In this document: one piece after another, positions 1-64,000 of the stretch
How the letters are laid out: every line of letters begins with the position of its first letter
Numbering within the stretch: position 1 is the stretch's first letter
From: Marinicella sp.
Lineage (GTDB): Bacteria; Pseudomonadota; Gammaproteobacteria; Xanthomonadales; Marinicellaceae
Length of the DNA: 64,000 nucleotides
Assembly: GCA_965230295.1 (NCBI GenBank)
Contig: OZ246001.1
Location: 384,001 to 448,000, forward strand
Direction: 5' to 3'
The notes under the pieces: model-generated
Database searches by the model: none
What the model was told of the DNA's origin: nothing
Seen by the model: the letters and a program-made list of their open reading frames with translations, nothing else
Made by a program: the position numbers and the translations under genes

Positions 1-657
1 CTCTGTTAATGACACTTGATTCTGTTCGTTCATGAAATCAACCTCGTGCATGATACCAAACAAATGTTGATAAAAACTTTGCATTTTGGCTGCATCCGCA
101 AAGGGCACCTGCGCTTCTTTTGAAACCCCGTTATTCGGTATGCTGGTACCTTCTAGCAGCTGTTTTCTGATTTCATAAGCTGCCACTTGCACAGCGGCAG
201 CCAAGTTGAGTGAAGAGTAAGCAGGGTTGGCGGGGAATTTAACCAAATAGTGACAGCGTTGCATTTCATCATTGGTCATACCATAACGCTCTTTCCCGAA
301 CAGCAAGGCCACCTGCTGAGTAACTGCTGCTTTAACCATCAACTGCACCGCTTCAGCCAAATCAATCACAGGAATGTTCATGCCTCGGTTGCGAGCACTG
401 GTACCAAACACCACAGTACACGGTGCAATGGCTTGATCCAAAGTATCATGAACATGGGCATTGAATAACACGTCGTCAGCACCAGAGGCACGTGCTGTGG
501 CTTCAGCACTGGGGTAATCCGTGGGTTGGATTAAATGCAAGTGTGATAAACCCATGACTTTCATGGCGCGGGCTGCGGCGCCGATGTTACCGGCATGAGA
601 GGTGTTGATCAGGGCGAATCGGATGTTTTCTAATCTATCCACAATGGTGTCAATCAT
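1..657 (-). CDS. trmJ: tRNA/rRNA methyltransferase, TrmJ/SpoU family (3' end runs off the window)
   Basis: Manual translation from ATG at 657: MIDTIVDRLENIRFALINTSHAGNIGAAARAMKVMG, then SPOUT motifs (LLFGKERYGM, YSSLNLAAAVQV); divergent from suhB as in many gammaproteobacteria; absent from the ORF track because it is truncated. Confidence 0.9.
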   Translation of the reverse strand, partial: MIDTIVDRLENIRFALINTSHAGNIGAAARAMKVMGLSHLHLIQPTDYPSAEATARASGADDVLFNAHVHDTLDQAIAPCTVVFGTSARNRGMNIPVIDLAEAVQLMVKAAVTQQVALLFGKERYGMTNDEMQRCHYLVKFPANPAYSSLNLAAAVQVAAYEIRKQLLEGTSIPNNGVSKEAQVPFADAAKMQSFYQHLFGIMHEVDFMNEQNQVSLTE

Positions 658-730
658 GTTAAAGATTTGGTATCATACGCGGTTCGCCAATTAACATCAA
701 TGCACCACAGCAACGGACCCCTATAAGCCC

Positions 731-1519
731 ATGTCACCAGAACAAAACATTGCCAAAAAAGCCGCACTGAAAGCCGCCAATTCCATAGAACAACTGATGT
801 TCAAGAATGAACTGCTTTCGGTCAATAAGAAGCTCAACAATGGTTTTGTGGATCAAGCCATAAAAGTCAGCTTGAATGATATATTTTATACCCTCAAAAG
901 GGCTTATCCAGAAGATGAAATTCAAACCGATGGCGAGACTTTAACTGAGTACACCAATCCAGAACGTGTGTGGTTGATCAATCCATTGATAGGCGTCACT
1001 AATTTTTTACATGACATCCCACATTGCGCCATCAGCATCACCTTTATGGAAAACAACAAAACCAAAGAAGCCTTGGTTTACAACCCCATCACCGATGATG
1101 AATACATGGCAGGTAAAGGCAAAGGTGCTTTTCTGAACCAACGTCGCTTGCGCATCAGTAATCAAAATGAGGCCGAAGAATCGTTCATAGGTACCAACTA
1201 TGCAGATGAGAAGAGTAAACTGGCCGCACAGTCTTTGGCCATGAGGACCATAGGCAAGCAAGTCGCAGATGTTCGTGTCATGGGCTGCCCCGCCTTGGAT
1301 TTGGCTATGGTCGCTGCCGGAAAGTTCAATGCCTATTGGCAAATGGGCATGTCACCATCTGAAATGCTGCCTGGCATATTGTTGGTTGAAGAAGCCGGTG
1401 GACAATGTATGGATTTTGCCGCCAAAAGGGCTTTTACAGACAACCAACAAATGGTGGCAGGTAACCTGAAGGTATCAGCTTGGCTGTCGGCACAGCTGAA
1501 AAATATTTACAGCCAATAA
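731..1519 (+). CDS. suhB: Inositol monophosphatase family protein, SuhB-like, with degenerate catalytic motifs
   Basis: IMPase-fold motifs (TNFLHDIPHCAISI, GKGAFLN, GCPALDLAMVAAGKF, LLVEEAGG); trmJ-suhB synteny. Confidence 0.8.
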   Translation: MSPEQNIAKKAALKAANSIEQLMFKNELLSVNKKLNNGFVDQAIKVSLNDIFYTLKRAYPEDEIQTDGETLTEYTNPERVWLINPLIGVTNFLHDIPHCAISITFMENNKTKEALVYNPITDDEYMAGKGKGAFLNQRRLRISNQNEAEESFIGTNYADEKSKLAAQSLAMRTIGKQVADVRVMGCPALDLAMVAAGKFNAYWQMGMSPSEMLPGILLVEEAGGQCMDFAAKRAFTDNQQMVAGNLKVSAWLSAQLKNIYSQ

Positions 1520-1549
1520 AAAAGGCACTGTTACCATCAACAGTGCCTT
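1518..1549 (-). terminator. Intrinsic terminator between convergent suhB and the DUF4252-like gene
   Basis: 11-bp stem AAGGCACTGTT/AACAGTGCCTT; the A-run on the left gives a U-tract on the minus strand. Confidence 0.7.
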
Positions 1550-1614
1550 ACATTGCGATACAGAACTTCGTTAAACAGCTGACTTAGGTGGTCACCTAAG
1601 AGGCTCAGTTCGAA

Positions 1615-2133
1615 TCACAAATTCAAAGTCAGACCTTTCAAACCGTCAACATCCACATTGAAGTTTTTGGTCAAGTCTTTCAGATTTGCGACATCAATTT
1701 CTCCATCCATGCTGATGAATACGAACTCATCCCCGGCTTCAAAGACCATGATGGATAAATCGCTCAATGTCATGCCATCAACTTTGGCCATGATGTGAAC
1801 ACGCTCATCGCCTTCGACCACTTTAACAATTTCTTCAACACCATTGCGAGCCAAAGCACTGACAGTATCACTCATCCAATCACTGATGTCAGCGGCATCA
1901 ACCGCATCAGTTAACTCATACACTTTGATCGACAAGTCGTTCAATCCGGACAACACCGCTTGTGCTTCTGGGTCATCTGCAGACAGCATTTTGGCCATGC
2001 CTAACATGCCAGGGCCCAAAGTGATTTTCACATTGGCTTCAACGCCCAAGATACTTTCTAGCTCATCAAAATCTCTGGCCCAAGAACTGACTGAGAACAG
2101 ACATAAAATCAAAACCATCATTAACTTTTTCAT
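1615..2133 (-). CDS. Secreted DUF4252-like protein
   Basis: Signal peptide MKKLMMVLILCLFSVSSWA; DUF4252-like pattern (LSIKVYE, VKVVEGDERVHIM, EFVFISMDGEID). Confidence 0.65.
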   Translation of the reverse strand: MKKLMMVLILCLFSVSSWARDFDELESILGVEANVKITLGPGMLGMAKMLSADDPEAQAVLSGLNDLSIKVYELTDAVDAADISDWMSDTVSALARNGVEEIVKVVEGDERVHIMAKVDGMTLSDLSIMVFEAGDEFVFISMDGEIDVANLKDLTKNFNVDVDGLKGLTLNL

Positions 2134-2219
2134 ACATTTACCTCAATTAAAATTTGCTATCCGCCATGGATTTATGTCTATCAAACGAGCTTTGATTGTG
2201 TTTGTTACAAAAAACAGCC

Positions 2220-2227
2220 ACAGAAAT
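2220..2227 (+). repeat. Left target-site duplication ACAGAAAT
   Basis: Identical to 9186-9193; 8 bp is the usual IS1595-family duplication length. Confidence 0.9.
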
Positions 2228-2250
2228 CGCTTAAATTGATCAAATGCACA
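2228..2250 (+). repeat. Left terminal inverted repeat CGCTTAAATTGATCAAATGCACA
   Basis: The reverse complement of 9163-9185 is CGCTTAAATTGAGCATACGCACA (3 mismatches). Confidence 0.9.
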
Positions 2251-2275
2251 AAACCTATTAAAATAATAGCTTAAC

Positions 2276-2303
2276 TTAGCACCTATTTAAAAATAGGTGC
2301 TAA
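2276..2303. repeat. Subterminal palindrome TTAGCACCTATTT-AA-AAATAGGTGCTAA
   Basis: Perfect 13-bp arms with a 2-bp spacer, 25 bp inside the left TIR. Confidence 0.75.
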
Positions 2304-2389
2304 TCAATTACTAATTGATAATATATTCAATAGGCCGTCCAAATTACCCAGTTGCCTCAGAAAACCATCTCCCAATAGACTTATACATA

Positions 2390-2806
2390 TTAAGTGTTCT
2401 GAATTTTATTTTTGATTTTTTCTTTTATTTTGACCAAATCAATAATAAGAATGTAAGAATCTAACTTTTCAAAAATCATAGATGAAAGTTCGTCTTTATC
2501 AAGAATTTCTATAGACTCATCATTAAGAGCAAAATATTGATGTTTTTCATCTAATGATTGCCATTCTATTTTTTTTTCTTTGTACGTTTCGAGATGCTTT
2601 TTGATTTTAGTAATTGACATTCCTGTATTAGTTAATGATTTTAGGCAAACAAGTAACATTAAATCACTATAAGAATATCGTCTTCCAACACCTTTCTTGC
2701 CAGAAGTCAAACTAGCTTCCAAAATTGAATGCCGCTGATAATAATGAAGCATATGGACGCTATGCCCTGAAATTTTTGATGCTCTTTCTGTACTTACTGT
2801 TTCCAT
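2390..2806 (-). CDS. MerR-type helix-turn-helix transcriptional regulator
   Basis: STERASKISGHSVHMLHYYQRHSILEAS...GRRYSYSDL is a MerR HTH pattern; the ATG at 2806 is preferred over the TTG at 2842, which lies inside the promoter palindrome. Confidence 0.75.
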   Translation of the reverse strand: METVSTERASKISGHSVHMLHYYQRHSILEASLTSGKKGVGRRYSYSDLMLLVCLKSLTNTGMSITKIKKHLETYKEKKIEWQSLDEKHQYFALNDESIEILDKDELSSMIFEKLDSYILIIDLVKIKEKIKNKIQNT

Positions 2807-2811
2807 ACTGA

Positions 2812-2851
2812 ATATTATAATTGAGTATTGAGCAATACTCAATTATAATAT
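2812..2851. promoter_or_regulatory. 40-bp palindrome forming overlapping divergent sigma70 promoters, and likely the operator
   Basis: ATATTATAATTGAGTATTG-AG-CAATACTCAATTATAATAT; plus strand TTGAGT(2821-2826)-N17-TATAAT(2844-2849); mirror copy on the minus strand (2842-2837, 2819-2814). Confidence 0.8.
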
Positions 2852-2900
2852 AATTACAAATATGTGGTATAAACCCTATCTAATTTGAACAGGAGATGTA

Positions 2901-4106
2901 ATGTCATCATTCCGTTACATGGGAACAAAGAAATACTTAGCAACGAAAGTAAAGCGTTCTATCGACATTGCTTCTAAGCATGGGCAAATGGCCGATTTGT
3001 TTTCTGGCATGGGGGCTGTTGCTCGAGAATTTTCCTCAGAACGTTCTGTCTTTTTAAATGATGCAATGACATTTCCTACTGTCTGTTCTAAAGCATATTT
3101 TTTAGATAATGACCTGAAAATTAACGATCATTTAATAAAAGAAATTTATTCATTGTTCAGTAGGCACAGGGCTTTGCTAAGGTCAAAGTTTGAAAGGAGA
3201 ATAAAGCAAGAAAAGAAAGCTGTTCTTGGTGGAAGCGAATCTTTGAATGATTGGATGCTCCAGGCTCCACATGTTGGCAATAGCACACATTACAACAATA
3301 TGAAGAATGCTGCTAAACTAGAGTCTGGGCCATTGAATTATCAACTGATAACTTTATATTTTTCAGCTTCATATTTTAGCACTTCTCAAGCAATTGACCT
3401 TGATGCTTTAAGATACGCAATTGAATCCTTGTCTAAGAGGGATGGTAAATCTCCATTAATAGCAGTTTGGTTATCAACTGCAAGTGTTTTGATTAATGCT
3501 CCAGGTCATTCTGCCCAATTCTTAAAACCAAACAACGATTCCTCTTACAATAAAATATGCAGAGGCTTAACGCGAGACGTTTGGGCGACATTTGTTGACT
3601 TGTTGAGCAATTTTTCTCCTTGTGGAAGTCTATCATGGAGAAAAAGTAATAAGGTTTCTAAGAGTGATGTTTTAAAATTACTGGATGTTGGTCTTCCATC
3701 AAACGTATCTGTAGTTTACGCCGACCCACCTTATACTGGAGACCAATATTCAAGATATTATCACGTTTTTGAAACCATGTTGTTATACAACTATCCAACA
3801 TCAAAGGGATGTGGAAGGTATCCTGAAGGTAGGTTTACCTCACCATTTTGTTTAAAAACAAAAGTAGTTGACTCATTTGAACAAATGTTTTGTAGGATTA
3901 TTGACCACTCCGTTCCGCTTGTATTATCCTATCCATCAAACGGATTATTGTCCAAAGTGGGGGTCGATATTATTGAACTAGCAAATGACACCTTTAGGAA
4001 AATTGATAAAGCTGAAAGCCAAATCAATCATTCGACAATGGGAGCTTCCAAAGGAGCTCAAAAAAAATCTGTTAAAGAATATATATTGACATGTTACCCT
4101 GCATAA
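2901..4106 (+). CDS. Adenine-specific DNA methyltransferase (D12/FokI-like, alpha class)
   Basis: RYMGTK, ADLFSGMG (SAM-binding motif I), VVYADPPY (motif IV), YSRYYHVFETM; RBS AGGAGA. Confidence 0.88.
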   Translation: MSSFRYMGTKKYLATKVKRSIDIASKHGQMADLFSGMGAVAREFSSERSVFLNDAMTFPTVCSKAYFLDNDLKINDHLIKEIYSLFSRHRALLRSKFERRIKQEKKAVLGGSESLNDWMLQAPHVGNSTHYNNMKNAAKLESGPLNYQLITLYFSASYFSTSQAIDLDALRYAIESLSKRDGKSPLIAVWLSTASVLINAPGHSAQFLKPNNDSSYNKICRGLTRDVWATFVDLLSNFSPCGSLSWRKSNKVSKSDVLKLLDVGLPSNVSVVYADPPYTGDQYSRYYHVFETMLLYNYPTSKGCGRYPEGRFTSPFCLKTKVVDSFEQMFCRIIDHSVPLVLSYPSNGLLSKVGVDIIELANDTFRKIDKAESQINHSTMGASKGAQKKSVKEYILTCYPA

Positions 4107-4122
4107 ATACAAAGGAGTTCCA

Positions 4123-5043
4123 ATGAGTGATCTTGAAACATTAGAAATTAGCCAAATAGAAAGAGATCCGCATAACCCAAGAATAAACTTCCCTCAAAAT
4201 GAGCTAAATAAATTATCTGAATCAATTGATAAAGCAGGTGTTTTAGTCCCAGTGGTTGTTTATAAATATAAAGATAAGTATCGACTCTTGGACGGAGAAA
4301 GAAGGTGGAAATGTTGCAAAAAACTCGGTTTGACGAAAATACCAGTAATTATTATTGGAGAGCCAACTGAGGAAGATCGATTAACTTGGATGTTTAACAT
4401 TCATCAGGTACGAGAACGTTGGCAAGATATGCCAACAGCATTGGCATTAAAGAAACTGGTAGATGAAACCGGCATTACAGATAAGAAAGAATTAAGCAGG
4501 CTAACTGGATTATCTTCAAAGCTCGTAGATCAATATCTTTATATTGTAGAACTCCCTCAAGATATGCAGGATAGTATTGCAAATAAAGATATGGCAATGA
4601 ACTTTTTCTGGGAGTTGAAACAAGTTTTGGAAAACCTAAAGAAAAAGAGGCCTAATATTTATAATGACTATGAAGCTGACGAGCTCATGAGAAAATTTGT
4701 GGATAAAAGAGCAAGTAACGTCATTACTGATACAGTCTCACTTCGTAACGCCAATTATATTATTCAAAAAGCATCAGAAGATGATCCTGAAAATATCAAA
4801 GAAGGAGAATTGGATGAAGTAATCAGGGACATGATAGATGACGAAAGTAAGTCAGTTAACGATGCATATGAAGAAACTGTTATGGTTGCTGTTGAGCTTG
4901 ACAAACTGTTAACAAAATCTATGTCTGTTGTTAAGGCATTCACAAGATTATTAGGAAAAGCTCAAGAAGAGCAAGAACGCTTAGAAATTAAGAATATTGG
5001 TAATCAGATTATTAAACAACTTGACACAGCATTAGACAATTAA
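4123..5043 (+). CDS. ParB/Srx N-terminal domain protein
   Basis: NPRINF...LSESI...GVLVPVVV...YRLLDGERRWKC (ParB boxes I/II), followed by an HTH-like segment KKELSRLTGLSSKLVDQYL; RBS AAGGAG. Confidence 0.85.
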   Translation: MSDLETLEISQIERDPHNPRINFPQNELNKLSESIDKAGVLVPVVVYKYKDKYRLLDGERRWKCCKKLGLTKIPVIIIGEPTEEDRLTWMFNIHQVRERWQDMPTALALKKLVDETGITDKKELSRLTGLSSKLVDQYLYIVELPQDMQDSIANKDMAMNFFWELKQVLENLKKKRPNIYNDYEADELMRKFVDKRASNVITDTVSLRNANYIIQKASEDDPENIKEGELDEVIRDMIDDESKSVNDAYEETVMVAVELDKLLTKSMSVVKAFTRLLGKAQEEQERLEIKNIGNQIIKQLDTALDN

Positions 5044-5933
5044 TGAGTGAAAGCAATGAGAAATACTTGGATGCTCTGCTTAAATGTAAGTCAGTAAGTT
5101 CATGCGTTATTCCTGATAGCCCGATCATTTTTTCAAATACCGCATGGACTCCCGATGCTATATGCAAAATAAATAATAAGGATACATTGGTATGTATTCA
5201 CTCAGTAGATGATGAAATCCCACATTTTCTAATTAAAAGGTTGCTGGCAACAGAAACATCTGATTATCAAGTATTAATTATTACTGGTTACAAAATTCTA
5301 AGAAATCTTGAACATTTTAAAAAACTTTTAAAAATCAATTCACTGGTATCATTTTATGGCTATCAGTCAGAGCTTATGACTGAACCTGAGAATATTGCAT
5401 TAGCCGTTGCAAAATCAAATATCAAAGTCAAAAGGGAACTACTACTTTATTTACTTGAGTTAAGCCGAAATGCTGAGACAAGTTGGGATAAAGGTAAAAG
5501 GTTTGAGCAATTGTTGTGTCTCTTTTTTTCCCAAATAGAAGATTTTCATATTTTTAGCTCAAACTACAGAACTGAAACGGAAGAAATTGATGTAGTTATT
5601 CAAATACGTGAAAGTTGCTCTACGCGATGTTGGGCGAGATTTGAAGCACCTTATATTTTTATTGAGGCAAAAAATCAAGCGAGCAAAGTTGGCCAGCGTA
5701 TTATTTCGACACTTATAGGAATATTGTCTGTAAAAGGTTTTTCAACAAAACTAGGAATAACTATTTCTATGAATGGATTTACAGCGGATGCAAAAACTCA
5801 AGCACTGAGAAATAGCGATGCGCAAAAAAAAATAATTTTGTTAACAGCTGATGAAATCGACACATGGATTCAAACAGGACGTTCACTAGATGATCAGCTT
5901 GAACAGAGAATTAGCGAAGCATTGATTGATTAA
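5043..5933 (+). CDS. Mrr-like PD-(D/E)XK restriction endonuclease
   Basis: KGKRFEQLL...EEIDVV...IFIEAKNQ...GITISMNGFTADA; start overlaps the ParB stop (TAATG). Confidence 0.8.
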   Translation: MSESNEKYLDALLKCKSVSSCVIPDSPIIFSNTAWTPDAICKINNKDTLVCIHSVDDEIPHFLIKRLLATETSDYQVLIITGYKILRNLEHFKKLLKINSLVSFYGYQSELMTEPENIALAVAKSNIKVKRELLLYLLELSRNAETSWDKGKRFEQLLCLFFSQIEDFHIFSSNYRTETEEIDVVIQIRESCSTRCWARFEAPYIFIEAKNQASKVGQRIISTLIGILSVKGFSTKLGITISMNGFTADAKTQALRNSDAQKKIILLTADEIDTWIQTGRSLDDQLEQRISEALID

Positions 5934-6004
5934 GTCGGGACTACTACAGATTAAGATAGTTACCTATAAAGCAGCTTACGAAATTCAATAGTGCCTTAAT
6001 TAAG

Positions 6005-6928
6005 TTATAGAATATCTAAGAGTTCTGAGTACAAATATTCATCATCTTTACCTTCATAGTATAGCCTTATAAATTTGTTTCTTTTTTTTAAACTTAATCC
6101 CATGAATTTCATATAATGTTTTAGCATCGTTCCCTTATATGGTGGGTGAAACTCCATACAAACACCTTCAATAATAGAAAACACTTTATTCATCTTTAAA
6201 AAATCTTTCTTTATCCTGGTTAGGTCTTTTGTAACTGTTAATTGGCTAAAAGTAACTTTTCTTCGCCAAAAGTTGGTAAATCTTTTTTTGCACATAAAGT
6301 ACAACAACATATACTCCTCACTGAATCCAAAAACACTAAAACAAGCAAAAGAATAATCAAATATCTTTTGTAAAATTAAATCTCTATTGGCAAGGTTGTT
6401 GTCAATTTCTGACTTCATTAATAACAGCATAAATGATGACAACGCTTTTTGAATATCAGTGCCAGTAAATTTATCGATTTGACCTTCTAAATTTTGAGTA
6501 TCTATACTGTAAACATCACCATCTAAGTTCAAAAGGTCAATATACACTTTTAAATCTTTTATATTCCTACCCAAGTCATCGATGTCTGAATCATCCTTAA
6601 CATCAGCTAAAAACCAGTCCCAAATTGGCATATCAAAAATATCTCTGGAACCAGGGAAATAATATTCAGTGTATTTCAATGTTTTTTCGTTTGGGCATGG
6701 CGGATTTGCAGAGTTAACATATTTCTGGTATTTACTCGTTGCGTTGTAAACCTGATTCTTTTCGCTTTTGTTATATGCACGTTTTTTACTTTTTTTTCTT
6801 AGAAATGAGTGCGACTCAAATTTTTCACCATAATTTATAATCGCTCGAATTTGGTTACCATTTCTACAGTTGCCTATCATCATGACAGTAGAAATCCAAA
6901 CTTTTATCTTTAATTGCAATAAATTCAT
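6005..6928 (-). CDS. Hypothetical protein, possibly with an N-terminal HTH-like region
   Basis: 307-aa ORF in the AT-rich element; KYQKYVNSANPP...YFPGSRDIFDMPIW segment. Confidence 0.65.
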   Translation of the reverse strand: MNLLQLKIKVWISTVMMIGNCRNGNQIRAIINYGEKFESHSFLRKKSKKRAYNKSEKNQVYNATSKYQKYVNSANPPCPNEKTLKYTEYYFPGSRDIFDMPIWDWFLADVKDDSDIDDLGRNIKDLKVYIDLLNLDGDVYSIDTQNLEGQIDKFTGTDIQKALSSFMLLLMKSEIDNNLANRDLILQKIFDYSFACFSVFGFSEEYMLLYFMCKKRFTNFWRRKVTFSQLTVTKDLTRIKKDFLKMNKVFSIIEGVCMEFHPPYKGTMLKHYMKFMGLSLKKRNKFIRLYYEGKDDEYLYSELLDIL

Positions 6929-7063
6929 GAAAATATAGTAGCGTATATTTATATGTATTTCAGTTACTTATCTCTATGAAGTATACTTTTAAGAAGTAAA
7001 AGGAACCTTCTAAATCGCGATTATTATCACTAAAATAATATAGATGTATAGGAGTGACTTGAC

Positions 7064-7318
7064 ATGACCAAGAGCGAATTTAGAGACTATATTGAGGAGA
7101 AGTTAATCAGTGAGCACGGCATCCTCATTTCGGGTGAGGCTTTAGCAAAAGTGCTGGGGTTCAATTCGAAGGCTGCATTCAGAAAAGGGGTTGAACGAGG
7201 AACCGTTGAAATTCCTATCATGACATTCAAAAACAGGAGAGGCAAATTTGCTGTTTCTTCAGATGTGGCTGAATGGATTACAAATAACCGGTTTGATTCA
7301 TTGGAGAGTAGCAAATGA
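7064..7318 (+). CDS. Small HTH DNA-binding protein (AlpA/excisionase-like)
   Basis: LISGEALAKVLGFNSKAAFRKGVERG...NRRGKFA; RBS AGGAG. Confidence 0.7.
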   Translation: MTKSEFRDYIEEKLISEHGILISGEALAKVLGFNSKAAFRKGVERGTVEIPIMTFKNRRGKFAVSSDVAEWITNNRFDSLESSK

Positions 7319-7573
7319 ACTAAATCAGCAAGAGAAGAAATGAAAAAACCAAATGGTTGCAGCCATTTGGTTTAATCGGTTGTCATTAATTAACGAATCA
7401 AGACAATAATCCGATTATAGCATTTCCGAACCTCATTTTGTCAAGACAAACAAGCTATTTTGATAGCTTGATAAGCCTTCTTTTGCATTTTAAAAATATG
7501 GCTGCGCGAGGCTAAGCAGTCATCAAATTGGAGAATATCATGTTAATGATCCAAAACTATAATGGAGGAATTT

Positions 7574-8653
7574 ATGCCTCAAAGCTATAGACAATCGAGT
7601 AAGAGAAGAAATATCACCCTTAATGATATTTACAAAATGTCAGAACAAGAAGCAATAAATTTCATTGCAAACATTAGGTGGGGTTCAAAAACAAAGCAAG
7701 TGTGTCCCAATTGTTGGGTTTTCGACAAGCATTATTCTAAGAAGAAAAGAAACCAGTGGGTATGTAAACATTGCAATCATACATTCAGTATTACATCTAG
7801 CACTGTATTCGCTAACAGAAAATGTAGTGTCAAAAAAATATTGAAACTATTATTTATATTTTGCAATTCTGCCAAAGGCACAAGTGCCAATGAATCCACT
7901 GGTTTTCTTGGTTTGAGCCATAAGTCTATTTGGTTATCTAACCATAAGATCAGAGAAGGATTACTTAGATCTAGAGATTTAAGTCAATTGAACGGTATGG
8001 TACATGTTGATGGTGCTTTTTTTGGTGGCAAAAGACGCCATGGACGTATTCGAAATTACAAGATCGCTCACAAGCATTTTGAAGCAAAGATTGCTTCCAA
8101 AGGTAAGAAGAAATTACCTATGAATGCGATTCAGCGTCGAAATGCCTATATTAGACGGAAGAACAGAAGGGTCGTTATGGTATTTCGTGAAGTTGATCCG
8201 ACCAAAGGAATCGGAGCTGTGAAAACTAGAGTAACTGTTGTTCGAAATGAAAGCGAAGATTCAGTCAAGCCACATACTGAGAGGTTTATCCAAGCGGGCA
8301 GTACTGTTTGGACTGATGAGCATAAAGCGTATAATCACTTGTCGAAACAACATAGGCATGAAACAGTTGAACATTCAAAAGAATTTATGACTAAAGATGG
8401 GGTTCACAACAATCATGCTGAGTCGTTTTTCTCGAGGCTAAGAAGATCTGAGTATGGTGTATTCCATGGCATGAGGCCTCAGTACATGATTGATTACGCC
8501 AATGAAATGTCATGGCGGGAAGATATGCGTAGAAAATCTCTGCTAGAACAATTATCAGATTTAATTGTTAGAGTGTTTTCGGTTGGTGAATCAATCTGGT
8601 GGTGCGGTTATCACCAGGGACATCGACGCAATGATGAATTGTTAAACTTTTAA
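7574..8653 (+). CDS. IS1595-family DDE transposase
   Basis: Zn ribbon CPNC...CKHC, HTH, catalytic VHVDGAFFGG / VWTDEHKAY / HNNHAESFFSRLRR; RBS GGAGG favours ATG 7574 (track start 7562). Confidence 0.93.
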   Translation: MPQSYRQSSKRRNITLNDIYKMSEQEAINFIANIRWGSKTKQVCPNCWVFDKHYSKKKRNQWVCKHCNHTFSITSSTVFANRKCSVKKILKLLFIFCNSAKGTSANESTGFLGLSHKSIWLSNHKIREGLLRSRDLSQLNGMVHVDGAFFGGKRRHGRIRNYKIAHKHFEAKIASKGKKKLPMNAIQRRNAYIRRKNRRVVMVFREVDPTKGIGAVKTRVTVVRNESEDSVKPHTERFIQAGSTVWTDEHKAYNHLSKQHRHETVEHSKEFMTKDGVHNNHAESFFSRLRRSEYGVFHGMRPQYMIDYANEMSWREDMRRKSLLEQLSDLIVRVFSVGESIWWCGYHQGHRRNDELLNF

Positions 8654-9133
8654 TCTGTACTTTCGAAATGGGCCTTTGTAGCCTTTGGGCATTCTTTCAA
8701 TGACTCCCTGGTTACAAAGGTTCTTTACCCTATACCTGACAGAATTATTCAAAGAGTCATCGGTGACATTTACTTTTAGTTTTATACTGCCTTTAGTAGC
8801 AACAAAGAGACTTATCTGCGTTATGGTTCCACAGCCATCATTAAATGTATCAAAACTATCATAGATAAGTTTTGTTAACTCCCCATGATTTAATTTAGAT
8901 CCTAAGACTTGAGGCTGTTTGGGTGGAATAATTTCAGGCGAAATTTTAATATCATGTAGGCTAAGTGTCCTATCAATGGCTTGTAAATCATATTTTAGCT
9001 CAGAAATTTTCTGTTTAGTCCATTGTAGATAAATTGATCTTTCCCTCTCAATACGGTTCAATTCACCATGTGTTTCAGCACGTTTCTTTATAAGCCAGTT
9101 TAACGAAGAAGGGATACGATTTGCCATAGACAA
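8642..9133 (-). CDS. Hypothetical protein (coiled coil plus possible winged helix), convergent with the transposase
   Basis: 163-aa ORF overlapping the transposase 3' end by 12 bp and starting just inside the right TIR. Confidence 0.7.
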   Translation of the reverse strand: MSMANRIPSSLNWLIKKRAETHGELNRIERERSIYLQWTKQKISELKYDLQAIDRTLSLHDIKISPEIIPPKQPQVLGSKLNHGELTKLIYDSFDTFNDGCGTITQISLFVATKGSIKLKVNVTDDSLNNSVRYRVKNLCNQGVIERMPKGYKGPFRKYRLKV

Positions 9134-9162
9134 ATTGTATCCCTTGAACTGAAATAGAGCTA

Positions 9163-9185
9163 TGTGCGTATGCTCAATTTAAGCG
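9163..9185 (-). repeat. Right terminal inverted repeat
   Basis: Inverted match to 2228-2250. Confidence 0.9.
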
Positions 9186-9193
9186 ACAGAAAT
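9186..9193 (+). repeat. Right target-site duplication ACAGAAAT
   Basis: Identical to 2220-2227. Confidence 0.9.
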
Positions 9194-9218
9194 AAAAAAA
9201 GCCCGAATAATCGGGCTT
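9194..9218 (-). terminator. Intrinsic terminator of the yajC-secDF operon
   Basis: AAGCCCGA/TCGGGCTT stem with an A7 run (U-tract on the minus strand). Confidence 0.8.
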
Positions 9219-9246
9219 CTTCATGATTCTATTATTTGGCTCCTGC

Positions 9247-10197
9247 TTATGGAATATGATCCAGATTAGCGCCTTCTTTCTCCACCGGGATCAAATCTTC
9301 ACGGCTGATACCCAAAGCCAAAGTGGTGGTACTGGCCACGAATATTGAAGAATACGTACCAATGATCACACCCACAATCAGGGCAAAAGCAAAACCATGG
9401 ATCAAAGCACCGCCAAAAAAGAACAATGCCAACAACACCAACATGGTGGTGAATGAGGTGATCACTGTTCTGGACAGGGTCTGGCCTATGGATTTGTTGA
9501 TTACTTGCTCTGTAGTTGACTTGCGACCTTTGCGGAAGTTTTCCCTGATGCGGTCAAACACCACAATGGTGTCATTCAAGGAGTAACCAATCACTGCAAG
9601 CAATGCTGCCAGTACTGTTAAGTCGAACTCCACTTGCCAGATGGAAAACACCCCAGCGGTGATCACCACGTCATGAACCAAGGCTGCAATGGCACCCAAA
9701 GAAAAGCGCCACTCAAATCGGATGGTGACATAGATCAAGATGCCGATAATGGCATATAACAATGCCAAAGAACCTTGTTCCACCAATTCATCGCCTACTT
9801 GTGATCCCACATAATCGACTTTTGATACTTCAGCCGAGCTGTCCAATTGTTTCAGAACACCCAGAATTTCATTACTTAACTTGGCTTCATCAACACCTGC
9901 ATCGGCCTCAGATTCACCTTGGGGTGGCAAAGTGATTTCGATGTCCGTGCTGGCCCCAAAATTTTTAACCACTGAATTATCGTATCCGTTGTTTTCAAGC
10001 TGTGTTCTGATGTCGGTGATGACTGCGGGTTGATCAAACTTCACCACCACGACCGTGCCACCGGTAAAGTCCAACCCAAAATTCAATCCTCTGGTGACCA
10101 AAGACCCCAAAGCAACCACAATCAAAGTCAGTGATAAAAACATCGCTGCCTTGCGGTGCCCCATGAAATCATACTTAATATTTCCTAATATATTCAT
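9247..10197 (-). CDS. secF: Protein translocase subunit SecF
   Basis: GLNFGLDFTGG, IGYSLNDTIVVFDRIREN, GTYSSIFVA; start at MNILGN after RBS AAGGAG (track start 10245). Confidence 0.96.
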   Translation of the reverse strand: MNILGNIKYDFMGHRKAAMFLSLTLIVVALGSLVTRGLNFGLDFTGGTVVVVKFDQPAVITDIRTQLENNGYDNSVVKNFGASTDIEITLPPQGESEADAGVDEAKLSNEILGVLKQLDSSAEVSKVDYVGSQVGDELVEQGSLALLYAIIGILIYVTIRFEWRFSLGAIAALVHDVVITAGVFSIWQVEFDLTVLAALLAVIGYSLNDTIVVFDRIRENFRKGRKSTTEQVINKSIGQTLSRTVITSFTTMLVLLALFFFGGALIHGFAFALIVGVIIGTYSSIFVASTTTLALGISREDLIPVEKEGANLDHIP

Positions 10198-10207
10198 TAT
10201 CGACTCC

Positions 10208-12061
10208 TTATATGGCAATTGACTGCAGTTTTTTCTTGCGACCATAAATCAAATTAACAATCGCTCTGGACAACACAATGGCGGTGAACATGGAAGTCAC
10301 GATCCCAACACTCAAAGTAACGGCAAAACCTTTAATGGGCCCAGTACCAAAAGCAAACAACACCACCGCTGCAATTAAGGTGGTTACATTGGCATCAGCA
10401 ATGGTTGAAAAAGCCTTGTCGTAACCTGCTTTGATACTACCCTGTATGGTATTTCCTTCCCGAATTTCTTCTTTAATCCGTTCAAAAATCAACACATTGG
10501 CATCCACTGCCATACCAACGGTCAAAACAATTCCGGCTATTCCCGGCAGGGTCAGTGTGGCACCAAACAATGACAAACAGGCCACCATCAGTACCACATT
10601 GATGGTCAATGCGATGTTGGCAATGACACCAAACATGCGGTAATAAATCAGCATAAACACCAACACCATGGCCAAACCAATTTGCACAGATACCACACCT
10701 TTATCGATGTTGTCCTGACCCAAAGAAGGCCCAATGGTGCGTTCTTCGACAATTTGAACGGGCGCGGCCAAAGCTCCCGCTCGCAATAACAAGGCCAATT
10801 CAGCGGCTTCTTTTTGGGTGAAACCACCCGTGGTCTGGAAGCGGTTAGAAAACACGCCATTGATACTGGCGTTACTGATCACTTCTTCTTTGTCTCGGTA
10901 TTGCATTTCACCGGCTTCATTTTTACCAATGGGAATGCGTTCTTTAAAAACCACACCCATGAAATTGCCTACATTGTTCTTGGTGAAATCCAACATTCTG
11001 GCAGCGCCAATGCTGTTGAGTTGTACATTCACCGCATGTTGTCCGGTCTGCTGATCAATGGTGGCCTGGGCCCCGGTTAGCTGATTACCCGTTGCGATGA
11101 CCCTGTTTTTCAGATAAATCGGCTGACCATTGGACTCAAAGTACAAAGTGCTTCCAGGGGGTGTTCTTCCTGTTTGATAGGTTCTTTGTGCTTCTGCATC
11201 AAAACTGTGTGTGGCCCGGTATTCTAAAGTGGCGGTGGCGTCTAAGATATTCTTCGCAACTGTGGTGTCCTGAACACCTGGCAATTGGACCACAATGCGA
11301 TCCAAACCTTGACGTTGAATGATGGGCTCAGCCACTCCAATTTCATTCACCCGGGTTCTTAAAGTGGTTAAGTTCTGATTCAGCGCATTTTCCTTGATGC
11401 TATTTAAAGATTGTTCACTCAATAAGCCTGTGAGCGTATATGAATCAGCACTGATGTCTTCACTGATTGACAATTCTGTGAAGTCGTCTTCAATCAGATC
11501 TTTGGCTTGGGTTAAACCAGCTTCATCCCTGAATCCAATCACCAAGCGATTGGCTTCCCACTTGAGTGATTTCTTAGGGATTTTCTGCTTGATCAATAAA
11601 GCGGTGATGTCAGAACGAATTTGTTTTTTCTTGTTCTCTTCTGCTTTGCTCATATCCACTTCTAACAAGAAGTGGACACCACCACGCAGATCAAGACCCA
11701 GGTTCATGGCACTGCCGCCCAAATTTTCCAACCATTCAGGTACATTGGGTTTTAGATTCATCGCCGTATCAAATCCAGCCAGATCCCGTTTCAACAGATC
11801 CTGTGCTTGTCGTTGACTGTCCAAGTCAGCAAATTTCACAATGGCCGTCTCCCCATCAATTGACACTTCATCAAAAGCAATTGATTCTTCACTCAGTAAG
11901 TTGGTTACTTTATTCAGTGTCGGCTGGGATACGGGCACATCTTCCTTGGCTTTGATTTGCACCACAGGGCTTTGGCCGTAGATGTTGGGTAAGGCATACA
12001 ACCCGCCAAAAGCCACTATCACCATCACCAAGATGTATTTCCATGCAGGATATCGATTCAT
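10208..12061 (-). CDS. secD: Protein translocase subunit SecD
   Basis: LGLDLRGGVHF, IVVQLPG, GPSLG, GMAVDANVLIFERIKEE. Confidence 0.97.
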   Translation of the reverse strand: MNRYPAWKYILVMVIVAFGGLYALPNIYGQSPVVQIKAKEDVPVSQPTLNKVTNLLSEESIAFDEVSIDGETAIVKFADLDSQRQAQDLLKRDLAGFDTAMNLKPNVPEWLENLGGSAMNLGLDLRGGVHFLLEVDMSKAEENKKKQIRSDITALLIKQKIPKKSLKWEANRLVIGFRDEAGLTQAKDLIEDDFTELSISEDISADSYTLTGLLSEQSLNSIKENALNQNLTTLRTRVNEIGVAEPIIQRQGLDRIVVQLPGVQDTTVAKNILDATATLEYRATHSFDAEAQRTYQTGRTPPGSTLYFESNGQPIYLKNRVIATGNQLTGAQATIDQQTGQHAVNVQLNSIGAARMLDFTKNNVGNFMGVVFKERIPIGKNEAGEMQYRDKEEVISNASINGVFSNRFQTTGGFTQKEAAELALLLRAGALAAPVQIVEERTIGPSLGQDNIDKGVVSVQIGLAMVLVFMLIYYRMFGVIANIALTINVVLMVACLSLFGATLTLPGIAGIVLTVGMAVDANVLIFERIKEEIREGNTIQGSIKAGYDKAFSTIADANVTTLIAAVVLFAFGTGPIKGFAVTLSVGIVTSMFTAIVLSRAIVNLIYGRKKKLQSIAI

Positions 12062-12105
12062 ATCGTTCTCTTTTTTTGGTTTAAATTACAGTTATGTTGG
12101 CTTAC

Positions 12106-12435
12106 TTACTTCAGAGATTTGATGGTTCCCTTGGGCAAGACTTTAGCCACTGCACTTCTTTGTACGTGGATTTCTGTACCTGGCGCAATTTCAACTTTGA
12201 CGAATGCTTCGTCGACCGCCACGATGGCCCCCAACGTTCCACCATTGGTAATCACTTCATCACCAACAGCCAAGGCATTGACCATTTCATTGTGCGCTTT
12301 CATGCGTTTGTTCTGAGGGCGAATCAACATGAAATACATGATCACAAAAAACACCCCAATGAAAATCAAAGTTCCAAAAGGGTTGGCTGCTTGACCACCT
12401 GATTGGGCCATGGCGTCAGATATAAAAAAATTCAT
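12106..12435 (-). CDS. yajC: Preprotein translocase subunit YajC
   Basis: YFMLIRPQNKR, GDEVITNGG; upstream of secD. Confidence 0.96.
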   Translation of the reverse strand: MNFFISDAMAQSGGQAANPFGTLIFIGVFFVIMYFMLIRPQNKRMKAHNEMVNALAVGDEVITNGGTLGAIVAVDEAFVKVEIAPGTEIHVQRSAVAKVLPKGTIKSLK

Positions 12436-12506
12436 CTTTAATCCCGTATCTAGTAAAATAAAAGCGCGCTATTATAGCACCACAGACTCAACGATATAGG
12501 ACTCAG

Positions 12507-12923
12507 ATGGGAAAAAATCAAGTACTGAATTCAGCTAACTGTGATGAACACAGAGAGATCACAGGTGGCTGTCATTGCCAAAGTGTCAGATTCAATGCCA
12601 CTGTGTCTTCAAATGAAATCATACTGTCATGCAATTGTTCAATCTGCGCCATGACAGGATTCCAACATTTAATTGTCCCCCACAGCCAATTTACCTTGTT
12701 GTCAGGCAAAGATGTGTTGACCAGCTACCAGTTCAACACCAAACAAGCCAACCATTTATTCTGCAGCCAATGTGGGGTAAAATCCTTTTACCAACCCAGG
12801 TCGCATCCAGAAAGCTGGAGCATCAATACCAACTGTTTGGACCAGTTCAATCCCGATGACTGGTCTTTTGAACAATTTGATGGAATGAACTGGGAACAAG
12901 CCAAACAAACACTGAAACAATAA
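12507..12923 (+). CDS. GFA/CENP-V family protein
   Basis: GGCHC, CNCSIC, HLFCSQCG, RSHP. Confidence 0.9.
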   Translation: MGKNQVLNSANCDEHREITGGCHCQSVRFNATVSSNEIILSCNCSICAMTGFQHLIVPHSQFTLLSGKDVLTSYQFNTKQANHLFCSQCGVKSFYQPRSHPESWSINTNCLDQFNPDDWSFEQFDGMNWEQAKQTLKQ

Positions 12924-12931
12924 AAACTGAT

Positions 12932-13753
12932 ATGCCGACCATTTCAACAGAACGATTGAACATCAAACCAACCCACAAAAATTGTTGGTCCATTTATGAT
13001 CAGCTTGACGAACAGTTGATTGGAAAATTATTTTTCCGAGAACAGTGGTTTAACATCTTACTGAAACCCCAATCACTGCGACTTGGTGTGGCCACCGAGG
13101 CCAGTTATGGCTTGATGAAAGCCATCAACAGTGATACTTACAAAGCCAAAACCAAAGTGCCTCATGCCATGCAATTTCTCGAACAAATGGGTTTTGTCAA
13201 ACAAGACAATCATTATGAGGTCACGGCTGAAGGCTTAACCTGCCCTGATTTATACCATCAGCTCAATCAAAGGCTTTGTATAGACCCTTCTGCTTTGAAA
13301 ACACCTCTTCAACAAACCGCATCACAACTGGTTGATGCTGAAAAAGATTGCTTTGGACGCCCTTGTAAATTACATCCCCAAGCCAACAAAGCCTGGCAGA
13401 GAATGAAATCTACAGCGGCCGCTGACGGGATTGAAATTCAACTCGTTTCAGGTTATCGATCGATGACTTACCAAGCCCATTTAATCACCAAAAAGTTGGC
13501 AGAAGGTCAGGACTTAAAGGACATCTTATCCACCAATGCAGCTCCCGGTCACAGTGAACACCACACCGGTTGTGCAGTGGACATCACCACCAACGATGAA
13601 ACGCCGTTGGAAGAATCATTTGCCGAAACAAAAGCTTTTGCCTGGTTGACTGAACATGCGGATTCACATGGGTTTACCATGACGTATCCTAAAGAAAATG
13701 AGCTGGGAATCATGTATGAACCTTGGCATTGGTGCTATCATCACCAATCATAG
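12932..13753 (+). CDS. M15B (VanY-like) D,D-carboxypeptidase with an N-terminal extension
   Basis: SGYRS, APGHSEHHTGCAVD, YEPWHW. Confidence 0.88.
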   Translation: MPTISTERLNIKPTHKNCWSIYDQLDEQLIGKLFFREQWFNILLKPQSLRLGVATEASYGLMKAINSDTYKAKTKVPHAMQFLEQMGFVKQDNHYEVTAEGLTCPDLYHQLNQRLCIDPSALKTPLQQTASQLVDAEKDCFGRPCKLHPQANKAWQRMKSTAAADGIEIQLVSGYRSMTYQAHLITKKLAEGQDLKDILSTNAAPGHSEHHTGCAVDITTNDETPLEESFAETKAFAWLTEHADSHGFTMTYPKENELGIMYEPWHWCYHHQS

Positions 13754-14173
13754 GAAAGCTGCTGAGCAGCTTGACCCGCCGAGCCGGTTAGGCAAATCAT
13801 GCAATCATGGCGATTTTGCAAAGCAAAGAAGCCTTGATGTAATGATTGATTAGCCGTGAGCTATTGAGGTTGCGGCCGCTATCGCTCCTAGCTATCGCGG
13901 CAGACCTACATCCATGTAGGCCAATCAGAGGCGAAGAGAATAGCCAATGAGCATATGGCGATTTGACGAAGTCAAGAAGCCTTATGTGAATGGCGTTATT
14001 CGTGCGAGGTAGCAAGTCATGTTCGCCGTGGTCGTTTTCACTTTTGTCAGAAACAGACATGCAGTGCGAAGCAACTGCTCAGACAATAGTCTGTAAAGGT
14101 CGGTTTATTTGCGCAGCAAATATGAAGACCTGTCAGACCATGAACCAGAATGAAGCCCCAAGAACATTCCTTA
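13751..14173 (+). repeat. Modular MITE-like intergenic repeat, long copy (423 bp)
   Basis: Shares four colinear blocks with 52715-52866; ends TAGGAA...TTCCTTA; many internal hairpins. Confidence 0.8.
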
Positions 14174-14204
14174 TTTCTATCTGTGCAAACGCCTTCTTTT
14201 GTGG

Positions 14205-15401
14205 TCAATAATTATTGACCACAAAATCATCTAAGATTTCGATGAACTGTGATGCAATGTCATCACCTTTGAGGGTATGGGTTTTTTCACCGCGAATAAA
14301 AATGGGTGCTGAAGGCGATTCGCCTGTTCCTGGCAAGGATATGCCTATGTCAGCATGTTTTGATTCACCTGGCCCATTGACGATGCATCCCATGACAGCC
14401 ACATTCATGTCTTTTACACCAGGGTGTGAAATCCGCCACTCAGGCATTTTGGCGTCCATATGCTCTGTCACTTGTTTGGCCAATACCTGAAAGAACTCAC
14501 TGGTCGTTCTGCCACAACCTGGACAAGCTGTGACTTCGGGTTTGAATGATTGCAACTCCAAACTTTGTAAAATTTGTTGGGCAACTTTAACCTCTTCTGT
14601 CCTTGCCTGGTTGGGTTCAGGAGTTAAGGAAACCCTGATGGTGTCACCAATTCCTTGTTGCAACAACACGGCCAAAGCGGCCGTAGATGCCACAATGCCT
14701 TTGTTTCCCATGCCAGCTTCAGTCAAGCCCAAATGCAAGGCATATTGGCATGATTGGTGTAATTCTTGATAGATTCTGATCAACGACTGAACGCTGCTGA
14801 CTTTGCAACTGACAATGATTTTATCAGCACCCAAGCCGAATGATTCAGCTTGTTGTGCACTGGACAACACCGATTGGATCAAAGCTTTTTCGATCAAGGC
14901 ACCACTGGATAATGGTTTCGGTGACAGGGCATTTTCATCCATCATTTTGGCCATCAACTTTTGATCCAACGAGCCCCAGTTACCTCCAATGCGGACCGGT
15001 TTATCCAGATCTTTGGCCACTTGAATGATCGATTCGAACTGCTGATCACGCTTTTTACCAAAACCAACATTGCCAGGATTGATGCGGAATTTTGCCAGTT
15101 TTTCAGCGCACAAAGGATGGTCTTGTAACAAACGATGACCGTTGTAATGAAAATCACCAATCACTGGGACATGACAATGTGCAGCCTGTAAACGGTCAAT
15201 GATTTCTGGAACAGCAGCCGCAGATTCCTCATTGTTCACAGTGATTCGCACCATTTCTGAGCCAGCTTGATGCAATTGATAAATCTGTTGAGCTGTGGAC
15301 TTGGCATCAGCGGTGTCGGTATTGGTCATTGATTGCACCACCACCCGACCGGCACCTACCTGGACGTCACCCACAGAAACTATATTGCGTTTTACATTCA
15401 T
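14205..15401 (-). CDS. ispG: 4-hydroxy-3-methylbut-2-en-1-yl diphosphate synthase
   Basis: [39 protein letters not shown]. Confidence 0.97.
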
Positions 15402-15405
15402 GATT

Positions 15406-15840
15406 TTAATTTTGTTTCAAACAGGCCTGATTCAAACCCGCCAACAGGTTAGAAAATGGTGTCTTTCCTATGACCGACCTGAATACAGTCATGTGTATGT
15501 TTTGATTGTTTTCGTTGTTTGTTAATTTTATCACCAATGCATGAGGTAATTGCCAAAACCCAGAAAGCTTTATATCATCGGCCCATATATCGGTTATTGG
15601 TGAACAGGTATGCAGTGTCATTTGACCTGTCACATTGAGCTTAAACTGTAAACTGTTTTGCCGCTTGATCACTTGTTGGTTTTTCCAAATGGCAAACAAC
15701 AACAGAGGCAGTAAAGCCAAAACCCATTCATTAACCTGAAAAGCGAGGCTGAACACCAGCAGCACAAGCAAGGTCAAAATGACCTGAGACAACCACAAAG
15801 TGTGGGTAAATTGGTTATTTTTGATGGTAACCGGCTGCAC
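15406..15840 (-). CDS. YgfX-like membrane protein
   Basis: Two N-terminal TM segments; overlaps the sdhE 3' end as ygfX does; GTG 15840 preferred to track start 15990. Confidence 0.55.
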
Positions 15841-16093
15841 AAATTTGCTCCACCAAGTCCTTAAATTGTATGCGCTCCATTTCTGGTTTGGATTTCCCGC
15901 TGAGCCAATACCACAACAGCATATCTTCTTCAGCCAGCATGTCATTAAACAGTACCTTTTTTGATGTTGACAACGTCTTGTATTCAGCATCTAAGAATCG
16001 ATTGAGGATGAAGTCCAGTTCCTTCATGCCACGTCGGCATCGCCACCTGAAATAGCCTTCAGACAATGCGTCTTCAGAATCTGCACCCATCAC
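15815..16093 (-). CDS. sdhE: Succinate dehydrogenase flavinylation factor SdhE
   Basis: WRCRRGMKELD motif. Confidence 0.93.
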   Translation of the reverse strand: MMGADSEDALSEGYFRWRCRRGMKELDFILNRFLDAEYKTLSTSKKVLFNDMLAEEDMLLWYWLSGKSKPEMERIQFKDLVEQICAAGYHQK

Positions 16094-16103
16094 AAATCAA
16101 ACG

Positions 16104-16889
16104 TTACAAGGCATGCCTTTGGGCAATCATTTTTTTGATTTCACCAATGGCTTTGCCTGGATTCAACCCTTTGGGACAAGTGTTGGCACAATTCATGATG
16201 GTGTGACATCGGTAGACTTTGAACGGATCCTCTAAATCTTCCAAGCGCTCACCGGTGTACTCATCACGAGAATCTGCCAACCATCGATAAGATTGTAACA
16301 ACACCGCCGGGCCTAAATAACGATCTCCGTTCCACCAATAACTGGGACATGAAGTTTGGCAACAAGCACATAAAATACATTCATACAAACCATCTAACTT
16401 TTCACGGTCTTCAATTGATTGTAATCGCTCTCTGTCCGGTAATGGCACAGAATCTGTCTGCATCCAGGGCTTGATGGATGCATATTGGGCGTAAAAATGA
16501 GTCAGGTCCGGGACCAGATCTTTGATCACTTCCATGTGAGGTAATGGGTAAACAGCAATCTCTTTGCCTTTGAATTGCTTGATGGAAGTGGTACAAGCCA
16601 ATGTGTTGGTGCCATTGATGTTCATGGCGCAAGAGCCACAAATACCCTCTCGACATGAACGCCTGAACGTCACAGTGGAATCCATTTCATCTTTGATTTT
16701 TATCAGTGCATCCAAAACCATTGGGCCGCATTGATCCAAATCGATCTCGTAGCTATCGGTTCTGGGGTTTTCATTGTCATCGGGTGACCAACGGTACACT
16801 TTCACAGTGGTTAAATTGCTGCCACTGTCGGCTTTGTGGTGTTTGCCTTTTTTTACCCTGGAGTTCTTTGGTAATCTGAATTCTGCCAT
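16104..16889 (-). CDS. sdhB: Succinate dehydrogenase iron-sulfur subunit
   Basis: [36 protein letters not shown]. Confidence 0.98.
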
Positions 16890-16913
16890 TGTTTATAACC
16901 TGTTGCTGTGCGT

Positions 16914-18701
16914 TTAATAGACGCGTGGTTTGGGTGGGATCACTTCACATTCGTCGGTCAATGTGTATATGTGAACGGGTCGGTAATCAAATGAGACGTT
17001 GCCACTGTCATCTATGTATGCCAGGGTGTGTTTCATCCACTCATCGTCATTTCTGTCAGGATAATCTTCTCGGGCATGGGCACCACGTGATTCTTTGCGG
17101 TTTTCCGCTGAGAACATGGTCACTTTGGCCTGGATCATCAAGTTTTGTAATTCCAGGGTTTCAACCAAATCGGTGTTCCATACCATAGAAGAATCTGACA
17201 CGTTGACATCATTAATTTTAGCTGCTGTGGCGGCAATCTGCTCACACCCTTCTTGTAACACTTCGCCGGTTCTGAATACGGCCGCATTGTTCTGCATGAT
17301 TTTTTGCATTTCCAGTCGCAGTTCAGCCGTTTTAATGCCACCTTGGGCATGTCGGGTTTTGTCCAAATTATCTAAAGATTTATCCAAGGCACCTTTGGGC
17401 AGTTCTGAATGTTTGGCACCCGGTGTGATGACATCTGCACATCGATCTGCCACGGCACGTCCGAATACAATCAAATCAAGCAGTGAATTTGAGCCCAGTC
17501 TATTGGCGCCATGAACCGAAACACAAGCAGCTTCGCCTATGGCGAACAAACCCGGAACCACTTTGTCAGGATCATCCCCTTCTTTGTTCACCACTTCACC
17601 ATGGTAATTGGTGGGAATCCCACCCATGTTGTAATGTACGGTAGGTAATACAGGAATGGGCTCCTTGGCCACATCAACACCGGCAAAAATTTCTGCCGAT
17701 TCTGCGATACCCGGTAGACGTTTGTTGATCACATCTGCACCCAAGTGCTGTAAATTCAAGTAAATGTGATCATTTTCAGCACCGACGCCCCTGCCCTCAC
17801 GAATTTCTATGGTCATTGATCGCGACACGACATCACGTGATGCCAAATCTTTGGCATTGGGGGCATAACGCTCCATAAATCGTTCACCCTTGGCATTGGT
17901 CAGGAAGCCACCTTCACCACGCACACCTTCAGTGATCAAACAACCCGCACCATAGATACCAGTCGGATGGAATTGAACAAACTCCATATCTTGCAATGGC
18001 AAACCGGCACGCAGCACCATGGCATTACCGTCACCGGTACAGGTATGAGCAGAAGTGGCAGAAAAATAGGCACGTCCATAACCGCCCGTGGCCAAAATAA
18101 CTGCATGACCACGAAACAGGTGCAAAGTACCATCGGCCAAATTCCAGGCCAGAACGCCTTTACATTCACCGTTTTCCATCACCAAATCGATGGCAAAATA
18201 TTCGATAAAAAAGGAAGCATCATGTTTCAATGCTTGTTGGTACAAGGTATGTAAAATGGCATGACCGGTACGGTCTGCCGCAGCGCAGGTCCGTTGCGCA
18301 GTACCCTCACCATAATTGGTGGTCATGCCACCAAAGGGTCTTTGGTAAATTTTACCCTCTTCGGTGCGCGAAAAAGGTACGCCATAATGTTCTAACTCGA
18401 CCACTGAGGGAACGGCTTCTCGACACATGTATTCAATCGCATCCTGATCACCCAACCAATCTGATCCTTTGATGGTGTCATACATGTGCCAACGCCAATC
18501 ATCTTCACCCATATTGCCCAGCGATGCAGACATGCCTCCTTGAGCAGCCACCGTATGTGAACGGGTTGGAAATACCTTAGTGATACAGGCTGTTGACAAG
18601 CCTTTGGTCGCCAAACCCATGGTGGCTCGTAATCCCGCACCACCGGCGCCAACCACAATGGCGTCGAATTTGTGTTCTGTTATCTTATATTTTTGTGTCA
18701 T
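16914..18701 (-). CDS. sdhA: Succinate dehydrogenase flavoprotein subunit
   Basis: [23 protein letters not shown]; start MTQKY at 18701 (track 18740). Confidence 0.98.
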
Positions 18702-18705
18702 GGGT

Positions 18706-19083
18706 TTATCCAAGTAAAAGGGTTGATATCGCGTATACACTGCTCATCATCATCACAATCATGAGCAATTTGGTCAAATATTGCAGGGTAATGTTGATCG
18801 CATGGTTATGAACATAATCTTCCAAAACCACCTGAATCCCTAAAGTTCCATGGTAACTGCCTGCCAGAACAAACAGCAAAGTCACACCTGCATTAACCGG
18901 ACTGCCCAGCCACGCTGTAACAGACGAGGCATCCAAGTTAGGTAAACCAGCCAAACTGAATAACACATATAGACCACAGGGAATCAACAAAACAGCACTC
19001 ATGCGCTGCATCCACCAGTGTCCAAAACCATGTTTGGCGGTACCCAAACCTTTGACTTTTGCCATGTCAGATTGATAACTCAT
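18706..19083 (-). CDS. sdhD: Succinate dehydrogenase membrane anchor
   Basis: [17 protein letters not shown]. Confidence 0.95.
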
Positions 19084-19092
19084 GGTGACCTC

Positions 19093-19470
19093 CTAGCGAC
19101 TCAAAAAGTAGACAGCTACAGTCAACAAAACTGCTGCCAATAAAACCAAATAACCTGATCGGTAAACCGCAGGGATTGAATACCCTTTGCCCACATCCCA
19201 GAACAAGTGTCTGATGCCGTTACATAGGTGGTAGGCAAATGCAAACACCCAGGCATACAACAAAACCATGCCAAAAGTTGATTGGAAGAATACAATCACA
19301 TTATCTGCTGCACCTGTGTCAGTGGCCAATACATAGAGCCAATAGATAAAAACAACCATCCCAAAGGACAAAAACAAGCCTGTTAAGCGATGGGTGATTG
19401 ACATCATGGATGTCAATTGTGGCTTGTACACCTGCAAATGTGGTGACAAGGGTCTGTGAGTTTTGTTCAT
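19093..19470 (-). CDS. sdhC: Succinate dehydrogenase cytochrome b556 subunit
   Basis: RPLSPHLQVY, SITHRLTG, GIRHLFWD. Confidence 0.96.
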   Translation of the reverse strand: MNKTHRPLSPHLQVYKPQLTSMMSITHRLTGLFLSFGMVVFIYWLYVLATDTGAADNVIVFFQSTFGMVLLYAWVFAFAYHLCNGIRHLFWDVGKGYSIPAVYRSGYLVLLAAVLLTVAVYFLSR

Positions 19471-19503
19471 GAATTACCCCTAATTGTGATTCATTCTGAA
19501 GGT

Positions 19504-19662
19504 CTAAAAATCTATGCAACGCCCATTCTTTTCCCAATCACCGTAACGAGTCGGGTCTAAACCGTCTTTTCGACCACCGATTTCCTTGCGAGGAGGCACT
19601 GGCTGCTGATCTGGTTTATTTGATTCTGGCTGCTTTTCTTTGCTGCTTTTTTCTGGTTTCAT
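19504..19662 (-). CDS. DUF1674 / SDHAF4-like SDH assembly factor (52 aa, not in the ORF track)
   Basis: Manual translation MKPEKSS...EIGGRKDGLDPTRYGDWEKNGRCIDF; directly upstream of sdhC. Confidence 0.9.
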   Translation of the reverse strand: MKPEKSSKEKQPESNKPDQQPVPPRKEIGGRKDGLDPTRYGDWEKNGRCIDF

Positions 19663-19806
19663 AATGGCGCTTATTGTAAGCTACATGCTGTAGAAATTAT
19701 GTCGGTGAGATGCCAACGAAATCTTGTCATACATACAACACCTACACTTGAAATCACACCCAAGTGTAACCACTTTAAGTGAGGCAAATTATAGCACCTT
19801 AACCAG

Positions 19807-20532
19807 ATGAATAAAACCACCAATCCAATGACACAAGACCAGAACAATTATCCAATCGATGTCTTTGAAATAACCGGAAATGATGCCGTTACCTTTTTGA
19901 ACAACCAAGTGTTGTCGGAACTCAATCGCCTCAGCGACACCACCGTTTTCACAGCCATCTGCAACCCCAAAGGACGCATCCTTTTCAGTTGTATTTTAAA
20001 AATACAAGAAAATCAGGTTTTGGCTGCAGTGGATGCCAGTTTAGGTGACAATTTTTTGCAATATATCAACATGCGGCGCTTTCGCATGGATTTCGAGATA
20101 AAAAAGTCAAAATACAGCATGCTTTTTGATGCAGCCGTAAATGTCCCCAATGTCAATGAACACATCATTTTCACCGACCAACCTGACAACACCCTTAATA
20201 CCAAAGATTTTTGGCTGTTTATGATGAGATCGGGATTGCCCTGGGTCACTGCAGAAACTTCTGAAAAATTCATCCCTCAGTATGTCAATCTTGACCAAAA
20301 CAACATCATAGCTTTCGATAAAGGCTGTTATCCAGGCCAAGAAATTGTTGCCAGGCTTCACTTTTTGGGAAAAGTTAAGAAAAGGATGCAAACCATACAA
20401 TACGAAGGTCCTGAACAATTGCCCCTGGAAGCCATCAGGAAAATACCCAATTTGACTCAGGTTGAGTCGCTTTGTTCACCTGCCTTTCAAGAGGGGGCAA
20501 AATGGACCTGCCAAGCAATCATTAAACTATAA
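19807..20532 (+). CDS. ygfZ: Folate-binding Fe-S repair protein YgfZ
   Basis: KGCYPGQEIVAR signature. Confidence 0.9.
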   Translation: MNKTTNPMTQDQNNYPIDVFEITGNDAVTFLNNQVLSELNRLSDTTVFTAICNPKGRILFSCILKIQENQVLAAVDASLGDNFLQYINMRRFRMDFEIKKSKYSMLFDAAVNVPNVNEHIIFTDQPDNTLNTKDFWLFMMRSGLPWVTAETSEKFIPQYVNLDQNNIIAFDKGCYPGQEIVARLHFLGKVKKRMQTIQYEGPEQLPLEAIRKIPNLTQVESLCSPAFQEGAKWTCQAIIKL

Positions 20533-20675
20533 TTGGAAGGTATTTCAAGACCTTACTGAACTTTCACAAACTAATTTGTGTCCAACCATTTGTATGTAGT
20601 TGTGATTGTGTTTATACCTGTCTGCATGCTACTATCATAAATAGTAAAAAAATGTGTATTAAAGGTGGGACTTAT

Positions 20676-21470
20676 ATGAAAGCAAGTAAATTCTTCGTGT
20701 GGCTGTTGTTATTCAGCTTTGTTACAGTCAGTAACAGCCAAACCGTCACTTTAGCCGTGGAAGCCGTTTACCCTAAGGATCAAGCCGAATTTGTCTATGA
20801 ACCATTGAAGAATTGGCTGGAAAAGAAAACCGGTTTAACCGTCGAGATTGAAAGCGCCGACAACTACTATTTTTATTGGCGTTCTGCCAAAAACCAAGAG
20901 CCAGATTTCACCTTAGATGCTTCACATGTGGCTGCCTACCGAATGAACGAAAAAAATTATGTCCCATTGGCTCGGGTTCAAGAAGACATTTCTTACCACC
21001 TCATTTCAAATTTCGAACCCGCTGAAGGCCAAAGTATCGGTGAATTTTTGGTGGGAGAACGGGTGGTGACCTTGCCAAACCCCAACATGGGTTCCATTTT
21101 ATTTGACCAATGGTTTACTGATTTGTTTTTACAGCCGCAAAAAATTGTGACCGCCTTATCTTGGGAAGATGTGATTGAACAAGTGTTTGCACAAAACGCC
21201 AATGCCGCCATCATTCCCAGCTCATTGTTTGATCTATATCCCAACTTTCTGTCATTGAGAGAAAGTGAAAAAATGCCTGGTGCCACTTTCCTGGCATCAC
21301 CTTTGGTCAGCCCCCAAATACAACAGTCCTTCAAAGATGCCATCATGAGTATTGGTGAAGATGATGAATCATTTGACATTCTAGCAGAGTTAAATTCTGA
21401 TGGATTTATTGAGGTTGATGCTAAAAACTATGAAAATTTGGCCGAACTTTTGACTGGATTATTGTACTGA
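20676..21470 (+). CDS. PhnD-like periplasmic substrate-binding protein
   Basis: Signal peptide; YEPLKNWLEKKTG and type-2 PBP-like pattern; start MKASK (track 20652). Confidence 0.65.
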   Translation: MKASKFFVWLLLFSFVTVSNSQTVTLAVEAVYPKDQAEFVYEPLKNWLEKKTGLTVEIESADNYYFYWRSAKNQEPDFTLDASHVAAYRMNEKNYVPLARVQEDISYHLISNFEPAEGQSIGEFLVGERVVTLPNPNMGSILFDQWFTDLFLQPQKIVTALSWEDVIEQVFAQNANAAIIPSSLFDLYPNFLSLRESEKMPGATFLASPLVSPQIQQSFKDAIMSIGEDDESFDILAELNSDGFIEVDAKNYENLAELLTGLLY

Positions 21471-21542
21471 GTCACAGTTTTTTAAAATTAAATCAGTTAT
21501 GGTCATTATCAGAGCATTGAAATACTTGTACTGAGGATTAAC

Positions 21543-21929
21543 ATGGGTACAATTTACCACATGAGCGAAAATAGCAACCACGAACGACGGCGATTCACCC
21601 GCATTCCTTTGATTAAGGACGTCATTCTCTATTCAGGCATGGAAGCACTGTCATCACAAATTTTGGATTTGTCCCTGAAAGGTGCTCTCTTAACTTGCCC
21701 AGAAAACCACCAACCAGAAATTGGTGAATTGTATCGATTAAGCATTCCTATTGAGAATTCACCAGCCATCATCATGAACATAGAAGTCATTCACACCAAC
21801 AATGAAACTTTTGGTGCAGAGTGGACCCAGATTGATATGGACAGTTTCGCAGTATTAAAAAGAACGATCGAATTGAACATCAAGGAAAAAGAAAGTTTAA
21901 GGAAAGACATCAAAACCCTGTCTGAATAA
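21543..21929 (+). CDS. PilZ domain protein (c-di-GMP binding)
   Basis: RRFTR and DLSLKG motifs. Confidence 0.88.
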   Translation: MGTIYHMSENSNHERRRFTRIPLIKDVILYSGMEALSSQILDLSLKGALLTCPENHQPEIGELYRLSIPIENSPAIIMNIEVIHTNNETFGAEWTQIDMDSFAVLKRTIELNIKEKESLRKDIKTLSE

Positions 21930-21937
21930 CCACCACA

Positions 21938-22714
21938 TCATTTTTCTGCCACCACATAACACACCCAACCAGCATCAGCTGTACCTTCAGTGGATTTGGT
22001 GTATATACCATCACCCTCTCCCGTTTCATCGTCCGTACCTTCCCAATACACATCAGCCGTTTTAAACCCGGCTTTTAGCAACATGTTGGTGATTTCCGGC
22101 AAGGTCCATAAACGCCAGTAATAATCAAACGCTTTGTCCATCCGAACCCCTTCATCGGTCACAAAATGGATATAACATTGCATTTGAGAGTTGATGGGAT
22201 TAAAACTGGCTTGTTCCCAGATGTAGGTAAAGCCATCGCACTCACGCTCTTCTTTCAATTCTTTGGCTGCTTCATACCCACCAAAAGCATCGAGAAAGAA
22301 CACACCGTCTTGATTCAAAGAATCCCTGACGGATTTGAAGTATCGAATCATCAAATCTCGTTCCATGAAGATAAAGTAACTGAAATTCATGGCCAGAACC
22401 ACATCAAGGTTTTCTGCACCTGCTGACATCACATCAGCCTCCAATAATTTAATGCGGCTTTGCTGTTCTGGAGTCAATTCTGCAATGTTATTCTGTCTTC
22501 CCCATTGCAATACCAGTGGATCCAAGTCAACACCCCAAGCCAGGTTTTCATCGCCCCTTCCTATCCATTCACAAGCTGTTTGAGCCGTACCGCAAAAGTC
22601 TTCCCGGAGTCTTATGGCAGGACGCCCTTTGATGTCACGGTAAGTGGCTTCAACAAAATCAATTTCAGCTTCTACACACTGGACTGCATTTTGATACAAA
22701 TAATGTTTATCCAA
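21938..22714 (-). CDS. Class I SAM-dependent methyltransferase
   Basis: LREDFCGTA, GVDLD, NFSY. Confidence 0.8.
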   Translation of the reverse strand: MDKHYLYQNAVQCVEAEIDFVEATYRDIKGRPAIRLREDFCGTAQTACEWIGRGDENLAWGVDLDPLVLQWGRQNNIAELTPEQQSRIKLLEADVMSAGAENLDVVLAMNFSYFIFMERDLMIRYFKSVRDSLNQDGVFFLDAFGGYEAAKELKEERECDGFTYIWEQASFNPINSQMQCYIHFVTDEGVRMDKAFDYYWRLWTLPEITNMLLKAGFKTADVYWEGTDDETGEGDGIYTKSTEGTADAGWVCYVVAEK

Positions 22715-22721
22715 CGGACAC

Positions 22722-23774
22722 TTACCTCAGTCTTGCATTCAACTGATCAAGCACACTGGATCCTGGGCACAGCTCAGCTTGGCTCAATGCATTCAGTGGT
22801 TTGGCAACTGTGCGTATACTCCTGTGGGTATCAGGTTCTGACTCGTTGTGATAAATCAAACCAGTGAGGATTTTTTGTTCTTCTTTGACTGACTCAATGC
22901 GATCCATGGCCGCTCTGCGACTGGTTAAATCATAATCCTCGGCATTCTTTTGCAAAATCAATTCGCTGCCATCATGTAGCTGAACCTGTCGAGAACTGCC
23001 CGCAGGGTAATCCAGGGTTATGGTTGATCTTTCAGGGATGAAATCAATGGCACCTGTCGCTTCCATGTGGTCTCTGACCCATTCATAACCTTTGGTAGAA
23101 CTGGGGGTGTTGTTGAATGTTACACAGGGTGATACCACATCAATAAAGGCGAAACCCGGATGTTTAATCGCCGCTTTGATCAGGGGAATCAACTGTTTTT
23201 TATCACCTGAAAAACTTCTGGCCACCATGCCAGCACCCAGTTGTAATGCCATCTGACATAAGTCGATAGACTCAAACAAACTGGGAACGCCTTTTTTACC
23301 CGCAGAACCTTTGTCAGCTGTGGCTGAGTCCTGACCTTTGGTTAATCCATAACAACCATTGTTCATGACCAGATAAACCATGTTCAAGTTGCGGCGCACC
23401 ACATGAGCAAACTGCCCCATCCCAATGGAAGCCGTATCACCATCTCCTGAGACACCAATGTAAAGCAAATCTCGGTTGGCCATGTTGGCGCCAGTGGTGA
23501 CTGATGGCATGCGCCCATGAACCGAGTTAAACCCATGCGCTTTACCTAAAAAATAAGTGGGGGTTTTTGAAGAACATCCTATACCTGAAATTTTGGCAAT
23601 TTTGTGTGGTTCCAGATTCAAATCAAAACATGATTTGATGATGGCTGCACTGATTGAATCATGACCACAGCCGGCACACAAAGTGGACAATGCACCTTCA
23701 TAGTTTTTGATGGAGTAGCCTTTGTCATTGGTGTGGTTTTCCGGGTGTCTGAAGTTGGGTCTGATGAATGTCAT
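22722..23774 (-). CDS. 2-oxoacid:ferredoxin oxidoreductase beta subunit
   Basis: LCAGCG, SGIGCS, GDGD TPP motif, YGLTKGQ, SPCVTFN. Confidence 0.93.
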   Translation of the reverse strand: MTFIRPNFRHPENHTNDKGYSIKNYEGALSTLCAGCGHDSISAAIIKSCFDLNLEPHKIAKISGIGCSSKTPTYFLGKAHGFNSVHGRMPSVTTGANMANRDLLYIGVSGDGDTASIGMGQFAHVVRRNLNMVYLVMNNGCYGLTKGQDSATADKGSAGKKGVPSLFESIDLCQMALQLGAGMVARSFSGDKKQLIPLIKAAIKHPGFAFIDVVSPCVTFNNTPSSTKGYEWVRDHMEATGAIDFIPERSTITLDYPAGSSRQVQLHDGSELILQKNAEDYDLTSRRAAMDRIESVKEEQKILTGLIYHNESEPDTHRSIRTVAKPLNALSQAELCPGSSVLDQLNARLR

Positions 23775-23775
23775 T

Positions 23776-25614
23776 TCAGGCCTCCTGTTGTATGTCAGTG
23801 ATTGAAATTTTATCTAAATGGCGCTGAATTTCAGACACCAAGAATGAAGCGGTTATTGGCATACCATCAATATTGAGGATCGGGATGATTTTGTTAGGAT
23901 CAGTCGCCAACTCATTGACCAACAGCGTTTTCATTTGAGCGTCACGATTTTGCTCAATCACAAAAACCACTTCATGTTCATCAATGAATCTTTGCACTTC
24001 ATCACCAAAAGGAAATGCTTTGATCCGCATGGCATCTATTGTTTGCTTACTGCGCAGTTGATCCAAAGCTTCTTTACTTGAATATTCACTGGTGCCAAAG
24101 TAAACCACACCAATTTTGCAATCATGACCTGAGACTTCAGCGGCTGGCACAATTTGCTTGGCCGTGTTCCATTTAACCAACAATCGTTGCATGCCTTCGG
24201 CATAAACTTCACCATCTTCGGTATACACGGCATATTCATCATGTGAAGAACCCCGGGTGAAGAAGGATCCCTTTTCAGGGTGGGTTCCTGGAATGGTGCG
24301 ATAAGGGATGCCGTCACCATCAACATCCAAATACCGGCCCCAACGCTCACTTAAGTCAGACAATTGTTGTTCATTCAGGACCTTACCTCGGTCATAAACC
24401 CGGTCGTCATCCCACTCTATAGGATCGCATTGGTGTATGTTCATTCCCAGGTCTAAATCACTCATCATGATGACCGGGGTTTGTAAGCGTTCAGCCAAAT
24501 CAAAACCTTCCACCGTCATTTCAAAGCATTCTTTGGGGTTGGCTGGAAACAACAAGACATGCTTGGTGTCTCCATGCGAAGCGTACGCTGCTGCCAATAA
24601 GTCTGATTGCTGGGTTCTGGTGGGCATACCCGTACTGGGCCCAGTGCGTTGAATGTCCATCAACATCACCGGTATCTCGGCAAAATAGGCCAACCCCAAA
24701 AACTCACTCATCAGTGACACACCGGGTCCTGAAGTGGCAGTAAAAGCCCTGGCTCCATTCCAACTGGCTCCAATGACGATGCCGATGGCTGCCAATTCAT
24801 CTTCAGCCTGAACAATAGCAAATTTATTGTCACCGGTTTCAGGGTCCACTCGGTAAGCCATGCAATACTTTTCAAAGGCTTCAACCACAGAAGTAGATGG
24901 TGTTATCGGGTACCAGCCTGCAACCGTGGCACCGGCAAAAACCGCACCCAAACCTGCCGCTGCATTGCCCTCCATAAGGATTTGGTCGCCATTCAAATCA
25001 CGGCGATGGATGTTGAGTTTACAGGCGTCTTTGTGGTGCTTTTGGGCATAATCAAATCCCAGCTTGAGTGCTTTGATGTTTGGCTCAATCAGCTTGGCCT
25101 TTTTGGCAAATTGGGATTTGATGGAATCTTCAAACACCGTAAAGTCCATTTCAAACAGATAAGCCAAAGCACCCACATAAATGATGTTTTTAAATATTTG
25201 ACGCTGTCTGGGATCGGTGTAATTGGCATTACATAAATCGGTTAGAGGAATGCCGATGTTGATCACGTCATCACGGGTGAAGGTGTCTGGCAGCCGCCTG
25301 GATGAATCGTAAAAGAAATAACCCCCTGGTAACAATTCGTGGTAATCCCTGACCATGGTTTGCCCATTGACGGCAACAATGAAATCATACCCGCCTCGTC
25401 GACCTAAATAACCTTGTTCATTGATCCTGACTTCAAACCAAGTTGGTAACCCTTGGATGTTTGAAGGAAATATATTTTTCGAGGAAACCGGGATGCCTAG
25501 CCTGAACACCGCTTTATTGAATAAATTATTGGCAGAAGCCGAACCGGAACCATTGACATTGGCAAACCTGATGACAAAATCATTGGTGGCTTGTATAGCA
25601 GCCATGTCATTCAT
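23776..25614 (-). CDS. 2-oxoacid:acceptor oxidoreductase alpha subunit (fused gamma domain)
   Basis: YPITPST, QAEDELAA, ATSGPG, GPSTGMPT. Confidence 0.93.
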   Translation of the reverse strand: MNDMAAIQATNDFVIRFANVNGSGSASANNLFNKAVFRLGIPVSSKNIFPSNIQGLPTWFEVRINEQGYLGRRGGYDFIVAVNGQTMVRDYHELLPGGYFFYDSSRRLPDTFTRDDVINIGIPLTDLCNANYTDPRQRQIFKNIIYVGALAYLFEMDFTVFEDSIKSQFAKKAKLIEPNIKALKLGFDYAQKHHKDACKLNIHRRDLNGDQILMEGNAAAGLGAVFAGATVAGWYPITPSTSVVEAFEKYCMAYRVDPETGDNKFAIVQAEDELAAIGIVIGASWNGARAFTATSGPGVSLMSEFLGLAYFAEIPVMLMDIQRTGPSTGMPTRTQQSDLLAAAYASHGDTKHVLLFPANPKECFEMTVEGFDLAERLQTPVIMMSDLDLGMNIHQCDPIEWDDDRVYDRGKVLNEQQLSDLSERWGRYLDVDGDGIPYRTIPGTHPEKGSFFTRGSSHDEYAVYTEDGEVYAEGMQRLLVKWNTAKQIVPAAEVSGHDCKIGVVYFGTSEYSSKEALDQLRSKQTIDAMRIKAFPFGDEVQRFIDEHEVVFVIEQNRDAQMKTLLVNELATDPNKIIPILNIDGMPITASFLVSEIQRHLDKISITDIQQEA

Positions 25615-27389
25615 AACTTGTCTCCGGCAGTGGCTTCATGGAGTAAAAACTTTTGCATATCCCAGGCTCCTGTTGGACACCGTTCAGCACATAGGCCACA
25701 GTGTAAACAAACATTTTCATCTTTGACCATGACCCGTTTGGTTTTAAGCGCATCTGAAACATACAAATCTTGGCTTTCATTGGTGGCTTTGACTTTCAAT
25801 TTATCACGCAATTGCGCTTCCTCATCATTGTCAATGAAATTGATACAATCCACAGGGCAAATGTCCTCACAAGCATCACACTCAATACAGCGATCTGTTT
25901 CAAATACGGTTTGTACATCACAATTGAGACAGCGCATCGCTTCTTCATAACCTTGTGATAAATCAAAACCCTTTTCTACTTCAAGTTTGCGGTCCGACAG
26001 GGCTTTGCCCTTGTCCACCAATGCCACTATATTGCGGTCATCATCAGAAATGTGCGCATCATACAGCCAGTCATGAAAACCCATTTTTTGGCTGACTAAG
26101 TTCACATCCGGAGCCGGCCTGTCAGTGGTCTTCAAGCCTGCACACAAATGATGGATCGAAATCGCAGCTTGGTGACCATGCGCCACCGCCGTGATCACAT
26201 TTTCCGGACCCCAGGCAGCATCACCACCCACAAAGATTTTGGGTACAGATGTCTGAAAGGTTGTTTTGTCTACTTCTGGCATGTCCCAATCATTAAACTC
26301 GATGCCAATGTCTCGTTCGATCCAGGGAAATGAATTCAACTGGCCAATGGCCATCAACACATCATCACATGGCATCATCACTTCCTCTCCTGTAGGCACC
26401 AATGTTCGTTTTCCATTGTCATCAAAGACGGGCTCTACCAGTTCAAACAACATGCCTGTTAAGCGACCATTTTCAGTGATGAATGCTTTGGGATTATGGT
26501 TTTCATACATGGGTATGTCTTCATGTTGGGCATCTTCGATTTCCCAAGGCGAAGCTTTCATGTCTGATTTTGGACTTCTGACCACCACACGGACATCCTT
26601 ACCGCCTAACCTGATGGCAGTCCGGCAACAATCCATGGCGGTGTTACCACCACCCAACACCAGTACATTCTTACCGATCTTATCAACGTGTTCAAAAGCC
26701 ACATTGGCCAACCAATCGATACCAATGTGAATATTGGCATCGCCTTCCTGGCGGCCAGGCAACTTGGGTAAATCACGCCCTCTGGGAGCGCCGGTGCCAA
26801 CGAAAATGGCATCATAATCTTTGTCCAACATGGCTTTCATGCTGGTCACTTCTTGATTGAAATGGGTCACCACACCCATATCCAATATGTAGTTGACTTC
26901 TTCATCTAATACAGATTCAGGCAAGCGAAAAGCAGGAATTTGGCTGCGCATGAACCCGCCACCTTTTTTCTGATCATCGTACAGGTCAATTTCATAGCCC
27001 AGAGGCATCAAATCTCTGGCCACCGTTAATGACGCCGGACCGGCCCCAATCAGCGCTATTTTTTTGCCATTTTTTTGTTCAGGAATTTCTGGCAAGCGTT
27101 CACTGATGTCGGTTTTGTTATCTGCTGCCACCCGTTTCAGTCGGCAAATGGCCACTGGCTCCTCTTCAACCCGCCCCCTTCTGCAAGCTGGTTCACAGGG
27201 CCTGTCACAAGTTCTACCCAAGACACCAGGGAAGACATTGGATTGCCAATTAATCATGTATGCATCATTGAATCTCCCTGCTGCTATGAGTCGAATGTAC
27301 TCTGGCACAGGGGTATGCGCTGGACAGGCATACTGGCAATCGACCACTTTGTGAAAATATTCTGGATCAGCAATATCAGTTGGTTTCAT
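25611..27389 (-). CDS. GltD-like FAD/NAD(P)-dependent oxidoreductase with C-terminal 4Fe-4S ferredoxin domains
   Basis: CQYACP, GAGPA, GGGNTAMD, CIECDACEDICP, CLHCGLCAERCP. Confidence 0.9.
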   Translation of the reverse strand: MKPTDIADPEYFHKVVDCQYACPAHTPVPEYIRLIAAGRFNDAYMINWQSNVFPGVLGRTCDRPCEPACRRGRVEEEPVAICRLKRVAADNKTDISERLPEIPEQKNGKKIALIGAGPASLTVARDLMPLGYEIDLYDDQKKGGGFMRSQIPAFRLPESVLDEEVNYILDMGVVTHFNQEVTSMKAMLDKDYDAIFVGTGAPRGRDLPKLPGRQEGDANIHIGIDWLANVAFEHVDKIGKNVLVLGGGNTAMDCCRTAIRLGGKDVRVVVRSPKSDMKASPWEIEDAQHEDIPMYENHNPKAFITENGRLTGMLFELVEPVFDDNGKRTLVPTGEEVMMPCDDVLMAIGQLNSFPWIERDIGIEFNDWDMPEVDKTTFQTSVPKIFVGGDAAWGPENVITAVAHGHQAAISIHHLCAGLKTTDRPAPDVNLVSQKMGFHDWLYDAHISDDDRNIVALVDKGKALSDRKLEVEKGFDLSQGYEEAMRCLNCDVQTVFETDRCIECDACEDICPVDCINFIDNDEEAQLRDKLKVKATNESQDLYVSDALKTKRVMVKDENVCLHCGLCAERCPTGAWDMQKFLLHEATAGDKL

Positions 27390-27419
27390 GTAAGCTTATC
27401 TCTCTAATATGGATAGTAT

Positions 27420-27896
27420 TTAAGGTTCCTTCGGGGTGTTTTTTTGGCAGACATCCCAAGCATCAACTTGGTAGCCACTTTCGAGTAAATAGATCAACCA
27501 TTTATTCAGGAAACAGTTTTGACTGTAACGTAAATCAGCCTGGTTTTGAATATCAACTTGGCCTCCCAATTGACGAAATTGTTTTTCGAACTCATTGGAA
27601 TAAACCAGTTCAGCCAATTGGGCATCGTGGTAAATCCTGATCACCAATGCATCAGAAACAGCCTCATCAAACAACATGCACATTGAAATCTCGGTGGTGA
27701 ATTTGAAGCGTTCCCTGATGGTAACTTGCAAGGTCGGCCTTGCAGTCAAGCTTGATTGATAAACATTGAATGTTTCTGACATTTGAGGTAACAAAGCCTT
27801 CAGCAAGCGATGGTTGTATTCATGTAACTGCATCAAACTGATGTTATGTCTGCGGACATATTGTCGATGCGTTAAATAATGTTCGGTCAAAATCAT
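27420..27896 (-). CDS. DUF1249 (YqiB-like) protein
   Basis: IRIYHDAQLAE, NCFLNKWL. Confidence 0.8.
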   Translation of the reverse strand: MILTEHYLTHRQYVRRHNISLMQLHEYNHRLLKALLPQMSETFNVYQSSLTARPTLQVTIRERFKFTTEISMCMLFDEAVSDALVIRIYHDAQLAELVYSNEFEKQFRQLGGQVDIQNQADLRYSQNCFLNKWLIYLLESGYQVDAWDVCQKNTPKEP

Positions 27897-28718
27897 CTAA
27901 TAAAGTCTTTTATTTAAGTCCAGGGCTATCATTATCTTACCCGAAATTTCTTCAATTGAGGTAAGAGTTGTGTTTAAAAATGGAATTTGATTGCGGTGAT
28001 AAATCACTTCAGCATCGCTGACCTCCATCTGACACTTCCGCAACTCGGCATACCTCGAATTGGGCCGCCGTTCGCCCCTGATTTGTGACAACCGGAAAGG
28101 ATCAATGGTTAAGCCGAACAATTTATCTTTGTGTTGCATCACATCATTGGGTAGCTTCATGCGCTCCAAATCCTCGTCAGTGATGGGGTAATTAGCCGCC
28201 TTCAGCCCATAGTGTAAAGCCAGATAAAGACAAGTAGGCGTTTTACCTGATCTGGAAACACCCAGCAAAATCAAATCAGCCTTTTGCAAATTCAAATTAA
28301 CACCATCATCATGAGACAGGGCAAAGTTGGTGGCTTCAATTCGGTCATTGTAAGAAGTGCTGTCAGACATGCCGTGGGTTCGACCCACACCTGGATCACT
28401 TTTGATGCCTAAATTCCGTTCAATGCGGCGCAACAATCGGTTAAATGGGTCTAACTTCAATCCACCAGCTGAATGGATGATTTTTCGTAACTCTATATCA
28501 ACCACAGTATTGATGACCAGCGGCTGGTAGTCTGACGGGGTATTTTTAATGATATCAGCTGCAGTTTGTGCAGATTGTTCATCATTGATAAAAGCCAAAC
28601 GACGTTCAATGAATTGGATGCCAGTGAACTGTGTGATCAAGCTTCTGCCAACCGTCTCAGCTGTAATGGCTGTGCCATCTGACACATAAAAGATGGCACA
28701 TTTATTATTTTCAGTCAT
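27897..28718 (-). CDS. ppsR: PEP synthase regulatory kinase/pyrophosphorylase
   Basis: SDGTAITAE, HDDG, GVSRSGKTP; divergent from ppsA. Confidence 0.93.
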   Translation of the reverse strand: MTENNKCAIFYVSDGTAITAETVGRSLITQFTGIQFIERRLAFINDEQSAQTAADIIKNTPSDYQPLVINTVVDIELRKIIHSAGGLKLDPFNRLLRRIERNLGIKSDPGVGRTHGMSDSTSYNDRIEATNFALSHDDGVNLNLQKADLILLGVSRSGKTPTCLYLALHYGLKAANYPITDEDLERMKLPNDVMQHKDKLFGLTIDPFRLSQIRGERRPNSRYAELRKCQMEVSDAEVIYHRNQIPFLNTTLTSIEEISGKIMIALDLNKRLY

Positions 28719-28835
28719 TGAATTGTTCTCATTCCTACTTTTTCAGCAAAAAATTGCAATTATCCTTGGCTGACTGTTTATGCCAACCTGTCTAAGATAT
28801 AGAATATACCACTTTTGTTAATCGCAGGGAAATTC

Positions 28836-31208
28836 ATGTCTGAATACATCTTAAAACTTGACCAACTGTCCATGCAAGATTTAGACCAAGTGGGTGGAAA
28901 AAATGCCTCACTGGGTGAAATGATCACCCACCTGAATGCTTTGGGCGTCAAAGTACCGGGTGGCTTCGCCACCACTGCCGATGCTTTTAAGGAATTCTTA
29001 CAAACCTCTGGCTTGAATCAACGCATCAGCGACAAGTTGAAAGGTTTAGATACTGACAACATCGATGATTTGCGTGCTGCAGGCGAACAAATCAGGACAT
29101 GGGTTTTAGAAACACCTTTTCAAGCACCCTTAGAACAAGCCATACGTGATGCTTATGACAGCATGAAGGCTGATTTGGGAACAGATTTTTCCGTGGCAGT
29201 TCGTTCATCGGCCACCGCAGAAGATTTACCGGATGCTTCATTTGCAGGTCAGCAAGAAACCTTCCTTAACGTCAATGGGGCCGATGAAATACTGAAAAAA
29301 GCCCACGAAGTCTTTGCCTCGCTCTACAATGACCGCGCCATTTCGTACCGGGTTCACCACGGGTTTGATCATGATGATGTATACCTGTCTGCAGGGGTAC
29401 AACAGATGGTCAGGTCAGACATTGCTGCCAGTGGCGTGATGTTTACCATGGACACAGAATCGGGTTTTAATGATGTGGTGTTCATCACATCATCTTACGG
29501 CTTGGGCGAGATGGTGGTCCAAGGCGCAGTTAATCCTGATGAATTTTATGTGTATAAACCAGCCATTGCTGAGGACAAACCCGCTGTTCTGCGTCGAAAT
29601 CTCGGTTCCAAAGCCATTGAAATGACTTACTCTGATGACCCTGCCAATCCAGGCGTAAAAACACAGAACATCGAAAGCCAAAGAAGCCAACAGTTTTCGA
29701 TCACTGATGCTGAAGTTCAACAGCTGGCGAAACAAGCCATGATCATTGAAAAACATTATGGTCGTCCGATGGACATCGAATGGGCCAAAGATGGTGTAAC
29801 TGGAGAACTGTACATTGTTCAGGCCCGCCCTGAAACAGTGAAGTCCCGTGAAACCAAAGGTCAAAAAATAGAACGTTATGCCTTACAAAACCAAGGCACA
29901 GTGGTTTGTGAAGGTAGAAGTATTGGTCAGAAAGTAGGACAAGGTACAGCCAAAGTCATCAAAAGCATTGCCCAAATGGACCAGATCAATACCGGTGATG
30001 TGTTGGTCACTGACATGACAGACCCAGATTGGGAGCCCATCATGAAGAAAGCCGCAGCCATCGTGACCAACCGTGGTGGACGCACCTGTCATGCTGCAAT
30101 CATTGCTCGCGAACTGGGCATTCCTGCGATTGTTGGCTGTGGTGATGCCACAACCAAAATCAGTCACGAACGTGAAGTCACCGTCTCTTGCTGTGAAGGT
30201 GACACTGGCTTCGTTTATGAAGGTTTGATGGGCTATGACATCCATACCACCGATTTACAAAACATGCCAGAGGCGCCTTTGAAAATCATGATGAACGTTG
30301 GCAACCCCGACCGGGCATTTGATTTTCAAAACCTGCCTCATTTTGGCATTGGACTGGCCAGATTAGAATTCATCATCAACCGCATGATCGGCATCCACCC
30401 AAAAGTGTTGCTCAACTATGACGATCAACCAGACAACATCAAACAAATCACTGACCCCATGGTGGCTGCCTATGCTTCTCCAAGAGACTATTTTGTCAAA
30501 CGATTGGCAGAAGGCATTTCAACTTTGGCTGCGGCATTCAGCCCAAGCCCTGTTATTGTTCGATTGTCTGATTTCAAATCCAATGAATATGCCAACTTAA
30601 TTGGCGGAGCTCAATACGAACCCAATGAAGAAAACCCCATGCTGGGCTTTCGAGGCGCCTCTCGCTATTTGGATGATTCCTTTGTGGATTGTTTCGAAAT
30701 GGAGTGTGAGGCCTTGAAGTTCATTCGCGATGAAATGGGCTTAACCAACGTATGGGCAATGGTGCCCTTTGTCAGAACTTTGGCCGAAGGCCAGGGCGTG
30801 ATTGATTTGATGGCTAAAAATGGTCTGAAACAAGGCGACAATGGCCTAAAAATTATTATGATGTGTGAGCTGCCATCCAATGCATTGATGGCTGATGAAT
30901 TCCTGGACATCTTCGATGGCTTTTCAATCGGCTCCAATGACATGACACAGTTGACTTTGGGGTTGGATCGTGATTCTGGCATCATTGCTGATTTGTTTGA
31001 TGAACGGGATCCTGCGGTGAAGAAAATGCTGTCAATGGCCATCAGCGCCTGTAAACGCAGGGGCAAATACATCGGCATATGCGGTCAAGGACCTTCAGAC
31101 CACCCTGACTTAGCCCAATGGTTGTTAGATCAAGGCATAGAAAGCGTGTCATTAAATCCGGACACAGTGGTCGAAACCTGGTTAAAACTGGCCAAAACAA
31201 CTGATTAA
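28836..31208 (+). CDS. ppsA: Phosphoenolpyruvate synthase
   Basis: VGGKNASLGEM, GGRTCHAAII, SIGSNDMTQ; start MSEY (track 28815). Confidence 0.98.
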   Translation: MSEYILKLDQLSMQDLDQVGGKNASLGEMITHLNALGVKVPGGFATTADAFKEFLQTSGLNQRISDKLKGLDTDNIDDLRAAGEQIRTWVLETPFQAPLEQAIRDAYDSMKADLGTDFSVAVRSSATAEDLPDASFAGQQETFLNVNGADEILKKAHEVFASLYNDRAISYRVHHGFDHDDVYLSAGVQQMVRSDIAASGVMFTMDTESGFNDVVFITSSYGLGEMVVQGAVNPDEFYVYKPAIAEDKPAVLRRNLGSKAIEMTYSDDPANPGVKTQNIESQRSQQFSITDAEVQQLAKQAMIIEKHYGRPMDIEWAKDGVTGELYIVQARPETVKSRETKGQKIERYALQNQGTVVCEGRSIGQKVGQGTAKVIKSIAQMDQINTGDVLVTDMTDPDWEPIMKKAAAIVTNRGGRTCHAAIIARELGIPAIVGCGDATTKISHEREVTVSCCEGDTGFVYEGLMGYDIHTTDLQNMPEAPLKIMMNVGNPDRAFDFQNLPHFGIGLARLEFIINRMIGIHPKVLLNYDDQPDNIKQITDPMVAAYASPRDYFVKRLAEGISTLAAAFSPSPVIVRLSDFKSNEYANLIGGAQYEPNEENPMLGFRGASRYLDDSFVDCFEMECEALKFIRDEMGLTNVWAMVPFVRTLAEGQGVIDLMAKNGLKQGDNGLKIIMMCELPSNALMADEFLDIFDGFSIGSNDMTQLTLGLDRDSGIIADLFDERDPAVKKMLSMAISACKRRGKYIGICGQGPSDHPDLAQWLLDQGIESVSLNPDTVVETWLKLAKTTD

Positions 31209-31244
31209 ATCTTTCAATCAACATTACAATAAAAAGAGGAAACA

Positions 31245-34200
31245 ATGAAACAAAAATTCACCTTGAAACCATTGGCAGGGGCTTTGATGCTGGGTTCAAT
31301 ATATGCAGCCCAAGCACAAATCGAAGCCATTCAACAACACCAACCAACTGACGTGCAAATTAATCAATCGATTAACAGCAATGATCTGATATTGGCTGTC
31401 GGCATCTTTGACCCCAAGCATCAACAGCTCCAATTTCAAAACAGTGGCATCTCCAGTTCACCATCAAGAGATTATGGCATCGTTCAATTCCATGCTGGTC
31501 ACAGTGACTTTAAATGGTTACAAGCCAATGGGTTTGATGTCATACAGTCGTTCTCAAACCACGCCTATTTGGTGAATTGGCGTGGCATTGACCCGTCAAA
31601 ATTGCAGCAAAACGAACAAATCAGATGGTCCGGTCCCTTTTTGAGCAGTTACAAAGTTTCGCCCAATTTATGGCAAAACAACCGTGCTGCATTGACTTCA
31701 TATGATTTATCAGTCCAGGTATTCAGTGATTATCCTGTTACAAAGATCAAACCTTTGATTCGAAAATTCGTGCCTGAAGCCAAATTCATCCAATCAAACA
31801 TACCCGGCAACAGTTCCCGTATTGCCATTCAAGTACCGGCTCTTAACTTGAATGAAACCCTGAGTCAATTGGCAGCCACAGAAGCCGTTCAATGGATCAA
31901 CCTGTATTACCCAGAGCGGTTTTTTAATAACGAAGCCGTGGCTGCAGTTCAAGCCACCAGCGGCAACACTGCAGACACACCAATCTTCGATCAAGGACTC
32001 TTTGGATCAGGCCAAATCGTGGGTGTTGCAGATTCAGGACTGGATCACAATGAAGATTGGTTTGCCCACCACGACAATGGATCTGGTGTGGTAACAGCCA
32101 TCACGGCTGCAGAAGCCACTTTGCCACCCTTGATTGGGACTCTAAGCCCAGACAATAAAGTGGTAGGTTATTGGGTGATGCCCGGCGCCGCAGCTTATGA
32201 TCATGGAACCAATCATGGAACCCATGTGGTTGGCTCTGTAGCTGGCGACGAATCCACCAATGTTTCATCACCCACCAGTTCTGGTTATGACAATGACGAT
32301 GGCATGGCACCGAACGCACAAATTTTATTCCAAGACATCGGCAGTGCATCGGGCTTAACCGGGGTTGGATCCACCCCCATGTGGCAACAAGCCTATGCTG
32401 CAGGTGTCAGGATTCACAGCAACAGTTATGGTTCATCAACCTTCGGTGAGTATGTCAGTTCTGACCGAAATGTAGACATTGCTTTGCGAGAGTTGGATAA
32501 CATGATCATTGCCATCGCTGCCGGAAATGATGATGGCTTTAATAACACCACAGGCTCACCGGCCAATTCCAAAAGTGCCTTATCTGTTGGCGCATTGGGT
32601 CATGGCAACAGCACTTCAGTGGCCGGATTTTCGAACCGGGGGTTAACAGACGATGGCAGATTGAAGCCAGACATTGCAGCCACTGGTTCCAGCATCCAAT
32701 CGGCAGCTGGTGACACCAACAACTCCAGTACCATCGATCCCAATCCAAGCCGAACCACCAAAAGTGGCACATCCATGTCTACACCAATCACAGCAGGCAC
32801 CACCGCTTTGTTGCGCCAATATTTCACTGATGGATTTTACCCAACTGGCGTGGCCAATCCCAGTGATGCCCTGATCCCAAGTGGACCATTGATGAAGGCC
32901 ATGTTGTTGAGTGGCACCAGCACAGATTCCGGTTTTTTCGACAAAAACACCGGTTGGGGAAGACCTTGGTTGGAAAACACCTTATATTTCCCTGGCAGTG
33001 ATCGATCTTTTAGATTTTGGGACGTCACCCATGAATCTGGCCTGAGCACAGGTGAAAGCATCAGCTTTGATGTAGATGTTTTGGCAGGCGAAGAGTTTCG
33101 GGCGGCTTTGGTTTGGTATGACGTACCGGGACCAACAGGTTCAGGTGTTACTTTAGTCAACAACCTCAACCTGACCGTTGCTGCCCCAGGAAACACCTAT
33201 TTAGGAAATCGATTCAGTGGTGATGTTTCGATAACCGGGGGCTCTGCAGACAACCTCAATACAGTAGAACAAGTCAGACTTGAAACCCCTGCTACTGGCA
33301 CCTACACCATCACTGTAGATGCACCCAATGTTCCAGGCGATGGTGATTTTGGCACTGATAAACAGGGCTTTGCATTGGTGGTATCAGGACGACTGGGGTC
33401 CAATTCACCAGTGGCCATTGGCGACCCCAGCAGCCTGACAGCCAATGACACTGGCGTCAGTGGCGTTGATTTAAATTGGTCTGCTGCCAGCGGTGCCGAT
33501 CATTATGACATTTATCGAGCTGATGGTAGCTGTGCCTCTATGAATCCGGGCGAATTCAGATACATCGGTCAATCAACAGTTAACAGCTATAATGACATCA
33601 ACACCTCTGGTGGCTATGAATATGCCTATCAAATCAGGGCTTTCAATGCGGACAACCAAAGTAATTATTCCAATTGTGCAGATGTGCTTTCTACTCAAGC
33701 TTGTTTGATCCCACCTACATACAACCGCAGTTCAGCCGGTGTCAGCAGTCAAACCAATGACACTTGTGAAATTACGTTGAGTTGGGATGCTGCCAGCAGT
33801 AATTGTCCCACCGATCCCGATTTGACTTACAATATTTACCGTTCTGATACCCATAATTTCATCCCGGGTCCGGGTAATTTGTTAACCACCACAGCCCCCA
33901 ATGTCACCAGTTTCAGTGACACGATGGTCAGTCAAGGTGAAAATTATTTTTATCGCATCAGTGCCGTTAACAACGGCAATGAAACACAACTGACTCCCGA
34001 ATTGGTCAACTCTCCAATCGGAACCCCATCAGCCCTCGAAGGCACCATGGGTGACAACCAAGGTGTTGATGACGCCAATTTGATGATGACCTTAGAATCT
34101 CCATGGTCTGTATCTAATGATGACAGCAGTGCTGGCTCTTTAAGTTATCGATCGGCACCAGAGGGAGCCAACAGTTACTCGTCTAACTTATGTGCCAGGG

Positions 34201-34646
34201 CCTATTCACCAGTCATTTCCATTCCTGTAGCTGGTTCTTCAGCTCCTGTGTTGTCTTACAAAGCCAACTATGAAATTGAAGCCGATTGGGATGGAATCGT
34301 GGTTGAAATTTCAACCGATGGTGGTGCCAATTGGGTTGACTTACCTCCTGTCGGCGGCTATCCAGGCGATTTCAGTCAAACCGGCAACCCGGCAATCAAT
34401 GGATGTGGTTATGCAGCAAGCCATGGTGCCATCAATGGTACCAGCAATGGAGCTTTTGAAGATTTCAGTCACGCACTTTCAGCCTATACAGGTCAGACGG
34501 TTCAATTCAGATGGAGTTTTTCAACGGATCCTGGCTTTGAACAAGAAGGCTTCTATTTGGATGAAATCAACTATGAAAACATCCACCTGCCAAACACTTG
34601 TAATATGGGCAGCTCTGATATAATTTTTATTGATGGTTTTGAATAA
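31245..34646 (+). CDS. Secreted S8 subtilisin-like serine peptidase with C-terminal FN3-like/beta-sandwich domains
   Basis: Signal peptide; catalytic DSG, HGTHV, SGTSMS; ends in DIIFIDGFE. Confidence 0.92.
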   Translation: MKQKFTLKPLAGALMLGSIYAAQAQIEAIQQHQPTDVQINQSINSNDLILAVGIFDPKHQQLQFQNSGISSSPSRDYGIVQFHAGHSDFKWLQANGFDVIQSFSNHAYLVNWRGIDPSKLQQNEQIRWSGPFLSSYKVSPNLWQNNRAALTSYDLSVQVFSDYPVTKIKPLIRKFVPEAKFIQSNIPGNSSRIAIQVPALNLNETLSQLAATEAVQWINLYYPERFFNNEAVAAVQATSGNTADTPIFDQGLFGSGQIVGVADSGLDHNEDWFAHHDNGSGVVTAITAAEATLPPLIGTLSPDNKVVGYWVMPGAAAYDHGTNHGTHVVGSVAGDESTNVSSPTSSGYDNDDGMAPNAQILFQDIGSASGLTGVGSTPMWQQAYAAGVRIHSNSYGSSTFGEYVSSDRNVDIALRELDNMIIAIAAGNDDGFNNTTGSPANSKSALSVGALGHGNSTSVAGFSNRGLTDDGRLKPDIAATGSSIQSAAGDTNNSSTIDPNPSRTTKSGTSMSTPITAGTTALLRQYFTDGFYPTGVANPSDALIPSGPLMKAMLLSGTSTDSGFFDKNTGWGRPWLENTLYFPGSDRSFRFWDVTHESGLSTGESISFDVDVLAGEEFRAALVWYDVPGPTGSGVTLVNNLNLTVAAPGNTYLGNRFSGDVSITGGSADNLNTVEQVRLETPATGTYTITVDAPNVPGDGDFGTDKQGFALVVSGRLGSNSPVAIGDPSSLTANDTGVSGVDLNWSAASGADHYDIYRADGSCASMNPGEFRYIGQSTVNSYNDINTSGGYEYAYQIRAFNADNQSNYSNCADVLSTQACLIPPTYNRSSAGVSSQTNDTCEITLSWDAASSNCPTDPDLTYNIYRSDTHNFIPGPGNLLTTTAPNVTSFSDTMVSQGENYFYRISAVNNGNETQLTPELVNSPIGTPSALEGTMGDNQGVDDANLMMTLESPWSVSNDDSSAGSLSYRSAPEGANSYSSNLCARAYSPVISIPVAGSSAPVLSYKANYEIEADWDGIVVEISTDGGANWVDLPPVGGYPGDFSQTGNPAINGCGYAASHGAINGTSNGAFEDFSHALSAYTGQTVQFRWSFSTDPGFEQEGFYLDEINYENIHLPNTCNMGSSDIIFIDGFE

Positions 34647-34669
34647 AACCTGAATTCAATACTTGTAGT

Positions 34670-34710
34670 AAGCCGCTGTTCAATTCCTTGAATGGCGGCT
34701 TTTTTATTTT
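34670..34710 (+). terminator. Intrinsic terminator after the S8 peptidase
   Basis: AAGCCGC...GCGGCTT stem followed by a T-run. Confidence 0.7.
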
Positions 34711-35357
34711 GACCCTGACTGACTGGCCCGAATAAAGTTTGTGAGCTTTTCAGCATCCAAGCAGTCATCTGTTCTGACACTGCTACACAAGTCCAAACCA
34801 TAAGGATGTACTTGGCTGATGGCCTGTGCCACGTTCTCTGCACTTAATCCACCCGCCAAATAGACCGGTATTGACACCGATTCAACGATTTGTTGGCTCA
34901 ATCCCCAATCGTGTGTCCGACCGGTACCACCCAATTCTTTGATGGCTAAATTGGGGTTGCCGCTGTCCAGTAACAAAGCATCCACATGTTTCGCCACTGA
35001 TTCAGCTTGGGTCACTGAATCCTGATCGATGACATGAATCACTTGTACCAATTTAACTCCAGGCAAAGCTGATTTGATGTCAGCATAGGTGCCTGACTCA
35101 AGGGCGTCGACCAATTGTAAAGCACTGCTGTTCACTTTTCGATGATGAGCAATGATTCTGGCGGCGGAGGTTTCACTGGTTAACAAGAATGTTTCAATGT
35201 GTGCAGGCACTTCAGCTGCAATGGCGGCGGCCATCTCATCCGAGATGATCCCGGGACCGCTGGGCATGTCACCCACCAGTCCCAGTATGTCTGCCCCGGA
35301 AGCCACTGCTGTTTTCGCCTCCTGAATGGAAGAAATACAACAAATCTTAATCTTCAC
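34704..35357 (-). CDS. Phosphoribosylanthranilate isomerase-like protein (second TrpF paralog)
   Basis: KICCISS, LLLDSG, GGTGRTHDW, LAGGL, GLDLCSSV; GTG start at 35357 overlaps the folC end (track 35408). Confidence 0.85.
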   Translation of the reverse strand: MKIKICCISSIQEAKTAVASGADILGLVGDMPSGPGIISDEMAAAIAAEVPAHIETFLLTSETSAARIIAHHRKVNSSALQLVDALESGTYADIKSALPGVKLVQVIHVIDQDSVTQAESVAKHVDALLLDSGNPNLAIKELGGTGRTHDWGLSQQIVESVSIPVYLAGGLSAENVAQAISQVHPYGLDLCSSVRTDDCLDAEKLTNFIRASQSGSK

Positions 35358-36621
35358 TAAACACCTCTTCCAGCACATGGAATGAACCGAATACAACGAT
35401 TCGGTCATCCGGATTAGCCAATGACAAAGCCATGTTGTAGGCCTGTTTCGCTGATGAAAATGTGGAAAACAAATTCACTTGATCTGCCATCATCAGTTTT
35501 AAGTCATCCAATTCCAATGCCCGGGCATTGTTCAACTCAAACACCAGCCAATGATCAAAGGTGCCTCTGAGTTCTGCGAGCCAATTTTCTGGTTCCTTGT
35601 CAGCCAACACTGAAAATATTGCAATGGTTTCACCCGCTATGGGATGAGCTGTTAACCACTGGTTTAAGCTTGATACCGCCTGCTTGTTGTGGGCCACATC
35701 AGCCAAAACCAGGGGCTGTTCATGCATGGTTTGTAAACGACCCGGTATCTGCCATTGGGCCAAAACTTGCTGCAATTCTTTGGTATGAAACTGATAACCC
35801 AATGCCAACATCGCTGTCAAAGCACTGGAAAAATTTTTGATTTGCCAATCCCCTTTGGCAACTGGCATATTCAATTGCTTGAATTGCTGCTCACCCGATT
35901 GATAGCTCCAGTCTGACGCATTGATTTGACAACCATAGGCCTCATCAATGGCCAATAAACGTGAATTCAGCTCACTGGCTTTGGTCAGTATGGCTTGTGG
36001 AACATTCAAGTCACCGTAAATAACTGGAGTATCTGCTCGCATGATGCCCGCTTTCTCTTGAGCAATGGTTTCAACATCGCTGCCCAACCATTCGGTGTGA
36101 TCGATATCAACCGTGGTGATGATCGCCACGTCTGCATCCAATGAATTGGTGGCATCAAGGCGCCCCCCTAACCCAACCTCCAACACGATGACGTCGACAC
36201 GATGACTGATAAACACCAGTAATGCCGCCAGAAATGCGTACTCAAAGTAAGACAAACTGATTTCACTTTTGGCTTCATCAATGGCAGTAAAAGCTGTCAG
36301 TATTTCATCATCACTCGCTGCTTCGCCGTTGATGTTGATCCGTTCATTGAAAGTGAAGATATGAGGCGAAGTGAAGGCACCAAATGAAAGGCCTTTGGAT
36401 CGCAGCAGGCCACACAAGGCAGCCACAGTCGACCCTTTGCCGTTGGTGCCGCCCACTGTAATGATTTGCTTGGCTGGCTGCGACAATTGCAGGCGATCAA
36501 GAACAAGGCGCAGCCGGTCTAGCCCTAAATCAATTTTGAATTGATTCAGGGCTTCCAGTCTTTGATTAAGCAACTGATGAGTTTCTGACTTTTGTTTTGA
36601 TTTATTCTTGTGGGTGGTCAT
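35347..36621 (-). CDS. folC: Folylpolyglutamate/dihydrofolate synthase
   Basis: [29 protein letters not shown]. Confidence 0.96.
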
Positions 36622-37513
36622 CGGCCACGATTACTTCATCGGGTTCAACCGCTTCGGAAGACAGTGGCTTCAGCAAATCCAGCAGTTGGTGAATTTTTTC
36701 ACTTAAATCATGACGCGCCACAATCATATCAATGGCACCATGCTCTAACAAAAACTCACTGCGTTGGAAGCCTTCAGGCAAGGTTTCCCGAACCGTTTGT
36801 TCTATCACACGAGGACCAGCAAAACAGATCAGCGCATTGGGTTCTGCGATGTTGACATCACCTAACATGGCCAAAGAAGCTGATACACCACCAGTGGTCG
36901 GATTGGTCAACACTGAAATGTATGGCAAACCGGCCAATTTCATGCGTTTCAAGGCAGCGGCTGTCTTTGACATTTGCATCAGGGAAAACAAGGATTCTTG
37001 CATTCTGGCACCGCCAGAAGCCGAAAAATTAATCAAAGGCAGCTGCTCCTTCAATGCCAGGTGCACAGCCCTCACAAATTTTTCACCGACCACCGAACCC
37101 ATGGAGCCTGCCATGAATTTAAAATCAAAAGCAGTCACCACCACATCACGACCTTTCAGTTGCCCTTTGACAGCCACCAAAGCATCGTTCTCACCCGTTG
37201 CCTTTTGGGTGGCCACTATGCGGTCTTTATAGCGTTTGCTGTCTTTGAATTTCAACGGATCTTCAGGTTTTACATCGGCCGCAATTTCAACCATTGGTGA
37301 ATCATCTAAAAAGAATTCTATGCGTTCCCGGCCCGACAAAGATTCATGGTGCCCACATTTAGGGCATACTTTGCCATGTTTGATGGTTTCAGGTTGGTAC
37401 AAGACGGCTTCGCACTGTTTGCACTTACCCCACAGGCCCTCAGGAATGTTTTTCTTTTTTTTGCCACCTTCGGTTCGAATTCTTGATGACATTATTTTTT
37501 GAAACCAGCTCAT
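36602..37513 (-). CDS. accD: Acetyl-CoA carboxylase carboxyltransferase beta
   Basis: Zn finger, [28 protein letters not shown]. Confidence 0.97.
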
Positions 37514-37546
37514 GTGAACTCCAATTAATTTCTACGGGACAGTCAA

Positions 37547-38344
37547 TTATAACGAATCGAGCGCCGTTCTGATAGGTTTGATGAAATCAGTCATGGCCTG
37601 TTTTGCTGACTCAATCGAGTCACAGGACCCCAAAACACTGACCAAAGCACTGCCTATGACCACTGCATCTGCTTCTTGAGCGACCGCCACAGCAGATTCA
37701 GCGTCTTTCACACCAAATCCTACCGCTATGGGCAAATCAGTGTGTTGTCTGATTTTCTTGACATCTGCATTGACCGAATCACTGTTTAAGTCTGCCGATC
37801 CAGTTACTCCTTTCAGGGCCACATAGTAAACAAAACCTGAAGCGTGACGACATATCATGGCTTTGCGCTCTTCTGTGGTGGTGGGCGCAACCAAAAATAT
37901 TTGATTCAATTCATGTTGGCGCATTTTCAGTAATAAATCATCTGATTCTTCCGGGGGACTGTCAACCAACAACAAAGCATCAACACCAGCTTGCTTAGCC
38001 TGCTCGACAAAAACATCGTTACCCATACACTCAACCGGATTTAAATAACCCATCAACACCACTGGTGTCTGTTGGTCTTTGCGGCGGAACGACTTGACCA
38101 TCTCAATGGTGTTGTCAATACCCACACCATGTTCAATGGCTTGTTCAGAAGCATGTTGGATCACTGGACCATCAGCCATGGGATCTGAAAATGGCATGCC
38201 CAATTCAATGATGTCAGCACCACAATCAACCAAATGGTGCATGATTTCAACAGTCATTTCAGGATCAGGATGTCCGGCTGTCACAAACGGAATCAGTGCT
38301 TTTTTACCAGCCAATGTTTCGAACCGTTGTTTGATTAAACTCAT
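37547..38344 (-). CDS. trpA: Tryptophan synthase alpha
   Basis: [25 protein letters not shown]. Confidence 0.97.
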
Positions 38345-39540
38345 ACCAAGACCCCCTCAATGGCAGCAATGGTGTGTACATCCTTATCACCACGTCCAGA
38401 TAAATTAACAATGATGTTTTGCTCTGCTGATAAAGTGGCTGCCAATTGTTGTCCATAGGCCACTGCATGGGCCGATTCCAAAGCCGGTAATATCCCTTCT
38501 ATCCGGGTTAAATCGTGGAAAGCCTTCAAAGCCTGGTCATCATTCACAGTCACATATTGAGCGCGCCCGGATTCATTCAAAAAAGCATGCTCAGGGCCGA
38601 CACCTGGGTAATCAAGTCCAGCTGAAATTGAGTGAGTCTCAATGATTTGACCTTGTTTATCAGACATCACATAGGTCCTGTTGCCATGTAAAACACCAAT
38701 CTTTCCTGCCGTTATTGATGCCGCATGCTCACCAGTTTCAACCCCATGACCACCGGCTTCTACACCATATATGGCCACTGCTTCGTCATCCAAAAACGGG
38801 TGAAACAATCCCATGGCATTCGATCCACCACCCACACAAGCCACCAAAGCATCAGGCAAACCACCAACTTTTTCAGCAAATTGTTTTTTGGCTTCTTTGC
38901 CAATCACTGAATTAAAGTCTCTGACCATTTGTGGATAAGGGTCCGGACCTGCCACCGTTCCTATGATGTAAAAAGTATCATCAACATGGGTAACCCAATC
39001 ACGCATGGCTTCATTCAAAGCATCTTTCAACGTTTTAGAACCCGAGTCCACGCTGCGCACTTCAGCACCCATTAATTTCATGCGGTAAACATTGATGGCT
39101 TGTCGCGCAATGTCAACTTCTCCCATATAAACCACACATTCCAGCCCCAAACGCGCACAAACTGTTGCAGTGGCCACACCATGTTGCCCAGCACCTGTTT
39201 CTGCTATGATGCGTTTTTTTCCCATGGCCTTGGCCAACAAAATCTGCCCCACAGTGTTGTTGATCTTGTGAGCACCGGTATGATTTAAATCTTCGCGTTT
39301 TAACCAAATCTTGGCACCACCAGACACCTGTGTTAATCGTTCAGCGAAATAAAGTGGCGATGGTCGGCCAACATAATCTGCCAAATCGTGATTAAACAGC
39401 GCCAAAAATGCCTCATCATTTTTAAGGCGGGCATAGGCCTCTTGTAGTTCAGCGAGGCAATGCATCAGCGTTTCGCTGGCGAAAATGCCGCCAAACTGAC
39501 CAAAATGCCCCCTGTTATCGGGATAATCTGAATATTTCAT
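38341..39540 (-). CDS. trpB: Tryptophan synthase beta
   Basis: [37 protein letters not shown]; alternative start 39594. Confidence 0.97.
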
Positions 39541-39571
39541 AGTCTTTTTATTGTGGGTTTTATTTTGATTT

Positions 39572-40213
39572 TTAATTATTTTTTTCGTCATCAAAGGACT
39601 TTACTTCATCCATCAATGCCTTCATTTTAGATCTCGATTTTACGCCAGGAGATGCTTCAATACCACTGCTGGTATCAATATATTTTGCAGCTGTTATCTG
39701 TAATGCCAATCTGACATTTTCTGCATGAATGCCACCCGCTAAAATCATCGAATCTCGCAGCACTTCAGGTATCTTAAACCACTCAAATGACCTACCAGAA
39801 CCACCCGATTGTTTTCGTCCATAGGCATCTAGTAAATAAGCCGCTGCTGAAGGGTGTTGGTTGACATATGCCGAATAGTCATTCACGGTTAACATGGGCA
39901 CCGCTTTCCAGTATGGCCGATTAAACTGTTGACAAAATTCAGCCTCTTCATCACCGTGAAACTGAATCACATCTGGTTTGATCTTATTAACCACATCCGC
40001 AATAAAACTGGCTTCCTGATTTGCAAACAAAGCCACTGCTGTGACGCCCGCTTGCTGAGCTGATTGAACCAACGGAATGGCGTCTTGAATGGTGATATAT
40101 CGAGGGCTTTGGGGCACAAACACAAAGCCGACTGCATCAACGCCACACCCAATCGCCGCATCAACATCTGATGGCGTTCTTAAGCCACAAAATTTAACCC
40201 GTGTATTACTCAT
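39572..40213 (-). CDS. trpF: Phosphoribosylanthranilate isomerase
   Basis: VKFCGL, QFHGDE, GGSG, LAGG, DTSSGIE; canonical truA-trpF-trpB position (track start 40249). Confidence 0.94.
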
Positions 40214-40967
40214 AGTTGGGGATATCATATATTTCTGGGTAAGTGACATTGGTAAAAGTCAGGCCTTCCGGAGGAGCTGTCATGCCGGCTTGTTTGCGAT
40301 CTTTACTCATCAACACGTCATTCACCCAACTGATTGGTTTTTTACCATGACCAACTTTTATTAACGTGCCCACAATGTTTCTAATCATGTGATGCAAAAA
40401 GCCATTGGCAGTGAACTTGAATGTAATCACATCTCCATCCCTACTGACTGATGCCTGCAACATCCTCCTTTCAGGGTGGTGGGCCTGGCACTTGCTGGAT
40501 CTGAATGCACTGAAATCATGGACTCCCAATAAACTTTGAACGGCTTCATGCATCGCATTGTGGTCCAGGTCATGTAAAATCCACGTCAAATGATGTCGAT
40601 TAATGGCAGGTCTGACCTCTCGATTCAAAATTTGGTACACGTAACTTCTGCTGGTGGCAGAAAATCGAGCATGGAATTCATCATTCACAGGCAAGACCCA
40701 CAGAACAACGATGCCGTTGTGTAGTGCCGTGTTGATGCCCAACTTCCATTGCCTTTCAGTTCTCGTGGCTTCGGTTTCAAAGTGAATCACTTGATGCGTG
40801 GCACTCACACCAGTATCGGTCCTTCCTGCACAATGTATCTTCACTGGATGGTTGGCAACCTGGCTGATTGCTTTTTCTAAACATGACTGTACTGTAGGTT
40901 CTTGTTTTTGTATCTGAAACCCAAAAAATGGTTGTCCATCATATTCAATACCACAAGCAATACGCAT
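40206..40967 (-). CDS. truA: tRNA pseudouridine(38-40) synthase
   Basis: AGRTDTGV, FHARFSA, FLHHMIR. Confidence 0.97.
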   Translation of the reverse strand: MRIACGIEYDGQPFFGFQIQKQEPTVQSCLEKAISQVANHPVKIHCAGRTDTGVSATHQVIHFETEATRTERQWKLGINTALHNGIVVLWVLPVNDEFHARFSATSRSYVYQILNREVRPAINRHHLTWILHDLDHNAMHEAVQSLLGVHDFSAFRSSKCQAHHPERRMLQASVSRDGDVITFKFTANGFLHHMIRNIVGTLIKVGHGKKPISWVNDVLMSKDRKQAGMTAPPEGLTFTNVTYPEIYDIPNYE

Positions 40968-41019
40968 AAAAAAAGCCGAATCAAAAATCCGGCTTATTAT
41001 AGGTTAAGGATGACAAGAA

Positions 41020-43587
41020 TTACATATCATCAATCAGTTTCTTGGCTGCTTCAACCTGTTCAGCAGAACCTTCTGACACAATTTCATCCAGTAAGTTTTT
41101 AGCGCCTTCAGCATCGCCCATATCAATGTATGCTTTGGCCAAATCCAGCTTGGTATCAATGGCATCACCTTCTTCTAACAGGTCTTCCAAGCCTAAATCA
41201 ATTTCTTCATCCATACTGCCCTCATCGTCTTCATTTAATTCAAAAGTTTCAGCTTCATCTTCAGAAATATCTAACATGTCATTGAAGTCATCGTCACTTG
41301 ATTCTGATTCATCAGCAACTTCTTCATCGTCAGACACACTGATGTCTTCCGCTTGCTCTATTTCATCCAACTCTTCATCCAGGTCAAAGTCAAAATCTTC
41401 ATCAAAACTGAAATCATCATCAGCAACTTCTTCGGCAGCTTCTTCAACCACCTCTTCTGCAGCTTCTTCTAATTCGTCTATGGCATCCTCAGCATCTTCT
41501 GCTATGGTGTCAATCTCTTCATCCAGATCCAAATCATCAAATAAATCATCAGCCTCTTCGCTGCTATCTTCTGATGTATCATCTGCATCAATCTCTTCTA
41601 CAGCATCCTCTTCCTCATCGAACGACACATCTGCCAAGGTTTCACTGTGATCAGCTGTCACCGACATATTTGAATCATAATCATCGTCTGAATCTTCATC
41701 ATTCAGGAAACCATCAAGGTCAAAACCGTCGTCGCTTTTTTCTTCAAATGAAAACTCATCTGCCGTCTCAGAGTCTGACTCAGCTTCGTCACTGTCTTCA
41801 TCAAACATGATGCTCTTGTCTAATTCCGCCAGGACATCATCTTCATTTTCAGTTGTTTCTTCAAATTCATCTTCTTCCAATGGTTCATTCATCTTGGTGT
41901 CAGCCGAATCATCATCTTCTTCAACAAACTCTTGATCTTCTTCTTTATTGCGGTTTTTGATGTCATCTAAGAAACTGGTGTCTTCATCATCACCACCATC
42001 TCCTTTTCGCAGTGCCCTGGGTAAGAATATCAAAACAACCAGTGTAACCAATCCTATCAACACCCATTTGAGGTTATCCATGACCCAGTTAACCGCTGTA
42101 TCGACCATAGACTCACTTTCCGTGGCACCACTGAATTTTGGTGGGCTGGCAGGCTCAGTGCTTTCAGCTTCATCTGCGGCATCATCTGTGCTGTCCACTG
42201 TTGATGAATCAACACCTGTATCTGTTTCTGTCACATCAACTGCATCAACAGTTAAATTCAAAGCATCATCTATACCTTCATCAGTTGTTGTATCTGTTGT
42301 TGTATCGGTACTGACATCTTGTGAATCACCCCAAATGTCGTCAGTCGAATCATCCAACCCAGCCACAGTGTTGTCAGTGGTTTCTGTGATATCGTCTTCG
42401 GTTGTATTGGCCAATTGATTTTCCAGATTTGCCAAACTGTCATCTCCGATCTCAAGCACTTCCTGTTGTTGTTCTACGATGTCTTCCAACTCAGAAATAC
42501 GTTCTTTTAACTCCGTATTTTCACTGTCTTTGTTATACAGGTCTTCTTCCATAGCCTGAATGTCTGATGATGTGCCTTCATCTGAGTTGGATTGGCCGGT
42601 ATCAGAGCCATCACTGTCGCCTCCAGACAATTGCACACCATAGTCTAGGCTTGATGCAGGCTCTTCATAGGTAGGCACGCTGGTTTCTTGCGTTTGAAAA
42701 CTGGTGTAATCCTGTTGTGCTGGTGCCCAAGATTGGTGGTGCGATTCAACTTGCGCCAAGGCCTCAGAATAACCAATACTCGAAACTTCATCGATGGTGG
42801 GCATGGTCAAACGACTGCCCTTAACCAGTTGATTGATGTTGTTGTCTAAAAATGCAGATGGGTTGTTGTTATAAATTGCCATCATCATTTGATGGGTAGA
42901 CAAGTCACCCACTTTGTTGTTATTGGCAATCCTCCACAAAGTATCTCCCGCCTCAACATATACTTCAGAACTGGCATTGCTATATACCGGCGTACTGTCA
43001 ACAGATGATACCGGCTCCTCTTGTGTTGTGGTTTCTTCAGCCACATCAACCGTTGTGGTATCCTCACGAGGCTGTAATACAGGTGAGCTGTCTTCTGCTT
43101 CAACAGCAGGCTCTTCTGCAATGGGTTCTTCAATAACAGTATCCTGGATAGGTTCTACTACCACATTGTTGACCTGGACATTGGCACTGCTTTCGTAAAC
43201 AGGCGGATCCAACAGGATGGTGAACTCACGCAAAATTCGGCCATTGTTCCAGTTCACATCTAACAACAGGCTTACAATTGGCTCAGTCACCGGGCCATTC
43301 GAAGTGACATTGATTTGATATGGGTTTTCTTCGTCAAAACTAACCAGGATGTTAGATGGCACAAAAGATTTATCTAAACCAACTTTTTGATAATCATCGC
43401 TGCTGGCTAATTTAACTTCTAGATTTTGTAGCTCTTCTTCAGTGTTGGTGATCAATTCAATGCTAGAACGCAATGGTTCATTCAAAGCTGAATAGACTTG
43501 AATTTTGCCCATTCCCAAAGAAAGAGAAGATTGTGAGACGATGGTTAAGCCAATGACCAAGGCCAATAAAATCAATTTTTGCTTCAT
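41020..43587 (-). CDS. fimV: FimV/HubP polar landmark protein
   Basis: YSALNEPL, REFTILLDP, LysM-like GDTLWRIA, TM helix, acidic region, C-terminal KLDLAKAYIDMGD. Confidence 0.93.
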   Translation of the reverse strand: MKQKLILLALVIGLTIVSQSSLSLGMGKIQVYSALNEPLRSSIELITNTEEELQNLEVKLASSDDYQKVGLDKSFVPSNILVSFDEENPYQINVTSNGPVTEPIVSLLLDVNWNNGRILREFTILLDPPVYESSANVQVNNVVVEPIQDTVIEEPIAEEPAVEAEDSSPVLQPREDTTTVDVAEETTTQEEPVSSVDSTPVYSNASSEVYVEAGDTLWRIANNNKVGDLSTHQMMMAIYNNNPSAFLDNNINQLVKGSRLTMPTIDEVSSIGYSEALAQVESHHQSWAPAQQDYTSFQTQETSVPTYEEPASSLDYGVQLSGGDSDGSDTGQSNSDEGTSSDIQAMEEDLYNKDSENTELKERISELEDIVEQQQEVLEIGDDSLANLENQLANTTEDDITETTDNTVAGLDDSTDDIWGDSQDVSTDTTTDTTTDEGIDDALNLTVDAVDVTETDTGVDSSTVDSTDDAADEAESTEPASPPKFSGATESESMVDTAVNWVMDNLKWVLIGLVTLVVLIFLPRALRKGDGGDDEDTSFLDDIKNRNKEEDQEFVEEDDDSADTKMNEPLEEDEFEETTENEDDVLAELDKSIMFDEDSDEAESDSETADEFSFEEKSDDGFDLDGFLNDEDSDDDYDSNMSVTADHSETLADVSFDEEEDAVEEIDADDTSEDSSEEADDLFDDLDLDEEIDTIAEDAEDAIDELEEAAEEVVEEAAEEVADDDFSFDEDFDFDLDEELDEIEQAEDISVSDDEEVADESESSDDDFNDMLDISEDEAETFELNEDDEGSMDEEIDLGLEDLLEEGDAIDTKLDLAKAYIDMGDAEGAKNLLDEIVSEGSAEQVEAAKKLIDDM

Positions 43588-43700
43588 AATTTACCCAATG
43601 CTTTTACGTTAGTATTTTTAGTGATATTAAGTTATCGTTATTGATGGTAACTAATTCTACAATAAAAATCCAAGAATTTATCTAAAAAAAGTCAGCTAAC

Positions 43701-44729
43701 TTACTCTTTATCCAGTATTTTTATTAATTTTTCTGCAATTTGCACGCTGTTTAATGCTGCGCCTTTGCGGATGTTATCAGACACAATCCATAGATTAAGC
43801 CCTTTTTCATAGGAGATGTCCTCACGAATTCTGCCTACATAAACAGGGTCATTTCCTGCTGAATTGACTGCAGGTGAAGGGTATTTAAGCTGCTTAGGCT
43901 CATCAAGCAATGTCACACCCTCGGCTTCTTGCATCAATTGTTTAACCTCTTGGGCAGTGATTTTTTCTTTGGTTTCAATATGAACCGCTTCCGCATGCCC
44001 ATAGAATACGGGCACCCGAACACATGTTGGGTTCACCAAAATACTTCGATCATCCAGAATTTTTTGGGTTTCCCATACCATTTTCATCTCTTCTCTGGTG
44101 TAATCATTGTCTTGAAATTGATCAATGTGAGGGATTACATTGAATGCAATTTGTTGAGAAAAGGCATTGATCTGTAATGGCTTGAAATTCAACAAAGATC
44201 TGGTCTGATCGGACAATTCAGTGATGCCTTTGTTACCTGCTCCCGAAACAGATTGGTAAGTGGCCACATTGATCCGCTCGATACCCACTTTTTCATGAAT
44301 CGGCGCCAAAGCCACCATCATTTGTATGGTAGAACAATTCGGATTGGCAATGATGTATGTGTTGGTATAATCCTTGATCGCTTCCGGGTTAACTTCAGGA
44401 ACCACCAAAGGCACATCTTCTTCGTTTCTGAAGTACGATGTGTTGTCAATCACAACACACTTGTTATCTGCGGCTTTGGGCGCAAATTCAGCCGATATAC
44501 TGCCACCTGCCGAAAACAAGGCTATATCGGCTTTGGCAAAATCAAAATTTGCCAAATCACCAATTTGAACCTGTTTTTTATTGAAATCTATCATTTCACC
44601 CGCACTGCGTTCACTGGCCAATGGGTACAGGTTCTCGATAGGGAAATCCCTTTCTTCAAGGATTTCTAACATGGTTTTGCCGACAGCACCTGTGGCGCCG
44701 ACTACTGCAACGTTGTATTTTTTACTCAT
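43701..44729 (-). CDS. asd: Aspartate-semialdehyde dehydrogenase
   Basis: GATGAVG, NPNCST, DNIRKGAA. Confidence 0.96.
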   Translation of the reverse strand: MSKKYNVAVVGATGAVGKTMLEILEERDFPIENLYPLASERSAGEMIDFNKKQVQIGDLANFDFAKADIALFSAGGSISAEFAPKAADNKCVVIDNTSYFRNEEDVPLVVPEVNPEAIKDYTNTYIIANPNCSTIQMMVALAPIHEKVGIERINVATYQSVSGAGNKGITELSDQTRSLLNFKPLQINAFSQQIAFNVIPHIDQFQDNDYTREEMKMVWETQKILDDRSILVNPTCVRVPVFYGHAEAVHIETKEKITAQEVKQLMQEAEGVTLLDEPKQLKYPSPAVNSAGNDPVYVGRIREDISYEKGLNLWIVSDNIRKGAALNSVQIAEKLIKILDKE

Positions 44730-44750
44730 TTTCTTGGTTGTTATTTTTAA

Positions 44751-45815
44751 TTATTCTGATTGGGTTTGTGCCTGGTGCCGCATGATATGGTCCATGATCA
44801 CCAGTGCCATCATAGATTCAACTATAGGTGTGGCCCTGATACCTACACAAGGATCGTGCCTGCCTTTGGTCACCACCTCAATGGCATTGCCTTCAATGTC
44901 TATACTTTTGCCAGGAATTCGCAGTGATGAGGTGGGTTTGAATGCCACGCTTACTGTGATGTCCTGCCCGGTTGATACACCAGCCAAAATGCCTCCTGCA
45001 TGGTTACTGGTGAATTCACCATCAACGATTTCATCTCGATGGACGGTACCATTTTGTGCCACTGAAGCGAAGCCGGCACCGATTTCGACCCCTTTGGTGG
45101 CATTGATGCTCATCATGGCTAAGGCCAGTTCAGCATCTAACTTTCCATACACCGGCTCACCTAAACCGGCCGGCACATTAACTGCTTTGGCATTGATTCG
45201 AGCGCCAACTGAGTCCCCAAACTTACGCAGTGCATCCATGTAAGCATCCAATTCAGGTACCCGATCAATGGCACCGGTAAAAAACGGGCTGTCATCTACC
45301 CGACTTAAATCGCCAGCTGGTAAATCAATGTCGCCCAATTGAGCCAGCCAGGCGACAATTTCAATGTCATGATGAAGTTTTAACCATTTGCGTGCCAATG
45401 CGCCTGCAGCCACTCGCATGGTGGTTTCGCGAGCAGAAGAACGGCCACCACCACGGTAATCCCTGACTCCATACTTTTTCCAATATGAATAATCAGCATG
45501 ACCTGGCCTGATTTGTTTAGCGATTTCAGTGTAGTCTTTACTTCTGGCATCGGTGTTCTCAATGATCAAAGCAATCGGATGTCCTGTGGTAACCCCTTCA
45601 AACACACCAGATACAATTTGCACATCATCTTGTTCCTTGCGTTGAGAAGTGTGACGAGAACGCCCTGTGGCCCGACGAATAAGCTCAGCCTTAATTTCAT
45701 CTGCACAGATTGGCATCCCGGGTGGAAAACCATCCAAAACACATCCTATGGTCGAACCATGAGACTCACCGAATGAAGTAAAACGCAGTACTTTACCAAA
45801 TGTATTATGCGACAT
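44751..45815 (-). CDS. aroC: Chorismate synthase
   Basis: [26 protein letters not shown]. Confidence 0.97.
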
Positions 45816-46716
45816 GGGTTGCTAAAAACTCCTTGAATTCAGACCGGTACTTTAACAAATCACGACGACTAAAAACACATATTCCTTGTCCTCCCAGAGA
45901 GAAATCAATCCATTCGAAGTGCACTTCAGGCAAACAATGGCTCAAAACTTCATCGTTGTACCCCACCTCCAGAAATAAATAGCCATCTTCAGATAAATAT
46001 TCCGGGGCCTGTAGCAGGATGTTTACCGGCAACTCCATGCCCTGAATGTGACTGACCAAAGCCATTTTGGGTTCATGCATAAATTCAGTGGGTAATGACT
46101 GGTATTCCTCTTCGGCCACATAGGGTGGATTGGTTACGATCAAGTCAAAGCAGCCATCTACATCAGTCAATAAGTCAGAGTTCACACAGGTAACACTTTG
46201 TTCAAGTTGTAACATCGAGGTGTTTTCGGCTGCCAACGCCAATGCATCTTGACTCAAATCAACCAGGGTCAGTGTTGATTGGGGGAAATAGTGAGCAATG
46301 GCCAGGCCAATACAACCACAACCGGTGCACAGGTCCATGACCCTGATCTCTTCACTCATATCAACCCAGGGTGCAAAGCCGTCATCAATCAATTCGGCAA
46401 AGGGAGACCGGGGTATCAATGCCCGGGGGTCTATTTTGAATGTCAGGCCGGCAAATACTGAAAAACCAACCAAATAAGCCATAGGTATCTTTTCTGTGAC
46501 CCGTTGTTTTAACAGCTGCTCAATGAGCTTTGATTGTGAATCAGTCAACATCCGTTCTGATGATTGGTTCAAAGTGAGAAAGTCAACATCAAGAACGTAC
46601 ATTAACAGCAGCAAGACTTCATCTTCAGCCATGGCCACACCATGCCCAAAAAACACATCTTGTTCAGATAAAAGTGCGATCGACCGATTGAAAATCTCTT
46701 GTACTGAGGAGGCCAC
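45805..46716 (-). CDS. prmB: Ribosomal protein L3 N5-glutamine methyltransferase
   Basis: [20 protein letters not shown]; upstream of aroC. Confidence 0.92.
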
Positions 46717-46788
46717 TTATTTAACCCAAAGTAAAAAAGTTATACAATGCCTGTTTTTATGAACCAGGTCAACGCTTAAAACACCTTT

Positions 46789-47412
46789 ATGAAGAAACAT
46801 TATAAAAGCAATATCTTGATGGTCCTTACTTTATTATTGCTCCTGGCAGGGTGCGACCAGAAAGACAACACCAATCAAGTAAAACAAACTTATCAGGCCT
46901 TAAAAATGTTCCCTGAAGGAAAACCTTTTTCCGGCTTCACGTTGACCAGCCAACATGGTACACCTTGGGATGCCAATTCATTCAAAGGTAAATACTCAGT
47001 GGTTTTCTTTGGCTTTGCCAATTGCCCGGATATTTGCCCAACCACATTGTTGGACATGCAGAAGATAGACAAACAACTCAAAGCAGAGAACATCAACAGC
47101 CCAAACTTTGTCTTTATCTCAGTTGATCCTGACCGTGACACACCTGAATCCTTGAATGAGTACATCAATTTCTTCAACCCTGAATTCTATGCATTGACAG
47201 GTGATGCTGCCAATATCTTATCAATTGCCACACAAATTGGTGTGGCCTACAAAGTCGCAGACCACCAACCTGGTGATTTAATCTATGATGTGGACCATGC
47301 ATCTGCCTTGTATGTGCTCAACCCTGCAGGTGAACGGATTGGCATTTTTACGGCACCACACGACATCAATCACATCACCCAAGATCTGAAAAAATTACTG
47401 GAAAACTCATGA
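46789..47412 (+). CDS. SCO family copper chaperone lipoprotein
   Basis: Lipobox LAGC, CPDIC, VDPDRD, DH. Confidence 0.92.
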   Translation: MKKHYKSNILMVLTLLLLLAGCDQKDNTNQVKQTYQALKMFPEGKPFSGFTLTSQHGTPWDANSFKGKYSVVFFGFANCPDICPTTLLDMQKIDKQLKAENINSPNFVFISVDPDRDTPESLNEYINFFNPEFYALTGDAANILSIATQIGVAYKVADHQPGDLIYDVDHASALYVLNPAGERIGIFTAPHDINHITQDLKKLLENS

Positions 47413-48248
47413 AATCGATTGCCTTGTTCTTTCAATACATACTGCCTCACAGATTGTTATCTCGATTGATGTATCACTTGATGCGCATTCGCAACAAACC
47501 CATCAAGCACTTCACACTCAATCAAATGATTAAAAAATTCAACATCAACATGGATGAAGCAGTTTCGAAAGATTTCAATGACTATGAACACTTTAATGCC
47601 TTTTTCACCCGAGCATTGAAACCAGGAGTTAGGCCCATTGATGGCATGGCAGACAGCTTGGTGTCTCCTGTTGATGGCGTGATCTCCCAAATGGGAGACA
47701 TTGATCATGATTTGATCCTTCAAGCCAAAGGACACCATTACACCTTGAATGATTTATTGGCGTCTGAGATGACTGAAGACTTTAACGATGGTCATTTCAT
47801 GACCATTTACCTGTCACCCAAAGATTATCACCGCCTACATGCTCCACTGGATTGTGAAATCAAAACCATGAGGCACGTCCCTGGCCGGCTATTCAGTGTG
47901 GCTGACTGGACCACTCAAAAGATTCCCAGATTATTTGCCCGCAATGAACGGTTGATCAATCATTTGCATACACCGTTTGGCAAAGTAGCCTATGTTTATG
48001 TAGGAGCTATTTTGGTCTCCAGCATGGAAACGGTTTGTAATGGCGTTATCACCCCCCCTTATGCAAGCCAAGTCACAGATGTCCTGGTTGAAGGTAAAAG
48101 CAAATACCGCAAAGGTGAAGAAATGGGCCGATTCAATATGGGTTCAACAGTCATCCTGCTGCTTCCCAAAAACTCAGTTTCTTTCAACCCTGAACTGAAA
48201 GCAGGTTCTGAGCTTAAATTAGGACAAAAAATTGGCACTTTAATGTGA
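47409..48248 (+). CDS. psd: Phosphatidylserine decarboxylase
   Basis: FFTR, SPVDG, YLSPKDYHR, GST cleavage motif. Confidence 0.95.
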   Translation: MKSIALFFQYILPHRLLSRLMYHLMRIRNKPIKHFTLNQMIKKFNINMDEAVSKDFNDYEHFNAFFTRALKPGVRPIDGMADSLVSPVDGVISQMGDIDHDLILQAKGHHYTLNDLLASEMTEDFNDGHFMTIYLSPKDYHRLHAPLDCEIKTMRHVPGRLFSVADWTTQKIPRLFARNERLINHLHTPFGKVAYVYVGAILVSSMETVCNGVITPPYASQVTDVLVEGKSKYRKGEEMGRFNMGSTVILLLPKNSVSFNPELKAGSELKLGQKIGTLM

Positions 48249-48279
48249 ATTATTAAGTCCAACTGCGGTCAATCATGAT

Positions 48280-49029
48280 ATGAAAAAAATAATCTTGTAC
48301 ATCCATACTTGCTTACTGTTATTAGTAACGATTTCACCTGCTTTGGCACAAACCCAGTCAGATGTCCTGTTACCAGAAGCCAATCGTGATTTCGATTTTG
48401 ATTACGAAACCCTAGACCCCATAAAGTTCAATTCTTTTGCTGAGGCCGCTGCATGGGCAGATGTGGTTGCCATTGCACAGGTATTGAATGTTGATTATGA
48501 GCAAACCCGTGAGATCAATGCCAAAGGTCAGGCCTTTTTGACAGTTCGTGTTCCCTATAAAGGCGTACAAAAAGATGAATTCTTGATCGTCAGCAGCAAA
48601 GGTTTTGATGAACATGTTTGTTATTATCCCAATCGCGAAGGTGAAGGAGAACGCTTTTTGGTGTTTCTCAAAAAATCCAAAAATTCAGGTGAATACCATG
48701 GATTCAAACCGATGTGTCAGTTGCAAGTCTTGCTCACCGATACCGGCGAGTATGCTTTGCGCTACCCTTACAACACCCACATTGACTTGGATGAAGGGTT
48801 GGTCAGAGACATTCAATTCAATGACCCACATGCCAGAATTGACGCCACTGAATGGACCGGGTTGCGTCGTGAAGAACACCAAAAAACCTATGCCAGCACG
48901 TTGACTGAAGAAAGTGATTTGTTTCAAAAATACTTTTATCTGACCTACACAAAAGGGGTGATGATTTATGAAATCAGAAAGTTGTTGAACATAAAGACCA
49001 AACAACGCATCAGCTCCAAGCAAATGTAA
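48280..49029 (+). CDS. Secreted hypothetical protein
   Basis: Signal peptide, 249-aa ORF downstream of psd. Confidence 0.7.
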   Translation: MKKIILYIHTCLLLLVTISPALAQTQSDVLLPEANRDFDFDYETLDPIKFNSFAEAAAWADVVAIAQVLNVDYEQTREINAKGQAFLTVRVPYKGVQKDEFLIVSSKGFDEHVCYYPNREGEGERFLVFLKKSKNSGEYHGFKPMCQLQVLLTDTGEYALRYPYNTHIDLDEGLVRDIQFNDPHARIDATEWTGLRREEHQKTYASTLTEESDLFQKYFYLTYTKGVMIYEIRKLLNIKTKQRISSKQM

Positions 49030-49172
49030 AGACTTCGCTTATTTCAAGGCTGATTCAATTCATCCATACCCAAAACACCGCCAGATGGCCGCGGTTTAAA
49101 CCGATGATTATCTGTAACCATTGATTCCAGCGGTACAAAAAACAATCAACCTTCCAAAACAGTGGCGATGAA

Positions 49173-50822
49173 TCATTCTGCCATATCAGATAAGGTCTCA
49201 CATAAGGCAACGTTTTCAGCTGTTGGCCTGGTCAAAGGCACCTCACCTGCAAGGTTCAGCGCAGGGATTTCATATTTCATTTGGGCATTCAAACAGTCGC
49301 TGAAGGTCAAAATCATGGTGCCGTACGCAGAAGATACAACTGGTGTAGGGTCATCAAAAATACCGCCTGTGGTTAAAATCAATGTTAATTCAACCTCGTT
49401 ACCATCAATGGGCCCGATACCAGTTAGCCACCGGTGATTGGCATCACCCAATGTGGCACTGTTACCACCTGAACTGGCCGTCACATCGAAAGTGAAAAAG
49501 CCAATAAATACGTTACCTTGTGATGGAAAAACATTGACAAAAATACCTTGGCCTGATGTGGCCGGATTAAACCAAGCGCCGTTCATACCTGAATTAATTT
49601 TTACTGGGTCGGGCTGTTTCTCCACCTCGCCTGACACCACATAAACAAGGTTTCCATTGGCTGCTGTTATCAAATAGTCATCCTTGTTATCACCATCAAC
49701 GTCACCAATTCCCACAGCATCAAATCCCAATTGGCTTGAAACAATTGTATGTTGCATCGTCTGTAACACAGCACCATCTTTTCCGGAAATAACCTCAACC
49801 TTACCTGCTTGGTTTGGACTTGCGGTATAAAAACCCACTATGACATCGGCAAACCCGTCATTATTAACATCTCCCGCATAACGACCTGGTCCTGCCCCTT
49901 CACCTGCAGATCCACTGATTCTGTGTATGACCTGTTGATCTGTACCAGAAAAAACATACACCCTACCGGAACCACCAGCATGGTTATAGTCTCCAACGTA
50001 TATATCTTCAGTACCATCTGCATTGACATCACCTGCATTGGCCACAAAAAACTGTCCAAATACATTGGCACCACTGTCAGGGTTTAAAGCAAAAAGAAAG
50101 TTGCCATCAATCCCTGAATACACATAGGCTTTACCACCTTGACCGGCATTATAGGCACCAACAATATGTTCTTTAACCGTGTCATTGTTCAAATCTCCCA
50201 GCAAGGCCACACCACCACCAAAGCGATCTTGTGCCGATTCAGCTTCTAAAGTACGAATCAGTTGTCCACTGGCTCCTGAATATATATAAACACGCCCTGA
50301 CAGCGTACCTTGAGAGCCATTGCTTTCAGCACCAACCATGAAATCGCTGTTGCCATCATTGTTAACATCTCCTGCTGATGACACGGCAGCACCAAATCTA
50401 TCGCCTGTATTTTCTCCATTGAGGCGCCAAATTTCGTTGCCAGTTGCACCAGAATAGACAATGGCTATTCCAGTTGAATTACTGAACAAAGTACCACCTG
50501 CGATGATGTCATTGACACCATCGGCATCAACATCACCTGCATCAGCAACGGCATAGCCTAAACTGCTGTTAGCCAAGCTGAATGTATGTAACAACGACCC
50601 ATCGGCTCCTGAATATACGGTGACGGTACTGGTCCCAGTTGAACTGACCACATAATCTGTAATTCCATCACCGGTGATGTCTGTCAGATCGGCCACAGCC
50701 CAACCAAATAAACCACTGCCAGTTTTTTGTTGTAAAACCTGTGTATTGCCTTGAAATTGGGCGCTCACGCCAGTACCCAATAAAAAAGTAAGAATGAAGG
50801 CAAACTGAATCAATTTTTTCAC
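49173..50822 (-). CDS. Secreted FG-GAP (integrin-alpha beta-propeller) repeat protein with an uncharacterised C-terminal domain
   Basis: Seven GD(V/L)xxDGxxD-type repeats; GTG start at 50822 after AGGAG (track 50900). Confidence 0.87.
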   Translation of the reverse strand: MKKLIQFAFILTFLLGTGVSAQFQGNTQVLQQKTGSGLFGWAVADLTDITGDGITDYVVSSTGTSTVTVYSGADGSLLHTFSLANSSLGYAVADAGDVDADGVNDIIAGGTLFSNSTGIAIVYSGATGNEIWRLNGENTGDRFGAAVSSAGDVNNDGNSDFMVGAESNGSQGTLSGRVYIYSGASGQLIRTLEAESAQDRFGGGVALLGDLNNDTVKEHIVGAYNAGQGGKAYVYSGIDGNFLFALNPDSGANVFGQFFVANAGDVNADGTEDIYVGDYNHAGGSGRVYVFSGTDQQVIHRISGSAGEGAGPGRYAGDVNNDGFADVIVGFYTASPNQAGKVEVISGKDGAVLQTMQHTIVSSQLGFDAVGIGDVDGDNKDDYLITAANGNLVYVVSGEVEKQPDPVKINSGMNGAWFNPATSGQGIFVNVFPSQGNVFIGFFTFDVTASSGGNSATLGDANHRWLTGIGPIDGNEVELTLILTTGGIFDDPTPVVSSAYGTMILTFSDCLNAQMKYEIPALNLAGEVPLTRPTAENVALCETLSDMAE

Positions 50823-50999
50823 TGCGTATTTCTCCTGGTAACTTATGTTTAAGACATGAGGCATCAACTTTATGAAGCCATGTGTGACCTCAAAACCCAA
50901 TCTACTAAAGATACTATAGTTCAGACCCTAAACACAGTCAATTCATTTCATAAACTTGCTTCCTTGGCTTTTTGATACTTCAGCGCCACCCCTAAGCCA

Positions 51000-51028
51000 T
51001 TGACTTAAACCGCATTTTCAGGTATGTT
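51000..51028 (+). promoter_or_regulatory. Putative sigma70 promoter
   Basis: TTGACT-N17-TATGTT upstream of 51101. Confidence 0.55.
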
Positions 51029-51100
51029 AATTAAACGTCAACCCTACAACAGCTCGCTGAGTAAGCAATTCTCAGGGGGCGATTTAATAGGGGAAAATCA

Positions 51101-51868
51101 ATGAATAAAATCTATTCAATTCTACTTACTTTGTTGTTGATTCCTGCCTTGTGTGTGGCAGATGATCACGAAAAAAAACCTCAACTGATTGCTGATTCGT
51201 GGACAGTGGTTCCAAAAGCTGATCAAGGCGCTGAATTTGAGGAAGCACTGAAAGCCCACATGGCCAAACGTGTTGAAAATGGCGACCCGAGAGAGTGGCA
51301 TGTATATGTTCCTGTAACAGGCGGTGACTTAAACAGGTACGTTATCAGGTCTTGTTGTTTCCAATGGGCAGATCAAGACAGCTATGGTAAGTGGAGCCAG
51401 GAAAACATGGGCCAACACTGGAATGAGACGGTACACCCCCATGTGAAAAAATACATGCATAACTATTCTGAGCTGGATTCAGAGAACAGTCATTGGGGAG
51501 AGAACACCATAGCCAATTTTGTGGGTGTCACCATGTTTCATATCAAACCTGGTAAAAGCGGCAAAATGGGTGAGTCAATCGCTGCAATGAGCACTTTGGC
51601 TAAAGACAATGACTGGCCCAGAAACTGGTCATGGTTTTATCCCGTTGGTGGGCCTGCAGCAGTCGGTTTAGCGACTCCTTTTGAAAACTATGCTCAAATG
51701 GCACCTATGGAAGAAAATTTCTATCAATTTGCTAAAAAGCATTTGAAGTCAGAGAAAAAAGCCGACAAGATGTTTGATAAGTTTGGCTCAGCTCACAGCG
51801 GTGGTGAATACACCATTTGGCGACATCGAAAAGACTTCAATATGAAAAAAGAGGCCGCAGAAGAATAA
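51101..51868 (+). CDS. Secreted hypothetical protein (possible duplicated dimeric alpha-beta barrel/NIPSNAP-like fold)
   Basis: Signal peptide; two similar halves (VVPKADQGAEFE / HIKPGKSGKMG). Confidence 0.7.
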   Translation: MNKIYSILLTLLLIPALCVADDHEKKPQLIADSWTVVPKADQGAEFEEALKAHMAKRVENGDPREWHVYVPVTGGDLNRYVIRSCCFQWADQDSYGKWSQENMGQHWNETVHPHVKKYMHNYSELDSENSHWGENTIANFVGVTMFHIKPGKSGKMGESIAAMSTLAKDNDWPRNWSWFYPVGGPAAVGLATPFENYAQMAPMEENFYQFAKKHLKSEKKADKMFDKFGSAHSGGEYTIWRHRKDFNMKKEAAEE

Positions 51869-51886
51869 ATATGAACCAAAGACCAT

Positions 51887-51911
51887 AAAGGGGGCAATGC
51901 CCCCTTTTTTT
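51887..51911 (+). terminator. Intrinsic terminator
   Basis: AAAGGGGGC-AAT-GCCCCCTTTTTTT. Confidence 0.85.
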
Positions 51912-52021
51912 ATGCCCATTACAAAATTTCCAAGTATCACAATAAATCAAGACTTTGTTCACACTTTGTTAAGCTCTTTTTGTCTAACATGAAAATCCCA
52001 TAAACTTGAAAACGTAAAATT

Positions 52022-52663
52022 ATGAATAGAATGATATGGTCTCTATTAGGGGTGTTATTACTGACAGCATGTACGACAACAGACCCCTACACAGGTGAAC
52101 AAAAAGTGAGAAAAAGTGTGAAATATGGTGCTGCAGGTGCAGTGATTTGTGGTTTGATTGGAGCCACGAAAAATTCAAAAAATGCACGGAATGCAGCAGC
52201 TGGCTGTGCTGCGATTGGTGCTGGAGTAGGTGCCTATATGGACCACCAGGAAGCTGAACTTAGGCGAGAATTACAAGGCACTGGGGTGCAGGTGGTGCGA
52301 AACGGAGATCAAATTCAATTGATTATGCCCAGTAACATTACCTTTAATACCGACGAATATGCCATCAAAAGTAGTTTTTATCCCAGTCTAAATTCAGTAT
52401 CCAAAGTGTTATACAAATACAAAGACACTGAATTGGATGTGATTGGTCATACAGATTCAGTTGGTGAAGATGCCTACAATCGAGAACTTTCTTATAAACG
52501 CGCTTACAGTGTAGCGGACTACTTGCAAGCTCAGGGGGTTCAGGGCCGCAGGTTGTCGCCAATTGGACTGGGTGAGTCACAACCCATTGCTGACAACAAC
52601 ACCGAACAAGGCAGACGAATAAACAGGCGGGTTGAGCTGTATATTGCAGCACGCACCAACTGA
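52022..52663 (+). CDS. OmpA family lipoprotein (YiaD-like)
   Basis: Lipobox LTAC, glycine zipper, GHTD, NRRVE. Confidence 0.92.
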   Translation: MNRMIWSLLGVLLLTACTTTDPYTGEQKVRKSVKYGAAGAVICGLIGATKNSKNARNAAAGCAAIGAGVGAYMDHQEAELRRELQGTGVQVVRNGDQIQLIMPSNITFNTDEYAIKSSFYPSLNSVSKVLYKYKDTELDVIGHTDSVGEDAYNRELSYKRAYSVADYLQAQGVQGRRLSPIGLGESQPIADNNTEQGRRINRRVELYIAARTN

Positions 52664-52714
52664 ACCTTGATTGCCAGGGCCTGTTAACAATTTTTTAAAT
52701 GGACTTGAATCACT

Positions 52715-52866
52715 TAGGAAAGCTGCTGAGCAGCTTAACCCGCCGAGCCGGTTGGTGAGCTTTGCGAATCAGAGACGAAGAGCGCGAGGTAGCAAGTCAT
52801 GTTCGCTGTGGTCGTTTTCACTTTTGTCAGGAACAAAAGTGAATGAAGCCCCAAGAACATTCCTTA
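52715..52866 (+). repeat. Modular MITE-like intergenic repeat, short copy (152 bp)
   Basis: Colinear with 13751-14173 but lacking three long internal modules. Confidence 0.8.
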
Positions 52867-52882
52867 ATAATTAACCAGGCAC

Positions 52883-52922
52883 AAAAAAAGCTGGCATACT
52901 TGGGTCATGCCAGCTTTTTTTT
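52883..52922. terminator. Bidirectional intrinsic terminator
   Basis: A7-GCTGGCAT...ATGCCAGC-T8 between convergent genes. Confidence 0.85.
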
Positions 52923-52939
52923 ATGCCAACTTAAATGTG

Positions 52940-55819
52940 TTATTTAAACACTTGATCTATGGGAACCACCTTAACTTGATCAGCCTCCAGTTTTAAGGGG
53001 TAATCTTTGATGACTTCATCTTCGGCCAACAGGCTTTCAGGTTTTTCCGAATTGTAAGTCATGGCAGATGTGGTCTCATTCACCAAACGGTCTTTCATGT
53101 CAGTTCCATCGCTGGTGATAAAAACAAATTGAATGTCTTCAGTTTGTAAATGCTTTTTAATCACGGCATTGACTTTCTCAACAGTCAAACCATTCAAGCC
53201 GTCTGTCACCAAATCAACAAAATCCTTGGTGCCATAAAAGTTGCTATCCATGTGATAACCCAACACTCGGTCTTGCCCTTTCAACAACAGCCCAGCGTAT
53301 TTACTCAAAAAGGCTTTGGTGGCAGTGAATTGTTCTTCAGTCATGCCATTTTCTATCAATTTTTCCAGCTCATACATGGCCGTTCTGGTGGCAAAGTGGG
53401 CATCGGTGTTGCTGCGCAATGGACGCAACCAAACTTGGAAAATTTGTTCAGATCGACCCAAATTGGCATTGGGTTGGGTTCTGAACATACCACGAGGGAA
53501 GTATTCGATATAAGCATAGTCCCCGTAGTTCATACCTCGTGCTTCACGAATGCGTTGGTACAAGAATGAGTTTGAGTTCCTGTGCTCTCCTAAAAACGAC
53601 CGCACCAACCACAGAGCCACCCAATCAGGATGCGATCGATTGACTTCAATTGGAAACCCGAAAGATACAGCAGTTGGCATGGTTTGTTTTTCAACAATGG
53701 TGACATGCCGTCCATCAAATTCTGGCGCAGCACCGATCTGAACACGCTCAGCACCTTGTGCCTTCAGCTCATTGGTAACCCTTGCCAACATCATTTCTTT
53801 CAATTCATCGGACAAGTTACCCGTGATTCCAATGTTCAATCGATCTTGGGTCAGTTGTTCTTGGTAAAATTGTTTGACGTCATCCAAAGTAAGGCTCTCC
53901 AGGTCATCAACGTGTCCATAATTAAGAGACTCATATGGGTGGCCCGGGTAAAGCTTTTGGTACAACACCTCTTTACCTAATTCTTCGTCATTGTTTTGTT
54001 TGAGGTCTGTTTGAACGGCATTGATTAATTGAGTCTTGAGTCGTTTGAAATCATCTTCACGAAAACCCGGGTTCAATAGACTGTCCAACACCAAATCCAA
54101 CCACTCACTGGCTTTTTCTCGGTGCACTCGACCAGACATTGAAATCATTTCTTTATCCAATTGAGAAGAAAAATACGCCGCCATGGGCAACATGGCTTTT
54201 TGGATTTCTTTGATCGATTTGGTTGCTGAACCACCATCTGTGATCATGGATGCTGTTAAAGCTGCCAACCCTTTCTTTCCTGCTGGGTCTTCAGCAGCTC
54301 CTGTGTTGAATAAAAAGTTCACATCGACGATATCACTTGAATTGGTCATGTCTGTGACTTGATAAGAGGCTTGCTTGGGTTGTTCAGCGACTTCCACCAG
54401 GTCAGTTAGGCTGAATTCGCGGTTGATGTTATCAACGGCTTCAGTTTGAGCCAAGGTAACCATGATACGACCATCATCTACCAGGTATTGGTTGGCAGCG
54501 GCTTTTACATCTGCTGCAGTGACTTGATCTAACTGGGCATATTGCTGATTGATGAACTCGGGATCCCGGTTGTATTGAACCACTGAGGCCAGCATGTCAC
54601 CAATGGCTTCGGAATTGTCTAAAGCATTGGCAAATCCATACCTGGCCGCCGATTTGATGTCATTCAATTTATTCACATCAGCCACTTCAGTTCTGGCTTT
54701 AACCAAGGTATCCAACATGGCCTTTTGCACTTCAGAATAATGAGCCTGATCGGTCATGCGTGCCAAAATATAGATCAGACCCGGGTCTTTTCTGTCAGGC
54801 GAATAAAAGAACAGGGCATCTGCCAATTGACGACTCACCACCAAATCCTGATAAATGTCAGAATTTTGACCAAAATAAACCTGACCCAGCATGTCGATGG
54901 CCGTTTTATCAATCACAGCAGGATCTGCTGATGGCCCCCTGAAAACCAAACCAAACATGGGCAATGTTTCAGACTCCCATTCAATGTGGTGGTATTGTGT
55001 ACCTGTTGCTGGCGGTTCAACGGGTATCTCAACTTGGTAATTGCCTCGTTTCCACGGACCAAAATATTTTTCAACCAAAGCGTGCGTTGCTTCCACATCC
55101 ACATCCCCTACCACAATCACTGCAGCCTTTTCAGGACGGTACCAGCGATCGAAAAACACATGAGAGTATTCCAATTGGTTAGGCATGTCTTCGATGTCTT
55201 CCAGGAACCCCATAGTGGTGTGCCGGTAAGTGTGCTCAGTAAAAGCATTTTTTCTGACTGTCTCAAATAATTGACTGAATGGGCTGGCACTGTTTTTAAG
55301 ATACTCACCTTTAACAGCCAAAGCTTCGGTTCTGAATTGTGCTTCCGAATATTTTAAGTTTTGAAATCGATCAGCTTCGAGCATCAACATACGCTCTAAG
55401 TCTTCATTGATGAATGTCACGTGGTAATTGGTGTAGTCATCAGTGGTGTAAGCATTTTGATCAGCCCCCACCTCTTTTAATAAAGCACCATATTCCTCCT
55501 GACTGTAATTTTCAGTACCGCGAAACATCATGTGCTCAAAAAAATGTGCGAAACCAGATTTACCGGGTTCAACTTCATTCCTCGAACCTGTTTGAACCGG
55601 AATCTGTAATGAAACCACACCCGGGTAGTCAGTTTTGACCACAATGACTTTCAAGCCATTGGCCAATTCTCGCATGTCATAGGGTTGGGTAAACACCCGT
55701 ACATCTGTCGTTTGCTTCTTGTTTTGTGTATTGGCTTCATTGACTTCTTTGAGGTGCTTGGTAGGCGCACATGCCGTAACCAAGGCAAAAGTGAACAAAG
55801 TGATCAGTGTTCTTTTCAT
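52940..55819 (-). CDS. M16 (pitrilysin-family) zinc protease lipoprotein
   Basis: Lipobox VTAC, inverted zinc motif HFFEH, NAYTTDDYTNY; two fused M16 halves. Confidence 0.92.
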   Translation of the reverse strand: MKRTLITLFTFALVTACAPTKHLKEVNEANTQNKKQTTDVRVFTQPYDMRELANGLKVIVVKTDYPGVVSLQIPVQTGSRNEVEPGKSGFAHFFEHMMFRGTENYSQEEYGALLKEVGADQNAYTTDDYTNYHVTFINEDLERMLMLEADRFQNLKYSEAQFRTEALAVKGEYLKNSASPFSQLFETVRKNAFTEHTYRHTTMGFLEDIEDMPNQLEYSHVFFDRWYRPEKAAVIVVGDVDVEATHALVEKYFGPWKRGNYQVEIPVEPPATGTQYHHIEWESETLPMFGLVFRGPSADPAVIDKTAIDMLGQVYFGQNSDIYQDLVVSRQLADALFFYSPDRKDPGLIYILARMTDQAHYSEVQKAMLDTLVKARTEVADVNKLNDIKSAARYGFANALDNSEAIGDMLASVVQYNRDPEFINQQYAQLDQVTAADVKAAANQYLVDDGRIMVTLAQTEAVDNINREFSLTDLVEVAEQPKQASYQVTDMTNSSDIVDVNFLFNTGAAEDPAGKKGLAALTASMITDGGSATKSIKEIQKAMLPMAAYFSSQLDKEMISMSGRVHREKASEWLDLVLDSLLNPGFREDDFKRLKTQLINAVQTDLKQNNDEELGKEVLYQKLYPGHPYESLNYGHVDDLESLTLDDVKQFYQEQLTQDRLNIGITGNLSDELKEMMLARVTNELKAQGAERVQIGAAPEFDGRHVTIVEKQTMPTAVSFGFPIEVNRSHPDWVALWLVRSFLGEHRNSNSFLYQRIREARGMNYGDYAYIEYFPRGMFRTQPNANLGRSEQIFQVWLRPLRSNTDAHFATRTAMYELEKLIENGMTEEQFTATKAFLSKYAGLLLKGQDRVLGYHMDSNFYGTKDFVDLVTDGLNGLTVEKVNAVIKKHLQTEDIQFVFITSDGTDMKDRLVNETTSAMTYNSEKPESLLAEDEVIKDYPLKLEADQVKVVPIDQVFK

Positions 55820-56100
55820 AAATTCATACCTGCCGTAATCATAATTTAATATTGGCTGCTGTGTTCACAGCCTTGTCCCGTGTCTAGCTGATTTATTCAG
55901 TCTTTGTTATTCAGATTGATCAATAACAGTCAAAATAAATGGGTCGTCTTTACCAATATTCAAGGTCCAAAGCAGTAAACGATTAAAACAGCATTAACCC
56001 AATTGAAACGCATTAAAGCCATTAAAGTTACAGACTGTGATTTGGACTGCACAACTATCGGGTATAATGACGCCTTTGTGTAACTTCTTTACATCTTCCA

Positions 56101-57021
56101 ATGAGTGAAATGAAACTTGCAAAAGTGATTGTCTATGGCTTGGGTGCCATGGGTCGACCGATGGCCAGAAATTTACATGACCAAGGGCTGCTGTTGGGTG
56201 TCAAAAATCGCACAGAAGGTAAAACCACAGCCATTATGAACGAATTGAATTTGCCCGAATTCGAAGACGATGAGGACATGTTTGGTCAAGCCGATTGTGT
56301 GCTCACCTGTGTTTCCGCCGATGATGACTTAAAAACGGTGGTTCATGATTTCATCGGTTGGTTACAACCTGGCTCTGTGGTTATTGATTGTTCTACAGTC
56401 AGTCCAAACACAGCCAGGACCCTGGCTGATGACTTGGCATCAAAAGGTGTTAGCTTCATTGATGCGCCCGTTTCAGGTGGTGTTGAAGGTGCCAAGAAAG
56501 GCTCCTTATCAATCATGGTTGGTGCCGAACGGGAACAATACAAAAGGGCTTCCAATGTATTTGCTGCCATTGGCAGTCAAATCACCCACATGGGTCGAGT
56601 TGGACAAGGTCAAGCCACCAAGGCCGTCAATCAGGTGATGGTTGCCGGGGTGGCACAGGCCGTCTGTTCAGCCTTGGCCATGGCCGAGCAATGCAACTTA
56701 GATTTGAAAAAAACCATTGAGGTACTCAGCGCTGGTGCGGCGGGGAATTGGTTTTTAGATAACCGTGGTAACACCATGGTGAACAATGAATTCAATGTCG
56801 GATTTAAACTGAACTTGCTCCACAAAGATTTAAAAATTTGCCAATCCACTTTGGCTGAATTGGGTGCCAGTATGCCTTTGGTTGAAAGCAGTATTGAAGA
56901 ATATGCGGCCTTGATGGCCATGGATTATGGTGAGGAAGACATTTCTGCCTTAATCAGGTTAAAAAGAACTTTGTTTTTAAACAACAAAAGCCCATCCAAA
57001 GGAGGCAAATCAGATGAATGA
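56101..57021 (+). CDS. NAD(P)-dependent oxidoreductase, beta-hydroxyacid dehydrogenase family
   Basis: GLGAMG, DAPVSGG, KAVNQ, KDL. Confidence 0.9.
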   Translation: MSEMKLAKVIVYGLGAMGRPMARNLHDQGLLLGVKNRTEGKTTAIMNELNLPEFEDDEDMFGQADCVLTCVSADDDLKTVVHDFIGWLQPGSVVIDCSTVSPNTARTLADDLASKGVSFIDAPVSGGVEGAKKGSLSIMVGAEREQYKRASNVFAAIGSQITHMGRVGQGQATKAVNQVMVAGVAQAVCSALAMAEQCNLDLKKTIEVLSAGAAGNWFLDNRGNTMVNNEFNVGFKLNLLHKDLKICQSTLAELGASMPLVESSIEEYAALMAMDYGEEDISALIRLKRTLFLNNKSPSKGGKSDE

Positions 57022-57760
57022 CAAGACCACTCATTTCGGCTTTAAGGAAGTCGCCACCGATGAAAAAGAGAAAATGGTCGGCAAAGTTTTCACTTCAGTG
57101 GCTGCCAAATATGACTTGATGAATGACATGATGTCTGGGGGTGTACACAGGTTGTGGAAACGCCACTTTGTCGCAACCAGTGGTATACACGAGGGTGATT
57201 TGGTATTGGATTTAGCCGGAGGAACAGGTGACATTGCCAAACTGCTGATGCCACAAATTGGACACAAGGGTAAGGTCATCATCGGAGACATCAATCAGGC
57301 CATGTTAGATGTCGGTCAAGATCGCATGATAGATGCAGGATTTTTTGGGCGTTTTGAATGCCAGCAAATGAATGCCGAAAAGCTGCCTTTTGAAGACAAC
57401 TCAATTGATGCCATCACCATGGCTTTTGGTCTGAGAAATGTCACCAACAAGCAACAAGCGCTGAATGAAATGCACCGAGTTCTCAAACCAAGTGGCAAAG
57501 CACTGGTTTTGGAATTTTCCAAGGTAAACAACAGCCTGTTAAAACAACTGTACAACTTCTATTCATTCAAAATCCTGCCGGAAATCGGACATTTTGTGGC
57601 CAATGACAGAGACTCTTACCAGTATCTGGTTGAGTCCATAGAAAAACACCCTGATCAAGACACTTTACAAAGCATGTTTGAACAAGCCGGTTTAGAAATG
57701 TGTGGTTATGAAAATCTGTCAGGAGGTATTGTTGCCATCCACAAAGGATACAAATTATGA
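57014..57760 (+). CDS. ubiE: Ubiquinone/menaquinone C-methyltransferase
   Basis: THFGF, YDLMND, DLAGGTGD, FGLRNV, YLVESI. Confidence 0.97.
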   Translation: MNDKTTHFGFKEVATDEKEKMVGKVFTSVAAKYDLMNDMMSGGVHRLWKRHFVATSGIHEGDLVLDLAGGTGDIAKLLMPQIGHKGKVIIGDINQAMLDVGQDRMIDAGFFGRFECQQMNAEKLPFEDNSIDAITMAFGLRNVTNKQQALNEMHRVLKPSGKALVLEFSKVNNSLLKQLYNFYSFKILPEIGHFVANDRDSYQYLVESIEKHPDQDTLQSMFEQAGLEMCGYENLSGGIVAIHKGYKL

Positions 57761-58353
57761 CTGCTGCTGTTTCTCCACTTTCAAGGATCATGACATCTGC
57801 CATTCAGAAGATGATTAAATATGACCCTCAAGCCATACAAAAACTCAAACCATTGGCCGGGAAAAAAGTTAAGGTCAACATCCAACCCATCGACCAAGCA
57901 TTGATTTTAGTGATTCATGAAGACACCATTTCAATCAGTACCGACGCTGAGATGGATGTCGACACCACCATCAGTGGTAAACCCTCTGCCCTGTTTGCCA
58001 TGAGCACCAATCAACACATCCCCGGCTTAGATGGGGTCACCATCAATGGCGATGCCACAACAGGGCAATTCATCGCTGATTTTTTGAAACAGCTCAGCCC
58101 CGATTGGGAAGACGCCTGGTGCGATTTATTAGGTGAAGGGCCAGGATATCAAGTCTCAGAATTCCTAAAAACCATTAAAAATGCAGGACAAAGCCTGTTT
58201 TCATCCTTGCAACAAAGCGGGAAGGAATATTTGTTAGAAGAAAATCGTGAACTGGTATCACCACATGAAATGGAAGCTTTCTTAGACGAAGTCGATGACC
58301 TGCGTTCTGATGTGACCCGCATTGAGCGCAAGATTCAACAATTACACAGCTGA
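57757..58353 (+). CDS. ubiJ: Ubiquinone biosynthesis accessory factor (SCP2 domain)
   Basis: Between ubiE and ubiB; DWED, EYLLEE, VDDLRSDV. Confidence 0.88.
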   Translation: MTAAVSPLSRIMTSAIQKMIKYDPQAIQKLKPLAGKKVKVNIQPIDQALILVIHEDTISISTDAEMDVDTTISGKPSALFAMSTNQHIPGLDGVTINGDATTGQFIADFLKQLSPDWEDAWCDLLGEGPGYQVSEFLKTIKNAGQSLFSSLQQSGKEYLLEENRELVSPHEMEAFLDEVDDLRSDVTRIERKIQQLHS

Positions 58354-58369
58354 TTCCCAACTTGAAACC

Positions 58370-60004
58370 ATGAAAACATTCCGGTTAATAAAAATAGCAC
58401 ATACCCTGGCTGCTTATCGTTTGACCAATTTGGTTGGTGGTAAAGGCATCAATTTTTTCAGCATGATCAACGTCCTTTCTCCTTGGGGTCGTCGTGGCTT
58501 GAAAAACATGACTGATGGTCAACGTGTTCGTGGTGCTCTGGAATCATTGGGTCCCATTTTTATTAAGCTGGGACAGACTTTATCCACCAGGCCTGATTTA
58601 ATCCCGGTTGAAATTGCCCAGGCCTTGGAAAAACTCCAAGACGATGTGGAACCCATCAGTTGGGAAGAAGCCAAAGGGGTGGTTAAGAACCAATTGCCAG
58701 AAAAATTATTGGCAGAATTCGCCCATGTTGACGAACAAGCACTGGCATCCGCATCGATAGCCCAGGTCCATGCCGCCACCTTAAAAAATGGTGATGAGGT
58801 GGTGATCAAAGTGTTGCGCCCTGGTATTGGTAAAAAAATCAAAAGGGACGTTCAACTGATGCATGCCTTGGCGTCTTTGGCCAAAAAACACCTCAATCCC
58901 GGTGTACAGGTCGATCCGACTGAAATAGTCAGTGAGTTTGAAAAAACCATCTATGATGAGTTGGACTTACAACGCGAAGCCGCCAATGCCTCGGTTCTGA
59001 AGAAAAACTTTAAAAATTCTAAAGACCTTTACATCCCTAAAATTTACTGGGACTTTTGTAAAGAAAAAGTCATGGTACAAGAACGCATCCATGGCATTTC
59101 CATCAAGGATTTTGAAGGACTCAAAGCTGCAGGTATCAACCTGCCTAAACTGGCTGAAAAAGGCATCAAAATCTTTTACACCCAGGTCTTCAGGGATAAC
59201 TTTTTTCATGCGGATATGCACCCTGGCAATATATTCATCAGCAACGAAAATCCAGAGGACCCTAAGATTTTGCTGTTGGACTTTGGAATTTGTGGCTCAT
59301 TGCCCAAAGGTCATCGGGTTGATTTGGCCAATAATTTCATGGCCTTTTTCAAGCAAGACTACCGACGCGTGGCTGAATTACACATCGAAGCAGGTTGGGT
59401 GCCTGCTGACACCAACCTGGAGGACTTGGAAGCCGCCACCAGAACCATTTGTGAACCTTATATGGCCAGACCCATTGAAGAAATTTCATTTGGTGAGGTG
59501 ATGCTGAAAACCTTCCAAATGGCCAAACGCTTTAAGCTCATCATTCAACCTGAATTGATCTTGTTACAAAAAACCCTGCTCAATATTGAAGGGCTGGGAC
59601 GCCAACTGTACCCACAACTAGATATCTGGCAATTGTCAGAACCCATATTGCGTGACATCATGCGCGATCATTACGGCCCACAACAATCCATGGAAAAATT
59701 CAAAGAATCCTTACCCAAATGGATCGAACAAGCCGCCGAAGCACCGATGTTGATGCACCAACTGCTCTCACAAAGGGTTAAGCCACTACCCAGACACTTG
59801 AAAATCGCCCAAGAACAACAAAAACAAGCCGCTTTGAATGAAAGCAAAAAGAACCGCTATGCCATTCTGACCATGGGTGGCCTCGTTGCTACTGCCGTGC
59901 TCTATGCCCTGGATGAAACAAGTTCTTGGTTGACCGGCATCCCAAATTCAGCCTTGATAAGCAGTGGTTTAACAACTTTGTTGCTCTGGAAAACATTGAA
60001 ATAA
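58370..60004 (+). CDS. ubiB: Ubiquinone biosynthesis kinase-like protein
   Basis: LGPIFIKLGQ, ASASIAQVH, FFHADMHPGN, DFG; start MKTFR (track 58322). Confidence 0.95.
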   Translation: MKTFRLIKIAHTLAAYRLTNLVGGKGINFFSMINVLSPWGRRGLKNMTDGQRVRGALESLGPIFIKLGQTLSTRPDLIPVEIAQALEKLQDDVEPISWEEAKGVVKNQLPEKLLAEFAHVDEQALASASIAQVHAATLKNGDEVVIKVLRPGIGKKIKRDVQLMHALASLAKKHLNPGVQVDPTEIVSEFEKTIYDELDLQREAANASVLKKNFKNSKDLYIPKIYWDFCKEKVMVQERIHGISIKDFEGLKAAGINLPKLAEKGIKIFYTQVFRDNFFHADMHPGNIFISNENPEDPKILLLDFGICGSLPKGHRVDLANNFMAFFKQDYRRVAELHIEAGWVPADTNLEDLEAATRTICEPYMARPIEEISFGEVMLKTFQMAKRFKLIIQPELILLQKTLLNIEGLGRQLYPQLDIWQLSEPILRDIMRDHYGPQQSMEKFKESLPKWIEQAAEAPMLMHQLLSQRVKPLPRHLKIAQEQQKQAALNESKKNRYAILTMGGLVATAVLYALDETSSWLTGIPNSALISSGLTTLLLWKTLK

Positions 60005-60044
60005 GCCCTCAAGCATGTGGATTAACAACCACAAGCACAATCTC

Positions 60045-60086
60045 TTGACCTTTATCAATGCATCAGGCCATTGCAAGTGATATGCT
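60045..60086 (+). promoter_or_regulatory. FNR/Anr-type box with an extended -10
   Basis: TTGACCTTTATCAA (60045-60058) versus consensus TTGAT-N4-ATCAA; TGaTATGCT at 60078-60086. Confidence 0.65.
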
Positions 60087-60116
60087 TATATTAAGTCAAT
60101 TGTTTTGGAGTATCAC

Positions 60117-60557
60117 ATGTCTCTATATAACAACACCATTGTCGCCATTGACCCTTGTGTGGATTCAGATGATTTGATTAAAAAAGCCATCGCCATCACC
60201 CATGAACGAAGCAACATCACTTTGGTTCATGTGATGGAAATCATGTGTGCCTTGCCAACAGCACCTTATGCGCCAGTGGTGATTGATACCAGCCAAATAG
60301 AATCTCAAGTCAAAACATCTGCCAACAACCACCTCAAAGGCTTGATCGAAAAACACCAACTAGACGACGATGCATACCGCATCCTGTCAGGCAGCACAGC
60401 AGCAGAAATTAAGAATTATGCTGAAGAACAAGACTGTGACGCCATCGTCATTGGTTCACATGGCCGCCATGGCTTGGGTTTGTTGTTGGGGTCTACATCA
60501 AGCGGTGTTATACATGGTTGTGGCTGTGATGTTTTGGTGGTCCGGTTGAAAGAATAA
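60117..60557 (+). CDS. Universal stress protein
   Basis: IVAID, LVHV, VIGSHGRHG, LLGST; ATG after GGAG (track 60105). Confidence 0.93.
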   Translation: MSLYNNTIVAIDPCVDSDDLIKKAIAITHERSNITLVHVMEIMCALPTAPYAPVVIDTSQIESQVKTSANNHLKGLIEKHQLDDDAYRILSGSTAAEIKNYAEEQDCDAIVIGSHGRHGLGLLLGSTSSGVIHGCGCDVLVVRLKE

Positions 60558-60643
60558 CCAACCTCTATCGCTGGCATGCTTTCCAGTGGGTATTTGATCA
60601 CGGATGCGCTAAAATATATTTTCAATCAGACACAGTTAATGCG

Positions 60644-61414
60644 TTGAAAATTACCAAAGTACTCAGTTATAACATTCACCGTGCCATAGGTATGGACCGC
60701 AAATTTGCACCTGAAAGAATCATCAAAATCCTCAACACTTTAGATGCTGATGTGGTGCTGTTACAAGAAGTGGATGAAGGCGTGCCGCGTTCAAATGAAC
60801 TCAATCTGGCCAAAGAGCTGGCTGAAAGCTGTGGGTATCCACACTACGCACTCAGTCACAATGTGACACTTAAAAAAGGCCAGTATGGCAATGCCACATT
60901 AAGCCGCCTGCCTATTGTCAGACAAAGCAACATTGATCTGACTGTCGAAGACAAGAAACGGCGTGGTTGTCAGCACACCACCATTCAAATCAGTGAATCA
61001 AAGACCGACTTTCAGTACATGGAAGTTTTTAATTTACACTTGGGATTGTCTGCCAAAGAACGTCAGAAACAGGCAGGCATCTTGTTCAAGTCACCTGAAT
61101 TTACCCAAATAAACATCAAGCAACCATGCATCATTGGTGGCGACTTCAACGATTGGCGATCCATGCTCAGGGCTTTGTTTATCATAGGTAAAGATTTTCA
61201 GTGTGCCACGGATCGCACATCTTTCAGAGGCAACGAGGTGGCCCTGAAAACATTCCCTTCTTTTGCGCCCAGAGGTGGATTGGATCGCATTTACTACCGC
61301 GGCAACATGCACTGTACCCATGTCTCCAGCACCAAAATGAAATTGGCCAGGGTGGCCAGCGATCATTTACCAGTGATAGCCAGTTTTGAGTTAAATGGCG
61401 AAGAGTTCAGTTAA
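60644..61414 (+). CDS. Endonuclease/exonuclease/phosphatase family protein (YbhP-like)
   Basis: SYNIH, LQEV, GDFN, LDRIY, SDHLP. Confidence 0.92.
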   Translation: MKITKVLSYNIHRAIGMDRKFAPERIIKILNTLDADVVLLQEVDEGVPRSNELNLAKELAESCGYPHYALSHNVTLKKGQYGNATLSRLPIVRQSNIDLTVEDKKRRGCQHTTIQISESKTDFQYMEVFNLHLGLSAKERQKQAGILFKSPEFTQINIKQPCIIGGDFNDWRSMLRALFIIGKDFQCATDRTSFRGNEVALKTFPSFAPRGGLDRIYYRGNMHCTHVSSTKMKLARVASDHLPVIASFELNGEEFS

Positions 61415-61426
61415 CAGAAAAAAGGA

Positions 61427-62938
61427 TTAATCAAACCCATCCATGTAGATGACATCAGGCTGCCATTCATAGGCCCCTAAATCGGGCAACAGGTACCGCA
61501 TCACACCCCGCTGATCATGATCGGTAGATTGATTGCCATTGGCCTGCGCTATGCCTGGAGAAATGAATGTAGTGGCCATGGTGGGTGTGTGACCACCATT
61601 GTAGGCAGGGTTGCTTAAAACCGGATCAGCCCACAGGGTAACTGGCGTGGCTTGCACTTCGGTTTGACCATTGGGCCTGGTTTGCGGAAATTGCAGGTTA
61701 TCAATACCACCTATTGGATTCAAGACATTCCATGGGTTGAACACATTGCCACCAGTGTTGTTGGCCAATATGCTGTTGTACATGGCAGCTTGGTTACTGG
61801 CTCCAATAGAAATGCCTCCAGCAAAACACACATCACAAGGGGCATGGTTATCAACTATGGTGACATGTCTGAGCACCACCGCTGCCGAACCATCAATTGA
61901 CATCCCGCCACCTAATGTGTTGGTGGCCACATTGCCGAAAACTGTGCTGTTACGCATTTCGCCATTGGCACCTGGCCCAAAAAACAAACCACCGGCGCCG
62001 CGAGCTGAATTCTCAATAAAACTGCTGCGATCAATGATGAATGGGCCACCTTGAATATAAGCCCCGCCAGCGAGACCAAAATCCTGTGGGTTGGTGTTGT
62101 TTTCAAAAAGCACATCGGTAAAGGCAGACAGGCTGTTTTGGTCATACATGACTGAGAAAAAGCCAACGCCAAAAGCATTGGCTGTGTTGTTGATGATTTG
62201 GGTCCGACAAATGTTGATGGTTCTCTCTGCCCCGTCAACCCCAATGGCACCGGCATTGCCTCCATTGCCAGGGTTGCCACTGTTGCCAGTTGCTGCGTTG
62301 CCATCAAACACAGAATCGGTGATGCGAATTTCATCACTACCCAATGAATAGAAAGCACCACCATTGGAGCCAGAATTGTTGACGAAGGTAGAACCACTGA
62401 TCAACACCTGATCCATGCCTATGGCATAAATGGCACCGCCCCCGCCATCTTGCTCGACCTGGATGGCATGGTTGTTTTCAAAATGGACATTGATCACTTC
62501 TAAATTGACTGCTTGCCAAGGTCCACCGGAAGGTTTAAAAATAGCAGCTCCGCTTTCTGTTGCAGAGAAGCCATTAATCAATCTCATGTTTTGTACGGTG
62601 AAGGTGTAGAACAGATTTTGCGGGTTTTCAATCTGAAACAGGCGCAAAACATTGCTGCCATTCAGGGTGACCAGGCCGCCACCATCAATCACCACATCTT
62701 TGGTCACTGTTAAGGTGGCTATCAGGTTGATGTTAACTGGATTATTGCCCACATTGAAGCGAATCACACCGCCTTGATCGAGTGCATTTTGAATACCAGC
62801 CGTGGTCACAGATCCTGGGTTGCCATTGCCCAACACAATGGCCCCAGCCAAAGAACGTTCAGGGGTTGCTGTACAGTCTACCTGAGCCCAGGTATCAAGG
62901 CTTGCCACCAGTGTCAAAACAATCAATAAAATTCTCAT
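61427..62938 (-). CDS. Secreted beta-helix protein (Pmp-like GGAI/FxxN repeats, choice-of-anchor Q-like end)
   Basis: Signal peptide; GGAI and FxxN repeats; DQRG...DLGAYE; ends in DVIYMDGFD. Confidence 0.82.
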   Translation of the reverse strand: MRILLIVLTLVASLDTWAQVDCTATPERSLAGAIVLGNGNPGSVTTAGIQNALDQGGVIRFNVGNNPVNINLIATLTVTKDVVIDGGGLVTLNGSNVLRLFQIENPQNLFYTFTVQNMRLINGFSATESGAAIFKPSGGPWQAVNLEVINVHFENNHAIQVEQDGGGGAIYAIGMDQVLISGSTFVNNSGSNGGAFYSLGSDEIRITDSVFDGNAATGNSGNPGNGGNAGAIGVDGAERTINICRTQIINNTANAFGVGFFSVMYDQNSLSAFTDVLFENNTNPQDFGLAGGAYIQGGPFIIDRSSFIENSARGAGGLFFGPGANGEMRNSTVFGNVATNTLGGGMSIDGSAAVVLRHVTIVDNHAPCDVCFAGGISIGASNQAAMYNSILANNTGGNVFNPWNVLNPIGGIDNLQFPQTRPNGQTEVQATPVTLWADPVLSNPAYNGGHTPTMATTFISPGIAQANGNQSTDHDQRGVMRYLLPDLGAYEWQPDVIYMDGFD

Positions 62939-63197
62939 CTGCTTAGTCTAACTGCAATCGGTGAATTAAATCATGAAGAACCTCACAATATAACCTGTCT
63001 GGTAAAGAATCGTGATCTATTCAACATTATTTACTAACAGGTCGAGCCCTGATTCTATATTTTTGTATATGATTTTGTGAGCCCCGTCTCTTTATATAGG
63101 TGCTACCTGTGCTATGTTAAATGAATCATCATAATTAGACTGAGTGTGTTTAGGCAATGGCTTGAGTGTGTTGGTTGACAACTGCGCGAGGCAAATA

Positions 63198-64000
63198 ATG
63201 AACAAGCTCATCACTACAGCCCTTTTAATCATCACTGTGACTGCTTCTGTCCGAGCAGTCGAAACACTGATCAAAAATGACTCTTTGGTCGATTTCAGCA
63301 GTGGCAACATCCAACTGGGCTTCGTAGCCAATGAATCTGCAGCAGCTTGGTTAGAAGCTCCTTGTGATGGTGATTTGATTGCTGTCCAGGTTTTTTGGCG
63401 CTCGGCGAATGTCAACACAGCACCTTCTATTGAACAAGGCATCACCATATCTACTGCAGGTGTTTTTCCTGAGCCAGGTGAATCTCTAGAAAACATTGTC
63501 GGCACAGTTCTCAATGATGGTGTATTCAATGAATACCGATTTCTGGATGAAAACAATGTGGTTCCATTGATCGTACCTGTCACTGCTGGCGAGACCTATG
63601 TGGTGTCGTTTCAGTTTGAGAACACACCCACCGCCTCAGGCGCCAGTTTGGTGACTGATACCGACGGCTGTCAAACAGGTAAAAATGCCATCTTTGCCAT
63701 ACCACCTAATGTCTGGTTTGACAGCTGCCTGCTGGGAGTGACAGGAGATTTTGTGATCAGGGCTGTGGTTGATTGTCCAGTGGTGACTAACGAAGTGGAT
63801 CTGTCGGTTATTCAAACCGCCAATCCGGTCAGTTATACGGCTGGCCAAGATTTATCCTTCCAAATTACAGTCAGTAACTCAGGTCCAGCATCAGCCAACG
63901 CCACCAGTGTGATTGATTTCTTTCCTGCCCAATTATCAGGCGTTGATTGGATCTGTACACCCAACAATGGCGCCACCTGTAACAACGCCATTGGCAGTGG
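63198..64000 (+). CDS. Secreted DUF11-domain protein (3' end runs off the window)
   Basis: Manual translation MNKLITTALLIITVTASVRA...VDLSVIQTANPVSYTAGQDLSFQITVSNSGPASA; RBS GAGG; open to the window end. Confidence 0.8.
   Translation, partial: MNKLITTALLIITVTASVRAVETLIKNDSLVDFSSGNIQLGFVANESAAAWLEAPCDGDLIAVQVFWRSANVNTAPSIEQGITISTAGVFPEPGESLENIVGTVLNDGVFNEYRFLDENNVVPLIVPVTAGETYVVSFQFENTPTASGASLVTDTDGCQTGKNAIFAIPPNVWFDSCLLGVTGDFVIRAVVDCPVVTNEVDLSVIQTANPVSYTAGQDLSFQITVSNSGPASANATSVIDFFPAQLSGVDWICTPNNGATCNNAIGS

Follow-up and report, generated by a model that had tools for sequence, protein, structure and literature searches.

The DNA beside the secF terminator of Marinicella sp. raises the question of whether a transposase gene and the restriction-modification (RM)-like genes upstream of it form a single mobile element and, if so, how that element came to lie at this site. 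The locus was examined in a stretch of 64,000 nucleotides, here called the window (contig OZ246001.1; coordinates are counted from the first letter of the window).

Ends of the element and empty sites in congeners

Direct reading delimits an element of 6,958 bp (2228-9185) bounded by inverted ends and a duplication, in agreement with a preliminary description of this DNA as a complete IS1595-family element with exact ends. The landmarks at its borders are as follows.

2220 to 2227, no strand: left copy of the 8-bp target-site duplication, ACAGAAAT (direct reading)
2228 to 2250, plus strand: left terminal inverted repeat (IRL), CGCTTAAATTGATCAAATGCACA (direct reading, repeat search, end-pattern search)
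9163 to 9185, minus strand: right terminal inverted repeat (IRR) (direct reading, repeat search, end-pattern search)
9186 to 9193, no strand: right copy of the 8-bp target-site duplication, ACAGAAAT (direct reading)
9195 to 9222, minus strand: intrinsic terminator of the host secF gene, the target landmark outside the element (12 pairs, T tail)

IRL and the reverse complement of 9163-9185 are identical at 20 of 23 positions, and the 23-bp repeats and perfect 8-bp duplication claimed earlier were both confirmed when their positions were re-read in the sequence. The repeat search independently paired the two ends as an inverted repeat (24 nt, 88%). A degenerate 22-mer of both ends occurred at only 2 sites in the 4,008,074-bp genome, with 0 control matches, so that the suggested check for other copies in the same genome returned none, the ends being found at these two places only. 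The transposase gene is likewise single-copy. The G+C content of the element was 0.343 overall (0.28-0.41 inside), and that of the flanks was about 0.42-0.48 (∼45%). On the basis of the perfect duplication, the single copy, and the foreign G+C content, a recent, undated insertion is plausible. Chance repeats or the action of another recombinase were ruled out by the single-copy transposase gene, the uniqueness of the ends in the genome, and the lack of an integrase among the ORFs.

The secF terminator begins 1 nt past the right copy of the duplication and is conserved in 6 congeners; its fold was calculated at -22.2 kcal/mol (z -6.5), and a separate terminator call agreed. The preliminary description had proposed looking for the empty site in related genomes. 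The element was absent and the flanks were joined within about 10-90 nt in six aligned congeners (G022, G010, G007, G008, G003, and G021). We have high confidence in a genuine element, which moved as one unit because the flanks of these congeners are joined. These congeners are only 70-77% identical, and the breakpoints are therefore fixed to within 0-16 nt rather than to the base. Only one sequencing run, probably the source, contains the locus. In G012 and G006, secF and the DUF4252 gene are also separated by extra DNA. The 5.8 kb in G012 was rejected as a same-site insertion, its genes being ordinary (ATP-grasp, S41 peptidase, AraC), and the 1.7 kb in G006, considered as a possible same-site insertion, contains a single 505-aa ORF without a Pfam match.

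The transposase and its companion core genes

The right 3.2 kb of the element holds four core genes, a set that recurs in related elements.

6005 to 6928, minus strand: orf307, all-helical, conserved clade core gene (homologue in G003, alignment, structure comparisons)
7064 to 7318, plus strand: orf84, small probable HTH protein, clade-specific core gene upstream of tnp (PF11112, locus survey)
7562 to 8653, plus strand: tnp, IS1595-family DDE transposase with N-terminal zinc ribbon (PF12762, PF12760, NF033547, alignment of 28 transposases)
8642 to 9133, minus strand: orf163, long N-terminal helix and C-terminal winged helix, conserved accessory gene (locus survey, fold comparison)

The single intact transposase of the preliminary description was recovered as one ORF (7562-8653), with a likely start at 7574 that yields 359 aa. 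The protein matched PF12762 (E 3.8e-37), PF12760 (E 1.2e-10), and NF033547 (129.7 bits; cut-off 75). Its catalytic residues D150, D252, and E287 and its zinc-ribbon residues C48, C51, C68, and C71 were invariant in the alignment of 28 transposases. The element thus combines a DDE_Tnp_IS1595 domain with intact D, D, and E, a zinc ribbon, an 8-bp duplication, and inverted repeats, as expected for the IS1595 family; in the available portion of PMC8101967, the zinc-ribbon domain is stated to be missing from the IS1016 group alone. The sequence AESFFSRLRR at residues 286-295 had been taken to indicate an ISNha5-like subgroup. This argument was not sustained, because A286, E287, R292, R294, and R295 are invariant across the 28 transposases, down to 34% identity, and the motif is therefore not diagnostic of any subgroup. 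Searching plasmids by tblastn with the transposase gave only distant matches (≤33% identity) to an "IS1595 family transposase", which is the only label carried by its named database matches; homologues of the transposase numbered 279.

Members of the ISNha5 group are 3.4-7.9 kb long and carry passenger genes; several kilobases of length (6,958 bp) and passenger genes were also found here. The ISNha5 end consensus is given as CGGnnTT (ISfinder); the ends of this element start with CGC, and the sequence read here is CGCTTAA. Its membership in a group with ISNha5, ISBos1, and ISNov3 may be regarded as a possibility. The left ends start with CGC in 8/8 elements of its clade, and the ends of all 19 other-clade relatives start with CGGnATT. 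A transporter IS (tIS) is defined, in the accessible text of the TnCentral preprint, as an IS-like structure with one transposase, two inverted repeats, and passenger genes inside, and four cargo genes are situated between the ends of this element, at 2390-5933. We conclude that it is a tIS of the IS1595 family, an already known kind. Its closest known counterparts are the tISs of the ISNha5 group (Siguier, Gagnevin and Chandler 2009, as cited in PMC11891212, the TnCentral preprint, and PMC3129680); as far as these excerpts describe the group, its members resemble the present element in having a single transposase of IS1595 type, inverted repeats at the termini, a duplication of 8 bp, and passengers inside the ends. 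The ISNha5 passengers are described as "transcription regulator" in the available part of PMC11891212 and may be of the same types as orf84 and orf163.

The element contains one transposase and seven other ORFs of ≥84 aa. The view that all seven are passengers was not supported, as orf307, orf84, and orf163 recur with tnp in relatives and belong to the core. Similarly, the 5.3 kb of cargo placed before tnp matches the measured distance (2228-7561), but ∼1.3 kb of it (orf307 and orf84) is core. The orf307 gene is always divergent from orf84, and an orf307-like gene is present in 8/8 complete clade members (7 by alignment, L027 by ORF list). Its product had no match in Pfam, PHROG, or Atlas, and fold searches were uninformative (best E in Foldseek, 1.3; the top VIA matches were designed helical proteins, with Z up to 8.3). 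The orf84 product showed weak PrtN/excisionase-type similarity (PF11112, E 0.028; G003 homologue, E 3.2e-4), and 14 of the 71 loci have a gene of its family upstream of the transposase gene. The orf163 gene is convergent with tnp and adjoins IRR, with a likely start at 9127 (161 aa). Its family lies beside tnp in 59 of the 70 related loci with room for such a gene and comprises 1,725 cluster representatives at E≤0.001; none of the 18 representatives tested matched Pfam. With a winged-helix fold match of Z 8.7, this family gains a genomic context and a likely DNA-binding role.

The RM-like cargo and the unity of the element

The left 3.6 kb of the element carries four cargo genes.

2390 to 2842, minus strand: MerR-family HTH regulator (PF13411, E 1.1e-7)
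2812 to 2851, no strand: inverted repeat of two perfect 19-bp arms around a 2-nt spacer, lying between the regulator and methylase genes (repeat search)
2901 to 4106, plus strand: D12-class N6-adenine DNA methyltransferase (PF02086, E 4e-13; PADLOC MTase_II, E 1e-25)
4123 to 5043, plus strand: ParB/Srx-like protein with ParB_N and HTH_ParB domains (PF02195, E 4.8e-18; PF17762, E 8.6e-7; TIGR00180, 87.3 bits)
5043 to 5933, plus strand: Mrr_cat PD-(D/E)xK nuclease, N-terminal half uncharacterised (PF04471, E 2e-8; Atlas 0.95 to the Mrr_cat cluster)

The likely true start of the MerR-like gene is the Met at 2806, and a 50% identical homologue is encoded in G003. The 19-bp inverted repeat holds two divergent promoter-like sites, is conserved in G003, and probably serves as an operator. 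The methylase translation includes FSGMG and DPPY, the AdoMet-binding and catalytic motifs of a Type II-like RM enzyme. A GERRW motif is present in the ParB-like protein, and the stop of its gene overlaps the nuclease start. We read the cargo as a putative regulated RM-like defence or addiction module, in which the MerR-type regulator and the 19-bp palindromic operator would govern the methylase/ParB-like/nuclease operon. The earlier statement that the element is a vehicle for an RM-like system was upheld by the profile and PADLOC searches to the extent of an RM-like module.

Relatives delimited by a perfect 8-bp duplication and inverted repeats comprised 24 distinct elements among 91 loci, plus 2, plus the G003 element. 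Their lengths run from 1,690 to 9,366 bp. The G003 element is larger (∼19 kb) and lies on two contigs, with GTGGTTGA on both sides. DNA-methylase, RM, or defence modules were present in 7/8 complete clade members. The same four-gene module, 50-74% identical, is located inside the G003 element. Sister elements carry clear RM sets. In L070, for example, a BglII-like nuclease is paired with an MT-A70 methylase, and L056 and L122 both combine N6_Mtase with Methylase_S. The cargo capacity of these tIS vehicles extends from 3.6 to about 15 kb.

A complication is the presence of a second left-end-like sequence inside the element, identified by comparison with the G003 right end.

2336 to 2357, plus strand: inner second left-end-like sequence, CGTCCAAATTACCCAGTTGCCT

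Of its first 20 positions, 18 agree with the right end of the G003 element, and sister elements in G003, G010, and G004 use ends of this type. It is probably a relic of an earlier end; its presence shows the left end to be composite, and the present structure is thus a product of rearrangement. A search for a partner duplication or right-end relic found none.

The inner end bears on whether the segment is one transposon at all, because it could instead be an IS (orf307 to IRR) beside an unrelated RM island, with the left repeat a chance match or stray solo end. Consistent with such a division, the cargo module of G003 differs in position and orientation relative to tnp. Yet the outer ends are the ones flanked by the perfect 8-bp duplication and the inner one pairs with no duplication, the congeners lack the whole 6,958 bp, the end pattern occurs just twice in 4 Mb, and G003 holds the same module within its own delimited element; we consider two separate parts very improbable. 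Whether the cargo of this single transposon acts as an RM system is more evenly balanced, at about an even chance. Mrr-family nucleases are often methylation-dependent, which fits poorly with a partner methylase. The cargo may alternatively consist of an orphan methylase and a ParB-like/nuclease pair engaged in other defence, addiction, or processing of element DNA, a reading that we regard as a serious contender although somewhat short of even. In its favor, PADLOC found no characterised system on the element (MTase_II and weak PDC-S02 matches only), tblastn of the nuclease against plasmids gave no match, Mrr_cat is a generic nuclease domain, and ParB-like proteins are non-standard RM parts. 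Conversely, the methylase and nuclease share a tight operon with a stop/start overlap, the divergent regulator and palindromic operator recall controlled RM systems, the module is kept as a unit in G003, and L070, L056, and L122 carry clear RM sets. Controller-protein Type II RM systems likewise have a methylase and nuclease operon, with a small regulator transcribed divergently and an operator that is palindromic; the present putative module differs in its MerR-type regulator, the ParB-like gene between methylase and nuclease, and the Mrr_cat domain.

Insertion beside intrinsic terminators

For the fully delimited elements of the clade, the offset from a strong intrinsic-terminator hairpin is between -2 and +5 nt in 8/8 cases, a count that includes L025 and L027, which share one terminator. 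By the same criterion, which was fixed after the first cases were known, the background was 427 of 117,591 positions (0.36%) and the value for other-clade elements was 0/19. L025 and L027 are inserted at an equal offset from one orthologous terminator, their orientations being opposite and their duplications different, and the near-identical L040 and L041 occupy two different terminators. The eight clade duplications share no consensus. Elements of a sister clade, which have DUF6471 instead, are inserted in a comM-like Mg-chelatase gene. In a quick transposase tree, the 8/8 terminator-labelled rows fell in one clade (SH-aLRT 99) and the 8/8 comM-labelled rows in another (99). Because orf163 is also present in the comM-targeting clade, it cannot alone account for terminator choice.

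The insertion can be described as follows. The transposase (zinc ribbon, D150/D252/E287) acted on the two outer 23-bp inverted repeats and transferred everything between them to the foot of the secF terminator, where the 8-bp target ACAGAAAT was duplicated. We infer a targeting role for the accessory genes: orf84 and orf307, perhaps assisted by orf163, would guide insertion to the A/T tract next to the G+C-rich terminator hairpin, a site at which no gene is broken and which is protected against transcriptional read-through. An intact tIS of the IS1595 family, with the core, cargo, and terminator target choice as proposed, is very likely the best overall explanation of the locus.

It is reasonably likely that terminator targeting is mechanistic, that is, active. 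The alternative of broad insertion, in which only harmless intergenic copies survive to be sampled, appears rather unlikely. Because an insertion next to a terminator does no harm, survival bias may play a part; the sampled insertions are all old enough for fixation in genomes, IS1595 elements are said to favor AT-rich sites and A/T tracts are present at terminators, and the lack of a consensus among the eight duplications is in keeping with it. Selection would, however, permit any intergenic position, yet the clade elements sit at -2 to +5 nt in 8/8 cases versus 0/19 for the other clades. Two independent insertions (L025 and L027) at one terminator, same offset and opposite orientations, and the placement of near-identical L040 and L041 at two different terminators also argue for active targeting. 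A bolder version of active targeting, which we advance only tentatively and think somewhat doubtful, is that the clade represents a programmable "safe-harbour" DDE transposon: small clade-specific accessory proteins would guide a transposase of one subunit to its target, with orf84/orf307 leading it to the terminator-hairpin base here and DUF6471 to one comM-like codon stretch in the sister clade, spreading RM and other defence modules and reinventing a Tn7-like division of labor on an IS chassis.

To our knowledge, transporter ISs are the least studied route of gene movement by a single transposase. Searchable literature on tISs contained no four-gene core, terminator-adjacent insertion, or RM/defence cargo, and a literature search on IS1595 and terminator targeting yielded nothing relevant. 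Tn7-like transposons resemble these elements in safe-site insertion, a target type that changes with the accessory genes, and defence/RM cargo; they use several proteins (TnsABC with TnsD/TniQ), including an ATPase, in contrast to the one IS1595 DDE transposase and small HTH/helical proteins found here. Terminator-inserting retroelements (2007) also take an intrinsic terminator hairpin as landmark but rely on RNA-DNA pairing and are cargo-free, unlike this DNA transposon with its 8-bp duplication. The IS110-family ISPpu9 and ISPpu10, as far as the available descriptions extend, similarly choose a structured, palindromic intergenic target (REP palindromes) but employ a DEDD-type bridge-RNA-guided recombinase, without the 8-bp duplication made by a DDE transposase. 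If the accessory genes set the target, the clade would offer a compact, testable system for how a DDE transposase gains target specificity, and possibly a small safe-site insertion tool. The elements of this clade land with near base-pair precision beside terminators, a cost-free site for the host.

Ends of the element and its insertion site

Direct reading of the window placed ACAGAAAT at 2220-2227 and again at 9186-9193, and the 23 nt after the left copy form an inverted repeat with the 23 nt preceding the right copy (20 of 23 positions identical), a match also returned by a repeat search. The exact ends claimed in the preliminary description, a perfect 8-bp duplication with inverted ends, are therefore present in the sequence. 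Further copies carrying these end repeats, which it had proposed to look for, were sought across the 4.0-Mb single-contig genome using a degenerate pattern of both ends; only two matches were obtained, both of them here (control matches, 0). The transposase was single-copy in a genome search, and the G+C content changed from approximately 0.45 outside to 0.34 inside the element.

Positions 1-12500 were compared with 40 related genomes. The two flanks, with a DUF4252 gene on one side and secF/secD on the other, adjoin in congeners (gaps of 12 nt in G022, 10 nt in G010, and 31 nt in G007; also in G008, G003, and G021), providing the element-free junction that had been sought in relatives. In an alignment of six congeners, the conserved spacer leads directly into the same terminator as in the window. 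Homology of the left flank ends at 2211-2214 and that of the right flank begins at 9186-9195; because the congeners are other species, 70-77% identical, these breakpoints are fixed within 0-16 nt and not to the base. Among sequencing runs, the locus was found in one, and a named homologue points to Marinicella as the genus. We conclude that the finding is real.

The content of the secF-DUF4252 spacer differs from species to species. G012 has 5.8 kb of other genes there (L124, G012:C90:1067-6902), encoding ATP-grasp, S41 peptidase, and AraC proteins, and G006 has 1.7 kb (L125, G006:C242:2275-4013) with a single 505-aa ORF for which no Pfam match was found.

Core genes and cargo

Eight ORFs lie between the ends.

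Genes of the element (coordinates, strand, assignment, basis)
2390-2842, minus, MerR-type HTH protein, domain search
2901-4106, plus, D12-class adenine methylase, domain search
4123-5043, plus, ParB_N/HTH_ParB protein, domain search
5043-5933, plus, Mrr_cat nuclease, domain search
6005-6928, minus, orf307, ORF
7064-7318, plus, orf84, ORF
7562-8653, plus, IS1595 transposase (tnp), domain search
8642-9133, minus, orf163, ORF

When the eight element proteins were compared with related loci by tblastn, orf84, tnp, and orf163 turned out to occur as a group. Of 91 transposase loci, 69 contain an ORF matched by the orf163-family profile; where 700 nt or more of sequence follow tnp, the figure is 59 of 70 loci. 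Nearly always, this ORF converges with tnp and borders the right end. The family comprises 1,725 cluster representatives at E ≤ 0.001, and none of 18 tested representatives matched Pfam, apart from one sub-threshold coiled-coil match. The orf163 model (pLDDT 81) combines a helix of 50 residues with a winged helix at the C terminus; among the 50 VIA entries listed, its fold search gave mostly winged-helix domains (best Z 8.7), and the best Foldseek E value was 0.026. The orf84 protein weakly resembles PrtN/excisionase-type HTH proteins, and of 71 loci long enough to include its gene upstream of tnp, only 14 have it, every one of them in the window's clade. Beside orf84 in every complete clade member is a divergent orf307-like gene (270-330 aa) whose members have motifs in common; no fold match was found for orf307. 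Because the orf163, orf84, and orf307 families recur in related elements, three of the seven passenger ORFs counted in the preliminary description are core genes, leaving a cargo block of four genes (2390-5933).

Within this block, the methylase contains both signature motifs, the methylase, ParB-like, and nuclease genes are closely packed in that order, with the last two overlapping, and the MerR-like gene is transcribed away from them. The MerR/methylase spacer holds a perfect 19-bp inverted repeat with two divergent promoter-like sites. The arrangement suggests that the cargo is a regulated RM-like module; a defence-system search matched it to no known system beyond "Type II methyltransferase". 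G003 has homologues of all four genes (50-74% identical) and the palindrome.

Using a script that seeks perfect 8-bp direct repeats flanking inverted repeats around each transposase, we delimited 24 distinct elements among the 91 loci, plus 2 from larger genome stretches. The G003 element spans two contigs (L016:5407-11783 and L017:1-12618), with GTGGTTGA preceding its left end in L016 and following its right end in L017; the parts sum to 18,979 bp (∼19 kb), the inter-contig gap not included, and hold the homologous RM-like module with astacin, subtilase, and MBL-fold genes. DNA-methylase modules occur in seven of the eight complete elements of the window's clade.

Cargo of the complete clade elements
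window, G003: D12-class methylase
L027, L041, L121: C5 methylase and HATPase_c_3 protein
L045: Eco57I-like methylase
L122: N6_Mtase and Methylase_S
L025: two reverse-transcriptase genes (RVT_1) in place of a methylase module

The RVT_1 genes, which may be a defence-associated RT pair, lie at L025:11241-13852 between tnp and the orf163 homologue of a 6,857-bp element from Cellvibrio fontiphilus, revealing a second cargo slot downstream of tnp.

Insertion beside terminators and comparison with other elements

All eight complete elements of the window's clade, the one that bears orf84 (window, G003, L025, L027, L041, L045, L121, and L122), have a perfect hairpin (8 bp or longer, bordered by A/T runs) at an offset between -2 and +5 nt, a criterion fixed after the first cases had been seen. 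Such a hairpin is equally close to 427 of 117,591 background positions in these loci (0.36%) and to none of the 19 elements delimited in other clades. In an independent scan, the secF terminator was called at 9222-9195, leaving 1 nt between it and the window duplication; it folds at -22.2 kcal/mol (z -6.5). L025 and L027, oppositely oriented and with different duplications, adjoin one orthologous terminator. Among one-ended elements, a terminator was also present on the visible side of L040, L048/L049 (an imperfect stem, judged by eye), and L120; on the visible side, the only one available, none was found for L019, of the window's clade, nor for L020, L024, L032, L042, L044, and L047.

A sister clade (transposase 31-36% identical, ends CGGnATTATGTAGCA) has inserted, in either orientation, into a comM-like Mg-chelatase gene, with comM-like flanks at eight metagenome loci (L079, L082, L089, L093, L094, L102, L103, and L113). 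In 4/4 tested comM-flanked loci, the Pfam Mg_chelatase match is broken in two near profile position 115-119, GAATTC-like 8-bp duplications were found in four of six fully delimited cases, and a DUF6471 gene is divergent from tnp in 6/6 tested elements. A quick transposase tree (81 rows) placed the 8 rows labelled as terminator in one clade and the 8 labelled as comM in a second, each clade with an SH-aLRT of 99.

By the tIS criteria, family domain, zinc ribbon, and 8-bp duplication, the window element is an IS1595-family transporter IS. The AESFFSRLRR motif, previously taken to point to ISNha5, is not diagnostic of that subgroup because it is invariant across 28 diverse transposase homologues. 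What we take to be the ISNha5 end consensus fits other-clade relatives (CGGnATT) and not the window (CGC...). IS1595-family transporter ISs are already described in PMC11891212, PMC3129680, and a TnCentral preprint, and the element as first described is an ordinary member of this kind. What sets it apart is the combination of clade-wide terminator targeting, a conserved four-gene core, and an RM/defence cargo bias. Group IIC introns, which resemble the window's clade in having a terminator as insertion landmark, are known to insert next to terminators, and IS110-type elements insert at palindromes, comparable to the terminator hairpins here. No report of terminator-adjacent insertion by IS1595-type elements was found in the literature searched; subscription papers or supplements may hold one.

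Inner end-like sequences and possible compound loci

The left end is composite, because a second sequence in left-end orientation begins 108 nt further in (2336-2357). It is closer to the ends of the G003, G010, and G004 elements than to the window's own (18/20 against the G003 right end), and a search for its partner end or a duplication gave nothing. The 8,965-bp G298 element holds a right-end-like relic (L121:10590-10609) matching sister-element ends at 16-17 of 20 positions. These inner end-like sequences indicate that at some earlier time ends were swapped between elements or became nested; the outer ends served in the most recent transposition. A terminator-like hairpin (TAGCACCTATTT...AAATAGGTGCTA) is present at 2276-2303, between the outer left end and the inner sequence.

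At L018:9489-10802 (G003:C3), an orf84 homologue (75% identical) is paired with an orf307 homologue (38% identical) in 19 kb devoid of a transposase, and no clear end repeats were found; this may be a decayed element, or mobile elements of another kind may carry these two genes too. An Acidobacteriaceae contig carries a tandem pair of transposase homologues (L028:7252-9440), and L026 has two orf163-family genes side by side; both loci may be nested or tandem elements.

Follow-up and report, generated by a model that had tools for sequence, protein, structure and literature searches.

The controller (C) proteins of type II restriction-modification (R-M) systems are of the Xre type, and post-segregational killing by such systems has been described. 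In Menshen (NsnABC), a ParB-superfamily protein is the DNA sensor and the effector joins an inactive nuclease-fold N-terminal domain to C-terminal toxin domains that can be exchanged, an arrangement that the authors, in the portion of the report drawn on here, read as sensor, transducer and effector (PMC12065111). Here, we analysed a 64,000-nucleotide stretch of a Marinicella sp. genome (the window), in which a methyltransferase (MTase), a ParB and a nuclease gene lie beside a divergent MerR-type gene (Table 1). On balance, we favour reading this locus as a self-contained, mobile, methylation-based and restriction-like immunity cassette, carried here as transposon cargo. The trio recurs in the same order in distant bacteria and probably represents a restriction-like kind of immunity. 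An earlier note, made from the sequence alone, had called the module a candidate for an undescribed system; consistent with this, the PADLOC models, including those for PD-lambda-5, matched the trio to no named system, and no description of an MTase-ParB-nuclease cassette was found in the literature.

Table 1. Features of the transposon and its cargo (positions in the window).
Feature	Position	Strand	Basis
Left target-site duplication, ACAGAAAT	2220..2227		Read from sequence; identical to 9186-9193
Left terminal inverted repeat, IS1595-family transposon	2228..2250	+	Repeat search
MerR-family HTH gene	2390..2842	-	Pfam MerR_1 1.1e-7; weak NCBIfam HspR/SoxR/TnrA-type matches
Perfect 19+19-nt palindrome, predicted operator	2812..2851		Inverted-repeat search and promoter scan
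Predicted promoter, merR	2842-2814	-	Consensus match only
Predicted promoter, MTase operon	2821-2849	+	Consensus match only
D12/Dam-class N6-adenine DNA MTase, 401 aa	2901..4106	+	Pfam MethyltransfD12 4e-13
ParB, 306 aa	4123..5043	+	Pfam ParB_N 4.8e-18 and HTH_ParB 8.6e-7
Two-domain nuclease, 296 aa	5043..5933	+	Pfam Mrr_cat 2e-8
Cargo ORF, 307 aa	6005..6928	-	No Pfam, PADLOC, NCBIfam or usable Atlas match
Cargo ORF, 84 aa	7064..7318	+	No family match in Pfam, PADLOC, NCBIfam
IS1595-family DDE transposase, N-terminal zinc ribbon	7562..8653	+	Pfam DDE_Tnp_IS1595 3.8e-37, Zn_ribbon_IS1595 1.2e-10
Cargo ORF, 163 aa	8642..9133	-	No family match in Pfam, PADLOC, NCBIfam
Right terminal inverted repeat	9163..9185	-	3 mismatches to left repeat
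Right target-site duplication, ACAGAAAT	9186..9193		Perfect 8-bp direct repeat

The cassette is cargo of a 6,958-bp IS1595-family transposon. The terminal repeat pattern was matched twice within the window compared to no matches expected by chance, and the transposase, which is single-copy in the genome, also matched NCBIfam transpos_IS1595 (1.3e-37). Empty sites were found in three congeners (G003, G007 and G010), where the flanks lie 10–90 bp apart and the island is absent. Together with the 8-bp duplication, these observations bear out the earlier proposal that the genes are transposon cargo. GC content was 28–37% in the island and 44–47% outside it. Among the other cargo, the 84-aa ORF had one weak relative, in locus L021 (1e-4), and the 163-aa ORF and the transposase gene overlap by 12 nt at their 3' ends.

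The open reading frames and their coordinates agreed with the earlier account of intact, tightly linked genes, all four of which were assigned by Pfam, and the DPPY (MTase), DGERR (ParB) and D183...E208-A-K210 (nuclease) motifs were all found in the translations. The MTase stop (4106) is separated from the ParB ATG (4123) by a 16-bp gap, and the ParB and nuclease genes overlap at a TAATG (5041-5045). The MTase, which also matched the generic PADLOC model MTase_II (1e-25), has a long central insert between its N-terminal part and DPPY that we take as a target-recognition region; 20 homologues sit upstream of the ParB gene. In addition to its ParB_N nucleotide-binding domain and ParB HTH, ParB has a C-terminal region specific to the family (approximately residues 170–306).

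The divergent MerR ORF was called at 150 aa from a TTG at 2842, and its true start is probably the ATG at 2806 (138 aa), just beyond the palindrome. The palindrome contains two face-to-face sigma70-like promoters, each TTGAGT-17-TATAAT and one per strand, which fits the earlier claim of a promoter shared with the divergent HTH gene; both promoters are consensus matches from a scan that showed no overall enrichment (33 found vs. 29.0 expected). The MerR-type protein, present only in the window's subclade, would bind the 40-bp palindrome covering both promoters and would probably repress both itself and the operon. Both predicted promoters have optimal 17-bp spacers, not the long ones at which MerR activators work. 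Outside the window, MerR homologues were restricted to its two nearest relatives, L003 and L004 (3 of 24 clade members with the window), and the palindrome was degenerate in L004 and nearly identical in L003, despite the proteins of L003 being only 57–74% identical to those of the window.

Compared to the MerR gene, the other three genes were far more widely kept together. Each of the 23 further loci in the window's ParB clade that offered enough sequence showed the order MTase-ParB-Mrr-like nuclease, and these loci spanned five phyla (Pseudomonadota, Verrucomicrobiota, Acidobacteriota, Actinomycetota and Planctomycetota). The four-gene order suggested earlier therefore held for the trio but not for MerR, and the conserved unit is three genes, not four. 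A wider survey covered 80 loci from 20 named phyla, and counts over these loci are not independent, since the loci were chosen by their ParB signature and include near-duplicates (L016/L020, L017/L018). A co-directional gene lay upstream in 74 and downstream in 75 of the 80 loci. The upstream gene was a MethyltransfD12 in 70 of the 75 scanned (74 loci and the window), while the third gene began -60 to +20 nt from the ParB stop in 69 of 75 and overlapped this stop by 1 or 4 nt in 21 of 75. Third genes (n = 76, including the window) were HEPN-like (35), Mrr-like (24), PRTase-CE (15), DUF6602 (1) or other (1), and the PRTase gene matched PADLOC PRTase_III-A, a retron effector. MTase-ParB is a chassis with an exchangeable third gene, and the window's trio is one branch of it. 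Hence, the order of the MTase-ParB-nuclease module in the earlier note recurred, but the nuclease was not a fixed partner, as its place is taken elsewhere by HEPN, PRTase or DUF6602. Swappable third genes are typical of conflict systems.

Since the locus encodes both an MTase and a FokI/Mrr-type nuclease, it might instead be an ordinary type II R-M pair with an unrelated ParB-type regulator or silencer between its genes, serving KorB-like transcription control or element maintenance. We consider this improbable, as all 23 Mrr-clade loci had ParB intercalated, often with translational coupling, and elsewhere the same MTase-ParB pair is followed by a third gene other than a DNase, which leaves no R-M pair. 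ParB itself also bears on this explanation. KorB, a ParB-family protein that acts as a repressor, was among its solved relatives (7e-10), and the ParB profile (positions 11–169) aligned to structures of ParB and Noc bound to CDP or CTPgammaS (6sdk, 1.5e-27; 7bnk; 7nfu); no solved sequence relative of the C-terminal 135 residues was found in the profile search. As judged by sequence conservation, the nucleotide pocket is under selection: N18-P19-R20 and D57-G58-E59-R60-R61 (boxes I and II) were present in 81 of 81 cassette ParBs, as were H94, R97 and W100. Box I has Asn where canonical ParB has Gln, and box III is remodelled to an invariant F/Y-N-I-H-x-x-R in place of the canonical ENxQR, in a region where the alignment to canonical ParB is ambiguous. 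Such an invariant pocket would be superfluous for a plain repressor.

ParB clades follow the third gene, which also argues against an unrelated regulator. On the ParB tree, the Mrr label formed one clade (SH-aLRT 95), and the third-gene labels needed 5 changes compared to a mean of 34.4 when shuffled. The C-terminal third of ParB was its most clade-specific part (identity 0.17–0.20 between clades and 0.40 within). The ParB HTH did not track the MTase class (between-clade HTH identity was 0.27 with or without a matching MTase type), and MTase classes switch within ParB clades. The earlier note had proposed that ParB, as a nucleotide-gated clamp, sensor or toxin, couples methylation state to nuclease activity; given these results, recognition by ParB of the site that its partner MTase methylates is unsupported, and ParB may sense methylation by another route, or not at all. 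The cassette is not a partition system, since no ParA-type Pfam match (E ≤ 0.01) was found in the eight island ORFs, the genome encodes a separate second ParB homologue, and a search of 72,556 plasmid and 50,697 phage records found no ParB relatives at 1e-10, in agreement with the earlier statement that parA and a replicon are missing. The second homologue is very distant from the cassette ParB in the tree (end branch 5.47) and is probably the chromosomal one.

The nuclease (model pLDDT 91.4) consists of an N-domain (residues 1–123) and a Mrr/FokI-type catalytic domain (128–296; E155, D183, E208, K210), of which D183, E208 and K210 were conserved in the family alignment. Using VIA-align, the C-domain matched 2p14 (Z 12.0), 1y88 (Z 10.8) and 2fok (Z 9.8), and the N-domain matched XisH (2okf, Z 8.3), NucS (2vld, Z 8.3) and SfsA (4dap, Z 8.1), with Z ~8 falling in a range that the alignment tool calls common. 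No catalytic D/ExK was conserved in the N-domain in the family alignment. With middling confidence, we regard the modelled N-domain as a degenerate, inactive PD-(D/E)XK fold, much as the earlier note had guessed. The HEPN-like third gene is predicted to encode a HEPN RNase, with a model (pLDDT 94) that matched SO_3166, RnlA, LsoA and HepS at Z 7.3–9.4 and an invariant R235-N-x3-H240. The HEPN-like and Mrr-like N-domains are homologous (hhalign E 3.5e-5, columns 41–124 vs. 42–123) and gave the same top structural matches (2okf, 2vld and 2ph7). Ten longer proteins related to the nuclease domain included no ParB-nuclease fusion. The family alignment and structure search revealed no recognisable DNA-reading domain in the nuclease, which is a further point against an ordinary R-M pair.

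The Mrr_cat family includes methyl-dependent enzymes, and AspBHI (Z 8.8) and MspJI (Z 8.2) were among the structural matches of the nuclease. These matches would suit a modification-dependent, type IV-like system in which the nuclease attacks foreign modified DNA and the MTase has another role. Alternatively, ParB might assist the MTase in the manner of DndB or DpdB, as ParB-superfamily proteins accompany the Dnd and Dpd modification enzymes in the part of the source used here (PMC12839542). Either arrangement seems very improbable. A methyl-dependent nuclease beside a resident m6A MTase would be self-toxic, no Mrr_N, SRA or DUF262 modification-reading domain was detected by Pfam or structure search, and ParB is of the canonical ParB_N+HTH type, neither DndB nor DUF262.

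The cassette is horizontally mobile and patchily distributed. Of the 44 family genomes, two carried the nuclease, and a Verrucomicrobiota MAG (ParB identity 70%) was among the closest relatives. TrwC relaxases, integrases and TniB were among the neighbours of cassettes elsewhere; the flanks were heterogeneous and partly housekeeping, not typical defence islands, and many loci lay in plain chromosomal contexts. This mobility and patchiness, like the transposon in the window, could also reflect a selfish addiction module that stabilises its mobile element, in which loss of the element would lead to methylation decay and killing by ParB and the effector, with defence as a side effect. HEPN and PRTase effectors are cell-killing rather than DNA-restricting types, and a single operon with a predicted autoregulated palindromic promoter would suit tight dosage control. 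We regard addiction as the main role as rather unlikely, given the many chromosomal loci and the lack of relatives in plasmid and phage collections, where addiction modules abound; it is also compatible with defence, and both readings expect the same parts list.

The favoured reading is R-M-like immunity or addiction, with ParB sensing DNA via a nucleotide switch and licensing the effector. The MTase would mark the host's own DNA, and ParB would be the sensor, binding DNA through its HTH, with its nucleotide pocket, strictly conserved at boxes I and II but remodelled at box III, serving as a switch or clamp. DNA-engaged ParB would then recruit or license the effector, probably through contact between its C-terminal third, which is specific to each clade, and the degenerate PD-(D/E)XK 'adaptor' N-domain common to the DNase and HEPN effectors. 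In the window, the FokI/Mrr-type domain, having no DNA-reading domain of its own, would then cut unmarked (foreign) DNA.

Like the CTP-dependent clamps ParB, Spo0J, Noc and KorB, the cassette ParB has ParB_N, a ParB HTH and conserved boxes I and II, but it differs in boxes I (Gln to Asn) and III (remodelled) and is accompanied by neither ParA nor a replicon. The cassette resembles type II R-M systems with a controller in being a single mobile unit that carries MTase and PD-(D/E)XK nuclease genes and, in the window, in its small divergent HTH gene with a palindromic operator over the promoters. Unlike these systems, it has an obligatory ParB gene between MTase and nuclease, a nuclease without a DNA-recognition domain, and a controller that is MerR-type rather than Xre-type and limited to 3 of 24 clade members, window counted. 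GmrSD/SspE/BrxU-type enzymes and the DUF262 + HEPN_MAE_28990 pair likewise couple a ParB-superfamily NTPase to a nuclease or HEPN effector, as far as Table 1 of the source goes (Anantharaman et al. 2013, PMC3710099). Of the HEPN-like third genes, 5 of 5 tested had no match to PF18737 at E ≤ 1. The partner of PF18737 was GmrSD_N/DUF262 in 4 of 4 tested, and HMMs for the cassette-type ParB, Dam and HEPN-like proteins matched nothing within 1.5 kb on each side of 10 genuine PF18737 loci (401 genomes).

PD-lambda-5, in the part of its description drawn on here (Vassallo et al. 2022, PMC9519451), is likewise compact, with a Dam-class MTase and a second protein; the main text of that paper never mentions ParB. 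Its A protein (470 aa, no Pfam match) aligned weakly to the G-x-R-R region of ParB (hhalign E 0.017, probability 2.7%), and, in sister cassettes, the short Dam genes gave weak matches to PD-Lambda-5_B (~1e-12). However, PD-lambda-5 has two genes, A then MTase (L090), compared to MTase-ParB-effector in the cassette; PD-Lambda-5_A models matched nothing in this genome or in three sister-cassette ParBs tested, and the window's MTase, ParB and nuclease had no PD-Lambda-5 match at E ≤ 0.01. Menshen, as described in the portion of its report cited above, shares a ParB-superfamily sensor and an effector built from an inactive nuclease-fold N-domain and a swappable toxin domain. Its sensor is of the DUF262 branch rather than ParB_N+HTH, the N-domain of its effector resembles PIN and not PD-(D/E)XK folds, and it requires the ABC ATPase NsnB, which the cassette lacks, while the cassette has an MTase that Menshen lacks. 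The Dam-ParB-PRTase and Dam-ParB-HEPN sister cassettes differ from the window in their third gene (PRTase-CE or HEPN rather than a Mrr-type DNase), in ParBs of separate clades with ~30% identity to that of the window and, in most cases, in a short Dam (~280 aa, compared to 400 aa for the window-type MTase). They share with it the gene order, the ParB family with NPR/DGERR/MFNIH, the upstream Dam-class MTase and, in the HEPN cassette, the N-terminal domain of the effector.

The operon structure proposed in the earlier note was borne out: a 16-bp gap carrying an AAGGAG ribosome-binding site precedes parB, a TAATG stop/start overlap precedes the nuclease gene, and the DPPY, DGERR and D...EAK motifs are all present in the translations. 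Of the four-gene order that the note had put forward, the MTase–ParB–nuclease part was found in 23/23 other loci of the Mrr-clade (the ParB clade of the window, whose third gene is an Mrr-like nuclease) that were long enough to judge, some of them near-duplicates and hence not independent, but the MerR part was not general, as merR was present only in the window and in L003 and L004, two loci of this ParB clade. The hosts of Mrr-clade loci belonged to five phyla; one locus, L017, is a 1.6-kb contig. The MTase was of the 400-aa type in 20 of the 23 loci and was encoded by a short Dam-class gene in L005, L006 and L023. The nuclease of L008 (2758–3645, actinobacterial MAG) aligned well in its first half only and then diverged, which suggests a frameshift or a gene in decay. 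A word-indexed search returned 157 relatives of ParB, mostly full-length and 39–51% identical, and only 2 of the nuclease; an exhaustive profile search for the nuclease gave 124 representative clusters at E ≤ 1e-30, mostly full-length with 290–320 aa.

Features of the island and its flanks, with positions in the window
Feature	Position	Strand	Matches and remarks
DUF4252 gene	1615–2133	-	left neighbour of the island
Inverted repeat, left	2228–2250		imperfect, 23 nt
MerR-family HTH	2390–2842	-	Pfam MerR_1 1.1e-7
Palindrome	2812–2851		perfect, 19+19 nt, between merR and the MTase gene
D12-class N6-adenine MTase	2901–4106		Pfam MethyltransfD12 4e-13
ParB	4123–5043		Pfam ParB_N 4.8e-18, HTH_ParB 8.6e-7; NCBIfam TIGR00180 1e-24
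Mrr_cat nuclease	5043–5933		Pfam Mrr_cat 2e-8
orf307	6005–6928	-	no match in Pfam, NCBIfam or PADLOC; no usable Atlas match
orf84	7064–7318	+	no family in Pfam, NCBIfam or PADLOC
IS1595 transposase	7562–8653		Pfam DDE_Tnp_IS1595 3.8e-37, with zinc ribbon
orf163	8642–9133	-	no family in Pfam, NCBIfam or PADLOC
Inverted repeat, right	9163–9185		imperfect, 23 nt
secF terminator	9195–9222
secF	9247–10245	-	right neighbour of the island

The trio proved to be one form of a wider arrangement. A ParB-motif scan of one genome per species yielded 195 relatives, and among the best 80 of these 195, which were loci chosen via ParB motifs and came from 20 named phyla, a co-directional gene lay upstream of parB in 74 and downstream in 75. 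The upstream gene matched MethyltransfD12 in 70 of the 75 scanned (74 loci plus the window), the five exceptions being short, partial or a helicase. In one locus (L067:4414–6975), an 853-aa ResIII/DEAD helicase-type gene upstream of ParB replaces Dam, with a more distant MTase on the downstream side. In 69/75, the start of the third gene lay between 60 nt before and 20 nt after the ParB stop. When the window was included (n = 76), the third gene was Mrr-like in 24 loci, a protein of ~280 aa with no Pfam or PADLOC match in 35, a PRTase-CE recognised by PADLOC retron III-A effector models in 15, a DUF6602 protein in 1 and of another kind in 1. The DUF6602 protein (7.7e-16; L030:7926–8711, a Planctomycetota MAG) would add a fourth effector class to the MTase–ParB chassis. 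In a tree of the ParB sequences, loci labelled Mrr grouped as a single clade (SH-aLRT 95), as did the HEPN-like set (98), and all third-gene labels required 5 changes relative to a shuffled mean of 34.4, in a quick search in which kin share labels. The MTase length class changed within ParB clades.

Modelling of the nuclease gave a pLDDT of 91.4 and a pTM of 0.90. Its C-domain (128–296) matched the R.BspD6I small subunit in VIA-align (Z 12.0, rmsd 3.4, 147 aligned), followed by AF1548 (10.8), N.BspD6I (10.7), EcoT38I (10.0) and the FokI cleavage domain (9.8); E155, D183, E208, K210 and N211 were conserved in the alignment, and the Mrr_cat catalytic domain with its D...ExK residues was present, as in Mrr (type IV) restriction enzymes. 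A Foldseek search with the whole-chain model gave weak, partial matches only, and the matches listed here come from the wide VIA-align search. The earlier suggestion that the N-terminus is a second, inactive PD-(D/E)XK fold gained middling support from the N-domain (1–123), which matched XisH, NucS and SfsA, all PD-(D/E)XK folds, at Z 8.1–8.3 (the tool's 'middling' range) and in which only W35, P37 and R66 were invariant, with no D/ExK. An N-terminal winged-helix domain that reads modification had no Pfam match, and the structural matches of the N-domain were PD-(D/E)XK folds at Z ~8. Given the cleavage-domain matches of the C-domain and an N-domain lacking D/ExK, the modelled nuclease has, on its predicted fold, a generic cleavage module and no evident DNA reader.

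The model of the 35-member third-gene family (pLDDT 94) pointed to a HEPN-like protein, with C-domain matches to 1wwp and SO_3166 (both Z 9.4), RnlA (8.8), LsoA (7.9) and HepS (7.3); helical bundles score easily in such comparisons, and the invariant R-N-x3-H motif of the C-domain is the stronger argument for HEPN. Its N-domain was homologous to that of the Mrr-like proteins (hhalign E 3.5e-5), and the two N-domains shared their top structural matches (2okf, Z 9.7 for the HEPN-like protein, 8.3 for the window nuclease). Complex prediction for ParB with the nuclease gave a median score of 0.57, with one control at 0.42, a result that speaks neither for binding nor against it. A ParB domain fused to the nuclease domain was found in 0 of 10 longer proteins with the nuclease domain. 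One of these ten, P0242 (437 aa), combines a nuclease domain close to that of the window with a weak HEPN_Toprim_N match below the cut-off (6.9e-4), echoing an entry of PMC3710099, 'HEPN/Toprim-NTD1 fused to a Mrr-like REase'.

Positions 11–169 of the ParB profile aligned to nucleotide-bound ParB, Noc and Spo0J structures (6sdk, 1.5e-27), and the motifs of the canonical CTP pocket were kept in part. Across 81 cassette ParBs, the box II D-G-E-R-R was invariant, as was an N-P-R that takes the place of the canonical Q-P-R of box I; box III (canonical ENxQR) was replaced by M-F/Y-N-I-H-x-x-R-x-x-W, in which H94, R97 and W100 occurred in 81/81 and N92 in 69/81, although the alignment of this block to ENxQR is ambiguous, HMMER and MAFFT placing it differently. 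No solved sequence relative was found for the C-terminal 135 residues, and residues 170–306 reached scores of only 0.85–0.86 in the Protein Atlas, within the chance range, one of these matches being a RepB cluster. Identity between clades fell from 0.45–0.47 in the N-domain to 0.23–0.27 in the HTH and 0.17–0.20 in the C-terminal third. The host genome encodes a second ParB homologue (32% identity), which is presumably the chromosomal ParB. For the MTase, no solved structure matched by sequence at E ≤ 0.01.

The palindrome between merR and the MTase gene is the sole strong one and lies at the promoter. Each strand of it carries a TTGAGT-17-TATAAT promoter-like site, the two facing each other; both are consensus matches only, the promoter scan overall not being enriched. 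The merR gene probably starts at ATG 2806, directly beyond the palindrome, and its leader would then be very short. Despite proteins only 57–74% identical, the palindrome was nearly identical in L003; in L004 it was degenerate. Both marks of a MerR-family regulator, a MerR_1 HTH and a palindrome within the target promoter, were found, and we infer from the sequence that this palindrome is the MerR operator. MerR activators act at promoters with a long spacer, not one of 17 bp; because the spacers here are the optimal 17 bp, repression is a more likely mode of this MerR than activation. No other conserved divergent regulator was found upstream of the MTase in the other loci, only those of the window, L003 and L004 forming a cluster, and the remaining small clusters were near-duplicate loci.

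The genes lie in a low-GC stretch of eight ORFs (28–37% vs. 44–47% outside) between the DUF4252 gene and secF. The terminal inverted repeats were the sole two matches in 64 kb (0 expected) and have on their outer sides a perfect 8-bp direct repeat, ACAGAAAT, a target duplication of the length typical of the IS1595 family. The IS1595-type transposase occurs as a single copy in the host genome, and three congeners (G003, G007 and G010) have empty sites, in which 10–90 bp separate the DUF4252 gene from secF. From the terminal repeats, the duplication, the single transposase copy and the empty sites, the island is a 6,958-bp IS1595-family unit with cargo, inserted directly beyond the secF terminator; all hallmarks of such a transposon (DDE_Tnp_IS1595 with zinc ribbon, terminal inverted repeats and 8-bp duplication) were present. 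The cargo includes orf307, an AT-rich ORF of 307 aa that may have a defence or accessory role as well. The orf163 gene is convergent with that of the transposase, their 3' ends overlapping by 12 nt, and orf84 had one weak relative, in locus L021 (1e-4).

The nuclease occurred in 2 of 44 genomes of the host's family, the second of which repeats a locus that the set already contained, and DNA similarity between the two (68.6%) covered only window positions 2587–5869, taking in the four genes but leaving out the IS. No ParB relative was found in plasmid and phage collections at 1e-10 (tblastn). Flanking genes, surveyed as 102 ORFs at 21 Mrr-clade loci, were heterogeneous and included no conserved fourth gene; TrwC relaxase and AAA_30 occurred in 3, rve in 2, TniB in 1 and PIN_8 in 2, and the remainder were housekeeping. 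In several Actinomycetota (L011, L016, L018 and neighbours), the cassette lies directly downstream of a co-directional gene of ~1,200–1,290 aa; the TrwC relaxase and AAA_30 ORFs of the flanks suggest that the cassette may be borne on integrative conjugative elements. The window holds a clean example of an IS1595-family transposon with a whole captured candidate defence operon, and illustrates one route by which such systems spread.

The conserved gene order, the coupling, the swappable toxic third genes, the common adaptor domain, the ParB clades that track the effector, the mobility and the patchiness together tip the balance slightly towards a defence or addiction cassette. In such a cassette, the MTase would mark self, ParB would serve as a nucleotide-switched DNA sensor and the third protein would be the effector. 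A more specific mechanism is proposed tentatively, in which a ParB clamp would load on DNA without the m6A mark, close, then spread or slide, and deliver or activate the downstream effector via the common adaptor; in the window this effector would be an Mrr-type DNase, whereas sister cassettes would use a HEPN RNase or a retron-type PRTase. The weakest link of the overall reading is how methylation is read. The ParB HTH gave no sign of tracking the MTase class; co-variation of the two was set aside as unsupported, HTH identity being the same whether the MTase class matched or not. That innate immunity has taken over a bona fide ParB-type nucleotide-switch DNA clamp as its sensor is a possibility we consider less likely than not. 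If true, it would reveal an unnamed defence family in at least 20 phyla and a first immunity role for the canonical ParB_N+HTH clamp, would join the CTP-switch ParB clamps of chromosome and plasmid segregation with restriction-like immunity, fields so far apart, and would mean that one sensor lets a methylation mark gate DNA cutting, RNA cutting and phosphoribosyl transfer. The system is small (~3 kb), modular and present in at least 20 phyla, and is therefore directly testable in E. coli.

With regard to known systems, PADLOC matched the window MTase only to the generic MTase_II and oMTase models and the nuclease weakly to PDC-S02 (1.2e-4), and no description of a Dam–ParB–Mrr, –HEPN or –PRTase cassette was found in the literature searched, mostly main texts of open-access papers. 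PD-lambda-5, which PMC9519451 terms a compact 'RM+Abi' system, also includes an MTase; however, its A models (PDLC04016/PDLC04017, PD-Lambda-5_A) matched nothing in the whole host genome in six frames, the window ParB and nuclease missed them at E ≤ 0.01, and the window MTase missed PD-Lambda-5_B (PDLC04018, PDLC04019). The genuine PD-lambda-5 locus L090 has A followed by the MTase, in contrast to the MTase–ParB–nuclease order of the window, and its 470-aa A protein aligned only marginally to the G-x-R-R region. A Type II restriction-modification system with a C protein would account for the pairing of a DNA MTase with a PD-(D/E)XK endonuclease in a single unit, as in the window, but no further obligatory subunit is expected there, whereas ParB is intercalated in 23/23 related loci, which is a comparative argument. 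Similarly, ParB_N plus HTH and the TIGR00180 parB_part match, which was above the cut-off, are as in ParABS, but no ParA-type match was found among the island ORFs, and the upstream gene is an MTase in 70/75 loci.

We also considered whether the HEPN_MAE_28990 operon described in a 2013 survey of HEPN proteins is the same cassette, and rejected the idea: the genuine PF18737 loci differ, with neither a cassette ParB nor a Dam gene in the 1.5 kb retrieved on either side. These ten loci (L096–L105, from 401 Pseudomonadota genomes) encode proteins of 205–230 aa, each after a conserved gene of ~350–375 aa that was GmrSD_N/DUF262 in 4/4 tested, making up a compact pair of a ParB-superfamily and a HEPN protein. 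A weak HEPN_MAE_28990-like match, below the threshold, also lies elsewhere in the host genome (L095, G000:C1:3781586–3782170; E 7.9e-5, 23.7 bits). A PRTase sister variant of the cassette was found, with PRTase-CE as the third gene. Relative to the GmrSD/SspE/Menshen DUF262 branch, the window ParB is ParB_N and not GmrSD_N by Pfam. Menshen, as described in PMC12065111, follows a parallel logic, combining a ParB-DUF262 sensor with an effector made of an inactive N-domain and variable toxin domains.
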